Source: Octopus vulgaris
Lineage: Eukaryota
Length of the DNA: 64,000 bases
Direction: 5' to 3'
Assembly: GCA_951406725.2 (NCBI GenBank)
Contig: OX597814.1
Location: 70,680,001 to 70,744,000 of the forward strand
The translations under genes and the position numbers were made by a program. The notes beneath the pieces were generated by a model. It worked only from the letters and a program-made list of their open reading frames with translations. It ran no database searches and had not been told where the DNA came from. Position 1 is the stretch's first letter; every line of letters starts with the position of its first letter. Below are positions 1-64,000 of the stretch, in pieces.

Positions 1-738
1 ATTAGGTAGTAATTTTACCTTGTTACTTATTATTATTGTAGGTTTTGAAGAGTGCAGTTCGATTTTAACAGTTATTTTTTCAAAGCTACAATGGAAGTGA
101 CAAAGGAGCATATTCAGCATATTTTGCTTTATGAGTTCAATAAAGACAACAATGCAAAAGAAAGTGTGAGGAATATTAACGCAGTATATAGGGATCAGAC
201 AATAAGCGTAAGCTAGTGTCAATGGTGGTTCCAGAAATTCTGAACTGGAAGCTACAACCTATAAAACAAGCCTCATCCTAGAGGATCTGTAGAGCTAGAC
301 AATGACATCCTGGTGGAACAAAATCCCATCGTAATTGTTGAGGAACTTGTAGAAGAGCTTGGATTTGGTCATTCAACACCTGCATGCTATCAGAAATGTC
401 AGCAAATTAGGTCACTGGGTTCCTCACATACTTTCTGAGTCTAATCACGCACAGAGAGTGAATGTGTGCTCTTGTTAACTGTCATATCTCACGAATTAAC
501 CTTTTTGGGATCAAATAGTAACTGGTGACAAGAAATGGGTTCTCTATAATATGAATTCTGTAGACGAGGTCAGAATAGTAATGGAGGAGTATTTTTCATT
601 ACGGACAAACCTACTATATAGAAGTGCAATGTAGAAAATGAAGGAGAGTACATTTTAGATTAAAATAGAACTTTGTTTATTTGAATTTAGAAAAATAAAA
701 GAAGTATACAAAAACCGCATTATTTATAGGATGACCCA

Positions 739-741
<3 letters not shown>
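1..741 (+). mobile_element. Mariner (Tc1/mariner) transposon remnant, decayed and internally deleted
   Basis: From ATG at 91 it reads MEVTKEHIQHILLYEFNK...CQWWFQKF with stops, and later IVTGDKKWVLY (mariner IVTGDEKW motif). It ends in the TIR-like aaaaccgcattatttataggatgacccaata, followed by TA. Confidence 0.8.
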
Positions 742-2170
<1,429 letters not shown>

Positions 2171-2286
2171 CTATCAGCACCTTCTTCTGACCATTCTCCT
2201 ACGCACATGTCTAGGTAGACACACAACAGTAGCCACTCCTACCAAAATTACTATAAATTCTTTCTACGACCTTAAGGGATACTAAG

Positions 2287-3022
2287 CTCAACCACATACA
2301 GATAAGCAGGCGTTTCAGCACCCAGTCATAGTGTTGTAGGAGCTGAGTTAAACAGCTTCTCCCTGGTCGGAAACCATGTTGGGTGTCGGGCAGCAAGTCA
2401 TTCTCTTCAAGGAAGGTGATCAGCTTCCTTCTGACTATTCGTTCCATGACCTTGCTGATGTGTGAGGTCAGAGAGATAGGTCTATAGTTCTTGGCTTCCG
2501 CTCTGCTACCTCCTTTATGAATGGGGCATATTTTACCTTCCTTCAGTTTTCTTGGAAGTTTGCCAGCTGCAAGGAAGCTCTGAAAGAGGAACTGCAGTGG
2601 TCTTGCTAGGACTCTCTTACATGCTTTTAGGAAGATTGCCGGGAATCCATCGGGGCCAGTAGCTGAGTCTGTTTTCATTTCATCTATAGCCTTGATTACA
2701 TCGTCTTCCTTTATATCGATGTAATCTATCGTCGCCGCCTCTGATTTTATATCTGCAGTGGTAAAAAAGTCAGTTGGATTGGTGATTTGGAGATGCCCAA
2801 GGGGTGGAGTGAAAACACTCTTGAATTGCTCATTCACTATTTCACTTACCCTCATTGGTTTTCCTGTAAGTGTGCCATCCTTTTCGAGGAGTGGCCCTAT
2901 TCTACAGTGCACCATAGCTGTTGCTTTGGCATACGTGTAGAAAGCTCTGGGGTGAGATTTTATGTTGTCTATAGCCCAGGCTTCTTTGTCTGCTCTTTCC
3001 TTTTCATGGGAGAGTTGCAGAC
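2287..3022 (-). mobile_element. CR1-group LINE fragment (region upstream of and into the RT), subfamily B
   Basis: ORF 2211..2915 contains SATGPDGFP, KNYRPISLTSHISKVMERI and QHGFRPGRSCLTQLL. It is a diverged homologue of 8850-9545 and abuts (TA)n. Confidence 0.9.
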
Positions 3023-3437
<415 letters not shown>

Positions 3438-3586
3438 CTAAATAAATATAAGAGAGTGGTCACTATATGGCTCACTCTAGCACCAGTTAATCCAAAAGGT
3501 TTCAACCACAAAAAATACATGCTTCCCATGAAAGTCAGTACGATTGTTAGCTCACACGGACAGGGCAAATAAAAAATAACAAAATA

Positions 3587-3682
3587 CAGATTATTTTGGG
3601 ACAATTGTTTCGCTATTAATGAATTAAATGTAATTTTACTTACAATAAAATCCACTTGTAGCTCTTCGGCCAAAACTATCTG
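3587..3682 (-). ncRNA. Type I hammerhead ribozyme motif (array copy 1)
   Basis: Reverse complement of the motif at 4487-4582. Confidence 0.75.
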
Positions 3683-4120
3683 GATGAAATCCACTCAATC
3701 ACACGCCAGATTTTACCATAACGATAGATACGCGTGTGGTTCAATTGATTACATCCGACGTTATAATTCAAATGCCCCAACTAACAGCGCGCCAAACTTT
3801 CACTGAAAACAAATACAGCATTTAGAAATAAATGCAGCATAATTATAATTAATTAATAAGGGTGAGAGAATTAGATACTAATTTAATAGTATATCTATTC
3901 TACACCAAGTGGCCTAGTGCTCCGAGAAACCTGGATTATTATAATATTTTATAATATATTATAATATTTTTACAAAATAAATATAAGAGAGTGGTCACTA
4001 TATGGCTCACTCTAGCACCAGTTAATCCAAAAGGTTTCAACCACAAAAATACATGCTTCCCATGAAAGTCAGTACGATTGTTAGCTCACACGGACAGGGC
4101 AAATAAAAAATAACAAAATA

Positions 4121-4216
4121 CAGATTATTTTGGGACAATTGTTTCGCTATTAATGAATTAAATGTAATTTTACTTACAATAAAATCCACTTGTAGCTCTT
4201 CGGCCAAAACTATCTG
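4121..4216 (-). ncRNA. Type I hammerhead ribozyme motif (array copy 2)
   Basis: Reverse complement of the motif at 4487-4582. Confidence 0.75.
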
Positions 4217-4486
4217 GATGAAATCCACTCAATCACACGCCAGATTTTACCATAACGATAGATACGCGTGTGGTTCAATTGATTACATCCGACGTTATAA
4301 TTCAAATGCCCCAACTAACAGCGCGCCAAACTTTCACTGAAAACAAATACAGCATTTAGAAATAAATGCAGCATAATTATAATTAATTAATAAGGGTGAG
4401 AGAATTAGATACTAATTTAATAGTATATCTATTCTACACCAAGTGGCCTAGTGCTCCGAGAAACCTGGATTATTGTGGATTTCATC

Positions 4487-4582
4487 CAGATAGTTTTGGC
4501 CGAAGAGCTACAAGTGGATTTTATTGTAAGTAAAATTACATTTAATTCATTAATAGCGAAACAATTGTCCCAAAATAATCTG
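4487..4582 (+). ncRNA. Type I hammerhead ribozyme motif (array copy 3)
   Basis: Stem I cagatagttttgg/ccaaaataatctg, core CCGAAGA (4500), stem II gcta...tagc, GAAA, palindromic stem III ACAATTGT, GUC triplet at 4567-4569. Confidence 0.75.
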
Positions 4583-5021
4583 TATTTTGTTATTTTTTAT
4601 TTGCCCTGTCCGTGTGAGCTAACAATCGTACTGACTTTCATGGGAAGCATGTATTTTTTGTGGTTGAAACCTTTTGGATTAACTGGTGCTAGAGTGAGCC
4701 ATATAGTGACCACTCTCTTATATTTATTTTGTAGAAATATTATAATATATTATAAAATATTATAATAATGCAGGTTTCTCGGAGCACTAGGCCACTTGGT
4801 GTAGAATAGATATACTATTAAATTAGTATCTAATTCTCTCACCCTTATTAATTAATTATAATTATGCTGCATTTATTTCTAAATGCTGTATTTGTTTTCA
4901 GTGAAAGTTTGGCGCGCTGTTAGTTGGGGCATTTGAATTATAACGTCGGATGTAATCAATTGAACCACACGCGTATCTATCGTTATGGTAAAATCTGGCG
5001 TGTGATTGAGTGGATTTCATC

Positions 5022-5117
5022 CAGATAGTTTTGGCCGAAGAGCTACAAGTGGATTTTATTGTAAGTAAAATTACATTTAATTCATTAATAGCGAAACAAT
5101 TGTCCCAAAATAATCTG
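5022..5117 (+). ncRNA. Type I hammerhead ribozyme motif (array copy 4)
   Basis: Same motif; core at 5035, GUC at 5102-5104. Confidence 0.75.
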
Positions 5118-5554
5118 TATTTTGTTATTTTTTATTTGCCCTGTCCGTGTGAGCTAACAATCGTACTGACTTTCATGGGAAGCATGTATTTTGTGGTTGA
5201 AACCTTTTGGATTAACTGGTGCTAGAGTGAGCCATATAGTGACCACTCTCTTATATTTATTTTGTAAAAATATTATAATATATTATAAAATATTATAATA
5301 ATCCAGGTTTCTCGGAGCACTAGGCCACTTGGTGTAGAATAGATATACTATTAAATTAGTATCTAATTCTCTCACCCTTATTAATTAATTATAATTATGC
5401 TGCATTTATTTCTAAATGCTGTATTTGTTTTCAGTGAAAGTTTGGCGCGCTGTTAGTTGGGGCATTTGAATTATAACGTCGGATGTAATCAATTGAACCA
5501 CACGCGTATCTATCGTTATGGTAAAATCTGGCGTGTGATTGAGTGGATTTCATC

Positions 5555-5650
5555 CAGATAGTTTTGGCCGAAGAGCTACAAGTGGATTTTATTGTAAGTA
5601 AAATTACATTTAATTCATTAATAGCGAAACAATTGTCCCAAAATAATCTG
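5555..5650 (+). ncRNA. Type I hammerhead ribozyme motif (array copy 5)
   Basis: Same motif; core at 5568, GUC at 5635-5637. Confidence 0.75.
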
Positions 5651-5927
5651 TATTTTGTTATTTTTTATTTGCCCTGTCCGTGTGAGCTAACAATCGTACT
5701 GACTTTCATGGGAAGCATGTATTTTTTGTGGTTGAAACCTTTTGGATTAACTGGTGCTAGAGTGAGCCATATAGTGACCACTCTCTTATATTTATTTTGT
5801 AAAAATATTATAATATATTATAAAATATTATAATAATCCAGGTTTCTCGGAGCACTAGGCCACTTGGTGTAGAATAGATATACTATTAAATTAGTATCTA
5901 ATTCTCTCACCCTTATTAATTAATTAT

Positions 5928-6825
<898 letters not shown>

Positions 6826-7060
6826 GTTAAATAATATACGATGAGCGATGGCTAGAAGTATATTGAGTTCATCATAACCAGCTGATCTAGCAAGCGGGGC
6901 CTCATATCAGTGAGGGGGCCGGTGCACATTGATGCCGTCGAGAGGTAGGCCCCGAAACGGCGCGCATTCTCTCCTGATGACCCCATACACTTGCTAGCTT
7001 CCGATATACGGAGCTTTAACTAGCAGCACTTGCATGTGCAAGTTGTTTGCAAGATATCTA

Positions 7061-7131
<71 letters not shown>

Positions 7132-7149
7132 TATATATATATATATAAT

Positions 7150-7197
<48 letters not shown>

Positions 7198-7230
7198 TAT
7201 ATATATATATAGATATATATATATATATAT

Positions 7231-7520
<290 letters not shown>

Positions 7521-7620
7521 NNNNNNNNNNNNNNNNNNNNNNNNNNNNNNNNNNNNNNNNNNNNNNNNNNNNNNNNNNNNNNNNNNNNNNNNNNNNNNNN
7601 NNNNNNNNNNNNNNNNNNNN
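7521..7620. other. Assembly gap (100 N)
   Basis: N run. About 130 bp of sequence is duplicated on either side, suggesting an unmerged contig overlap. Confidence 0.98.
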
Positions 7621-10600
7621 CTACCCTCTCTAAGTCCAGTTTGCCGTGGCTGGCCACTGATCTAAGAGAGAGTTTGTAGCTGCTGCCCTTAGGTTACCTT
7701 CGTACCTTGCAGTGGGTTCATCTGGGATCCCGGAAAGCAGCTTGTCTAGATGTTTTTTGAAAATGTCCACATCCGCATCATGTAGATCTCTTAGTTTTCT
7801 TGGCAGTTTGTTGAACAGCTGAGGGCCCCTGAACCCCAGGCTATTACAGTATCTGCTCCTTACCCTGGATGTGGAAGACGGGACCTTTGGCACCACACAG
7901 TGACGACCTGTACGGGGATTGGAACAGCTCTCAATTCCAAAATTTGGTGCTAGTCCCTCCAGGATTTTCCATATGTATATCACTGCATATCTCTCTCGTC
8001 TTCGTTCCAAGGAGTACAAATTGAGTTCCCTAAGCCTCTCCCAATAGTTCTTTTCTTTCATGGTGGAAATCCTCTGGTGAAATGTCTTTGGATTGTCTCA
8101 AGCTCTGTGGTTAGTTTGACACTATGCGGTGACCACAGTTGGGAGCAGTAGTCTAGGCGGCTTAGGACAAATGTCCTCCATAGTGTCAACATGGTCTCGC
8201 AGTCTCTTGTCCGGAATGTCCTCAGGATCCAGCCAGTGAGTCGTCTGCACATTGTCGCCACCTTCGCGATGTGTGAAGAAAAAGATGCATCGTCACTCAT
8301 GTCTATCCCCAGGTCCCGTATTGATTTCGATACTGGGATTTCGATCCCTCCTGGACCAGTATAGTTGTGTTGTAATGTATATGTGTTTACAGCTTGATAT
8401 TGTAAGGCTTGAAATTTACCAGCATTAAATTGCATGTTGTTGTCTTCAGCCCATTTGTATATGGCATCCAGATCTTGTTGTAAAAGGTCAGCATCAGCTG
8501 GGTTTTTGATTGCCTGTGCTACCTTTGTGTCATCAGCATAGCTAGTGAGGGATGTTGTTTGTGCTACCAAGGGCATGTCAGAGAGCGCCACCAAAACAGC
8601 AAGGGTCCCAAGACTGTGCCCTGTGGCACCCCGCTTGCTATTGGTGTCTTTCCCGAGAGGGCTCCATTGGCTGCAACCATCTGGCTTCTGTCCTTCAGGA
8701 AGTCATGTATCCACTCACCTACTTTTCCTGTTATGCCGAGTCTGAGTAATTTGTGACATATCACTCCGTGGTCGACTTTGTCAAAGGCCTTCGCAAAGTC
8801 GAGATATACCACATCCACCTGTGAGCGATCCAGTAGTTGTTTCAGTACCCAGTCGTAGTGTTGTAACAGCTGCGTAAGGCAGCTTCTTCCTGGGCGAAAG
8901 CCATGCTGTGTGTCAGTGAGACGGTTAGTTTCTTCGAGGAACGTGATCAGTTTTTTTCTGATGATTCGTTCCATGACCTTACTTATGTGTGACGTCAGGG
9001 AGACTGGCCTGTAGTTTTTGCCTCTGCTCTACTCCCTCCTTTGTGGATAGGGCATATGGTGCCTTCTTTTTAGCGCCCTGGGCAGTTTACCGTTAGCCAA
9101 GGAACCACTGAAGGGCTTCTTCAGTGGCTCCCGCTAGGAGCATGCCTGCATGTTTTTAGGAGGACTGCTGGGAATCCATCTGGTCCAGCAGCTGAGTTTA
9201 TTCTCATTTCTTCTATGGCAGATATTACATCCCTCTCTGTTATGTCTATGTGGTCGATGGTTGTTGTTTGGTTTTGGGGTGTTGTGGCATCAAAGAAAAC
9301 TTCTGGGTTTGTGATTTGCATGTGCCCCAGAGGGGATGTGAACGCACTTTTATACTGTTCCTTTAGTATTTCACTTATCCCTTGGGGGTCCTCAGTTAGA
9401 GAGCCCTTTTTATCAAAGAGTGGGCCAATCTTGCAGTGTACCGAGGTGGTTTCTTTCGCAAATTTAAAGAAGGCTTTAGGGTTTGTTTTAATATTCTCTA
9501 TGGCCCTGGCTTCTCTCTCTGCCCTCTCCTTCTCATAGGAAAGTTTGAGTGCAGTTTCCGTTTCAAAAAGTTTCAGGTGGAGTCCCTCATTGTTTCTCTG
9601 CCGTGCATTCAGTTGCTTCGAGAGCTTAGCTCTTCGCCTCATAAGTATTTTCCTGTCTCTGGGAATAACGTTCCTATGCCCGCTGGCTTTTTTCTCCGGG
9701 ACAAACTTATGGCATATGTTCTGTATTGTTGTCATGAAATGTTGGAAATGTGTGTTGGTCTCTTGTGTGGTGATGAAGTCACTCCAGTCATAGCTTTGGG
9801 ATCTCTTCGTTGATCTTCTTCCAGTTTGCCTTATGGAAGTTTAGACTGGATAGGCCTGTGGTATTTTCTAATGGCTGCGTCTCAACTAACTCTCTCATAC
9901 CATATATCATTACCTCTACTAAGTTGTGATCTGAGAGAATTGTAGGTGTTACCATTATGTTGTGGATGAGCATCGGGTTGCTTGTGAAACAGAGGTCCAA
10001 GACATTCTCACCTCTTGTTGGCCGAAGCACTGCTTGTTCCATGAAAAACTTGCGTGTGAGAGCCAACAAGGACTCTGTCTGTCTCTGTTCAAGTGATGTC
10101 ATTCCAGGGAGGAGATGGCCATCTGGCCATTTGACTTTCGGAAGGTTAGAGCTCTCTCCCAGCAGTAGAATGGTGTTACCCTGGTCCAGTCTGTCCAGGA
10201 CTTCTTCTATTCTTCTGAGGCTATCTTCAAACACTCCTTCATGACTAGGGGTGTCTGGTGGCCGATATGTGACACATATTACTATTTTCGGTTGTTTCAT
10301 GTGTACTATCAGTGTGTCACAGACTGAGTTTGAGTGTGTCAACAGTACTATGGGTGTGACATCTTCACGGACGTACAGGGCAACCCCACCATGAGTTCTT
10401 TCCTTCCTGTCTGACCGAAAAACAGTATACTTTGGTATGTGTATTTCTGCATGGTTGTGTTAAAAACTGCTATAGAGGGAAACGTAATGCTTGACAGGTG
10501 CGTTTCAGTCAGCGCTATGCATATTGCATGGTTGCTTGTGCTTAAGTCCCTAAGGTAAGGAATTTTACTCATATTAGTGGGTTTCACCAGACCTCTGACA

Positions 10601-11428
10601 TTCAGCAGAAGCACTGGTGAGATATTTGGGGTGTCAATAAAGGCTGTCGGTGTGGCACCTGGGCTGAGTGTCAACAAGCGGTGCCACCCTGGGTCCCTTG
10701 ATTGTGGTGGTCTTGAGTGCTGTTGTGAGTGCCCCTGGCTCTGAAGACGATGTATCCAGGCCAGTTGTCCCACAATTTTCTCTGCTATTTCCACAAAATT
10801 TCTTTGTTTCTGCTGCCGCCGTCTGCATTTCCTCTGCAAATGTGCGCCTTCTCCTTGTTGGGGCATTCCGCACTATGTCTGCATATTTCTGGGGCAGCTT
10901 GAATTTGTTCTGGTTTTGGTTTCGGTCTTGGTTTTGGTTAAGGCATTTTGGTCGAGTGGGTTTGATGCAATTTCCATAGGGCCTGGGATGAGCGAACCTG
11001 CATCCTTCCCCTGTTTCTCCATGCCAGCAGGTTCCATTCCGGAAGAATTTGCATGTTATCTGGGTTTTCTTGTCCCCAGTTCCTCTCTGTTTTTCTTCCT
11101 CCGTTGGACGGTTGTCCACTGGTTCCTTTCTGCATAGGTCTTTTCATCCGGCTGGTTATTTTCTGTTTCCCCATCGCCGCCTATCTGTTGTTTGCCCTGC
11201 TTGCCTTCTTCGACTGTGGCTGTGGGTGTGTCATTTTATTGACACTCTGTGGTCTGGTGTTTCCTGTTTCCATCTCTCTCTTTGTCTTTATCCACCTTGA
11301 GGACTTGGCTTAGCAAAGCCATGTGTGGTGCAATGAGAGTGTAGGCCCTTTCAACTTCTCTTTTCTTCCTCTCTACCTGCGCCAACGTCCTCATAAAGCC
11401 ATGGCTTTTTTTCAGGGTCGCCATCATA
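7621..11428 (-). mobile_element. Near-full-length CR1-group LINE (subfamily A): CCCH zinc finger, APE endonuclease and RT, frameshifted
   Basis: CKFFRNGTCWHGETGEGCRFAH (CCCH); LLNVRGL, CIALTETHL, TYRPPD, LDLCFT and SDHNLV (APE); YLDFAKAFDKVDH, SGVPQGTVLGPLLF and YADD (RT); [11 protein letters not shown]. Confidence 0.93.
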
Positions 11429-11430
11429 TG

Positions 11431-11476
<46 letters not shown>

Positions 11477-11567
11477 CACATATATATATATACATATATA
11501 TATATATACATATATATATACATATATATATACATATATATATATATACATATACATATATATATAT

Positions 11568-11630
<63 letters not shown>

Positions 11631-11699
11631 CATATATATATACATATATATATATACATATATATATATACATATATATATATATACATATATATATAC

Positions 11700-11749
<50 letters not shown>

Positions 11750-12356
11750 GTATATATATATGTGTATATATATATACATATATGTATATATATATATATA
11801 CATATATGTATATATATATATATGTATATACATATATGTATATATACATATATGTATATATACATATATGTATATATACATATATGTATATATACATATA
11901 TGTATATATACATATATGTATATATACATATATGTATATATACATATATATATACATATATATATACATATATGTATATATATATACATATATGTATATA
12001 TATACATATATATATACATATATGTATATATATATATGTATATATATATATGTATATATATATATGTATATATATATGTGTATATATGTATATATATATG
12101 TATATATATATATATGTATATATATATATGTATATATATATATGTATATATATATATGTATATATATATATGTATATATATATATATGTATATATATATG
12201 TATATATATATATGTATATATATATATATGTATATATATATATGTATATATATATATGTATATATATATATGTATATATATATGTATATATATATGTATA
12301 TATATATGTATATATATATGTATATATATATGTATATATATATATGTATATATATA

Positions 12357-12421
<65 letters not shown>

Positions 12422-12427
12422 CATATA
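11429..12427. repeat. Compound TA/TACA/TATG microsatellite with fold-back symmetry
   Basis: C-containing variants dominate the left half and G-containing variants the right half. The centre has palindromic tatatacatatatgtatata units. Confidence 0.9.
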
Positions 12428-15400
12428 TTTGTGGAAATAGCAGAGAAAATTGTGGGACAACTGGCCTGGATACATCGTCTTCAGAGCCAGGGGCACTCAC
12501 AACAGCACTCAAGACCACCACAATCAAGGGACCCAGGGTGGCCACCGCTGACACCAGCCCAGGTGCCACACCGACAGCCTTTATTGACACCCCAAATATC
12601 TCACCAGTGCTTCTGCTGAATGTCAGAGGTCTGGTGAAACCCACTAATCATGAGTAAAATTCCTTACCTTAGGGACTTAAGCACAAGCAACCATGCAATA
12701 TGCATAGCGCTGACTGAAACGCACCTGTCAAGCAGTATAGCAGATGCAGAAATACACATACCAAAGTATACTGTTTTTCGGTCAGACAGGAAGGAAAGAA
12801 CTCATGGTGGGGTTGCCCTGTATGTCCGTGAAGATGTCACACCCATAGTACTGTTGACACACTCAAAACTCAGTCTGTGACATACTGATAGTACACATGA
12901 AACAACCGAAAATAGTAATATGTGTCACATATCGGCCACCAGACACCCCCCTAGTCATGAAGGAAGTGTTTGAAGATAGCCTCAGAAGAATAGAAGAAGT
13001 CCTGGACAAACTGGACCAGGGTAACACCATTCTACTGCTGGGAGATTTTAACCTTCCGAAAGTCAAATGGCCAGATGGCCATCTCCTCCTGGAATGACAT
13101 CACTTGAACAGAGACAGACAGAGTCCTTGTTGGCTCTCACACGCAAGTTTTTCATGGAGCAAGCAGTGCTTTGGCCAACAAGAGGTGAGAATGTCTTGGA
13201 CCTCTGTTTCACAAGCAACCCGATGCTCATCCACAACATAATGGTAACAGCCTACCAACAATTCTCTCAGATCACAACTTAGTAGAGGTAATGATATATG
13301 GTATGAGAGAGTTAGTTGAGACGCAGCCATTAGAAAATACGACAGGCCTATCCAGTCTAAACTTCCATAAGGCAAACTGGAAGAAGATCAACGAAGAGAT
13401 CCGAAAACATGACTGGAGTGACTTCATCACCACAGAAGACACCAACACACATTTCCAACATTTCATGACAACAATACAGAACATATGCCATAAGTTTGTC
13501 CCGGAGAAAAAAGCCAGCGGGCATAGGAACATTATTCCCAGAGACAGGAAAATACTTATGAGGCGAAGAGCTAAGCTCTCGAAGCAACTGAATGCACGGC
13601 AGAGAAACAATGAGGGACTCCACCTGAAACTTTTTGAACCGGAAACTGCACTCAAACTTTCCTATGAGAAGGAGAGGGCAGAGAGAGAAGCCAGGGCCAT
13701 AGAGAATATTAAAACAAACCCTAAAGCCTTCTTTAAATTTGCGAAAGAAACCACCTCGGTACACTGCAAGATTGAAGCCCACTCTTTGATAAAAGGGCTC
13801 TCTAACTGAGGACCCCCAAGGGATAAGTGAAATACTAAAGGAACAGTATAAAAGTGTGTTCACATCCCCTCTGGGGCACATGCAAATCACAAACCCAGAA
13901 GTTTTCTTTGATGCCACAACACTCCAAAACCAAACAACAACCATCGACCACATAGACATAACAGAGAGGGATGTAATATCTGCCATAGAAGAAATGAGAA
14001 TAAATCCCAGCTGCTGGACCAGATGGATTCCCAGCAGTCCTCCTAAAAACATGCAGGCATGCCTAGCGGGACCATTGAAGAAGCTCTTCAGTGGTTCCTT
14101 GGCTAACGGTAAACTGCCCAGGGCGCTAAAAGAAGGCACCATATGCCCTATCCACAAAGGAGGGAGTAGAGCAGAGGCAAAAAACTACAGGCCAGTCTCC
14201 CTGACGTCACACATAAGTAAGGTCATGGAACGAATCATCAGAAAAACTGATCACGTTCCTCGAAGAAACTAACCGTCTCACTGACACACAGCATGGCTTT
14301 CGCCCAGGAAGAAGCTGCCTTACGCAGCTGTTACAACACTACGACTGGGTACTGAAACAACTACTGGATCGCTCACAGGTAGATGTGGTATATCTCGACT
14401 TTGCGAAGGCCTTTGACAAAGTCGACCACGGAGTGATATGTCACAAATTACTCAGACTCGGCATAACAGGAAAAGTAGGTGAGTGGATACATGACTTCCT
14501 GAAGGACAGAAGCCAGATGGTTGCAGCCAATGGAGCCCTCTCGGGAAAGACACCCAATAAGCAAGCAGCTGCCACAGGGCACAGTCTTGGGACCCCTTGC
14601 TGTTTTTGGTGGCGCTCTCTGACATGCCCTGGTAGCACAAACAACATCCCTCACTAGCTATGCTGATGACACAAAGGTAGCACAGGCAATCAAACCCAGC
14701 TGATGCTGACTCTTTTATAACAAGATCTGGATGCCATATACAAATGGGCTGAAGACAACAACATGCAATTTAATGCTGGTAAATTTCAAGCCTTACAATA
14801 TCAAGCTGTAAACACATATACATTACAACACAACTATACTGGTCCAGGAGGGATCGAAATCCCAGTATCGAAATCAATACGTGGACCTGAGGGATAGACA
14901 TGAGTGACGATGCATCTTTTTCTTCACACATCGCGAGAAGGTGGCGACAATGTGCAGACGACTCACTGGCTGGATCCTGAGGACATTCCGGACAAGAGAC
15001 TGACGAGACCATGTTGACACTGTGGAGGACATTTGTCCTAAGCCGCCTGAGACTACTGCTCCCAACTGTGGTCACTGCATAGTGTCAAACTAACCACCGA
15101 AGCTTGAGACAATCCAAGAGACATTTCACCAAGAGGATTTCCACCATGAAAGAAAAGAACTATTGGGAGAGGCCAAGGGAACTCAATTTGTACTCCTTGG
15201 AACGAAGACGAGAGAGATATGCAGTGATATACATATGGAAAATCCTGGAGGACTAGCACCAAATTTTGGAATTGAGAGCTGTTCCAATCCCCGTACAGGA
15301 CGTCACTGTGTGGTGCCAAAGGTCCCGTCTTCCACTTCCAGGGTAAGGAGCAGATACTGTAATAGCCTGGGGTTCAGGGGCCTTTAAGCTTTTCAACAAA

Positions 15401-15652
15401 CTGCCAAGAAAACTAAGAGATCTACATGATGCGGAATTGGACATTTTCAAAAAACATCTAGACAAGCTGCTTTCCGGGATCCCAGATGAACCCACTGCAA
15501 GGTACGAAGGTAACCTAAGGGCAGCAGCTACAAACTCTCTTAGATCAGTGGCCAGCCACGGCAAACTGGACTTAGAGAGGGTAGCAACAAGGGCGGTGCC
15601 CCAGCATGGCCTCAGCCGGATGGCTGACACAAGTAAAAGAGTAGTAAAAGAG
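12428..15652 (+). mobile_element. 5'-truncated CR1-group LINE (subfamily A), inverted copy of 7621-10798, many frameshifts
   Basis: Begins tttgtggaaatagcagag (reverse complement of ~10780-10797), carries the same APE/RT motifs, and ends agtaaaagagtagtaaaagagta followed by (TA)n. Confidence 0.93.
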
Positions 15653-16459
<807 letters not shown>

Positions 16460-16940
16460 TCACACATCGCGAAGGTGGCGACAATGTGCAGACGACTCAC
16501 TGGCTGGATCCTGGAGGACATTCCGGACAAGAGACTGCGAGACCATGTTTACACTATGGAGGACATTTGTCCTAAGCCGCCTGGACTACTGCTCCCAACT
16601 GTGGTCACCGCATAGTGTCAAACTAACCACAGGTCCCGTCTTCCACATCCAGGGTAAGGAGCAGATACTGTAATAGCCTGGGGTTCAGGGGCCCTCAGCT
16701 GTTCAACAAACTGCCAAGAAAACTAAGAGATCTACATGATGCGGATGTGGACATTTTCAAAAAACATCTAGACAAGCTGCTTTCCGGGATCCCAGATGAA
16801 CCCACTGCAAGGTATGAAGGTAACCTAAGGGCAGCAGCTACAAACTCTCTCTTAGATCAGTGGCCAGCCACGGCAAACTGGACTTAGAGAGGGTAGCAAC
16901 AAGGGCGGTGCCCAGCATGGCCTCAGCCGGATGGCTGACA
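16460..16940 (+). mobile_element. 3' fragment of CR1-group LINE subfamily A with an internal deletion
   Basis: Matches 14924-15097, then jumps at ~16630 to the equivalent of 15320-15630. Confidence 0.9.
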
Positions 16941-18588
<1,648 letters not shown>

Positions 18589-18604
18589 ATCAACCTGCTT
18601 AACA

Positions 18605-18985
18605 ACCTGCACCTCACAGTATAAGACTGTCACTTGCTTCTCATTCGGATTCCCTGATATTTTCGCATGACTGTACCATAAATCTCTTCACAAAACTGGA
18701 TGATGAACTATTGGACATGCATATATTCTGTAAGTTCAAGACTTTTCATCGGATCTCCAAGAATCGAACTTATCTGCGATTCTTGTAAATTTCAATAACA
18801 ATCTGTTCCTCTACACGATATGACAGTCACTTTGCTTCTTACTCGGATTTTCAGAAATTTTGCATGACTGTATCCGAATATTTCTTCACACAACTTGATT
18901 AGCAATTCAATATGAGCTATATGTAGACATGCACAAATTCTGTAAGTTTAAAACCTTTCATCGGATCTCCATGAATCGAACTTTC
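18605..18985. repeat. Diverged ~200-bp tandem duplication
   Basis: gactgtcacttgcttctc...gcatgactgta...ttctgtaagtt...tttcatcggatctcca.gaatcgaactt occurs at ~18625-18770 and again at ~18823-18982. Confidence 0.75.
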
Positions 18986-19290
18986 TTCAATGCAGTTAAT
19001 CTTACACCCTCTTTTGTATCTACCCCTTTTGATGTTTGGGAATTCTCTGATGTTTTTTCGGCTGACGAGTACGAGCCATCTGTATTCACTGCATTTTTTG
19101 TAGCTTATTAAAGATGTCCTCGTACGAAACGATTGTACCGAGATTTTAATCCATTCTTGTTGCTTTTTTCCTATTTGTAATCACCCCACTTGTCGTATGG
19201 TTAAAACCATATAGATTTCCGGTGCATCCTAGTTAAGGACCATATTCATGTGAATTCATTAGAATTCACTTGAATCTCAATTACTTAACC

Positions 19291-19396
<106 letters not shown>

Positions 19397-19528
19397 GTGT
19401 GTGTATATATATATGTGTGTGTGTGTTTCCTGCACCAGCTTCACATAACAGCCCAAGCCCATCCAAAGTCCCTTGGATTGCAGGACGGCCTGCTGTGCTT
19501 ACCTTGATCATAGGGCGAAATGCTGTGC

Positions 19529-19654
<126 letters not shown>

Positions 19655-19723
19655 CACATATATATATATATATACATATATACATACACATATATATATA
19701 TATATATATATACATATATACAT

Positions 19724-19792
<69 letters not shown>

Positions 19793-19809
19793 CACATATA
19801 TATATATAT

Positions 19810-20693
<884 letters not shown>

Positions 20694-20710
20694 GTGTGTG
20701 TATATATATA

Positions 20711-20952
<242 letters not shown>

Positions 20953-21196
20953 TCAAAAATTGCGAAGCATGACTGTCAACACTACTACATGAACCCGAAG
21001 ATTGCAGAATTCAATGCATGAAAGTACTAGTTCAATCAGAATGAATATTTAACATTCTACTATTTCATTTTATTTTATTCAATTATAATATATTATCTTA
21101 TAATATATCATTATAAGATTGTAAATAAAACGTGAAAATCAGACAAGGTTGGAATTCTTTTTATTAATATATTCTTCTATACACAATCACACACAC

Positions 21197-21327
<131 letters not shown>

Positions 21328-21427
21328 NNNNNNNNNNNNNNNNNNNNNNNNNNNNNNNNNNNNNNNNNNNNNNNNNNNNNNNNNNNNNNNNNNNNNNNNN
21401 NNNNNNNNNNNNNNNNNNNNNNNNNNN
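21328..21427. other. Assembly gap (100 N)
   Basis: N run. Confidence 0.98.
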
Positions 21428-22632
21428 TTTTTTGCTTATCCCTTATTTACTTACCTATGGATCCGCTTTATGATTATACGAGCGTCCGTGTACGTATGTA
21501 TACGTATACATATGTGTACATATGTACGATATGTGCGTGATTCTTTTTTACATACGTATACATCTTTTAATATCTTATAGCTATACCCATATGCGCGTAT
21601 GTCTCTGTGTGTGTATGTAAGTGTATATGTGCACGCACATATGGACACACAGCCGTGTGTGCGTGCACGTGTAGACGTGAGTGCGTGATTCTTTACATAC
21701 GTTCTTATATACATCCTTTAATATCTTATATCTAAACCTGGAAGCGTGGGCATATGTGTATGTGTATGTAAGGATGGACGCACGTATGTATATATGGGTG
21801 TGTACACGTATAATGTCCGTGTATACATGCGGATATTCTGTTGTATGTATGTATATGTACGCGCGTGCGTGTGGGTGTATGTGTGTTTATGTACATGTTT
21901 ACACGTGAGTGCGTGTGTATGCTTATAGGCTTGGAGCCGTGTATGCGCGCGTATATGTGCGCGTGTATATGGGTGTATGTATCCATGATGGTATGTATGT
22001 ACAAGATGACCAATTAATTCAAAGAACTAGATTAAACGCTCAACAGCTCTGATTTACAACACACTAGGTCCCCAGACGACCCTGTTGATTTATTGACACC
22101 CAAAACTTCTACAACTAAATTTTATCAATCTCCTGACCACCATGTTTGGTCCGTAACCTCTATACATCCCTTATCTTTATATTTTTTTACATTTTTATCA
22201 TGTTTATTCCTATTTTTATTTTTTTACTTTTTACTTTTATTTCTATTTCTATTTTTACTTTATAACCTTATGCCTTTACATTCATTTATATTTCTTTATA
22301 TTCTTTATATTCTTTATACCCCTTTACATCTCCTTATATCCCTTTATATCTTTATACTCTACATTTTTATATTTTTCTATACTTACACTTTTTATACATA
22401 CATTTTTATCCCTCGTCCTGAATTCTCGCCCCTCCATCTTCACGTCTATATATGTATTTATTTATTTACATTACTTCAACATCCAAATTTCCTCATTCTA
22501 CATTGAGAGAAGAAAGAGATGGACGCTTCAATTCTATGCTGTTGCCGCATTATGTCGTACGCGAATGAGAGGATTTGCATCCCCAACCAAGAATTTTTGA
22601 TGTAACACATGTCCTTGTGGAAGCTGTTGTGC

Positions 22633-22710
22633 GCGGCTGAAGAAGGCCACAGACATACATTATGCATTGTTATAAATCTGTCTAATAAAGGCCCGAAACA
22701 TATGTACCGC
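22633..22710 (+). ncRNA. Type I hammerhead ribozyme motif, probably in a PLE 3'UTR/pLTR remnant (~22005-22817)
   Basis: gcgg CTGAAGA aggcc...ggccc GAAA catatg TA ccgc: stem I gcgg/ccgc, palindromic stem III ACATATGT, GUA triplet. The pair closing stem II is an A.C mismatch. Confidence 0.7.
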
Positions 22711-22812
22711 TGAATCCTTGGCATCATGTTTTTATTTTGATCAATTTACTCCACCACCTACACCACCAAACGGTATACACAGGTGCTTATAATTATCAAG
22801 TACTCACCCCGA

Positions 22813-23321
<509 letters not shown>

Positions 23322-23323
<2 letters not shown>

Positions 23324-23400
23324 TGGAAGAACATTGTAGAAAATGAAGGAGAGTATATTTTAGATTAAAAAATAACTTTGCTTATCTTAATTTTGAATTT
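23322..23400 (+). mobile_element. Short mariner 3'-end fragment
   Basis: tgtagaaaatgaaggagagtatattttagattaaaa matches ~630-690. Confidence 0.6.
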
Positions 23401-23499
23401 TATCGTTTGGTTTGAGTTTAAAAGTTCAAAGTGGACTAAACCTTTCGTATCTCAACAAACAGATAACAATACATTATGTGGGGTGCCGGTATTTCTTAC

Positions 23500-24170
23500 C
23501 TACTGTCTTCGGCGCTAGACATTTTTATAGAAACCCCATTTCTCGTCACCAGCCACTAAAAAGATTCATTCATGAGACGAGACAGCAAAGTACACACATT
23601 CACTCGCTATGCATGATTACACTTGGATAGTTTGTGAGGGCCCATCGACCCAATTTGCTGACTTTTCCAATGGCACGCAGGTGCCGATGAATGGTTGAAT
23701 GACCAAATCCAAGCTTCACTGCTAGTTTCTCAACAGTTACGTTGGGTTTTGTTCCACCCAGGGTTTGTTTGCAGGATGTCCTTGTCGAGCTCTACAAATA
23801 TTCCAGCATGCGGCTCGCCTTCTAGGCTGTTGTTTCAGGCTCGAAATTTCTAGAACCACCGTTAACACCGGCTTACTCTTATTGTCCGATCCCTATATTC
23901 TTCACACTTTCCGTTGCGTTGTTGCTTTTATTGAACTCATAAAGCAAAATATGCCGAACATGCTCTTTTGTTATTTCCATTATAGTTTTGAAAAAATAAC
24001 TGTTAAAATCGAACTGCACTCTTCAAAACTTGCACTAAGAGTAAAGACAAGGTAAAAATTACTGCCTGCTTTTATAGCAAGTTGTTTATATCAAGTTGTT
24101 TATAGCAAATTTGTCCCCGCCTCCAGCTTTTATTTAGTCCATGCAATTGAAAAAAACGCATATGGGATGA
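23500..24170 (-). mobile_element. Mariner remnant of the same family as 1-741
   Basis: 23890-24070 is a diverged reverse complement of 1-175; ATG at 23980; GDEKW at ~23530-23550. Confidence 0.8.
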
Positions 24171-24470
24171 AGGAAAATAGGACAAGGTAGAACACGCTAA
24201 AATAATTTTATCATGGAGAACATTTTAGTACCTGTTTCAGTCATCACGTGAAAAACAGTGGAAAAGTTAAATGAAATGGTTTAAAAAAATGTTTCCATAG
24301 TATTCAAATACATGGGACATTTCCCTTTTTTCTGTCTGTTTGTCTCTCTCTTTTACTTTTGTGAAGGCTCGGCAGGTGGGAAGTAGCAGGTCTGAAGGAA
24401 TGTTTAATATGAGGGATGTGGGTTCTTGGTTTTGGTTGTTTAAGCAGCAGTAGCCGAAGAAGGAAACGGC

Positions 24471-24526
24471 GAAGAAGAAGAAGAAGAAGAAGAAGAAGAA
24501 GAAGAAGAAGAAGAAGAAGAAGAAGA
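24471..24526 (+). repeat. (GAA)n microsatellite
   Basis: Directly visible. Confidence 0.95.
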
Positions 24527-24753
24527 GGGAGTAGGAAAAGAAGAGAAATAAGAAAAATACGGGAGTGATATGTAGTAGGTTGTTGGTGAAGTGATCTTAA
24601 ATGGTCAAGCGACCATTTAAGATCACTTTTAAGATCGATCCCAAAATCTAATCAGTTCGTGCCTGTCACGAGGCCAAACATCTCTGAAAGTTTTATCCAA
24701 ATTCATCCAGCAGTTTGTCCACGGACAAACAAACAAACACGACTGAAAACAAA

Positions 24754-26741
24754 AACTGGGGAACAACAAAAACAATTATTGTCTGCTATCCAGATAATTA
24801 CTACTGTACTAAACTAACTCGAGTACGCTGATTCCCAATCTGAACTCAGAATTGCTGTAGCATGTCAGGATTTTGATTTATGCGCATAATTATATATTAA
24901 TACTATATTAGTATCAAGGTAAATAATAGTTATAATAGTATATTAGTATTGTATATAGTATATCTATGTTCAAGGCAAATAGTATTATAATATAATGGTA
25001 AATAGAATATTTATGTTAAGGAATACTCACTTTATTTTTGATATGCTCAGCTCAGAAATGTTTGAGACACTTGTTCTTGCGCTTATGCGTCGTACTGGTC
25101 TCATGTTGTTCCTACAACGTCATACATCATGTATGGATTGAACCAGCCTTGATACCTCGTTTCCATCTCAGATATGTCCTGGTGGAACCTCTCACTGTGC
25201 TCATCACTAACGACACCAAATTTTACTTTTAGGTACTGGAAGCCACAACCATCGTGTGATATTGTTTCATGAGGCCGAGTTTGCTGTGAAGGGGTGGAAG
25301 GAAGAACTTTTGCGGGTCTACCAGTGGAATATGCTGCACATTGTACTGACCAGCTATGAGCTCATCTCTTTTAGGCCAGTCATTTGTAGTGTAATAATTG
25401 CTGTCGTCACGGCTTTTCCAAACATACAAGAAACACATGTTTTTTTGTATATCCCTGTTGCAGTCCTAGGAGGAGGGAAATCACTACAAATATTTCACTT
25501 ATGAAGTAATTAACTCGTTGCAGAATGAGTTCCATCGATTCATAAGTTTCTTCCATACCGACAACATGACATATAGGAATGGAAGCTTTTTCATTACCAT
25601 TATGTAACAACACAGCTTTGAGGTTAACCTTACTTGAATCTATAAACAACCTCCATTCGTTAGCCACATGCTCGTGTCCTAGGTTTTGCATGAGTGAATT
25701 AACGTCAGTAGAGAAACAAGCATTATTTTCTTGCTTGAAAAAGACAGATAAGCCTTCATGGCGAGAACGGAGAATAGAAATTTTCGTACCTTCTCCTTTG
25801 TCAATGCCTGGCTTCTTACTAAATCGTTCAAATCTTCTTGATTAAATAAGCGTGGTTCATTTTTCTTAGAATCAACTACGTACTCTTCGTCGATATGAAA
25901 ATCATGGGGTTCATTGTGCAACGTATCAAGGTCTTCAAGTGAATCATGTGAGAGAGGAACTGGGACAGGGTTCTAGAGCCGACTTACAATCTGCATACAC
26001 AACTTTTGCTTTGGTTTTCTTTGAGAAACCACTAATATTAGTCATACGAAAGTAACAATCAGTGACATGATTGGTTGGCTCACGCCATACCGTTGGTACA
26101 GCAAAAGGCATTCCCTTCCGTTTTCCATTCAGCCACTGCGTAAGCCCTGAGTAACACACGGTGCAGTATATATGAGGCGCCCACTTGTCTTGGTTTCCAA
26201 CTCTACACTCGAAATAATATTTATAGGCAGTTTTTAATTTGATGGCAATGTTCTTCCGCTGGTCACGCGGAGCAAATTTTTCACAGACATAACAAAAGTT
26301 ATCTGGGCGATTCACACAGCTTCTCCTATTCATGATCTAACGCAATGAACACAGTTAAATCAGTAATCACGTAGAAAAAAAGATACACATATCAAACAAC
26401 TGCGAAAACGACACTGAGAATTACCAAGAACGAACTGACGTATTTGGCGCTTGCACACAATACGTCAGCGCCATCTACTGCTAAACTAAATAATGAACTT
26501 TCTTATCGTTTGTTTTATTACTGTTATTTCTTTAATTTTGAATTAAGGCCGCTTTCATTTTAGCAAATTTTATAATACGGCCTATATCTAGCCGAAAGTA
26601 TAGTTATAATCTTGCGCATACGCATAACTCAAAATTCTGACGTGCTAGAACATTTCTGAATGCAGATTCGGAATCAGCATCCTCGAGTTAGTCTAAAACA
26701 AATGCTTTTACTCCAGTAGCAAATATCTTTGTTGTCCAGTG
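24754..26741 (-). mobile_element. DNA transposon with ~130-bp TIRs; transposase pseudogene of TcMar-m44-like type
   Basis: CVNRPDNFCYVC...DKWAPH...MPFAVPTVWREPTNHVTDCYF, EWRLFIDSSKVNLKAVLLHNGN, LLLGLQQGYTK and LPPLHSKLGLMKQ. 24754-24887 is an imperfect inverted repeat of ~26615-26741. The family name is from recall. Confidence 0.8.
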
Positions 26742-26879
26742 CAATAATGGTTTCTTAATCAATCACAATGGGTTCATAAAAACATTGGGACGGTGCAAGA
26801 CAATACACTATGGGGTTACATAAAAAGATACATGTAAACAGTGAGAACGATAACAAAAATAAATTTTAATGACGAAAAA

Positions 26880-28300
26880 TTCCCCAAAAGAGGGTAACTT
26901 CCTAGGGCTGCTCGGAGAAAACTTCATAAAACTTAGGATGTCCTGACCACTAGGCGCATGCTTAGAGTAGGACCGATCGTTTGGACCATTCTTGCAACAT
27001 TCATCCGCATTTCAACAAAATTGTCGAGAGGCAGTACTTTAAATAAACTTGAAAAAGTTGATGAGGGCTTGGGCAAAGAGGAAAGTATCTACCTTCAGCC
27101 CTGTCAATCTGGTCCACCACACAACCTCTTTTACTAAGACCACCAGACAAAGAAACATTGCCATTCCCTTCCCTGTCAAAGGAAGCAGAGGGATTCTCTT
27201 CTCACTTGACTCAGCTGATAGCCGGATCAGTCCTACACGTGACAGAACGTATTCGACATAAACCCACAAATCAGCAATACTTGGACACTGGACGACAGCG
27301 TTCGGAATAGTTTCGTTGCTCTGTGCGCATCTCGGACAAGCCTGGCTTGCGCTACTTCGATGCTTGTAGAGTATATTCCGAACGGGCAATGCCCCCCACC
27401 ACCACCACTACCCTGTAGCACTGCCAGGTCGAGGATTTCTGAAAATTGTCCATAGGGCCTAGCCCGAAAGTCTTCGGGAACAGACCAGCCAGTTGGTTCT
27501 CATTGACACGCAGAGTCTTTCTGAGAACTTTATCGCTCTGCCTCAGTCTACTCTTGATCCAGGATTGCAGCTAAGACAATCTGTGGAAAAGGAAGTCTGA
27601 CAAACAGCGACCACACCTGCTCACCGTCAAGAAAGTGCTTGAGGTGTAGCCCTAGCGCATATCTGCGCATCAGTAGCCGCGGCATGTCCAGTCCTCCATT
27701 CAGCGGGTGTTGACAGCAAATGTGACGCCTGACCAGTGGAAAGTGGAGGAGTATGCGCTTCAGACGTAAACCATAGTAAGGCATGATGGTCAGACGATAG
27801 TATCACGGATGCGATATAAGCATTCGTCACCCCCGCCCGACCTTTCAGTGATAGCTTTCTCTTGGCCCATTTCTGGATGAGATTGGCCAGTCTACTCTTC
27901 GTCACCTGGAGATCCGGCCCAAATCAGACCCCGAGTAATATAATTGGTCTCTACGTTCAGCCTCCCACGACGTTATTGGGCGGCATAGATCTGCCTCTCG
28001 AGGTGCCGAGCTGCAGGTCGTCTGACTTTTCAAAAGGAACTGCTGCCACCAACCAGGAGGTGTGATTTTTGGCGGTATATTTAATATTCTTATTTTAAAC
28101 AACCTTCGGACAAGGTAAATTGAGATGAGGATGAGCGCATCACTCGATAGGCCGCGTTGAGTACTTTTTGGTCTCTTCCTCAGAGGCGAATCTCACTTCA
28201 ACTCTCATATTTTTTTTTCTTTCTGGCTATTTAAGTTTTACTCTTTCAAATATTGCAGACATTTTTCTAACTGCTGGTGCTTCTTGCTCTAATTCTACTT
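26880..28300 (-). mobile_element. Decayed L1/Tx1-like LINE: ORF2 C-terminal part joined to an ORF1-like fragment
   Basis: WAKRKLSLKGRAGVTNAYIASVI; CPRC...ETI...C zinc-knuckle region; upstream FKIRILNIPPKI (ORF1-like). Confidence 0.65.
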
Positions 28301-29539
28301 TTTGTTTCAATTGTTTTGTAAAAAGCAATCCGTAAATTAGTTTCTTACTGAACAGATCTAGAGACATTCAGTACCACATTTCGTCTACATTTCTTCCACA
28401 TAGATTTTGTATATTCATTTTTATTTATAAAAATTTCATCATTTGTTTGCTGCGTCTCGTCCGCGAAACTACTGACAACAGTTTTGCATGGTTCGTTTTC
28501 CTTTTTCTTGCTTTTTCAATAATGATATTGGTGGTGGTGTTGGTAATTGTGGGTTTGCTGTAGCCACTGGCGGTGGTGGTGGATGTGACAGTGTTCTTGC
28601 CAGTGTTTTTCTCGTAGACACTGCAGCTGATGCTGACTTTTACAATTTGGCTGCTCTGTTCTGCGGACAACTGGCTATTCTTTTCAGTGGACGAAGAATC
28701 CAGTAGTAAATTTATTTCTTGAAATCGAGTTGAAGAAGTTTGGGTATGTTGCACTGCATCTTTGCTTACACTCAGATATACAGTCTAAGAGAGGATTATT
28801 CAAATGTCTCTAAAAACTGTTTCTTTTCTCCAATTGCTTTATTTAAAAGTTGGATTATCCTTCGTTAGTATTACAGCTATTAGTTCACTGCAAAATCGAT
28901 TCTTCAGGAAACAATGTCACCATGAAACTAGTTGTAATGGGACCAAAGGACAGTTCAGGCTTTCGATAATTTTATTAGACTCGCTACATTTCTGCATCGA
29001 TTTCTATCTTATTTAGAACTTTTATATCTTCTAATGTAGCTACAATAGATTCTGTATTTCTGAGTCTAACAAGATGCATATTGTCTCCACGTAAGCCCAA
29101 CAGATACTTTACCTCCCAGAAATTATCAGAGCCATATCTGCCGACATCTGCAAAACTCTTGAAATTCCACCCCCTCTTACGTTTATTCTGTAGAGGTCCG
29201 ACAACTTATAGATGTTCTAATATCAATTATATTAATCCCACCAACGCAAGAAAACCTACTAGGGTCATGGCCATTACTCTTCTTTCTTTGATTAATTAAC
29301 AGAATATGCATACGTATACGTGAAAATGCACATGGTGTATTTTCACGTATGTAAATCTGCGAGCACTTTTTGAAATATATAGTTAAATTAGAAAAGCTAT
29401 TAATCTCCTTGTTTTTCTTTTATTATCACATTTTTTGGTGTATCATCGTGCCTGTGTTTTTAATACACTCGGAAGAAAATAAAAAATACATCTTATAAGA
29501 AAAAAGTAAAGATTAATGAATGTGTGTGTGTGTGTGCGT

Positions 29540-29581
<42 letters not shown>

Positions 29582-30370
29582 GAGAAGGGAAAGGGGGAAG
29601 ATAAAAGGAAAGAAAGAAATGGAGGAGAGAGAGAGAGAAAAATAGAAAATAAAAAAGAAGTCTATGAAATTGAAATACAAGAAAAAGGACAAAGGAAAAC
29701 AAGGTAAATGAAAGATTAAAAAACAAAACAAAACAAAAACATGAACGAATCCAAAATGAAGATGTTGAAGGAAGGAGCAAGAAGCTAAATAGCTTTACAG
29801 TTCCAATGAAATGAAACATAGAATGCAAAAGTAAGACTAAAATCATGACCAACAGGAAGAATCGTGACAAGAATCGCTTTCGAATGGTATGTTAAAGACT
29901 AATGAATTAACAGTCACGTAGTTTGAAAGAAAATTTAAATAAAATGCCATTTACTTAGCTCCCAACAGCAAACCGAAAAATGCACCATTTACATTATCAC
30001 TCCTATTTTTCATTTCAATAGAAGTTAGTGCTTGTATTTACTATCTCATAGTGCTTGTTTTTACTATGTTTTTTTTTAAAAATTTTATTTCGAATCCGTT
30101 GTGGGTACAGGTCCAAACAATGTGTTTGCCTTGAGTTAATATTGTAACGGTATGATTAAGAGGTTATCAAGTCCCTTTGTTTTTAGTTATGTTCAGTATA
30201 AATGCCTGCTTTGTATTTAAAACTACTATTATATAAGAATATAGAAAGGAAGATAGACAAAGAAAAAAACGTACACACACTTCGTTTACTTGTTTCGTGT
30301 GGTATCGCTAACATCTCCAGATTTACAGTCGAACTCCAACTGATGTATACTTCGCTAGTTTCATGGAAAG

Positions 30371-30720
30371 TTACATAACTTTCCCGGGATCGAAGTGACT
30401 AAACTGCAGCATGAGGTTCTCTGCATATTGCGGAGATACCTGACATGTTGGGAAAATATGGGTGTCACGATATCTCAACCAATGGCGGTTAGCCGCTCTT
30501 CTTCCGTAACTTGACCTCAACCTGTCTGCATACATCCACTGCTTTCTGGTTAGACGAGAGAAATCGAGCAAAAGTTCACTAAGTTCCCTGTGGTCCCGCT
30601 ACTCGAGGATGATCTCGCTATTCATTATCCAGGCTTCTTGAATGCTAACATTTTCTTTTACTGATTAGTAGAAAACTAATTTTAATGTTAGGCTTGTGCT
30701 GGTGGGTGCCGCGTAAGTTA
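30371..30720 (-). mobile_element. Highly decayed non-LTR retrotransposon C-terminal fragment (Ingi/Vingi-like)
   Basis: LTRKQWMYADRLRSSYGR...W..R...PTC...PQ resembles the LPRxxWxxLNRLRTGxGR motif. Confidence 0.4.
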
Positions 30721-30983
30721 TTTTTTTCAAGCGCATGACAGTGTTTGAATTTTTGATAGATGGTCATCTCTGATTAAAGGTGAAGTGGAACAAGTTATAG
30801 ATTTAACAGCAATTTAATAGCAATGGTTATAATCTGCATCATTTCATTTAACAGGGTGTCAGTTTTATTTGTTTGAGGGACTAAACTTCAAACCACACAG
30901 CCACACATAAAAGACAGAATTGTTGTATCGCCAATTGTTATGATGATACTTTTTTTACACTATAACCGTCTAGTAACAAAATA

Positions 30984-31850
30984 TGTAACGAAGCAGGGTA
31001 ACAACAACGTAACAATCCAACAAACTCTCCACGAACTATACACGAACCAACAAACAATATTCCGACAAACTACCAAAATGATACCTTACGACTTCTTGTG
31101 ATTAACGCCTACTTATGTCACTCAGACCGTTACTATTTATAGTCGTTCGGTCAGTCTATTCTCGCAGGGGGTGTCGTGAATCTCTCCACAACATCCTCCC
31201 TTTTGTGATTTCGACTTCCGTAGGAATCCAAATTTATTTATTTTATTATTTTTTTTCTTTCCAGCACCTCTCCCTTTTTGAGATTTTGATTCTTTAGGGA
31301 GTTCAATACCTTTTCCGCTTAATACCTTTTCCTAAATGTTCAGTCTGTTTACGTTTTCTATTACTGCTCCTTTTAGGCTCAATCTCTTTTGGTGTTGGCA
31401 CGTCGAACATGTCGTAAACACTTCCATTGGAATTTTCTTCCTTTCCTTCGTATGTTTAGTTTTTAATTGACTTAGGTGTCGTTTATGCTCTCATCGTTGA
31501 CCTTTTATTAAATACATCATGTTTCTAATTCTTTTTGTCACTCTACCGTCCTCCCAACATTCTTTACCGTTCTTGCATATTTTGAAATGGACTTCAAAAT
31601 GTTTTGTTGAATTTTTTGTATTTCCTCTATACGTTTTTTTTTTGTTTTATTTGGCAACAATCTGTCGAAGATAGATTTTATCTTCCGAGAAAACATTAGC
31701 TCTACAAGCGATTTGCATGAACTGAAATTCGGATTGGGCGTTATTCTATACACCCTTAAGAATTGATTTAGCGCTTCGTCATTTCCTAACTCGTTTCTTG
31801 CTCCTTTTAGTGCTCGTTTAAAAGTGTCTATGGATGGTTCTGCTTGCCCA
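30984..31850 (-). mobile_element. Gypsy 3' remnant: integrase fragment, PPT and 210-bp LTR (30984-31193)
   Basis: YRITPNPN...ELMFSRKIKSIFDRLLP; on the minus strand aaaagggagga directly precedes TGTTG...TTACA. Confidence 0.8.
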
Positions 31851-32484
31851 TATATATTGTTTAAGGTGTATTTCGTTAGGAACGCAGTAGAGTATAAAAT
31901 AGAACTTGCTCATCCTTAGAATTACCAAATAGCCAGAAGTATCATGTTATACTTTCAAGTCTAGGTTTAAGCATTCATCGGATGTGACAGTAAAATTGAA
32001 AAAATAGAGTCAACAAGAAGGACTACGGTCAGACAACTATTCAATAAACACAACACATGTTTCGATACAACATAGATCCACATATACACAGAATTTAAAT
32101 TAAGCAACGCTTTATCTGAATAACGGTATATATACACAGACATACATGCATACGTACGTATATACATTCATACATACATACATACATGCATACATACATA
32201 CATACGTACATACATACATAGATACATACATACATACAAACATATATATATATATACAAAATAAGAAAATGGAGAAATACATCGAAATCAAATATCAATT
32301 ACCAGATAATACTCAATCACGTACTTTATTAAACCACTACATAAGAAACTATAAGGTTATACATAATAATGCAGGGTAAAACAGTGTACATGAAGGAGTG
32401 TACATAAAATAGTAATGTTATAAAATAAGTAGAATACGTATAATAGAACATAAATATAAGTACACATAAATATAAATATAGACT

Positions 32485-32616
32485 ATATCTTACAGCTGTT
32501 TCGGCGATGTAGATAAGCATGTCTCATTCAACTCATATTAGCCATTTATGGTAGGTCAATATGTAGTTATAAATGAGACATTTACAAAAACATCCTAAGG
32601 CCTCTTCGGAGATTAC
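32485..32616 (-). ncRNA. Type I hammerhead ribozyme motif with long stem II
   Basis: Minus strand: atct CCGAAGA ggc...gatg...atgtctcatt...aatgagacat...catc gcc GAAA cagctg TA agat. Confidence 0.7.
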
Positions 32617-34034
32617 AAATTAGATTACATATATACTTATAAAGGTGTGGGTATATACCCATAATAAAACATATACATATACATATGAGTGCATATACTC
32701 ATACTCATATACATATAAATATAAATATACATAATGATATAAATAATAAGAATTAATAAACATACATATGCTCCGCTAATACTAGAGAAACAATACATAA
32801 ATTCATTATTAACAATATAGTCACAATAGTATTACAAAACCGTGCAAAGTGTTATATATCTGCATATACATACGAAATAAGAAGTACCAGCATTCTGTTT
32901 ATACTACATTAAATCCACAGGTGTACATATGTAAGTCCGATTTTAAGTTTATAGTTTTCCTTGTGACATAGATACACTATTATTTCAGAAATAATTACGG
33001 ATCTAGCGCTAAATTATGATTGACCTGTGGGTTTGAATTTAAATTACCATTGTCTTTCCTACGGTTGGTTTGTTGATAGCTTTAGGTTTCTACTACATTA
33101 GCGTAGGCAGGGGAAAAACTATACCAACATTTGTACACACACATACACGTACACGCGTACATCCGCACATATACATATATACTCTCATGCACCATGTCTG
33201 CAAACTTTCGCATATATTTATATACACATCCAAATATTCATTTGCGTCCTCATACACATAAGAAAAGCATATACATATATATCCAACAATGAATATACAT
33301 ATCAATACAAAACATTTTCATGTACTGTGATTTCAAATATTCGCATAAACATATATACATATTCAGATACGTACTTGCGTACTCATATGCATAAGAACAA
33401 CCTACACCCTTATATCCATCTAAGAACATATATATACATACAAACACATACATACACATACATATATATATGAACACATTTCGACATTTCTACCTATATT
33501 TACTAAATTACAAGATATATGACTGTCCATCAAAGGACGTATATATGCATACACGATAAGTAAGCAGAAATTTCTATTAATTAAGATATGAGTAAATTAA
33601 TTATAAATTTATCCATTCATTCTTCCCTTTTTTTTGGCACTTATTGTGCCAAAAAAAAAGGGAAGAATGAATGGATAAATAAATAAATGAATAAAAATAC
33701 AAGTAAAATAAAAATAAAAACATGAATAAATAAATAAGTAAATAAATAAATAAATAGAAATATATATGTGTATATATATATCTATGCATAGATAAATAGA
33801 TAAATATAATAAAATGCAAATTAAGATGAGTACAAAGATAAACTTAAAATGTGAGGATGCCTAACAAATACACGCAAAAAAAACAAACAAAAAAAAACCT
33901 TATATGCTCATCGAAATAAATACAGTATAACAATTCTTAACATTTATGTATTAACTTTGTTGGGTACCTCACTAGCAGTATATTGGATATATGGTATCCC
34001 ATGGTGGGTTGCATTTACAACCCCTATCTCAGTT

Positions 34035-34084
<50 letters not shown>

Positions 34085-34089
34085 CATAC

Positions 34090-35678
34090 TGATATGACAT
34101 ACGACTTCTCGTCGTCACTGTTATAATATTCAACGTTCTTGATGTTCTCCTATTACTCTCCAACTGTGTATCTTCAACAAGCCCTCCACGATATAGATAT
34201 TTAATAATTCCTACGACCTGTACACTACGACTGCGCATATGACACTCTCCTCAGACTGTTCTGCTCATTTATACTAACTAGTATAATTCACTTAGCCAAT
34301 CTCGGTGATGTACAGATTCTCCATACAACACCTCCCCCTTTGAGATTGACTTTCCCTTTATTTATTTATTTATTTTTATTACTTCATTAGGGAAAAATTG
34401 ACATATTTTCGTTTAGATTCAATCTCTAACATCTGCGTCCGCTTTCTCTTTCTAGATGACTTGCGCAATGGTTCAACCCCTTCCTGCGGCACCGGAATAT
34501 CAAATATGTCATAAGATATTTCCATAGGCTCTTCCTGTGTTTATCGTCCTTCTGTGTATCTCTTTTTTATTTGATTTACATGTCTCTTATGCTCACATGT
34601 TTGCCTTTTCACCATATATTTTACTCTACCAAGACGTTTGGTTATTTGTCCTTGTTCCCAACTTTGCTTTCCATATTTGTACATTTTAAAAAATACTACT
34701 TTCCCTATATTGAAATAGTTTGTATTATTAACAGTATTCTTCTGTATTTGTTGTTTCCTTCCAGGTAACAATTTATCAAATACAGATCGTACCTTTCTGG
34801 CGAACATTAATTCAGCAGATGACATACCCGGCTCTGTGTTGGGGTTTGGCGTTATTCTATAGACGCGTAAAAATTTTGTCCGTGTATTATCCACTAATGA
34901 TTCGTTTCTGGTTTTCCTCAACGCACTTTCAAACGTATCTACGAACCTCTCCGCAAATCCATTTGACCTCGGGTGATATGGCGGGGTAGTGACATGTTCC
35001 ATTTGATGCGTCGTACAAAAATCTTTGAACTCTTTTGCTGTAAATTACGTGCCGTTATCCGACGCTATAGTCTGTGACACATCAAAACGTGCAAATATTT
35101 CATCTAAAAATTCAATAGTCATTTTCGTAGTTGGTTTTCTGCATTTACAAATTTCAGGCCGCTTTGTGTAGCTATCTCCCACTACCAGATGATATACACC
35201 GATTAGTGGTCCTGCAAAATCTATGTGTAGTCTAGACCACGGTATATCTGTCTTTGGCTACGTTTGAATCTTTACTGGCGGGGCCTTAGCTGCCAGGGCG
35301 CATCCCCTGCATGCTTTCACCAGTTTCTGGATATCTTTATCCATTTTAGGCCAATAAGTATAACTCCTCATGAGGGACTTCATCCTTGCAATTCCAGGAT
35401 GGCCTGTATGAAATTCTTTTAGCATTCTATTTTGTAGTACAACAGGTATCTCATCCTCGTTGCCACTGATATGACGTACGACTTCTCATCGTTACTGTTA
35501 TATCTGAACTCTTATAATATGAAACGTTCCTGATGTTCTCTTATTACTTCAACGAGCACTCCACGATATCTCTATTCAATAATTCCTACGACCTGTACAC
35601 TATGACTGCGCATATTACACGCTACTCAGGCTTCTCAGTCCACTTAGCCAATCACGGGGTGTATAGATTCCCCATACA
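34090..35678 (-). mobile_element. Internally deleted Gypsy LTR element: LTR (35467-35678), PBS, integrase only, PPT, LTR (34090-34330)
   Basis: Two homologous LTRs. PBS tggcaacgaggatg at 35452-35465. FHTGHPGIARMK...YWPKM...C..C and PPYHPRSNGFAERFVDTF integrase motifs. PPT aaagggggagg. Confidence 0.88.
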
Positions 35679-35707
35679 TACATACATACATACATACATA
35701 CATACAT

Positions 35708-38700
35708 TATGGCTGCCCCCTCGTTATCGAGTATGGCCATTGCACGAAGCTTAACTGTTACTGGTGCTGTGATCGAATGTGACTTTTTAGCCCAGCTAAA
35801 GATCTACAATGTCTTGTACAGAATTGGCAACTAATACCTTTACCGGTAATAGCCGGCTGTAGTTGTAACTGGGCTTCATGTACCTTTGCATGTCGTTTAA
35901 GACCTCCTGCCGAATTACACTCTCTTCCACATGCCCGACAGATATGATTAGTATGGTGTGTTACACTACCAGTGGCCAGGTTGTCACTCATCTGTCTCGC
36001 TTTATGACTACGAAGATGACTCTTGAGTCCAGTTTTACTGAGGCAGGGTCTTGCACAGACATTGCATGTCAGCATCAAAGGAAGACCCTTCCCATCTGGA
36101 AGTGTAACAGCGACGCCCTTCCTGACATCCCTCCTTACTTTCTCATGTGCAACTCGAGATTTCTCAAAAGTGGCTGTCCCCTCGTGCACAATCCTTCTCC
36201 ACCTGCTACGATAAATAGCTATGCCTTCCCGTGTGTCAGGAAAGATGCAAGCATCTCTTAAGGATGCTTTCAGCAAGTCCTTATACCTCTTTTTTGGTTT
36301 ATGTGGATGTCGTTCTCCTTTAGCTAACTCTCCATAAAAGAGTTGTTTTGGTATCCTTGAATCCTTCATCCTGACCAGATGACCACTCCATCTGAGCCTT
36401 TGCTTTAACATAAGAGCGTCTATACTTTCACACAGAGAGCCTTCCAATATTTCAAGATCACTGATGCGGTCCTTCCACTTAATGCCATAGATCCGTCTGA
36501 GGCACATCTGATGGAAATGCTCCAGTTGTTTAAGGTGGTATCGACATGTGACCCACGTCTTGCAGGCATAAAGAAGAGAAGGGAGCACACATGCCTTGTA
36601 CACCTTTATCTTTGTCTTTCTGCATATGTCTCGCCGACTCCAGAGGCGCTTTTCTAGCCTTCCGAAAGCAACATTTGCTTTCCTAATTCTATATGGAATT
36701 TCATCATCCAAATTGCCATATCTATTAATAGTGCTTCCCAGGTAGACTAACTGATCAACTACATCAAGTCGTTTACCATACACATAGATATTTGGTACAC
36801 TATACTGCTTACCAGTATAGACAACAGTTTTCTTGAGACTGTCAATCCTAAGGCAGTGCAAGCATCAGAGAATGCATTCAAAATGTGTTGCATATCAATC
36901 TCTGTGTGTGCTACTAGCTCACAATCATCAGCATACAAAAGGTCTCTTATGATAGAGGTAAATACCTTTTTTTTTTTGCAGCAAGGCGCCTGATATTAAA
37001 TATGCTGCCAGAGGTTCGAGACCACCATTACTGCATCTCTCCAGTCCTCAGGTACAGATTCACTAGTCCATATCTTACCAAACAAAGAGTGAAGTTTCTG
37101 CAGAAGTTTCTCACAACCATGCTGTAACAACTCCGCATGTATGCCATCCATACCCGGAGACTTCCCATTATTCAACCTTGAGACAGCCATTGCAACTTCT
37201 TCCAACTTTGGTGGTTCTGCGAGTGCTGCCTTCACAGGTAATCCAGGGATGAGATTGAGAACATCCTCACTAACTACAGACTGCTGATTCAAAAGTTCCT
37301 CAAAGTGTTCTTGCCACCTTCGCAGAATTCCTTGTGAATCACGAAGAAGTTCTTTACCATCCCTGCTTCAAAGTGGTGTCATCAGGGAAGACGTCGGTCC
37401 ATAAACTTCTCGCAAGAGATCATACAACAGCTTTGTGTTATTGGAATCTGATGCTGCCTGTATCTCATCAGCCTTCTTACTCCACCACGTATCCCTCATC
37501 TGAGAGAGCCTTTGCCTCACACGAGATTTTACGTCCTTGAGTTCCCTATGCAACACTTCCATTTCCAGTGGCTTTGCTGACAAATAGCGTGACAAAGTGC
37601 GGCTTTTATCAGCCAATAAATCATCTATATGTTCATCATTTTCTTTAAACCAATCTTTCTTGCCTATATCATAAACTGACTTTTTAAGGGTCAGCCAATC
37701 CTCCCCAATATCTGCAGCATTCATTTCCTCTCGTAAAGTTCTCTTCACACTATTACACCTAAGACTATCAACATTCAGTCTTTTAGGCAGGGTGATCCCT
37801 GCAGCTCGGATTTTATGTTTTGTGACTAATTTCACTTTTGCACGTACTAGGCCGTGGTCAGTCCAACACTCAGCTCCACGAAGATTACGAACACACTGCA
37901 CATCCTGTCTGTCACGCACCCTAACTAGGATGTAATCCAGAATATGCCATTCTTTAGATGCAGGGTGCATCCATGTAGTCTTAAGCTTATTCTTTTGTTG
38001 AAACATGGTATTGGTAACACACAGACTCAGTTCCTCACACATCTGCAGCAAAAGCATGCCATTACTGTTACACTTCCCCACCCCATGCTTTCCAATTACA
38101 GTCCATGTGTTAAAATCCCTACCCACTCTAGCATTAAAGTCACCCAGTACGATGACTTTGTCTGCCTGAGGGATATTTCTTATAATGCCCTTCAAAGTAT
38201 AGTAGAAAGAAAGTTTTTCGTCATCAGTATAGCACATAGTTGGAGCATACACACTCATCAAGGTCATATAATTTCCTTTAACCAAAGGAATTCTCGTGGA
38301 CATAAGACTGGGAATTCTTCCAACTTGTCCACAAGAGTAGTCTTAACAGCAAATGCCACTCCAGCTTCTCCGCTAAGCTCTTCATCTCTCCCTTTCCAAA
38401 AGAATGTATATTTTTCACAAGATTCTGTAAGATGACCATCTCCAGGTAATCTCGTCTCAGATAAAGCAACGATGCCAAGATCATAGCGTTGAAGCTCCTT
38501 CGCAACAAGCGCAGTCCTTCTTTCAGGACATTCAGAGGACTTGCGGTCAAGCAGTGCCTGTACATTCCAACAGCCAATATTCAATATTTTCTTTGGTTCT
38601 ATCACAGTAGCATGATGACGGCCGGGTTCAGACTGTGATACTCTGGAGCCCCTGCCGGGCCAGACTCTTTCAGCTGATGTGGTTCCAGAGTCCTTACTGC

Positions 38701-39265
38701 CATTTATTTTTATACTGTTTTGGTACATCATTGATTTTTTGCTTTTTAAGGCTACAGCCAGCCATTCAGTTGAGACTCACAGTGCCATCAACAATCATGA
38801 ATTAGTTAATCAATTTAATCAATCAATCAATGTTGTTATCGTGCAATGTCTGTGCAAAAAGTTTTTTTTTAAGTGAGGAAAGGCTGTGCACTGAGTCAAT
38901 CCCACTCACTAAGCAACAGCAGCCATAACCCGAAAAGAAGAACAAGTCAACATCATCGGTAACCACTGAGCCGCAGGTTTCATGTCGGAGTTATCCCAGT
39001 TACCTTCTCCTAGAAGGATGCCCTAACAAAGGCCAGGAGTTCTTCACTCCCAATGGTTTAACCGCGCGATCGTGTATTCAGTCCAATTATGTCCCCGCGC
39101 ATGATACAGACTTAAGACATTTATTGGATGGCCGTTGACTCTCAAGAGTTCCTCCGCCCTTTGACGGGTTTTGTTTTTCATCCCGCAGGGTGTCCAATAA
39201 ACACCTTCCTCACCAAGCAAGCTTGGTGGTGTTGCCGGTTTAGTCGCCGACGACCCGACCATGCA
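35708..39265 (-). mobile_element. RTE-clade (BovB-like) LINE, near full length with part of the RT deleted, three C-terminal C2H2 fingers
   Basis: IGCWNVQAL...ERRTALVAKELQRY...ALSETR, SVYAPT, GDFNARVG, CWTDH, LRWSGHLVRM..SRIPKQLFYGEL. Flanked on both sides by (CATA)n. Confidence 0.92.
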
Positions 39266-39288
39266 ACATACATACATACATACATACT

Positions 39289-40007
39289 TACAAAATGTTC
39301 CCGGACTAGTTATGTTTATAGTTATATCAAAAAGTTCCCGGACTAGTTATGTTTAATTTTAAAAAAAACTTATTTACCAAAGATTTAACATTATCTCCTT
39401 CGAAATAGTCACCTTGCGCAGCAACACACCTTTTCCAGCGTTCCTGTCACTTTTGGAATCCGGCCTAGTGTTTGCCGTGAGTTGAGGACCTTCTACGATT
39501 CGCTCATGATCTTGACAACGCTCTTAAAACAGCAATCTTTGAGCTGCATTTTCATCTTGGGGAAGAAATAGAAGTACGAAGATGTTAAATCTGGTAAACA
39601 GGACGGGTGCGAAAGCAAGACTATGTTGTTTTTTGGCGAGAAACTCACGAGTTAGACGAGCACAGTGACAGGATGTGTTGTCGTCGTGAAGAATTCAGTT
39701 CTTCGCGTTCCACAGATCCGGTCGCTTCTGCCGAATGTCCTCCCTCAAACGTTTCAAAATGTCGTTAATTGTCCTCCGACGGAAATGTGGAAAAAATTAA
39801 TCAGCTTGTGTATCTTACACAAGCTGATTAATATTTCCACATTTCCGAGGGTGACGCTTGTGACAGGTCCTCCAGATCGCCCATCGTCTTCCAAGGACGT
39901 TATTCCGCTTTTGAAGCGCCCGTGCCACTCGAAACATTGGGTATAACCCATTGCCTCGTCGCCTTAAGCTACAAAACTAGTCCAGGAACTGCTTGATACC
40001 ACCTCGT
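39289..40007 (-). mobile_element. Mariner-type non-autonomous remnant
   Basis: QCFEWHGRFKSGITSLEDDGRSGGP (HTH region); TIR-like gttcccggactag (duplicated at the left end) versus ctagtccaggaac. Confidence 0.75.
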
Positions 40008-40033
40008 ACATACATACATATACATACATACAC

Positions 40034-40101
<68 letters not shown>

Positions 40102-40559
40102 GTGTGTGTGTACAAACATGCACTAGATACATATTTGCGCGGTCGCATGCGCGTGTATATGTATGTGTGGGAGAGGGAAAATGAATGTTGCTGTCATGCT
40201 TGAACGAGGTGTTTCCAAAATTATAGAAACCACAGGAGACTTCTCAAAAGCACCATTCCGGCTCACAAAAAATGACACAGTACATGATACTAAGACCACC
40301 GTTTAATAGGCAACAACTCAATCGATACAGTAAATGTTAATTCACACTGCAGGTGACGTTAATGACACTGCAAACTATTCAACAGAATTTCTCATTTCTC
40401 CTCACGACCTGTAGCTAAAACTATGATCTAACATTACTTACATGCACCAAAACTCTGTACTTATGTCCCATGTTATCGAAGCTGCTGTAATGCCTGTTTT
40501 TTTCCAACAGAAAGCATTTCTACGCTTCTATCAGCCATGTTATTTTGCACCAACTACTT

Positions 40560-40861
40560 TCAGTCTTTTTAGTGACACTCTTTTTCTATGACTATCAACA
40601 CGTCTTAGGGTATTTTGGAAACGATAGTGATGCAAACTCACTATCAACTCCAACAACTAATTTCTCACAGCTGTGCACTTACGTATATCATCTTCACTGT
40701 AAACATGCAAGAACGGAAAGAAGTTCTCGTGACAAAAATATGCACGTGTTCGCGCGCAAAATTCGTTCAATCCTGTTTTTCAGCAAAATATGTAATCCTC
40801 AGGTCTATCCCTGAGACGTGTTGATAGTCATAGGAAAAGACAGTGTCACTAAAAAGACTGA
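40560..40861. repeat. ~52-bp inverted repeat with ~200-bp spacer (MITE-like)
   Basis: tcagtctttttagtgacact...tatcaacacgtcttaggg versus ccctgagacgtgttgata...agtgtcactaaaaagactga. Confidence 0.65.
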
Positions 40862-41041
40862 AACGCTAGTCCGCGGTTTTATATTCCATGTAAGATAGAA
40901 AATAATTTATTTCACTGTTTCTCACTTAAATGAGTGCACACATATACTTACAAAAATGATTTAGCAGTATCCGTAACAGTACACAAGGTATTATATTTTG
41001 TACAAAATGTGTCGAAGGTACTTGAGCGTGTATATATATAT

Positions 41042-41430
41042 ATCATCATCATCATCATCATCATCATCATTTAACGTCCGCTTTCCATGCTAGCATGGGT
41101 TGGACGGTTCAACTGGGGTCTGGGGAGCCCGAAAGCTGCACCAGCCCAGTCAGATCTGGCAGTGTTTCTACAGCTGGATGCCCTTCCTAACGCCAACCAC
41201 TCCGAGAGTGTAGTGGGTGATTTTATGTGCCACCGACACAGGTGCCAGACGAGGCTGGCAAACGGCCACGCTCGGATGGTGTTTTTTATGTGCCACCGAC
41301 ACAGGTGCCAGACGAGGCGCTGGCAGACGGCCACGCTCGGATGGTGTTTTTATGTGCCACCGACACAGGTGCCAGATGAGGCTGGCAAAACGGCCACGAT
41401 CGGATGGTGCTTGTTACGTGCCCACAGCAC
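41042..41430 (-). mobile_element. SINE-like element with (TGA)n tail and an internal ~63-bp tandem repeat (3+ copies)
   Basis: Minus-strand end ccgtccaacccatgctagcatggaaagcggacgttaaa(tga)n; ttttatgtgccaccgacacaggtgccaga at 41221, 41284 and 41348. Confidence 0.7.
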
Positions 41431-41497
41431 ATATATTTATTTATTTTAAAATTATAAGTATATGAAAGAATGGAGTTGAACGACTAGTTAACAAATA

Positions 41498-41594
41498 TCC
41501 TTTATTCCCGACATATGTTTCGAAGGCTGCATATTCCTAATTCCGAAGGAATAAGGAGTACATTATGCAGAATTCTCATCAGGAAAATCAAGGA
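41498..41594 (-). ncRNA. Type I hammerhead ribozyme (left arm)
   Basis: Reverse complement of 41766-41862. Confidence 0.82.
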
Positions 41595-41765
41595 ACTTAT
41601 GTAGACATCAAAATGCACAAAAAACTTTTAGCTGACCGCTCTCAAGGAGCCCATGGCGATAATGAGTGTCTCTTTATAATCTTAAAAGAGACACTCATTA
41701 TCGCCATGGGCTCCTTGAGAGCGGTCAGCTAAAAGTTTTTTGTGCATTTTGATGTCTACATAAGT

Positions 41766-41862
41766 TCCTTGATTTTCCTGATGAGAAATCTGCATAATGT
41801 ACTCCTTATTCCTTCGGAATTAGGAATATGCAGCCTTCGAAACATATGTCGAGAATAAAGGA
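41766..41862 (+). ncRNA. Type I hammerhead ribozyme (right arm), canonical core
   Basis: tccttgattttc CTGATGA gaa..ctgcata...tatgcag..ttc GAAA catatg TC gagaataaagga; GUC at 41848-41850. Confidence 0.82.
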
Positions 41863-42059
41863 TATTTGTTAACTAGTCGTTCAACTCCATTCTTTCATAT
41901 ACTTACAATTTTAAAATAAACATACAAATTTCCACACGAAGACACGTAGTCTATGCCCTAGGGACGTAGCTTCAACCGTGTTCTTTCTGATGTGAATTTG
42001 CTACCCAGGTATCGGTTATCTTTCGAATTATCCTTAATAAGATAATTCATTCAATTACT

Positions 42060-42097
<38 letters not shown>

Positions 42098-42110
42098 CAC
42101 ACACATACAT

Positions 42111-42137
<27 letters not shown>

Positions 42138-42141
<4 letters not shown>

Positions 42142-42486
42142 TAGAGAAAAACCACTATTATGCAATTCAAAGAATGATAGACATAAACCAAATCATAAGT
42201 AAAAATAAAATATATTTTAAAACATATAACTAGATCTCCAAAAGTACAAAATTGAATAAACAATATATAATAATTACAATTATTATAGTAAGCTTTCCAT
42301 TTAACCGTAGATACAAAATCCTTAATATTATTAATAAGTTTTAAAATATATTCTTTCCTAGATGGTATAGGAATATCCTTCAAAGATGAATTCCAAAATA
42401 GCGGTTCTATCTTATCTGTAAGTTCCATAATATACGAAATTGAGATTTAAATGCACTCAGTAAACTTAAGCTATCAATATAATATA

Positions 42487-42543
<57 letters not shown>

Positions 42544-42805
42544 TGATGATGATGATGATGATGATAATAATAATATTAAGAAGTATTACAGGCAAAAATT
42601 CAATTTAGTATTAAATCAAATTTCCCAATATATTTTATTTTGTATTTATGATTTGGTTTATGTCTATCATTGGTTGAATTGCATAATAGTGGTTTTTTCT
42701 CTAATTTATATATATCATATATTTATATTGTGAAATTTGATTTAATACTAATTTGAATTTTTCCCTGTAGGTTTGGAATTATACTCCCTAATATTATAAA
42801 TATAA
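42138..42805. mobile_element. Penelope-like terminal remnant with inverted repeat and N-terminal ORF fragment
   Basis: Minus ORF SLKDIPIPSRKEYILKLINNIKDFVSTVKWKAY resembles PLE N-terminal regions; 42138-42216 is inverted at ~42628-42707. Confidence 0.55.
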
Positions 42806-43035
42806 TATCTAAAGATCATGTACCTCTATGCGACAACGTAAATTTTCATTTAATGAAGATATCCTTGACCTGTAGAGTAGCCTGCGGGAAACATCTCGCT
42901 TGGATATTTACCGGTTCCAAGATTCCGAGCGCTATGAAACATACGTATCCCGAATCTTATCTACTCCATTCCTTAACACTTGTATGTATGTATGTATGTA
43001 TGTATGTATGTATGTATATATATATATATATATAT

Positions 43036-43152
43036 TGGCCTGCTCGCTTAGCCAGCGGGGTGGCGTCATTTAAAGGCTAAAACAATGCGAAACGCATTGT
43101 AACCAGCGATGTGTAGAAACATCTGATAGCCTGATCAATCACGGTGATCACG

Positions 43153-43156
<4 letters not shown>
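43036..43156 (+). mobile_element. Short SINE/LINE 3'-end-like fragment in (TA)n
   Basis: Non-repetitive 120-bp insert ending in tandem tcacggtga x2, with (TA)n on both sides. Confidence 0.4.
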
Positions 43157-43241
<85 letters not shown>

Positions 43242-43245
<4 letters not shown>

Positions 43246-43925
43246 GGACAGAAATTCAAGATCAAATCTAACTTTACTTGTGCCTCTGAAAACATAATTT
43301 ATGTCATAAAATGCTCGGGCTGCCACCAAGACTACGTGAGATCCACGGGACTATCACTCAGACGTAGATGCACACTGCATCGACAACAGATTGCATTCCC
43401 AGAATACAGAATGATACCTTTTAGTGAGCACATTGAGAAATGCGCAAAGCAACTACTACCACAATTTTTAATCTTTCCATTTTACCAATGTGCTATCGGA
43501 TCATCAACACAAATTAGACTAAACAAGGAAACATTCTTCATTGAAAAGTACAAGCCCAGACTTAACCATGCCAACATACTGATACAGAGAAATTCACACC
43601 AAGGGAAAATAAAAAAATTTAAGCGATTATCTCCCTTACACCGGAAAAAATCACTCATTACCTCCCCTTATTTAGAACTCTTTTAAACATAAACATAACG
43701 ATAACTCTATTCAACATAAACATAACGTCGCAAGAAATTTGAAAAGCTAAACGCGAAACCGGTCTTTCTTCTAAATTATGTCATTGTAAGGGAAAAAAAT
43801 TTTTTGTATTCTTCAGACATATTGACGCAAATATATATATTTTTTAACCTTTAAGCCTTCTGTAGTTTTTTCACTTTTTACTATTTTCTATATATTCAAC
43901 CACGTGCTTTCACAAACCAACTTTC
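43242..43925 (+). mobile_element. Penelope-like 3' fragment: GIY-YIG endonuclease, 3'UTR and degenerate HHR (43732-43770)
   Basis: FTCASENIIYVIKCSGCHQDYVRSTGLSLRRRCTLHRQQI...RLNKETFFI...PRLN; downstream aagaaa t TTGAAAA gc taaac gc GAAA ccgg TC tttctt. Confidence 0.85.
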
Positions 43926-43959
43926 TTATATATATATATATATATATACATATATATGA

Positions 43960-44268
43960 ATTAAATTAGAGATAAAACCATTATTAGGCAACTCAAACAG
44001 TGATTGACATAAACCAAAACATAAAAACAAAAAATAAATATAATTAATATAATATATAATTTAAATTTTATATTTTATATATATATTATATATTATATTA
44101 ATTATATTTATTTTTGTTTTTATGTTTTGGTTTATGTCTAACACTGTTTGAGTTGCCTAATAGTGGTTTTATCTCTAATTTAAGTTATATTTATACTCTG
44201 AAATTTGATTTAATCCTAAATCTAATTTTTCCCTGTAAGTTTGGATATACTCCCTAATATTATTAATA
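43960..44268. repeat. AT-rich palindrome (~43960-44183) of the same family as 42138-42805
   Basis: aattagagataaaacca..taggcaactcaaacagtg versus cactgtttgagttgccta..tggttttatctctaatt; the flank matches 42720-42795. Confidence 0.75.
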
Positions 44269-44471
44269 TTATATATATAGAAAACATAAATCCAGAGAAG
44301 AAGCACACTCTAAGATGTAGAGCAGTATTAATTTTTTTACTGAGGAGGGCCAGTTTGTGGGATTACCCTGGATTTCCCATCCATAAAGGTTTTAACTCTA
44401 TGGCGTATCGTCAGACCCCAAAACCGACCTTCCTCAGTAATATATATATGTATACATATACATACACAGAT

Positions 44472-44506
<35 letters not shown>

Positions 44507-44689
44507 CACACATATATAATGGATTAATTACTATGAAGCATTGTGTAGAATATATTGTATAAAGGATCGTGGGTAAGGCCAGGACAATGTGAAGCAAATG
44601 CAAGGCAAATCACAAGAAAAATATATTAATTAATGTAGATTTACCTTGTATTTAATATTTCGGGGTTTTGACCTCATTTTCAAGAAATT

Positions 44690-47600
44690 GACAAATGTTG
44701 CCCGTTTTTGCTGTCACACATCCTACAAAGGGGAAATTCGCTGCTCTTATTTGGAACTTGTTGTAATTAGTCCTCAGAGCTTGTTCCTGGGCGCTGCATA
44801 TCAATACCTCAGTGTATCCTTTCAGATCACTTTTTATTCGTCATTTCCAAGTGTTGGTCTTGTCTTTTCCTACGATTCCTCTGAGGCATTACCCATGCAG
44901 TGATTTCATTTTCCAGTTGTTTATTCTTTCTTCATCTTGTTTCATAAATGTTTGTGGATGCATCACATTTTCAGTGGGTATTATATTATTAATTCTAACA
45001 GCGCAAGTAAGGATTCACTCTGTTGTTTGATGTACCATCCCAAACTGCAATTTATGAGACCACTTCCACCCCTGTTCCTAGGCACATACAGCTTGTCAGT
45101 ATCGCTTTTGGAGTGTACTTCCTTGTTAATTGTCGTCACTTTTCTGTCCATTTTTTCTTTTCTTGTCCATTTCCTCAAGCTTGTTCTTTGTCCACGAAAC
45201 AACACTTACGTCATATCGCATTAAAGAAACAGCCCATGTGTTCATTTCTCTAGTCTTGTTTTTTCCATTGAGCCTACTTCCCATAATCAATTTGGTTCTT
45301 CTGAGATATTCTCGCCCGAAGCTTTCCTTCATTTCACTTTCCTTGATTTTGCCCATATTCCAAAATACCCAGATACTTATATTCATTAGTATTTTGGAAT
45401 ATGGGCAAAATACATTATCTTTGTTTTCACGCTGTAATATCCTTGATTTTCACGCTGTTGGATAACACCATTAGACGAAACTATTTTGCGTTTTTGTATC
45501 ATAAGCATACCACACTTTTTAATCCCAAATTCCATTTGAATATCTGCACTGTGGAAATTAGGCCATTTATTTCACGTTCAGTCTTCTCAAAGATCTTTAA
45601 GTTATCCCTATATAACAAATGATTTGATTTTCTTCCACGTTTCAAGGCGTACCCGCATGTCGCTTTCCATAGTATCTGTATGAGGGATATCATATAAATC
45701 ACAAACAGCAATGGCGATAGGCTATCTCCTTGGAATATGCTTCGCTTGATGTTAACCCTCGCCAAAAAATTTCCCCATGAAGTTAACTCTGTATTCCAGT
45801 TTTTCATTGATCTCCTAATACCAGCTCAAGACTTTCTAAAATCCAGGAATGATGGACCATGTCATACGCTTTCTTATAATCGATCCATGCCATGTCCAGG
45901 TTAGTAAGTCTTTCATTGCAGTCGCTCAGTACCTTTCTGTTAATCAGAAGTTGGTCTTTTGTCCCTCGGCTTTTCTTCTGCATCATTTCTGTTCCACTGT
46001 CCATTTATCATTCATTTCCAGGAAGTTACACACATAATTAGATATTCCTGTCATTAGCTTCCTCATCAGAGGCAGGCAGGTGATAGGCCGGTAATTATCC
46101 ACTGTATTGTCTTTACTGGAATCCTCTTGGCAAAGAATTGTTTTACTTGTGGTCAACCACTTTGGTAATAGCACCCCTTTATTGATCATTTTATCCATTA
46201 GCGTGGTTATTCTTCTGTGTAGTACTGCGAAATTTTTCAGCCAATATCCTTGTACCCCATCCGGACCTGAGCATTTTCAGTTGGGGATCTTTGTTGTCTG
46301 TTCAGTTACCATTTCATTCGTTATTCTAATATTGCTCTGTTTCACTTCATATTTTTCCGACCTTAATTCCTTCAACCATTTAGAATCTTTGTTAATCTTT
46401 CCTCCATTATCCCAGATGCTACTCCAAAACCTTCTACTTTCTACAGCATCCGGTCTCTCACTGCTGTTAACCATTCCATTCAGCTGTTGATAAACCCTTT
46501 ACTGGTCTTGGAACAATTTGTTGATTTAATATTGTTCAGTTCTTTGGTCGCTTTAGCCTGCAATCTTTGTTTCAGCTCTTTAAGAACTACATATATCACT
46601 TTTTTCTTTATCCTATATCTACGTTCTAGTCCCTGATATTTCTCCTCCCTCTTGATTTCACATTTCTTCTTTTTTTCCAAGGTTCTTTTCCTTCATTCCC
46701 ACATTTACGGTTTGGTTTAAAGCCTACTCTATTTCCTATATAGATGATGCAGGCTTTAATCAATTTATTCATTCCGGTTATATTATTATTTTATCTGTCT
46801 TGATTTCTTTCAGTATTTTATTCACCTTAAGGGTCCACCCTCTGAGCACATTTCTATCTACTTTCCTGAATCCATTTATTTCCATATCTAGGTTTTCTTC
46901 AATGATACTAGTAATATCTTTGATTATTCCTTTGTCTTCATTATATAGTCATTCTCTACACCCAGGGCTTGAGAAATTATACTTCTCCCGGTTACTCTCA
47001 TTAAGTGTAGCATCGTCAACTTTCTCTGTATCTACTTCTGCATTGCTCCCCCTGTTTTCGATCATCACCATCTTCCTAATTTCATCGAGCTCTAATGAAG
47101 TTAGCCATCCTTTCTTCTTTATTGCTCTTACCTAGTCATAGAGTTCTGTTCCGTAATATCTGGGCCCTACTTCTCCATCCATAAGTCATGCATACTCTTT
47201 CTGTCTCCTTTTATTATCAATGGGTCTACCCAAAAAGTAACATTCCTTGACAGGTGTATTCATCGTCTTAGTCCATTTAGTTCTAACAGCCGTATAATGA
47301 CGACCGGGCCTGCACTGCTTACTCACAGGCGGAAGTCCGTCACCTGTAGTTCCATCCTCATTTACGTCGTTGTTTGTGTTAATTCTATTATTCATTATTC
47401 TCATGCTGATGAAAGTGTTGATAAAGTATCACAACCACTAGTATTTTTATCGAGACACCATAAGGGTTTGTCTCAAAAGACTTAAAGAAGTCCTTCTACC
47501 TTTAAAAGTTTAAGTGAGCTATCCTGCGATGTGCACTAATCCAATATTCAGAGCTCCGAGACTGGTGAAAGTGTTATTTGGATGGCTGTAAACTCATCCG

Positions 47601-47725
47601 AGTTCATCCGCCCTTAAACAGGTCTTGTATTTCATCCTGCAGGGTGACCAAATAGCAAAAAACGCCCTCCTCACATAGCAAGCTCTGTGGGGTGGCCGGT
47701 TCAGCCACCGACGGCCTGACAGCGG
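44690..47725 (-). mobile_element. R4/Dong-clade LINE, decayed, with 5' leader
   Basis: [18 protein letters not shown]...[40 protein letters not shown] (YMDD site), DKLYVPRNRGGSGL. Confidence 0.88.
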
Positions 47726-48244
47726 AAAAAAAGTGTGTGTGGGTGAGTTAAGTTGATTATTATTATGTTAGATGGATATTAGCCTTTTCCTTATAGGTTT
47801 GGCTAGATTGCTGATAACAAGCAGATGGGCTGCAGGAGTTGAGCTTCAGGCAAACTAGTCTCACATTTTGTTTGATTGGCTAATCACACACAGTGTTTGA
47901 TAAGTCTGGTGGTGGTTAGGGGGGAGCGGGAGAGGAAGATACACAGGCTTAAAATGGATCTAACGAAAATCTGGTTTACTGTTTAACGTGGTCTGTAACT
48001 GATTTTGGCTGTGGGTTTTTACTATCAACAAGTAATCTGCACAAGTATTAAAGGAAACGATAGGGAGTAAGCGAGAGAGAAAGGGTAAGAGAGTACAGAG
48101 GAAGAGAGACAAAGGACGAGAGAGTGAGGGTCAGAGAGGGAGTGAGAGAGAGAGAGAGGGGGGGAGATATATTATATTTTTATCAGTATGGGAATATTAT
48201 AAAAAAAGAAAAAATATTTATTTAGGAAACAATTATTATTATTA

Positions 48245-49118
48245 CTGAGTGAGAGAGAAGTGCATGCCACCACAATGCCATTACAGTGACATATATGAAA
48301 CTAAGTATACCCATCATGACTATCCGTCTGATAAGAGTACACCAGACACATGCATCAGAACCCTAAGTGCGTGACATGGTGATCTCATATCAAGATAAAC
48401 ACCGCATGACCTTACAAGTATGTCCCAGTTACAAATTTCTTCAGGTCGAGTAGCCCGTCCCGCTCAAAAGATCCCTGAATAAGGGTTACCTAAGAATGTT
48501 TAACGAAACACCCATGTTCTCAGAGATGAATTATTCAAACCCAAAAGAATTCCACGCAACACATGGCTATGATGCTCCTCAAAGTGATACTGGGGTAAAA
48601 TATACGAAGCCCAGTATACCCATCATGACTACTCGTCTGATAAGGGTACACCAGGCACATGCATCACAACCATATGTGCGCGACATGATGATCTCATATC
48701 AAGATAAACAGCACATGACCTTGTAGGTGGGGCCCAGTTAGAATTTTCTTCTGGTCGAGTAACCCATCCTGCTCAAAAGATTCCTGAATAAGGGTTGTTT
48801 AAGGATGTTGAACGAAACACCGATGTTTCCAGAGGTGAATTATTCAAACCCCCCCCCCCCCCCAAATCCCTCTCAACACATGGCTATGATACTCCCCCAC
48901 TACTTCTTCTCGTGATCAGAGATGCACATATCATCAGCCACTAAGGAACATGCTCAACTGGTTAAGGTCAAACAACTGACAAGCAAATTTGTGGTATTGA
49001 GCAGAATATTTGCTGTAGCCCATCTTTTATACCAAGACAAAACAATGTACATGATAACACTTCCAATCAGTTAAGATCAAAAGCCATGAGAACCACTGCC
49101 TGGTACTGCATCAGGGCA
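48245..49118. repeat. Interspersed repeat in (TAT)n with an internal diverged ~308-bp tandem duplication
   Basis: agtatacccatcatgact...acacatggctatgat occurs at ~48304-48573 and again at ~48613-48890. Confidence 0.75.
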
Positions 49119-49245
49119 TTTTATTATTATTATTATTATTATTATTACATTTACTATTATTGTTATTGTTATTGTTATTATTATTATTATTCTTACTATT
49201 ACTATTATTATTAGTTATTGTTATTGTCATTGTTATTGTTATTAT

Positions 49246-49288
<43 letters not shown>
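49119..49288. repeat. (TAT)n/(TAC)n compound microsatellite
   Basis: Directly visible. Confidence 0.95.
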
Positions 49289-49290
<2 letters not shown>

Positions 49291-49470
49291 GTAGTTTTAT
49301 TTTTATCACGTGCTTTCACTGCACTACCAAGCGCAGCGCTGTATGCCTTGGGTATGTGCTGTGGTTTGTTGTGATGCTCTTATTTTTCCTGTATTGAAAG
49401 TATTTTTACGTAGGATGTGCACGGTACCTTGAGTGTTATTTTCTGTATGTTATATATACTTGTTAGTCAT
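49289..49470 (-). mobile_element. R4/Dong 3' terminal fragment
   Basis: Minus strand reads LTSIYNIQKITL..GTVHILRK (cf. IQKIALLGTAHILRK), followed by a (TAG)/(TAA)n tail. Confidence 0.65.
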
Positions 49471-50558
49471 GGTGTTTTTCTTATGTATTTGTCTGAATAT
49501 TTGTTGGCGGTCGGCAGTCAAGCCGAGAAAAAGAGATCATGCATGGTCGAACACCGGTCACGTGAAAGAAAAAGAGAGGAGTAGGGTCAGAGCGAATGAA
49601 GGATTAAGGGAAGAACGGGAAAGAAAGAAAATCAAAGGTACAAAGAGAAAGGTACCAGGAAGATAAACGAGGAGGAAAAGTAGGAATTCAAAAAAGAGAG
49701 GACCAAGAAATGTGAGAGAGAGGGAGCGAGAAAAAGAAAAGGGGAGAGAAGGAAGAAAGTATGAAGGGGACTAAAAGACAGAGTAAAAGAATCGTACAAA
49801 ATTTAGATACATACTTACAAGGTGAGCAAAAGTGTACGTACGCCACTATATGTATATATAAATATAAAAAATGAAAAAACGCAGTAGAAGATAATAAAAC
49901 ATCCAGACAGGCAGACGATACAAAGGCGGACAGGAAAAACAACAAATAGAGGACAGAAAGAAAAAAAACAATGATGGGTCATTCGTGGCCATCTTTCCTC
50001 AGTCAACTTTCCAGATTGTCCTTACAGTTTCGGGCAGTTATACGTATAAAAAAAGTCCAACTTATATAGGATAGCAATGATATCAGTAATTAAAGGGTTT
50101 GAGTAACAGTTTTACGAGTTCAACAGCTATTTTTGCGGGCTTGGTGGTCGAAAATAATGATGGTTGTAACTTGATTCCATCATCGGATAACATCAGCCAC
50201 CGTCTTCAGGAGGTGTTGACAGAATGGAGTTGAAAGATGGAATGATTTTTTTAATTAAATGACTATATATAGTATATATCCAAATTTTATTAATTCATAT
50301 GTAACAAAATGATATTGTTGTAATAAGAATACAAGTTATAAATATACAATACTACAATAATTATTATTGTGGTTATTACATTTAGTTATTAAATTTAGTT
50401 ATCGAGGACCAATACTCAATCCTTAAGTATTATATATAATACTAAATATTATGTTATATTCTACTCATAGTGTATTATGTTATAATATAAATAAATTATT
50501 GGATTGTCAATTGTATCTCTATTTAATTTATTGCTTATATATACATACATACAAAGAT

Positions 50559-50589
<31 letters not shown>

Positions 50590-50629
50590 CATATGTGCGC
50601 GCGTGTGTGTGAGTATATGTTTGTATGTG

Positions 50630-50687
<58 letters not shown>

Positions 50688-53407
50688 TATATATATATAT
50701 ATATTTATATAGATGGAAATATATACGCGCACAAAAACATACTCACGCAAACATACATACACACACATATATCTTATAGTTCACTGAAATAGAATGTATC
50801 AACCTTGTTACTCGAGTTTAGCGTCTGTGTTCTTTAGACAAGAACTGTTAAATCTATGGGTTTTAGGTATTCGCTGTCACTTTTACTCAGATATTTTATA
50901 GCAACTTCAAGCTTTTGAACAGCTAGTTTATAACCTTGAAATGTGTCATTATATCACGCACATAGGTCCAACAGAGCTTATATTTCTATCAATGTTAACA
51001 TTATTTTCAAGTTTCGGAGAAACATACACGTGAATAACATCCTTTTGGTATGCAGGGAGATTTTCTACTTGTGCTTGTTGAGATTCGCTAGGTTGTATGC
51101 AAGGCCATAAGGAATCGAGAGCTTCTTGGAGACTTGTAAGGTGTTGTTCGTTCCCCTTTTTAGCACTTGGCTGAGATATTTATTTTTACTTGCACTTGTC
51201 ATCACATGCAGTCAGACACCATAAAACAATTGTATACTTTTTAGATTGATCTTACGTCTCCGTTTATACTTTGATCACCATCTTTGCCCATAGCATCTTT
51301 GTGTTACGCATTTTTGACAATACCTAGATAATTAGAGCATTTGATTTGAACGCAATAGGTAGAAAAATTCTACATAACAGTATTTGGATTTTGGGGGCGT
51401 TTAAACTAAAAAATATAAGCGGTTTTTCTTTTTGGTTAAATTCTTTTATCTCTTTTGCTAGCACTCAACCAATAGTTTTTCAGTCTCTAAGTATGTTCTC
51501 TTCGCATTATGTTAAAAGTTATCACACCAGTGAGGAAAAAAACCCATTCCAACTTCGAAGCAAAGCTCTTTCAACAGAATTTAGTGAATATTAATTACAT
51601 AGTTATGTAGTTATGTGTACACACGTTATTGCATGTATGTATTTGTATGTTTTGAGGTCTGTATTTTTATGTTTTGATATTAGGTATATGTATATACACA
51701 TATGTTTGTATCACTGTATGTACGTCTATATACCTATTACACGCTAAACGTCTGCGTTTTAATTTGATGTTTTACCACTACAGAATTTATTTTGCATTTA
51801 ACTAAAATTTGAAGGATATGTTAAATTAGTGTTATATTTTTTGTATGTTTGTTTTATAAAGTATGACTCAATTGCTGCCTTCTGAACATATCGTAACAGC
51901 TACCACTTTCCTAATATCAAATAAAACGTACTGTAATGCAGTTGATGCTTAAAGTAATAGCAGATTTTCCCCACTTTTAGCTGCGTTTACGCTATCTACC
52001 TGTAACTGATTCTCATAACTGAGTTATTACACTTTCAAAGAATCTTATTCCTCTGGGCGGATTGAACGGAAGCTTTTCTGTTTTCAAATTTTATATTCAC
52101 TACAACATGAGTAAAATCGATATATTCACATGTTTAACAAATAAGATTGTATCATTATATTGATTCTCTATTGTGTTGTATGTTGCAGTTATTTTTCTGC
52201 ATCTAGCATTCGAAATAAAATGCATTAAATCCTACTCATTTTAGGATGCAAGTGTCTCATTTTGGTTATGTATTCCTAGTAATAATATTACTAAAATTAC
52301 ATCCCACCACTTGATGCATCTTACATTTTACTAGTCTGGAAGAAGGTGTTTGCTTGTGGTTTTTACAGGCCATCTGATACTGGCGAAGCCGTCGCGGTTA
52401 ACATTCACATTTAAGAATTGTCAAATCACAAGAAGTTATACAGTTTAAATTATCACCAGCCAAAATTTACAATGCAATTCTATATAGTAAAAAGAATTAC
52501 TTGCAATCCAGTTTCATAATATTTGTATTTAGATTGATTTCAGCAATAACACTCATATGAGAAGAAATTGTGACTGAAGCTATCAACGGTTTCGATCCGA
52601 GAGAATGCTATGTGGAGGTAGTCAAATGAACTGATTCATTTGCAATCGAACATGTAACACAAAGATTTTCGCGATCTTAACATCACTATATATAATTAGT
52701 CAGATAAACTGACAAAGATGAATGTAGCCAAAATATGGAAGGTTTCTCATTGCACGTATTCGCTTTTTAAAGCAAAATAGCAATAAAATTTAATCTGCTG
52801 GAAAATCAACGAACCAATAAATCACTTTCATGTAAATTAAGAAACCCCTTTTTTTGCTGGAGCCTATTTTTAGCCGAGCGAACTGAGATAACGTAAAATG
52901 AAGTGATCAAGATCGAGAACAAAAAATTTGCCCGGTCCTAAACTAAAACTATATATATTGCTATAAATTACTAGCATTTATTTTAGGTTGCAATATTCAG
53001 ATTTACTAAATGTATTTCTTAAATTAGCGCTGAACCTACCATACTAAATACAAAGAATATATTTTACAGCAGCTCGAGGCAACAAATTTGTAAGATAGTG
53101 GTATATAAGGTGAATTGGCCACAGCAGATGAATAGAATTCAACTTGTCCAGTCCGAAACATATGTTTGGGCTAAAGTTCAATGATTTTAAAAACTGCAGT
53201 GAGATGAAGACAAATTGTATAAGGCCAACGATGCTTTGTATCTCATTAGCCCTAAGAATTGTTCTTTGATTACTCTACTAACTTTAGTAGCCATTGGACA
53301 TCGACCATTCTAGGTAGATACCCTAAAATATTTTAGATAACACGGCTGCATCTCGATTTTGAGCAACACTATCCCTAGTACATACGAAAATAATATATAA
53401 GAATCAA

Positions 53408-53593
53408 CAGGTGTGGCTGTGAGGTAAGAAGTTTGCTTCACAACCACATAGTTCCAGTTTTAGTCTCACTGCGTGATATCTTGGGCAAGGCTGACCAAAG
53501 CCTTGTCAGTGGATTTACAAAAATTTGTTCGACTAAAGGCGGTGCTCCATCATGGCCACAGTCAAATGATTGAAACCGGTAAAAGGATAAAAG
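53408..53593 (+). mobile_element. Internally deleted tRNA-derived SINE with a CR1-subfamily-A-like 3' tail
   Basis: A-box-like tggctgtgaggt, degenerate B box and cttgggcaag core; tail aaggcggtgctccatcatggccacagtcaaatgattgaaaccggtaaaagga. Confidence 0.65.
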
Positions 53594-53911
53594 AAGAATA
53601 CCTATAATTGATTATTAGTCTTGAATTTAGAGGAGAATAGTGCGAAAACCAGAAACATAATTTGTTACAAATGCGTGGTAACAGAAGGTTAATTATAGTA
53701 CAATCATGTTAAATATCAAAAAATGATTTGCAAGTTATCATGGCAAGTATCTAAAATAAACAAGCCACGCCAAGTCCCTATGGTTGGAATCAGTGACTTT
53801 GTGACTTAATAAGAACTCTGAACTTTTCAACTAGTAAGCTCACAGTATACCCTATCCACTAACTGTAATTCAACTCTACTATACAGATAGCATTTACTTT
53901 TAACGACGTCA

Positions 53912-55089
53912 TACGAGAGTCGTCTGAAAAGTTCATAGGCTGACCACATGGAATGTAACCAAATGAGGTTTACTTTTCAACACAATCCTCCTTGCGCAAC
54001 ACACACTTCTATTGGTGTTGCAGTGCTTGGATCCTATCCGGTTGGTCAAACAAGTCATCAACAGCAGATATGATGTCATCGTCACTGCGATACTGGTTCC
54101 CATGTTGGGGAACAGATACTGGTTTATCATGCTGGGGAACAGATGATATTCTGATAGGGCCAAATCAGGAGAATAGGAAAGGTGATCAACCAGTTCAAAG
54201 CCACAGTCATGCACAGCAATCATTATAACCAAGGACTTGTGTGCTGGAGCATCGTCTTGGTGAAACAAGACCACATTTATGAGTTTTTCCTGGGCATTTG
54301 GTCTTGGTTGCCTTTCGTAACTGCCTCAACAACTTAACACATGGTGTGATCTTTTTGAAGATAGTCCCGTAAACACAATGCCTTTTGCATCCCCAAAACT
54401 GAAGCCATCACCTTCCTTGTAGATTAAACATAGTTGGCTTTCTTTGGAGCAAGTGAGGAGGAGTGTTTCTCCTGCATTGATTATCTCTTTGTCTCTGGCT
54501 CAAAGAGACGAACCCAACACTCGTCCTGGATTAGGAAACATTCAAGGAAACCAAGTGGATCTACCTGAAACATTGTCAGATTTTCCCCTGATGTGACCTG
54601 CATGGTGTGCTTTTGATCAGGTGTCAGAAGACGTGGAACACGCTGAGCACAAACCTTCGTCATGCCAAGTTTATTGTGCAAAATATTCTCAACTCTTTGA
54701 CGGAGGTGGTGTCAGTTGCAGAACATCCAGATTATGGATCATCTTCAAGACTCTCCCTTCCCCTCTTAAATTCAGCTGCCCACTTATGCACTGCTGACAA
54801 AGGTGGAATGGCATCCCCTAATGTAGCAACCATGCCAGCATGAATGTCCTTGGAGGCTAAACCCTGTTTCTGCAGATACTTGATAACATGACGATGGTAA
54901 TTTTTTTCCATTTTGAAGAGTCGCTACTAGTTAGTTTTGAAGTCTTCTTTGAACAGTTAGATGTGAGTTTACCTAGAAAGAAACAATATAGTTATTAATA
55001 AGAAGTGTTGAAATTTATGTATGCAAGATTGCACGGCTCTAGCATCACTCCTTTACAGCCATCTTATTAGCTTTTCAGCACACCTTTGT
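53912..55089 (-). mobile_element. Mariner transposon, decayed full-length copy
   Basis: LGMTKVCAQRVPRLLTPDQK, QDECWV..FEPETKR, LFHQDDAPAH, HLSYSPDLALSEYHLF; TIR-like tacgagagtcgtctgaaaagttcata versus tattagcttttcagcacacctttgt. Confidence 0.88.
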
Positions 55090-55799
55090 CTTTGAAAACA
55101 TACGGAAACTCATGTGATATTTGAACTTGAGTACAATTTTCGGTACAACAAAATATTCGACTATGCTTTCAGTACTGTCACTTGTGAAGAAATATAATCA
55201 AATTTAGAAGGCAAAGAATCAACTATCTCGTCTATCCATCTTATTATAGTCACGTGTCTTACTAATTTTCTGATAATTCATATTCACTATTGAGTTTATC
55301 ATTTTAAAAATATGTTTATTAAGAATATCTTGTATTCTGTGGTGATTTACTTTCATCCAATGTTTTGCAAGAGTTGTTTAGCCTTACTTATTTTATGGTT
55401 GCTAATGTTTACATTCAGTGCTATAATTATATTAGCACCGGAACTATTGACATTGATATTAAATAATAATATTATCAGTAGGATAGTTTAAATACAATTA
55501 TCTCTCATCAAAACACCAGCCACCACCAAAATAAGAATAATTAATTTTATCCTTTTAATGTTTTACTCTCATCAATTATATATTTAGCATATTTTCTATT
55601 TCTAAAATATGATTAAATGGAAATTTCATTTATGTTTGTACAGGCAGTTATGAATTTTTGATTAAATTTTATTCATCTTTGTGTCTTTCGTTGTTCGAAA
55701 GAATAGTTCATGTTCCATGTACTCGTGCTTCGTATTTTTTGTTGTACACGTTTTATGACGTCCTGTGCCCACGTATGCTTCTATATATACGAATAGATA

Positions 55800-56343
55800 T
55801 AGCTATGCACCTCCCACATACCCCATCTCTACCCCCAACCTGTGCCTACCCACAAACCCCAACTCTACCCTAACCTTCAGTCGAACTTTCCCCACTCTCG
55901 CCTCCCCACCTCACAACAACATCACACCACACAACACTACACCATACAACATTACACATCACATCACAACACAACACACACACCCCCATCCCCACATTTT
56001 CACACATACATACACGCACACGTTCAGACCACCAGCCCTCTTTCACACGCACATAATCTTTTATACACACACGCACCTTTGTGTTGGGGGTCATCTTTAC
56101 TTTGTTACCTTCCCTACTTTCCCTCTCGTGAGTGACCCTTCTATCCGAGTCAGTTGCCATGATAGATCGTTAGCCACTACACACATTATTTTCTCCCCTT
56201 GTTTTTTCTGTGACCCTTTCTGTAGAAGAGCGTAGGCTCGAAATGTAAAAGACTTTTTCTATTCCTGAGCGTTATACTAATACATCTGTTTGTTTTGTAC
56301 ACCACCTGTCTTCGTCTTTTGTTTTTTTTGTAAACTCTCCCTA
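55800..56343 (+). mobile_element. Penelope-like 3'UTR/pLTR remnant with a minimal HHR-like motif (56215-56253)
   Basis: gaagagcgtaggctcgaaa...ttcctgagcg...atactaataca is homologous to the reverse complement of 60540-60675. Confidence 0.7.
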
Positions 56344-56377
56344 TATAATATATATGTATATATCTCTCTCTCTCTCT

Positions 56378-56718
56378 TCCCGTCTGTCTTGATAGACAAT
56401 GGGTCGCACCAAGGGTGGGGCCTACTTTGATGATGAGCAGCGTCTGCTGTGACTGAACAGTCCAATTCTAGAGTGGCAGTCCCTGGTACAGTTGCTGCAC
56501 ACGAACATCGATGGGTACGTGTGGGGTGTTGCTGCAGTTGTCCTCCTCCTGTCCCGCCTGTCCGACCACAGCTGTGCTCTCCTTTCCTCAGCCATGGAAA
56601 CGCCTTTCCTCACTGTCCGATGCCAGGCAGAGCGGTCAGCAGCTGTTACCTCCCACGTGTCCACACAGATGTTGGAAGTCCTCAGGTCGCGCTTGCACAC
56701 ATCCCTGTATCGTAGCTG
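56378..56718 (-). mobile_element. RTE-clade LINE 3' fragment
   Basis: LRYRDVCKRDL...WEVTAADRSAWHRTV...CSNCTRDCHSRIGLFSHSRRC. Confidence 0.88.
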
Positions 56719-56738
56719 TATATATATATATGTATATA

Positions 56739-56813
<75 letters not shown>

Positions 56814-56994
56814 ATATATATGCATATATATATATATATTTAATATATATATGATATATATATATGTATATAATATATATATATAATATATATATATAAT
56901 ATACACATATATAATATATATATATGTATAATATATATATATAATATATATGTATATATATAATATATATGTATATATGTATATATATATATAT

Positions 56995-59900
56995 GCCTAC
57001 TACTACTACTACTACTGCTGCTGCTACCTCAAGGAATCTACCTCCTACTACTTCCACCAGTCATAAAGGTCGCCAAAACCTCGACAAACTATCATCCACA
57101 CCTCTCACAACTCACACACGCACCCACACACCCACTCGAAACCCCATAATTTGCCGTTATTCTCTCCGCCATAGATTGTGCACTGATAGAGACTGCAAAT
57201 TCACCCAATTACCCGGGACAAAACGCATTATCCCCACAAACTACAAAGCCACCACCCTATTACAACACCACCACAACCACCAAAATCTCAAACAAGGAAT
57301 CCCCAAATCTGCCGCTACTCCCAGCGAGACAGATTATGTTTGCACAGGGATTGTCCCTTTACCCATCTCCCGGGGACTCGTCGGACAAATAATAATAAAA
57401 ATAAAAACCAAAAAACCTACAACTCATATGGAAATAACCACTCATATAAAAATAACCACAACCACAGTCACCTACAGTTCCCTAGACAGGAAACTTCTTC
57501 TTCCTCTTTTTTAGCGATAATGAATCTAGCAAAAGAACTGGAAAAAACATCCGCGCTATCACCCACCACCATCCACCACTATCACCCCACTGCACATGCC
57601 ATTAAAAAGCAATCAAATAAACAAATCACCAAAACAATTAAAACCATCCACTCTCAACATTTTTGCTTAATGCCCAAGGCATCAGCCCTTTCACCAATAC
57701 CCAAAAATGGAAGATAAAATTCCTGGAGGACTGGGTCGATGCCCATCCAAACCACATCCCTTTCTTCGTCCTCACTGAAACCCATCTTAGTAACCTTCAC
57801 TTGGAAGCCGAGGTGAAAGTTAAAAATTTCAAAGCCATTCGTGCTGATCGTGCTGGTTCTTCTCTCTCAACCCCTGACAGGGAGGCAGTGGAATCGCTTC
57901 TTGACTTCATGGATGATTTCTTCCTGTCCCAACTGGTGCTCGAACCAACGAGATGTCATAGACTTAATTTTCAGCAATCACACTGATACTATTCACAATA
58001 TTGCAGTGGAGAAAACCCTACTCTCTGATCATGACATGGTTCTCTGTGATCTGAGATTTCACTGGCCAAAATGCAAAACAAATGTCATCCCTCCTGTTCA
58101 TCCATTTGACACTATGGATTTCCACAATGCAAACTGGGAAGCGATCAATAATGATCTTGCACAAGTCGATTGGTACTTCACGCACACATACACACCCACT
58201 AACATCAAAAAGTCATGGCAGTCATTTGTAGACACCATTACGAACATATGTGTCGAATCCCTAGTAATAGAAAATCTCTCGTCAGGAAAATTAAAAGAAT
58301 TAACAAAAAAATCAACAAGCTGAAATACTGTCAACAGCAACACACCAACCTGACTGCCATCTCGTCGCTAGAGATTAAAAAACATAAACTTCAAAACAAC
58401 ATGATGTCTATCATCAATAGTCAGAGAAGAGCTGAAGAGGCCTGGGCCATTGAGAAGATCAAACTCAATCCCAAAGTGTTCTTTTCATTTGCAAAAAAAC
58501 ACAGTCACTGGTTCTACTGTTGGCCCTCTGATTGATGAAAATGGTACTCTTCAAGACAATGCCAAAACCATGGGAGAGATATTGCAGAAACAATATTGCT
58601 CTTTTTTCAGCAATCCTGATATGACTGATCTGGGCTGTATCAGTGATGTTACTCCCCAATACACTTTATCGGACATAACCTTTGGCGCTCCTGATGTCTT
58701 AGCAGCAATAAAGGAAATGAAGCATAATTCAGCAGTAGGTCCCGATAGGTTCCCTGCTTGTGTCTTGAAGATGTGTCAAAACCGACTTTCACCCCCTCTA
58801 GCCAATCTGTGGCGGAACTCACTGGATGCTGGATATATACCAGAAGACCTTCTATTCCAGTCTGTTGTCCCAGTTTTCAAAAAAGGAAACAAATCGCTTG
58901 CCGTGAATTACCGTCCAATCTCACTCACCTCTCATATCATTAAGATATTTGAGAGAGTGCTGAGATCGCGTATGACTCACTTCCTTGAGAGTCATAATAT
59001 GCTGGACTCCAACCAGCATGGATTCCGTAATGGAAGAGATTGCCTGACGCAGCTACTGCATCATTTTGATGACATTTTGAGAGCCTTGGGAGAGGGTTCC
59101 AACACTGATGTCATCTACCTTGATTTCAGCAAGGCCTTTGACAGGGTTGATCATAAGATCCTTTTGAGAAAGCTGTCCAATATTGGTGTCACTGGAAAGC
59201 TGCTGCAGTGGACCAAGTGCTTCCTGTCTAACAGAACCCAACATGTTGTAGTCGAAGGAGTCAAATCCAGCCCAGCCAAAGTCAGTAGTGGTGTCCCACA
59301 AGGCACTGTGTTGGGCCCACTTCTCTTCATCATCTACATAAATGATATTACTGACACCATCAAACACAGTAACATCAGAACCTTCGCTGGTGATTCCAAG
59401 CTCCAGAAGGTCATCAATGGCGTGGATGACCGAATAAGCCTTCAGTCAGACCTACTGGCTGTTGTCCAATGGGCGGAAAAGAACAACATGTTGCTAAACG
59501 AAGACAAATTCGAACTGATCCACTTTGGAAGGGAGGACGCTCTGAAACTCCCATACTCCCTTCCTTCTGGAGAAATTCTCATGGCGTCCAACAACATCAG
59601 AGACTTGGGAGTAACTGTGGACAACAACATAAGCTGGGCTACACATATAAGCAGCAAAGTTGACATGGCCCGCAGAATGTGTTCCTGGATTCTCAGAACC
59701 TTTCAGTCGAGAGATTCCCACACTATTATCCTTCTCTTCTCCACTTTTGCCCGACCCCACCTTGAATACTGCTGTCCACTGTGGTCTCCCTACACAAAAC
59801 AAAATATTATGAGAATTGAAGCTCCCCAAAGGTCAATCACAAAAAAGATAGATGGCATGTCAGACCTTGACTACTGGGGTAGACTAGAGAAGCTGAAACT

Positions 59901-60355
59901 CTATTCACTCCAACGACGCCGTGAACGCTACATTATCTGTATGATGTGGAAAATATTCCATCAGCACTGTCCGAATGATGTTGGCATCACCTTCAAAATA
60001 CATCCAAGGCTTGGACCACGTGCAATCCGTCCACAAGAAAAATCTAAATCGCATCACATAACGACAATACGGCACAATTATTTCACCTCAATTGGACCCG
60101 CTCTCTTCAACATTACACGAGGACACGTTAAAACAGAAACTGACCACACAAATTCAAGAAGTCTTTGGACAAATTCCTTCAAACAGTCCCGGACAAACCA
60201 CCCACACCCGGATATGTCTCCGCAAACAATAACTCTCTGCTCGAATGGGCTTTGGTGCTCAAATCCTGAATTGAAAGACTTCGCCAGGTGGTGCTATTAA
60301 GTTAGACATGGCCTGGGCCAATACTGGCCAAAACCTTTCTAAGTTATTCTAAGTT
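56995..60355 (+). mobile_element. CR1-group LINE (family C): two CCCH-like repeats, partly deleted APE, RT
   Basis: CRYS...LC..RDC.FT(H/Q)LPGT x2; LTETHL, IDLIFS and SDHDMV; tail ttctaagtta x2; (TA)n on both sides. Confidence 0.92.
58450..60300 (+). pseudogene. LINE reverse transcriptase ORF remnant (616 aa; catalytic motif reads FAGD)
   Basis: NYRPISLTS, QHGFR, YLDFSKAFD, SGVPQGTVLGPLLF and LYSLQRRRERY are present; FADD is mutated to FAGD. Confidence 0.85.
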
Positions 60356-60452
60356 ATATATATGTATATATATGTGTATATATATATGTATATATATGTG
60401 TATGTATATATGTATATATATGTGTATATATATATGTATATATATATATATG

Positions 60453-60511
<59 letters not shown>

Positions 60512-60533
60512 ATATGTATATATATATGTATAT

Positions 60534-62590
60534 GTAACGGGAAGCTTTATGAAAATAGACAAAAGACGAAGGCAGGTGGAAAACAAACGAACAATTGTAT
60601 TAGTATGGCGCTCAGGAAATATAAATAAAACAAGTCTTTAACGTTTCGAGCCTACGCTCTTCAACAGAAAGATACGCAGAGAGAAAAAAACACAGAAAGA
60701 AGGAGAGAAAAAAATGCGTGCAGTAGCTAACGAATCAACATGGCGATCTGATTTCGGCCAGAGGTCAAAGATCAAACATGAGACGCGAGAGCGAAATAAG
60801 GGGAGATAAGAGGGTTGATAATATGGTTGAAGGACCAGCTAATAGTGCATAGGAGGGGTCTGGACGTGTGTATGTATAGGGTTGGTGTATGTATTAGTAT
60901 GTATTAGTATGTATTAGTACGTATTAGTATGTATAAGTGTGTGTGTGTGTGTGTATGAGAGAGTATAAGTGCGTATGAGGGGTCTGGACGTGTGTATGTA
61001 TAGGGTTGGTGTATGTATTAGTATGTATTAGTATGTATTAGTACGTATTAGTATGTATTAGTTGGTGTATGTATTAGTATGGCACATCATATATGATGTG
61101 ATGTGAAGTCGTGTGGTGTAGTGGGGAGAAGGGGGAGGAGAGGGGGGAAGAGGAGAGGAGGGGTGAGAGAGAGGAGGGGGAGAAGGAAGGGGAGGAGGGG
61201 GGAGGAAGGAGGAAAGAGGGAGAGGGGGAGTGAGGGAGCAGAGGGAAGGGGAAGAGGGAAGGAGGGAGGGAGAAAGATGGAAGAAGGGAAGGGGAGTAGG
61301 GGTGAAAGGATGAAGGACTGAAGAAGTAGGGGTCGGGGGGAAAGGATAGGTGAGGAGGGGGAGAGTGGGGTTAGATGAGGAGGGGGGAGAGTTGAGACCA
61401 AATGGCGTATAAGAGCGAAGAGAGAAGATTAATTCCTGTTCACGGCGCAAACGGGAATCCGGATGGCCTCTGTGTAAGGACAAACCGAACACAGATAGGT
61501 GTTGCAAGGAGTGACCGGTGGAGCAGAAATGGCGTGAGACCGGTGTGTCGTTCGCAAGGTGGATGTCACGAAGGTGTTCCGCGAACCGGTCAGCCAAGCG
61601 GCGTCCCGTTTGTCCGATGTACAAGGAATTGCAGAGAGAGCAAGAGATGCAATAGATAATATTGCTGGAGGTGCAGGTGAAGGAGTGGATGATGGGATAG
61701 GGTCGATGGTGGGTGCTAGTGAGGCGGGTGGTGTTGGAGAGGTAAGGGCAAGTGCGGCAACGTGGGCGGGAGCAGGGGAACGAGCCGGGTTGGGAGGTAG
61801 GGTCAGGGAAGGAGCTATGGACCAAAAGGTCTCGAAGGTTGTGGGCTCGTTTGAAAGAGGGGAGGGGTCGGTTAGGGAAGAGGTGTGAAGTGGACGGGTC
61901 GGACTGGAGATGACGGAAAGCTCGAAGAATGGTGCGTTGGAGACGTAGGGTCGTGGGGTGGTAAGTGAGGGGAAAAGGGAGGTGGGAGACTACAGGGCGG
62001 GTTCGGGGAGAGAGAGCAGATACACGGTCCACGGACCGTGCTCTGGCAAGGGCGGTGTGGATAGTGGTGAGGGGGTATCCACGTAGGGTGAAGTGGTGAG
62101 CCATACGTTGAGACTGAGTCTCAAAGTCATGGTCGTCACTACAGAGCCTACGTAGACGGAGGAATTGGGAATAGGGGATGGAAAGCTTGGTGTGTTCTGG
62201 GTGGGAGGAAGAGAAGTTGAGGTATGAGTGTGAGTCTGTGTGTTTGTAGTGAATGGAGGTGGTAAGAGTGGAGTGAAGAATGCTAACCGAAATGTCGAGG
62301 AAGGAGACAGAGGTGTTGGAGATAGTGGAAGTGAAGTGGAGGGCTGGATGGAAAGATTGGACGAAAGAGAGGAAGGAATCTAGATGTTCGCGGGAGAGTG
62401 AGGTGGCACCGATAATGTCGTCGATGTAACGACCATATAGTTCGGGAGTGGGACCAGTGAAATTAGAGAATATTTGGGCCTCAACATAGCCAACGAACAG
62501 GTTCGCATAGTTGGGGCCCATTCGCGTTCCCATGGCCACTCCCGAGATCTGATGGTAGAACTCGCCCGCGAATGAGAAGCAGTTCAGAGT
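60534..62590 (-). mobile_element. Penelope-like element, 5'-truncated: RT C-half, GIY-YIG, 3'UTR with duplicated minisatellite and minimal HHR-like motif (60634-60673)
   Basis: GVAMGTRMGPNYANLF, RYIDD, FLDI, HSYL..SSSHP, CxxxRCxTC and IIYCISC..C..LYIGQTGRRLADRFAEH. Confidence 0.93.
61058..62539 (-). CDS. Penelope RT plus GIY-YIG endonuclease (partial, open 493 aa; the low-complexity C-terminus is probably read-through)
   Basis: ORF track motifs as listed for the 60534-62590 element. Confidence 0.75.
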   Translation of the reverse strand: MAMGTRMGPNYANLFVGYVEAQIFSNFTGPTPELYGRYIDDIIGATSLSREHLDSFLSFVQSFHPALHFTSTISNTSVSFLDISVSILHSTLTTSIHYKHTDSHSYLNFSSSHPEHTKLSIPYSQFLRLRRLCSDDHDFETQSQRMAHHFTLRGYPLTTIHTALARARSVDRVSALSPRTRPVVSHLPFPLTYHPTTLRLQRTILRAFRHLQSDPSTSHLFPNRPLPSFKRAHNLRDLLVHSSFPDPTSQPGSFPCSRPRCRTCPYLSNTTRLTSTHHRPYPIIHSFTCTSSNIIYCISCSLCNSLYIGQTGRRLADRFAEHLRDIHLANDTPVSRHFCSTGHSLQHLSVFGLSLHRGHPDSRLRREQELIFSLRSYTPFGLNSPPSSSNPTLPLLTYPFPPTPTSSVLHPFTPTPLPFFHLSPSLLPSSPSLCSLTPPLPLSSFLPPPPLPSPPPLSHPSSPLPPSPPPSPHYTTRLHITSYMMCHTNTYTN

Positions 62591-62639
62591 ATATATAAGT
62601 TATATATATATATATATATATAGGAAGGGACAGGTACCA

Positions 62640-63700
62640 CAGTTAGGGCGTGCACATTTTTTAACTGATGGGGGTGGATGTGGTGTGTGAAGTTTGGCAT
62701 TTGTCAAGAGTTTTTTCAAAGATTCATGTTGCCTTTTGCATTTGAGGATTTTTTGTGTATTGATAATATTCATTTTTGGGTCTGTGGACAGTAAGGGGAG
62801 GTTTTGTATGATTGTGGTGTATGCTTCGATATTTTTGGGGTTGTGGGTGGAAATGTATGGAAGTATTTTGGGCTTCTGTGTGTTGCTGTGTTGGGTGGTT
62901 TTCAGTGTATTATTGTCTAGTTCTTTGGCACGTTTTATTCCATACTCTATGAGACTGGAGGGATATTGGCGTTGTAATAGTGTTTTTTTTTAGGTCTTGA
63001 AGGCGTATTTCTTGAGTTTGGGGATCTGAGACAATGGTGCATACCCTTTAGCAAAGTTGAAAGGGATATTTATCTTGGTGTGTTTTGGATGGCATGAGCT
63101 AAAGAGGAGGTATTCTTGTGAGTCTTGAGATGTCTGTTATGATTTGTTTGTTAGGTGTTTTTATAATTAGGAGATCAAGGAAAGGGAGATGAAATTTGCT
63201 GAATTTCATAGTGAATTGAATGTTGGGATGTATGTTGTTCAGTGTGGTTTTGAATTCCAGAAGCTTTTCATAAGAATCTTTCCATATGATGAAACAATCA
63301 TTCAAGTATCTTTTCCAGTTTTCCATTAAGTAGATGCGGAAAACGTGTCCAAATTTCTGGCGTGATATCTCTTAGAGTGATAGTTCGAAGAAGCCCATTA
63401 TGAAGTTCGCAAGGACTGGTGCAGCCTTGGTATCCATCGCAATATCACATTTTTGACGGTAGTGTGTGTTTTCAAAGCGGAAATAATTGTTTGTCAAAAT
63501 GAACTTGAGTGATTCCGTAATGAAGGTCTTGTAATTGCGGTCAGGGAATGCCTCGGGGTGTTTCTCTAGCCAGAAATCAATTGCCTCAATACCATATTCA
63601 TGCAGGATATTGGTGTAGAGGTTGATAACATCAAAGGACACCAAGAATGCCACTTCGTTAGTTTTTCTCCTTTCAAATCTTGAAAATTTGCTTTGCAATG
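62640..63700 (-). mobile_element. Second Penelope-like RT fragment, decayed
   Basis: [55 protein letters not shown]. Confidence 0.88.
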
Positions 63701-63924
63701 AAAACCGTTTTGATTTATTATTTAAAAAAATTTTCAATACACCCATATTTATTAAAATTTACTTTCAATTTAGCATTCTGCCTTATTATAATTTTTCCTC
63801 TCCACGTGCGGTCAACACAACCCCACCATTTATTGATTTGTACATGTATATATATACATATATATGTATATATTTGTATATATACATATATATGAATATA
63901 TATATATATATATACGTATGTATA

Positions 63925-63975
<51 letters not shown>

Positions 63976-64000
63976 GTATATATATACAGTTGCGGTAAAA

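Follow-up and report, generated by a model that had tools for sequence, protein, structure and literature searches.

How did an array of ribozyme-bearing repeats, split into two arms of opposite orientation, come to lie within a (TA)n tract of the Octopus vulgaris genome? The window (the whole 64,000-nt stretch of DNA that was analysed) contains a tandem array of ~534-bp units inside (TA)n, as the initial annotation had described. Units are 533–535 nt long, 99–100% identical across both arms, and flanked by (TA)n tracts at 3025..3439 and 5925..6822. The left arm (3440..4474, 1.9 units) carries the ribozyme sense on the minus strand and the right arm (4475 to approximately 5925, 2.7 units) carries it on the plus strand. 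When the unit is numbered from the predicted cut site, the left arm finishes at a short end, A (+158), and the right arm at a long end, B (~+285), its final 2–4 nt blending into TA; the two ends lie ~127 nt apart in the unit. Orientation does flip at 4474/4475, 12 nt upstream of a stem I, and this junction is blunt, without overlap, joining the 5′-truncated ends of the arms (unit +193 to +439). A likely target-site duplication brackets the array on the plus strand, with the left copy at 3427..3439 (a TA run with CT at the end) and the right copy at 5927..5939.

The plus arm has no ATG-initiated open reading frame (ORF) longer than 41 codons on either strand, which indicates that the unit is non-coding. 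A tRNA search of the unit gave no match and a tRNA origin was rejected, and the reverse transcriptase (RT) plus GIY-YIG ORF that marks an autonomous Penelope-like element (PLE) was absent from the unit. Elsewhere in the window there are many LINE-type RT fragments (RVT_1 match) broken by (TA)n tracts, at 2211–3023, 7630–15800 and 58405–60300, and a run of N near position 21,325.

Five type I hammerhead motifs were recovered, in agreement with the count and positions first reported. Three are on the plus strand at 4487..4582 (core at 4500, predicted cut after 4569), 5022..5117 (core at 5035, predicted cut after 5104) and 5555..5650 (core at 5568, predicted cut after 5637), and two are on the minus strand at 4121..4216 (core at 4203, predicted cut after 4134) and 3587..3682 (core at 3669, predicted cut after 3600). 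The predicted structure has the long stem I, extended stem II and short palindromic stem III that had been proposed (z −3.9, equalled by 0 of 200 shuffles). Co-folding of two copies predicts an 8-bp intermolecular stem III (−56.6 versus 2 × −24.7 kcal/mol). The circular minimum-energy structure of the unit contains the folded ribozyme (z −4.9), although the antisense strand folds equally well (z −5.6), which counts against the reading preferred below. The fold had been called complete; all five motifs do fold, but each has CCGAAGA (U4C), a weaker core instead of the canonical one. Among 146 full ribozyme copies from the first 40 loci, position 4 of the core was U in 116, C in 29 and A in one, and the U4C pattern has 51 genome matches, fixed throughout several separate arrays. 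Passages of Perreault et al. (PMC3088659) describe U4C as considerably reducing in vitro activity yet allowing viroid infectivity.

The Rfam/Infernal search suggested in the initial annotation returned no hammerhead match at gathering or E ≤ 10 thresholds, hence the motif is called a hammerhead from its pattern, its fold and the covariation of its helices. Relatives of the family are present at 72–97% identity, plus more distant families, and in 13 chosen sequences from four families 12 of 24 ribozyme helix pairs were altered on both sides. Pairing was kept in 91% of cells compared with at most 41% in slid controls; shuffling matched these cell measures in 0 of 500 trials and the pair count in 35 of 500. 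As the 13 sequences are mutually related, we read the covariation as support and not as a probability. On this pattern, the ribozyme is under structural constraint across diverged relatives.

Copy number, which the initial annotation had proposed to check by genome BLAST, was addressed by a pattern search of the genome: ribozyme copies with the canonical core number at least 2,169, against none with the reversed pattern. We mapped 77 loci as a non-random sample, 40 being the best matches to the window unit and the rest either found with shorter query sequences or taken from the pattern list. Far from being a peculiarity of this locus, inversion is the usual insertion form of the family (48/77 loci). 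End A was paired with end B in 44 of these inverted loci and like ends were paired in none (p = 1e-13), the remaining four having one unclassifiable end; three further inverted loci outside the 77 are all A/B. Single-arm loci make up the other 29, with 17 finishing at A and 12 at B. Arms reach ~13 units in length, and unit lengths span 531–536 nt, the variation lying partly at homopolymers. Subfamilies 3–8% apart each make uniform long arrays. The strict end pairing extends to a distant retrozyme family, in which four clear inverted loci among 25 are all A/B, and distant relatives retain ends homologous to A and B. In one distant family the unit is also 534 nt at the sole measurable locus.

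At least four more retrozyme-like families were observed whose hammerhead likewise has a long stem II and whose ends are homologous to A and B (L204:5630-6080 on the minus strand, L219, L060:2289-2383, L290, L291). Fold-back elements of ~180 nt (example at L105:1020-1200; 1,922 first-look candidates) contain the U-rich stretch that follows the cut site; they probably represent stubs, short and inverted, left by a related family. The repeat was found in sequencing runs of six organisms.

The inner break points, where the arms meet, follow no comparable rule. They were uniform across ten bins of the unit (p = 0.80, n = 126) and none of the 126 fell within 3 nt of the cut site. A junction linked to the ribozyme was rejected on this basis, and the 12-nt gap between the flip and stem I at the window locus, which had been singled out as noteworthy, is attributable to chance. 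Junctions were resolved at 40 of 46 loci: 15 were blunt, nine had 1 nt of overlap, 13 had 2–6 nt and three had inserted bases, compared with null expectations of 50% at 0 nt and 28% at 1 nt. Long junction microhomology was likewise rejected, with overlap of 0–1 nt in 24 of 40.

The loci show a preference for microsatellite targets, with TA-rich flank at 76 of 77. At 13 of 42 loci, the window locus included, an interrupted TA motif is directly repeated on both flanks (mean 3.9 and maximum 8 in 300 shuffles). In the 38 of 44 loci having enough overlap between arms for comparison, arms diverged by 0.47% within a locus versus 2.57% between loci, and 26 of the 38 had identical arms; this pattern indicates that both arms derive from one source haplotype. 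Copies of the family are dispersed, have 3′ ends at fixed and 5′ ends at random points and carry target duplications, as retrotransposed copies do. The family also shows the inverted 5′-truncated arm and one-sided tail of a non-autonomous Penelope-like element.

Relatives of PLE proteins had been reported within the window and two fragments are indeed present. One is the 3′ part of a family we call PLE-A (43246..43929, plus strand), which lies inside (TA)n and comprises a GIY-YIG end, a U3-A8 hammerhead at ~43732–43770 and a long end at 43929. The second is a distant RT/GIY-YIG fragment at 61058–62599 on the minus strand, 29% identical to PLE-A. We used PLE-A as a comparator family and not as a demonstrated driver. 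It is a young autonomous family whose reading frames for RT plus GIY-YIG are long and open and include a Cx4CxxC linker, the type assigned to the Neptune and Nematis clades in passages of Craig et al. (PMC8557442). In all 13 PLE-A loci retrieved as inverted pairs, a short end is joined to a long end that lies 40 nt beyond it. Of four further pairs in short PLE-A loci, three combine a short with a long end; the fourth, L083, has a motif score of short/short, but its long end is present and carries an internal deletion. The within-locus versus between-locus divergence of PLE-A arms resembles that of the retrozyme family. Two other families, PLE-B and PLE-C, also have two ends each and (TA)n targets, and all three bear minimal U3-A8 hammerheads, a variant described in the relevant part of PMC4209133.

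The proposed mobilisation by PLE proteins is upheld in part, in that the insertion signatures are shared; the window fragments themselves are at most candidate drivers. When the unit was compared with PLE-A, PLE-B and PLE-C loci no homologous end was found save a 10-nt motif common to end B and the PLE-C long end. A search for end B plus an ORF start gave one match, and no autonomous partner was found among the three families, in the pattern search or at single-copy and diverged ribozyme loci. A piece of Penelope ORF occurs somewhere in the flank at 5 of 77 loci. Several features of the PLEs were noted in passing. PLE-A is very abundant (16,374 first-look candidates) and has an upstream ORF of ~450 aa and a 40-nt tail (examples L103, L104). 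A hairpin is predicted immediately upstream of the first ATG in all three families (PLE-A, -B and -C), and its loop contains the long end. At L204, end B abuts a 5′-truncated PLE-C copy in the same direction (a nested insertion or a chimera).

We consider it probable that the array is one insertion of an animal non-LTR retrozyme, which a Penelope-like RT-endonuclease likely wrote into (TA)n all at once. Retrozyme identity, the candidate of the initial annotation, accords with the end pairing, shared haplotype and target duplications, and Penelope-like mobilisation gains support from a footprint equal to that of autonomous PLE-A in the same genome. Arrays would be transcribed, the hammerheads would likely cut the RNA to monomers, probably after pairing up by way of the palindromic stem III, and the monomers would likely be ligated into circles. 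A borrowed protein, likely Penelope-like, would then nick both (TA)n strands, and each DNA 3′ end would prime cDNA. Both cDNAs would be copied from one RNA source, with A (+158) as the start for one strand and B (+285) for its partner. Each polymerase would copy successive units and halt at a random point, and the two halted ends would be joined with 0–6 nt of overlap. The expected product is two diverging arms with unlike outer ends and a short target duplication.

The nature of the template and the origin of the second arm are the points on which two other explanations differ. An uncut linear multimer transcript could serve as template for the same Penelope-driven, two-ended insertion, in which case the ribozyme would be weak or irrelevant and no circle would be needed; we judge this unlikely. 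It accommodates the uniform break points and seamless unit junctions equally well (262 of 265 cut-site junctions are clean, without adjacent indel or substitution), and U4C, fixed in several separate loci (51 copies), implies that this lineage spread with the weaker core. The hammerhead is, moreover, dispensable for Penelope insertion in vitro (PMC11167929). Variants in the family loci comprise 68 distinct ones fixed locus-wide, 77 in single units and six common to some units only. The last six (for example at L031 and L243) also suit a linear multimer and misfit one monomer circle, barring later conversion or assembly mixing; together with the spread of U4C, they count against a pure circle model. 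However, an array copied from a linear template can be no longer than its donor, and a new variant could not come to occupy all of its units in this way, whereas most variants are locus-wide (including two private to the window locus among the first 40 loci), arms reach many units, diverged subfamilies make uniform long arrays, and ribozyme structure is conserved over diverged families. A monomer circle is therefore the favoured template, and the clean cut-site junctions, the lack of break points at that site (0 of 126) and the ribozyme fold in the circular structure are also in its favour. Linear monomers linked by template jumps were also considered and rejected, since there is no pile-up at the cut site and the junctions are clean. 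A 565-nt contig in run X6 contains a whole permuted unit, although circle and tandem DNA are indistinguishable by contig.

If a single primed cDNA folded back and primed itself, the inverted arm would be a copy of the first. Arms of one haplotype are what such copy-back would give, and self-priming has been proposed for rotifer Penelope elements from junction palindromes (in the text of PMC3846280 that concerns them). Many retrozyme loci are formally compatible with it, because multimer arms hold both end sites. In 6 of 13 PLE-A loci (L108, L109, L112, L113, L115, L116), however, the arm with the short end is the longer one and has no tail, hence neither arm can be copied from the other, and retrozyme locus L121 has the same geometry. 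Together with overlaps of 0–1 nt in 24 of 40 junctions and break points that are independent per arm, this geometry appears largely to rule out copy-back, which we regard as improbable. It points instead to a separate cDNA on each target strand, the pair beginning at two fixed sites. Least probable is an origin of the inversion as a fold-back artefact of long reads, or of the arrays as satellite DNA amplified at the level of DNA, without an RNA step. None of the contigs from public runs spans the window junction at 4474/4475, and unit lengths of 531–536 nt vary partly with homopolymers, as polishing errors would. Fold-back chimeras mirror one point, though, whereas here the arms differ in their break points and their outer ends follow a fixed rule, and contigs of public run X15 contain nine other minus-to-plus junctions. 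The scatter of the loci, the fixed position of their 3′ ends as opposed to the random 5′ ones, and their target duplications also argue against this reading.

The kind of element is already known, and the strict end-pairing rule is what the octopus family adds. Animal retrozymes and their proposed dependence on Penelope are treated in passages of Cervera and de la Peña 2020 (PMC7229834) and Li et al. 2026 (bioRxiv 10.64898/2026.07.22.740005). Like animal non-LTR retrozymes, the octopus family consists of non-coding tandem units with one type I hammerhead each, is present in high copy number and co-occurs with Penelope-like elements; circle intermediates and Penelope mobilisation have been proposed for those retrozymes. 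It differs in unit length (534 nt versus 170–400 nt in the sections covered of PMC7229834 and 51–972 in those of 10.64898/2026.07.22.740005) and in a stem II longer by ~43 nt. No pLTR homology was found for it among the three PLE families compared, whereas 21 of 57 Xenopus retrozyme families match Penelope entries, according to the portion of the preprint covered (10.64898/2026.07.22.740005), where it is also reported that eight of nine Xenopus retrozyme dimers failed to cleave. In the literature covered (titles, abstracts and passages of openly accessible papers), inverted two-armed retrozyme arrays with two fixed ends, strict end pairing and the octopus family itself are undescribed.

The likeness to Neptune/Nematis-type, endonuclease-positive PLEs is close. 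These share 5′ truncation, an adjoining inverted truncated copy and a one-sided tail (passages of PMC8557442 and PMC3846280), as well as (TA)n targets, a hammerhead near the 3′ end and two RT start sites. Unlike them, the octopus family has no ORF, its tail is ~127 nt as opposed to 30–40, and its hammerhead is of the canonical type where autonomous PLEs of the same genome have the minimal U3-A8 form. The one-sided Penelope tail is known from Craig et al. 2021 (PMC8557442) and is described as ‘often’ or ‘optional’ in the excerpts of PLE papers covered, but it is present at 44 of 44 loci here. The Chlamys non-autonomous element MRC1 is similar in being a non-coding Penelope parasite with multicopy head-to-tail insertions; MRC1-type elements, as outlined in PMC8557442, differ in having no canonical hammerheads and a 3′ end resembling that of the partner. 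The family can also be set beside L1 twin priming. In L1 twin priming, both target strands prime and the arms are joined at their 5′-truncated ends, as is proposed for the octopus family, the arms being non-overlapping parts of the RNA and the second primer site variable. By contrast, the octopus arms repeat the same sequence and both start sites are fixed.

Until now, the case for Penelope movement of animal retrozymes has been built on their co-occurrence and on likeness to pLTRs; in the octopus genome, a retrozyme family and an autonomous family leave the same insertion footprint. How Penelope inversions and tails form is called an open question in the passage of Craig et al. 2021 (PMC8557442) that deals with them. 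In line with two separately started cDNAs, an anole Penelope protein, a predicted dimer, nicks and extends both strands in vitro, and two start sites bound the tail (Frangieh et al. 2024, PMC11167929). As no difference in start site between the strands was seen in that system, strict end pairing is unexplained by that study. Tentatively, and with less assurance than for the insertion itself, we suggest that an asymmetric two-polymerase Penelope complex might engage a single RNA circle simultaneously at two different, fixed start sites, each serving its own target strand, and that an old 534-nt retrozyme clade might have kept both sites as its cis signal while being otherwise unlike its helper. 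If true, the Penelope tail, the inversions and the retrozyme arrays would all follow from one mechanism. The short/long rule, common haplotype and copy-back-excluding geometry provide sharp predictions for an in vitro system, whose components are available: an RNA that is small and defined, and candidate enzymes that are young and intact.

No RNA run was among the sequencing runs listed as containing the repeat, which is uninformative on expression. Clustered A-to-G and T-to-C changes occur in loose ends over window positions 4235–4755 in runs X1 and X5, which may be RNA. A transcript over the inverted locus would form a long hairpin, hence editing is plausible. A genomic editing signature was not counted: locus-fixed variants showed 19 A-to-G versus nine T-to-C (p = 0.007), and rare variants ten versus six (p = 0.13), with polarity taken from column majority only. 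The 77 single-unit variants from the mapped loci are strand-biased relative to the RNA, G-to-A accounting for 27 of them and C-to-T for nine, and this bias may stem from RT errors or cDNA deamination.

Follow-up and report, generated by a model that had tools for sequence, protein, structure and literature searches.

For LINEs that lack a clear promoter, the origin of a defined, translatable 5′ end is a settled matter only for the families that carry HDV-like or twister ribozymes. Ruminski 2011 is said to have described HDV-like ribozymes of R2, R4, Dong, RTE and L1Tc. HDV-like ribozymes are placed at the 5′ junction of the B. mori Dong and the Ascaris R4 (PMC3774820), Perere-3 carries a twister (PMC8501958), and the trypanosome L1Tc has Pr77/L1TcRz, a short 5′ hallmark common to autonomous and non-autonomous elements, 77 nt long, HDV-like and known from a single clade (PMC3383444). 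RTE-like UTR sequence is also recorded in R4-1_ADi at 135-179 (Kojima 2018, PMC5786205), so that RTE-to-R4 sharing is a known kind of event.

The window, that is the whole 64-kb stretch of DNA analysed, holds an RTE (element 1) and an R4/Dong-like element (element 2) on its minus strand, and a compact covarying RNA module occupies the same 5′ slot in both. Their main features are as follows:

35673..35707, minus strand: (ATGT)n 3′ tail of the RTE; an identical repeat flanks the 5′ end, at 39287-39267
35761..38719, minus strand: RTE ORF with APE, RT with an internal gap and C2H2 fingers, interrupted by stop codons and frameshifts (protein alignment, Pfam)
38975..39065, minus strand: segment with the RTE/Ceph UTR domain motif (12-nt motif from the PMC5786205 supplement, one exact match, 39003-39014)
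39121..39266, minus strand: whole shared structured module, RTE copy, starting directly after a (GTAT)n run
44704..47395, minus strand: decayed R4/Dong-like ORF, ending at the CCHC before the restriction-like endonuclease (protein alignment)
47461..47515, minus strand: what is probably a decayed remnant of the RTE/Ceph domain's first part (motif with 3 mismatches at 47483-47500; loose ends at 47461)
47573..47720, minus strand: shared structured module, R4/Dong-like copy (alignment, blastn, read contigs)

The homology of the two 5′ ends, first proposed from the letters alone, is real. When both 5′ regions were compared with the 64-kb window by blastn, RTE positions 39259-39124 matched R4/Dong-like positions 47720-47578, both on the minus strand, with 74.8% identity over 143 columns (E 6e-23), and this pair was the single non-repeat match for both regions within the window. 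The local alignment score of the module was 105, against 30 for the best of 1000 shuffles. The common stretch is about 140 letters long and the strong similarity stops at about 39121/47573. The sequence-only reading had extended the alignment over 39064-39258 and 47526-47716; it holds as far as about 39121/47573, and from there out to 39064/47526 the similarity is weak, with 221/2000 and 61/2000 shuffles equally good.

The RTE ORF (38719-35761) aligns along protein P0121 (APE+RT+C2H2) at 55-69% identity, and Pfam recognizes APE and zinc fingers. A single ORF with APE and RT and a short tandem-repeat tail agree with the RTE clade, a name that leans also on the RTE-BovB label of a mussel homologue. 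Since the same four-base repeat is found at both ends of the RTE, the module lies within its 5′ border. The second ORF (47395-44704) aligns with residues 1-944 of P0004 (RT+CCHC+PD..D, without APE); its closest full-length relatives have RT, CCHC and PD..D and no APE, and the window copy ends before the endonuclease. The claim that the module is common to APE and restriction-like-endonuclease LINEs is supported by these two proteins. The name R4/Dong probably fits the second element, being drawn from this architecture, from two relatives that follow (TAA)n (L121 and L146) and from an N-terminal motif of the ORF, which we take to be that of R4/Dong.

Contigs from four sequencing runs, mapped on 47001-47840 at 80% likeness, gave summed depths over 47617-47644 of 19,960, 14,071, 69,194 and 1,764, where the unique flank had 63-90, 38-68, 33-53 and 3-8, a contrast of several hundredfold that is one of contig depth and not of copy number. 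RTE-type letters dominate the module depth (19,421 of 21,973 at 47624 in run X1). A second, diverged R4 copy is represented by one contig each in X2 and X3, which joins the module (20 differences in 121 letters) to the R4 ORF start (24 differences), with 388 letters between them. Among the top 24 of the 473 loose ends, those at 47600 run on as the RTE-type module 3′ end and diverge afterwards, and those at 47461, in three of the four runs, resemble the RTE internal motif 39019-39007; variant letters were taken from 40 of 211 variant places. At least half of the RTE UTR words were present in 7 of the 24 listed runs, while presumed RNA runs contained 0.22-0.32 of them and were not used as evidence. 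Given many RTE-type copies and another R4 copy with the module, it is no chance neighbour, and the chance adjacency of a Dong fragment, which had been put forward as the refuting case, is contradicted.

Homologues of the module were found in two other animals. L210 is an RTE-derived locus on an animal-type contig (E 6e-5), reached via loci of R4- and RTE-like type in MAGs contaminated by host DNA. LINE_M.nervosa_35, from a freshwater mussel and labelled RTE-BovB, is the only such consensus in file 25 of the PMC10294476 supplement, a curated bivalve LINE library of which the first 400 letters per consensus were compared. The two have upstream and downstream motifs in common, which makes it likely that L210 derives from an RTE by shortening. 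Both also carry some 50-65 nt of extra sequence upstream of the module that is absent from both window copies, so the 5′ edge of the module is not a general 5′ end. The 3′ end of L210 did not match that of the window RTE (1037/2000 shuffles as good), and a 6-nt 'target-site duplication' at L210 was rejected, as the mussel consensus shows it to be element sequence.

Wider searches returned little beyond these copies. A covariance model (R1) found no fourth copy in 28 sources or the searched MAG sets; with BLAST, on host-contaminated MAGs and their kin, it returned L210 only, besides two weak matches of 22-23 bits and two short BLAST matches. DNA-pattern scans of viral contigs (0, 26 and 0 matches), prokaryote genomes (120 and 1) and metagenomes (36) gave matches that profile searches and reading judged to be chance throughout, and the one metagenome scan, with a pattern that L210 and the mussel consensus would not match, says little on spread.

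The predicted fold consists of the following parts, with coordinates for the RTE copy:

39234..39259, minus strand: domain A, the most conserved sequence, for which a 5-bp hairpin or an H-type pseudoknot (4+5 bp) is predicted (alignment, mussel by eye)
39204..39230, minus strand: hairpin B, of 7 bp with 2 more beyond a bulge, then the purine run GAGGARGG (covariation)
39188..39206, minus strand: helix E, 5-6 bp, with a 7-nt loop complementary to 39128-39122 (predicted pseudoknot; pair counts)
39164..39187, minus strand: hairpin c, 5 bp with an A-rich loop of 12-13 nt (15/15 cells paired, 2 two-sided changes)
39129..39156, minus strand: variable arm d, a 4-bp hairpin in the RTE copy that differs in L210 and the mussel
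39121..39128, minus strand: 3′ strand pairing with the helix E loop, and end of the module (loose ends diverge beyond)

A structure of 23 pairs for three tool-aligned sequences had 94% of its 69 cells paired and six pairs with two-sided changes; it was derived from the same sequences on which it is scored, one of 500 shuffles scored as high, and slid controls reached 38-45%. An out-of-sample test was provided by the 16 pairs of the sequence-only reading, which were fixed before L210 was known and whose four helices are all present in both window copies. L210 differs at 11 of the sites, and seven of the 16 pairs change, of which six stay paired and four do so with two-sided changes (null P 0.0009). 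Inspection by eye of the mussel consensus shows that hairpin B is kept in 7/7 pairs (5 two-sided relative to the RTE copy), hairpin c in 5/5 (2) and helix E in 6/6 (2), for a total of nine two-sided changes. The covariation first proposed is supported overall. Of the helices first quoted, ccct/aggg has no two-sided change in three sequences and is possible but weaker, competing with the better-supported helix E.

Helix E itself has 5/6 pairs in the RTE, 4/6 in R4 and 5/6 in L210, and the majority letter at 47664 in the read contigs restores one of the R4 pairs. Its loop pairs with the module 3′ end at 7/7 positions in the RTE and L210, and by eye in R4 and the mussel. Domain A fits the hairpin in 14/15 cells and the H-type pseudoknot in 24/27. 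The revised fold would comprise hairpin B, hairpin c and helix E, with a pseudoknot between the helix E loop and the 3′ end. A long helix between the 5′ end and the 3′ RRCC was dropped; it fails in R4, and its L210 stretch also pairs locally. Single-sequence folding is weak (z -1.58, -0.62 and -0.51), and forcing a nested model raises the energy above that of the free fold by 0.4, 4.9 and 14.7 kcal/mol, the last value being that of L210. We nonetheless regard it as very probable that a conserved, covarying RNA structure exists in the four families, on both ORF types, and base-pair covariation points to a function at the RNA level.

Of the known ribozyme classes, none was recognized in the module. 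The comparison with Rfam, proposed along with the original claim, gave nothing above the gathering threshold in the window and only chance-level matches (E 2.7-9). The hammerhead core is CUGANGA with GAAA, and no CUGANGA occurs in the three copies. For the upstream part of L210 and the mussel, which we presumed to resemble hatchet, RF02678 had no match at E 10 in G001 (150/1581 candidates scored) and none in L210 1150-1700. A resemblance to RNase P, 7SK, SRP, or the pistol and hairpin ribozymes was also considered and then set aside, with no Rfam match. A strict HDV-like descriptor (P1, P2, P3, P1.1 and P4, N-Y-C in L3, GG after P1′) found 0 matches in the RTE, R4 and L210 copies, and a relaxed one gave inconsistent matches no better than shuffles and 0 in R4; we built the descriptor from known features of the class, among them those in PMC3774820, and the same descriptor finds a predicted fold starting at +1 in L146. 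Like the module, the HDV-like LINE ribozymes described there occupy a 5′-terminal slot in the same LINE clades, have predicted pseudoknots, are portable and are protein-independent, but they differ in their P3/L3/P1.1 core and in crossing P1/P2 with CNRA before P2. CURA is conserved in domain A and has no upstream P2 partner in the copies. No fold likeness of the module to Pr77/L1TcRz was found (PMC3383444).

Twister, whose mark is a UCCCAAGC-type L4 loop with T1/T2 pseudoknots, was sought as well, and neither that loop motif in the three copies nor an Rfam twister match was found. The twister T-variants of Perere-3 and the twisters of bivalve RTE-BovB represent an alternative RTE head, with a GAGGAGGG-type purine run in common with the module (PMC8501958 and PMC10294476), whereas the module has no L4 loop, no GC after P2 and different helices. 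One purine motif matches seven bivalve consensus sequences in file 25 of PMC10294476, six of which are RTE-BovB heads with the twister loop. These six come from four bivalve species and have the loop at their 5′ start, and twister-headed RTEs therefore extend beyond the Schistosoma Perere-3. Topic and motif searches of the literature did not find the module structure; Repbase, Dfam and Ruminski 2011 may contain its sequences or fold. The motif was absent from the searched supplements of PMC5786205, PMC4758252 and PMC13282606, and the motif search of PMC10294476 covered 12 supplement files and file 25, with the SINE library outside it. The module is filed under none of the known ribozyme classes, although it may work like them.

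In regards to the exchange between clades that the sequence-only reading had suggested, the sharing is confirmed and its direction is likely from RTE to R4, while the idea of a terminal structure does not always apply, the mussel and L210 extending upstream. From sequence comparison, the R4 family likely took about 260 nt of RTE 5′ UTR, consisting of the module and the beginning of the RTE/Ceph domain, the junction lying near 47461; a template switch would have put the RTE UTR head in place of the Dong element's own. RTE-type homologues of the module occur in two other animals, and the module is present in 0 of 21 R4-like loci of other organisms, a count that is weak since most of these loci are 5′-incomplete and about three show their head. 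Kojima's RTE/Ceph domain (PMC5786205) lies directly downstream of the module in the RTE copy and is present, probably in decayed form, in the R4 copy. It is a mid-UTR domain, its TCTAGGAGAAGG-type motif occurs at 39003-39014 and not in the module, the module's model does not match it, and PMC5786205 does not describe a structure for the terminal module. In the R4 copy the motif was found with 3 mismatches at 47483-47500, the sole such match in the window with 0.31 expected, for a motif length that was chosen with the R4 copy in view.

Dong-like heads of other kinds were also seen. L146, which is Dong-like after (TAA)n, has a predicted HDV-like fold from its first base (2450-2530), with a score of 12 where shuffles reach 15. 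The head of L121, also Dong-like after (TAA)n, is one that we take to be SINE-type, 5S-like and CORE-like; together with the start of the RTE/Ceph domain it makes up 130-350, and L121 would be, judging by these pieces, a second case of head capture by a Dong-like clade. The module would add a family-level case of between-clade 5′-UTR capture.

The question of what the module does is of interest since it is a compact covarying RNA in the 5′ slot of LINEs, conserved in distantly related animals and probably exchanged between the APE and RLE clades. Because tested ribozymes fill the same slot in Dong, R4 and RTE, we put self-cleavage first: the module would cleave itself from read-through transcripts and so free the element RNA's 5′ end. 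That it would work on two unrelated proteins is a second argument for self-cleavage and speaks, as we infer, against a binding site for the element's own protein. The whole statement, a captured RTE UTR leader with a self-cleavage mechanism, is our leading but tentative reading, narrowly ahead of the rivals and short of an even chance. The further proposal that the module, by itself or combined with the extra upstream part of the mussel and L210, would be a new self-cleaving ribozyme class of animal RTEs, the third beside HDV-like and twister, and would have replaced the R4/Dong ribozyme, is doubtful. No known catalytic core was found, and the upstream extension in the mussel and L210 is the strongest point against self-cleavage; a cut at the 5′ edge of the module could not be general, and if the active fold includes the extension, the window copies may be missing a needed part. 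If cleavage is true, a ribozyme class from animal genomes would be added, and if not, the module would still be an uncatalogued LINE leader.

A rival reading is a non-catalytic leader, which would recruit ribosomes or shield an uncapped 5′ end (IRES-like or as an exonuclease block). The covariation demands a job at the RNA level, and such a leader could act without any protein specific to the element. Several upstream AUGs lie in the RTE UTR, which measures about 540 nt, LINE ribozyme heads are reported to support translation too (PMC6765202 and PMC8501958), and the captured part comes without the upstream piece of the mussel and L210. The module is, however, at the outer end of the UTR, about 400 nt from the RTE start codon and about 180 nt from that of R4, and we consider this explanation somewhat unlikely.

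An internal RNA polymerase II promoter as the main role, with the fold as a second, overlapping function as in Pr77/L1TcRz, is unlikely. It would leave the two-sided base changes unexplained, and the mussel consensus does not retain the GC-box-like run that the window copies have. CpG observed/expected is 0.92 in the RTE module against 0.45 in the RTE ORF, but the R4 copy shows no enrichment (0.60 vs 0.58). The copies do have a common 5′ border near the module start, where contig depth falls at 47701-47728, and the Dong-like L121 took what we take to be a SINE head with its own promoter. Kojima also suggests that the RTE UTR domain binds regulators (PMC5786205), and dual use is known (PMC3383444).

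Improbable, in our view, is a remodelled or partial known ribozyme head (the 3′ part of a twister or the 3′ half of an HDV-like fold) with its catalysis lost, which would serve template handling in the RTE and be a passenger in R4. Twister-headed RTEs, by eye, share the purine run and have a similar helix and A-run behind it, but there is no twister L4 loop and there are no P1, P2 or P3 partners. Domain A reads like GG-P4-CURA in three copies, and yet the GG is missing from the mussel consensus. The window R4 copy has several broken pairs; against this, pairs lost there are restored by the majority letters of other copies, and the R4 family spread with the module. As for chance adjacency of a Dong fragment or a conserved short upstream ORF, both are scarcely credible, as the module recurs on RTEs of other animals and on the second R4 copy, and the short ORF that an AUG in loop c opens in both window copies shows mostly amino-acid changes between them, is only 13 codons long before its stop in the R4 copy, and lacks its AUG in L210.

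Some minor observations were made on the same sequences. The start of L146 matches hairpin B of R4 in 15 of 16 letters (1/3000 shuffles), one of them being a minority letter among the copies. The piece of L210 that is common with the mussel (L210:1558-1620) can form a hairpin whose loop is complementary to the letters immediately preceding domain A, a pairing with one extra base on each side in L210. Four more mussel RTE-BovB consensus sequences (PMC10294476, file 25) contain internally a short motif that resembles the end of domain A and differs from it in ways compatible with the second stem of that domain. On the contig of L210, L247:2360-4704 comprises two tandem single-exon GTPase-like ORFs, presumably AIG1/GIMAP-like. 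The window RTE is flanked at 39290-39980 and 34541-35660, according to the translations, by a decayed piece that we take to be mariner-like and an integrase piece that we take to be Gypsy-like. Finally, the window has at 41040-41420 a short repeat, presumably a SINE, of three tandem units with a motif like that of RTEs and a (TGA)n tail.
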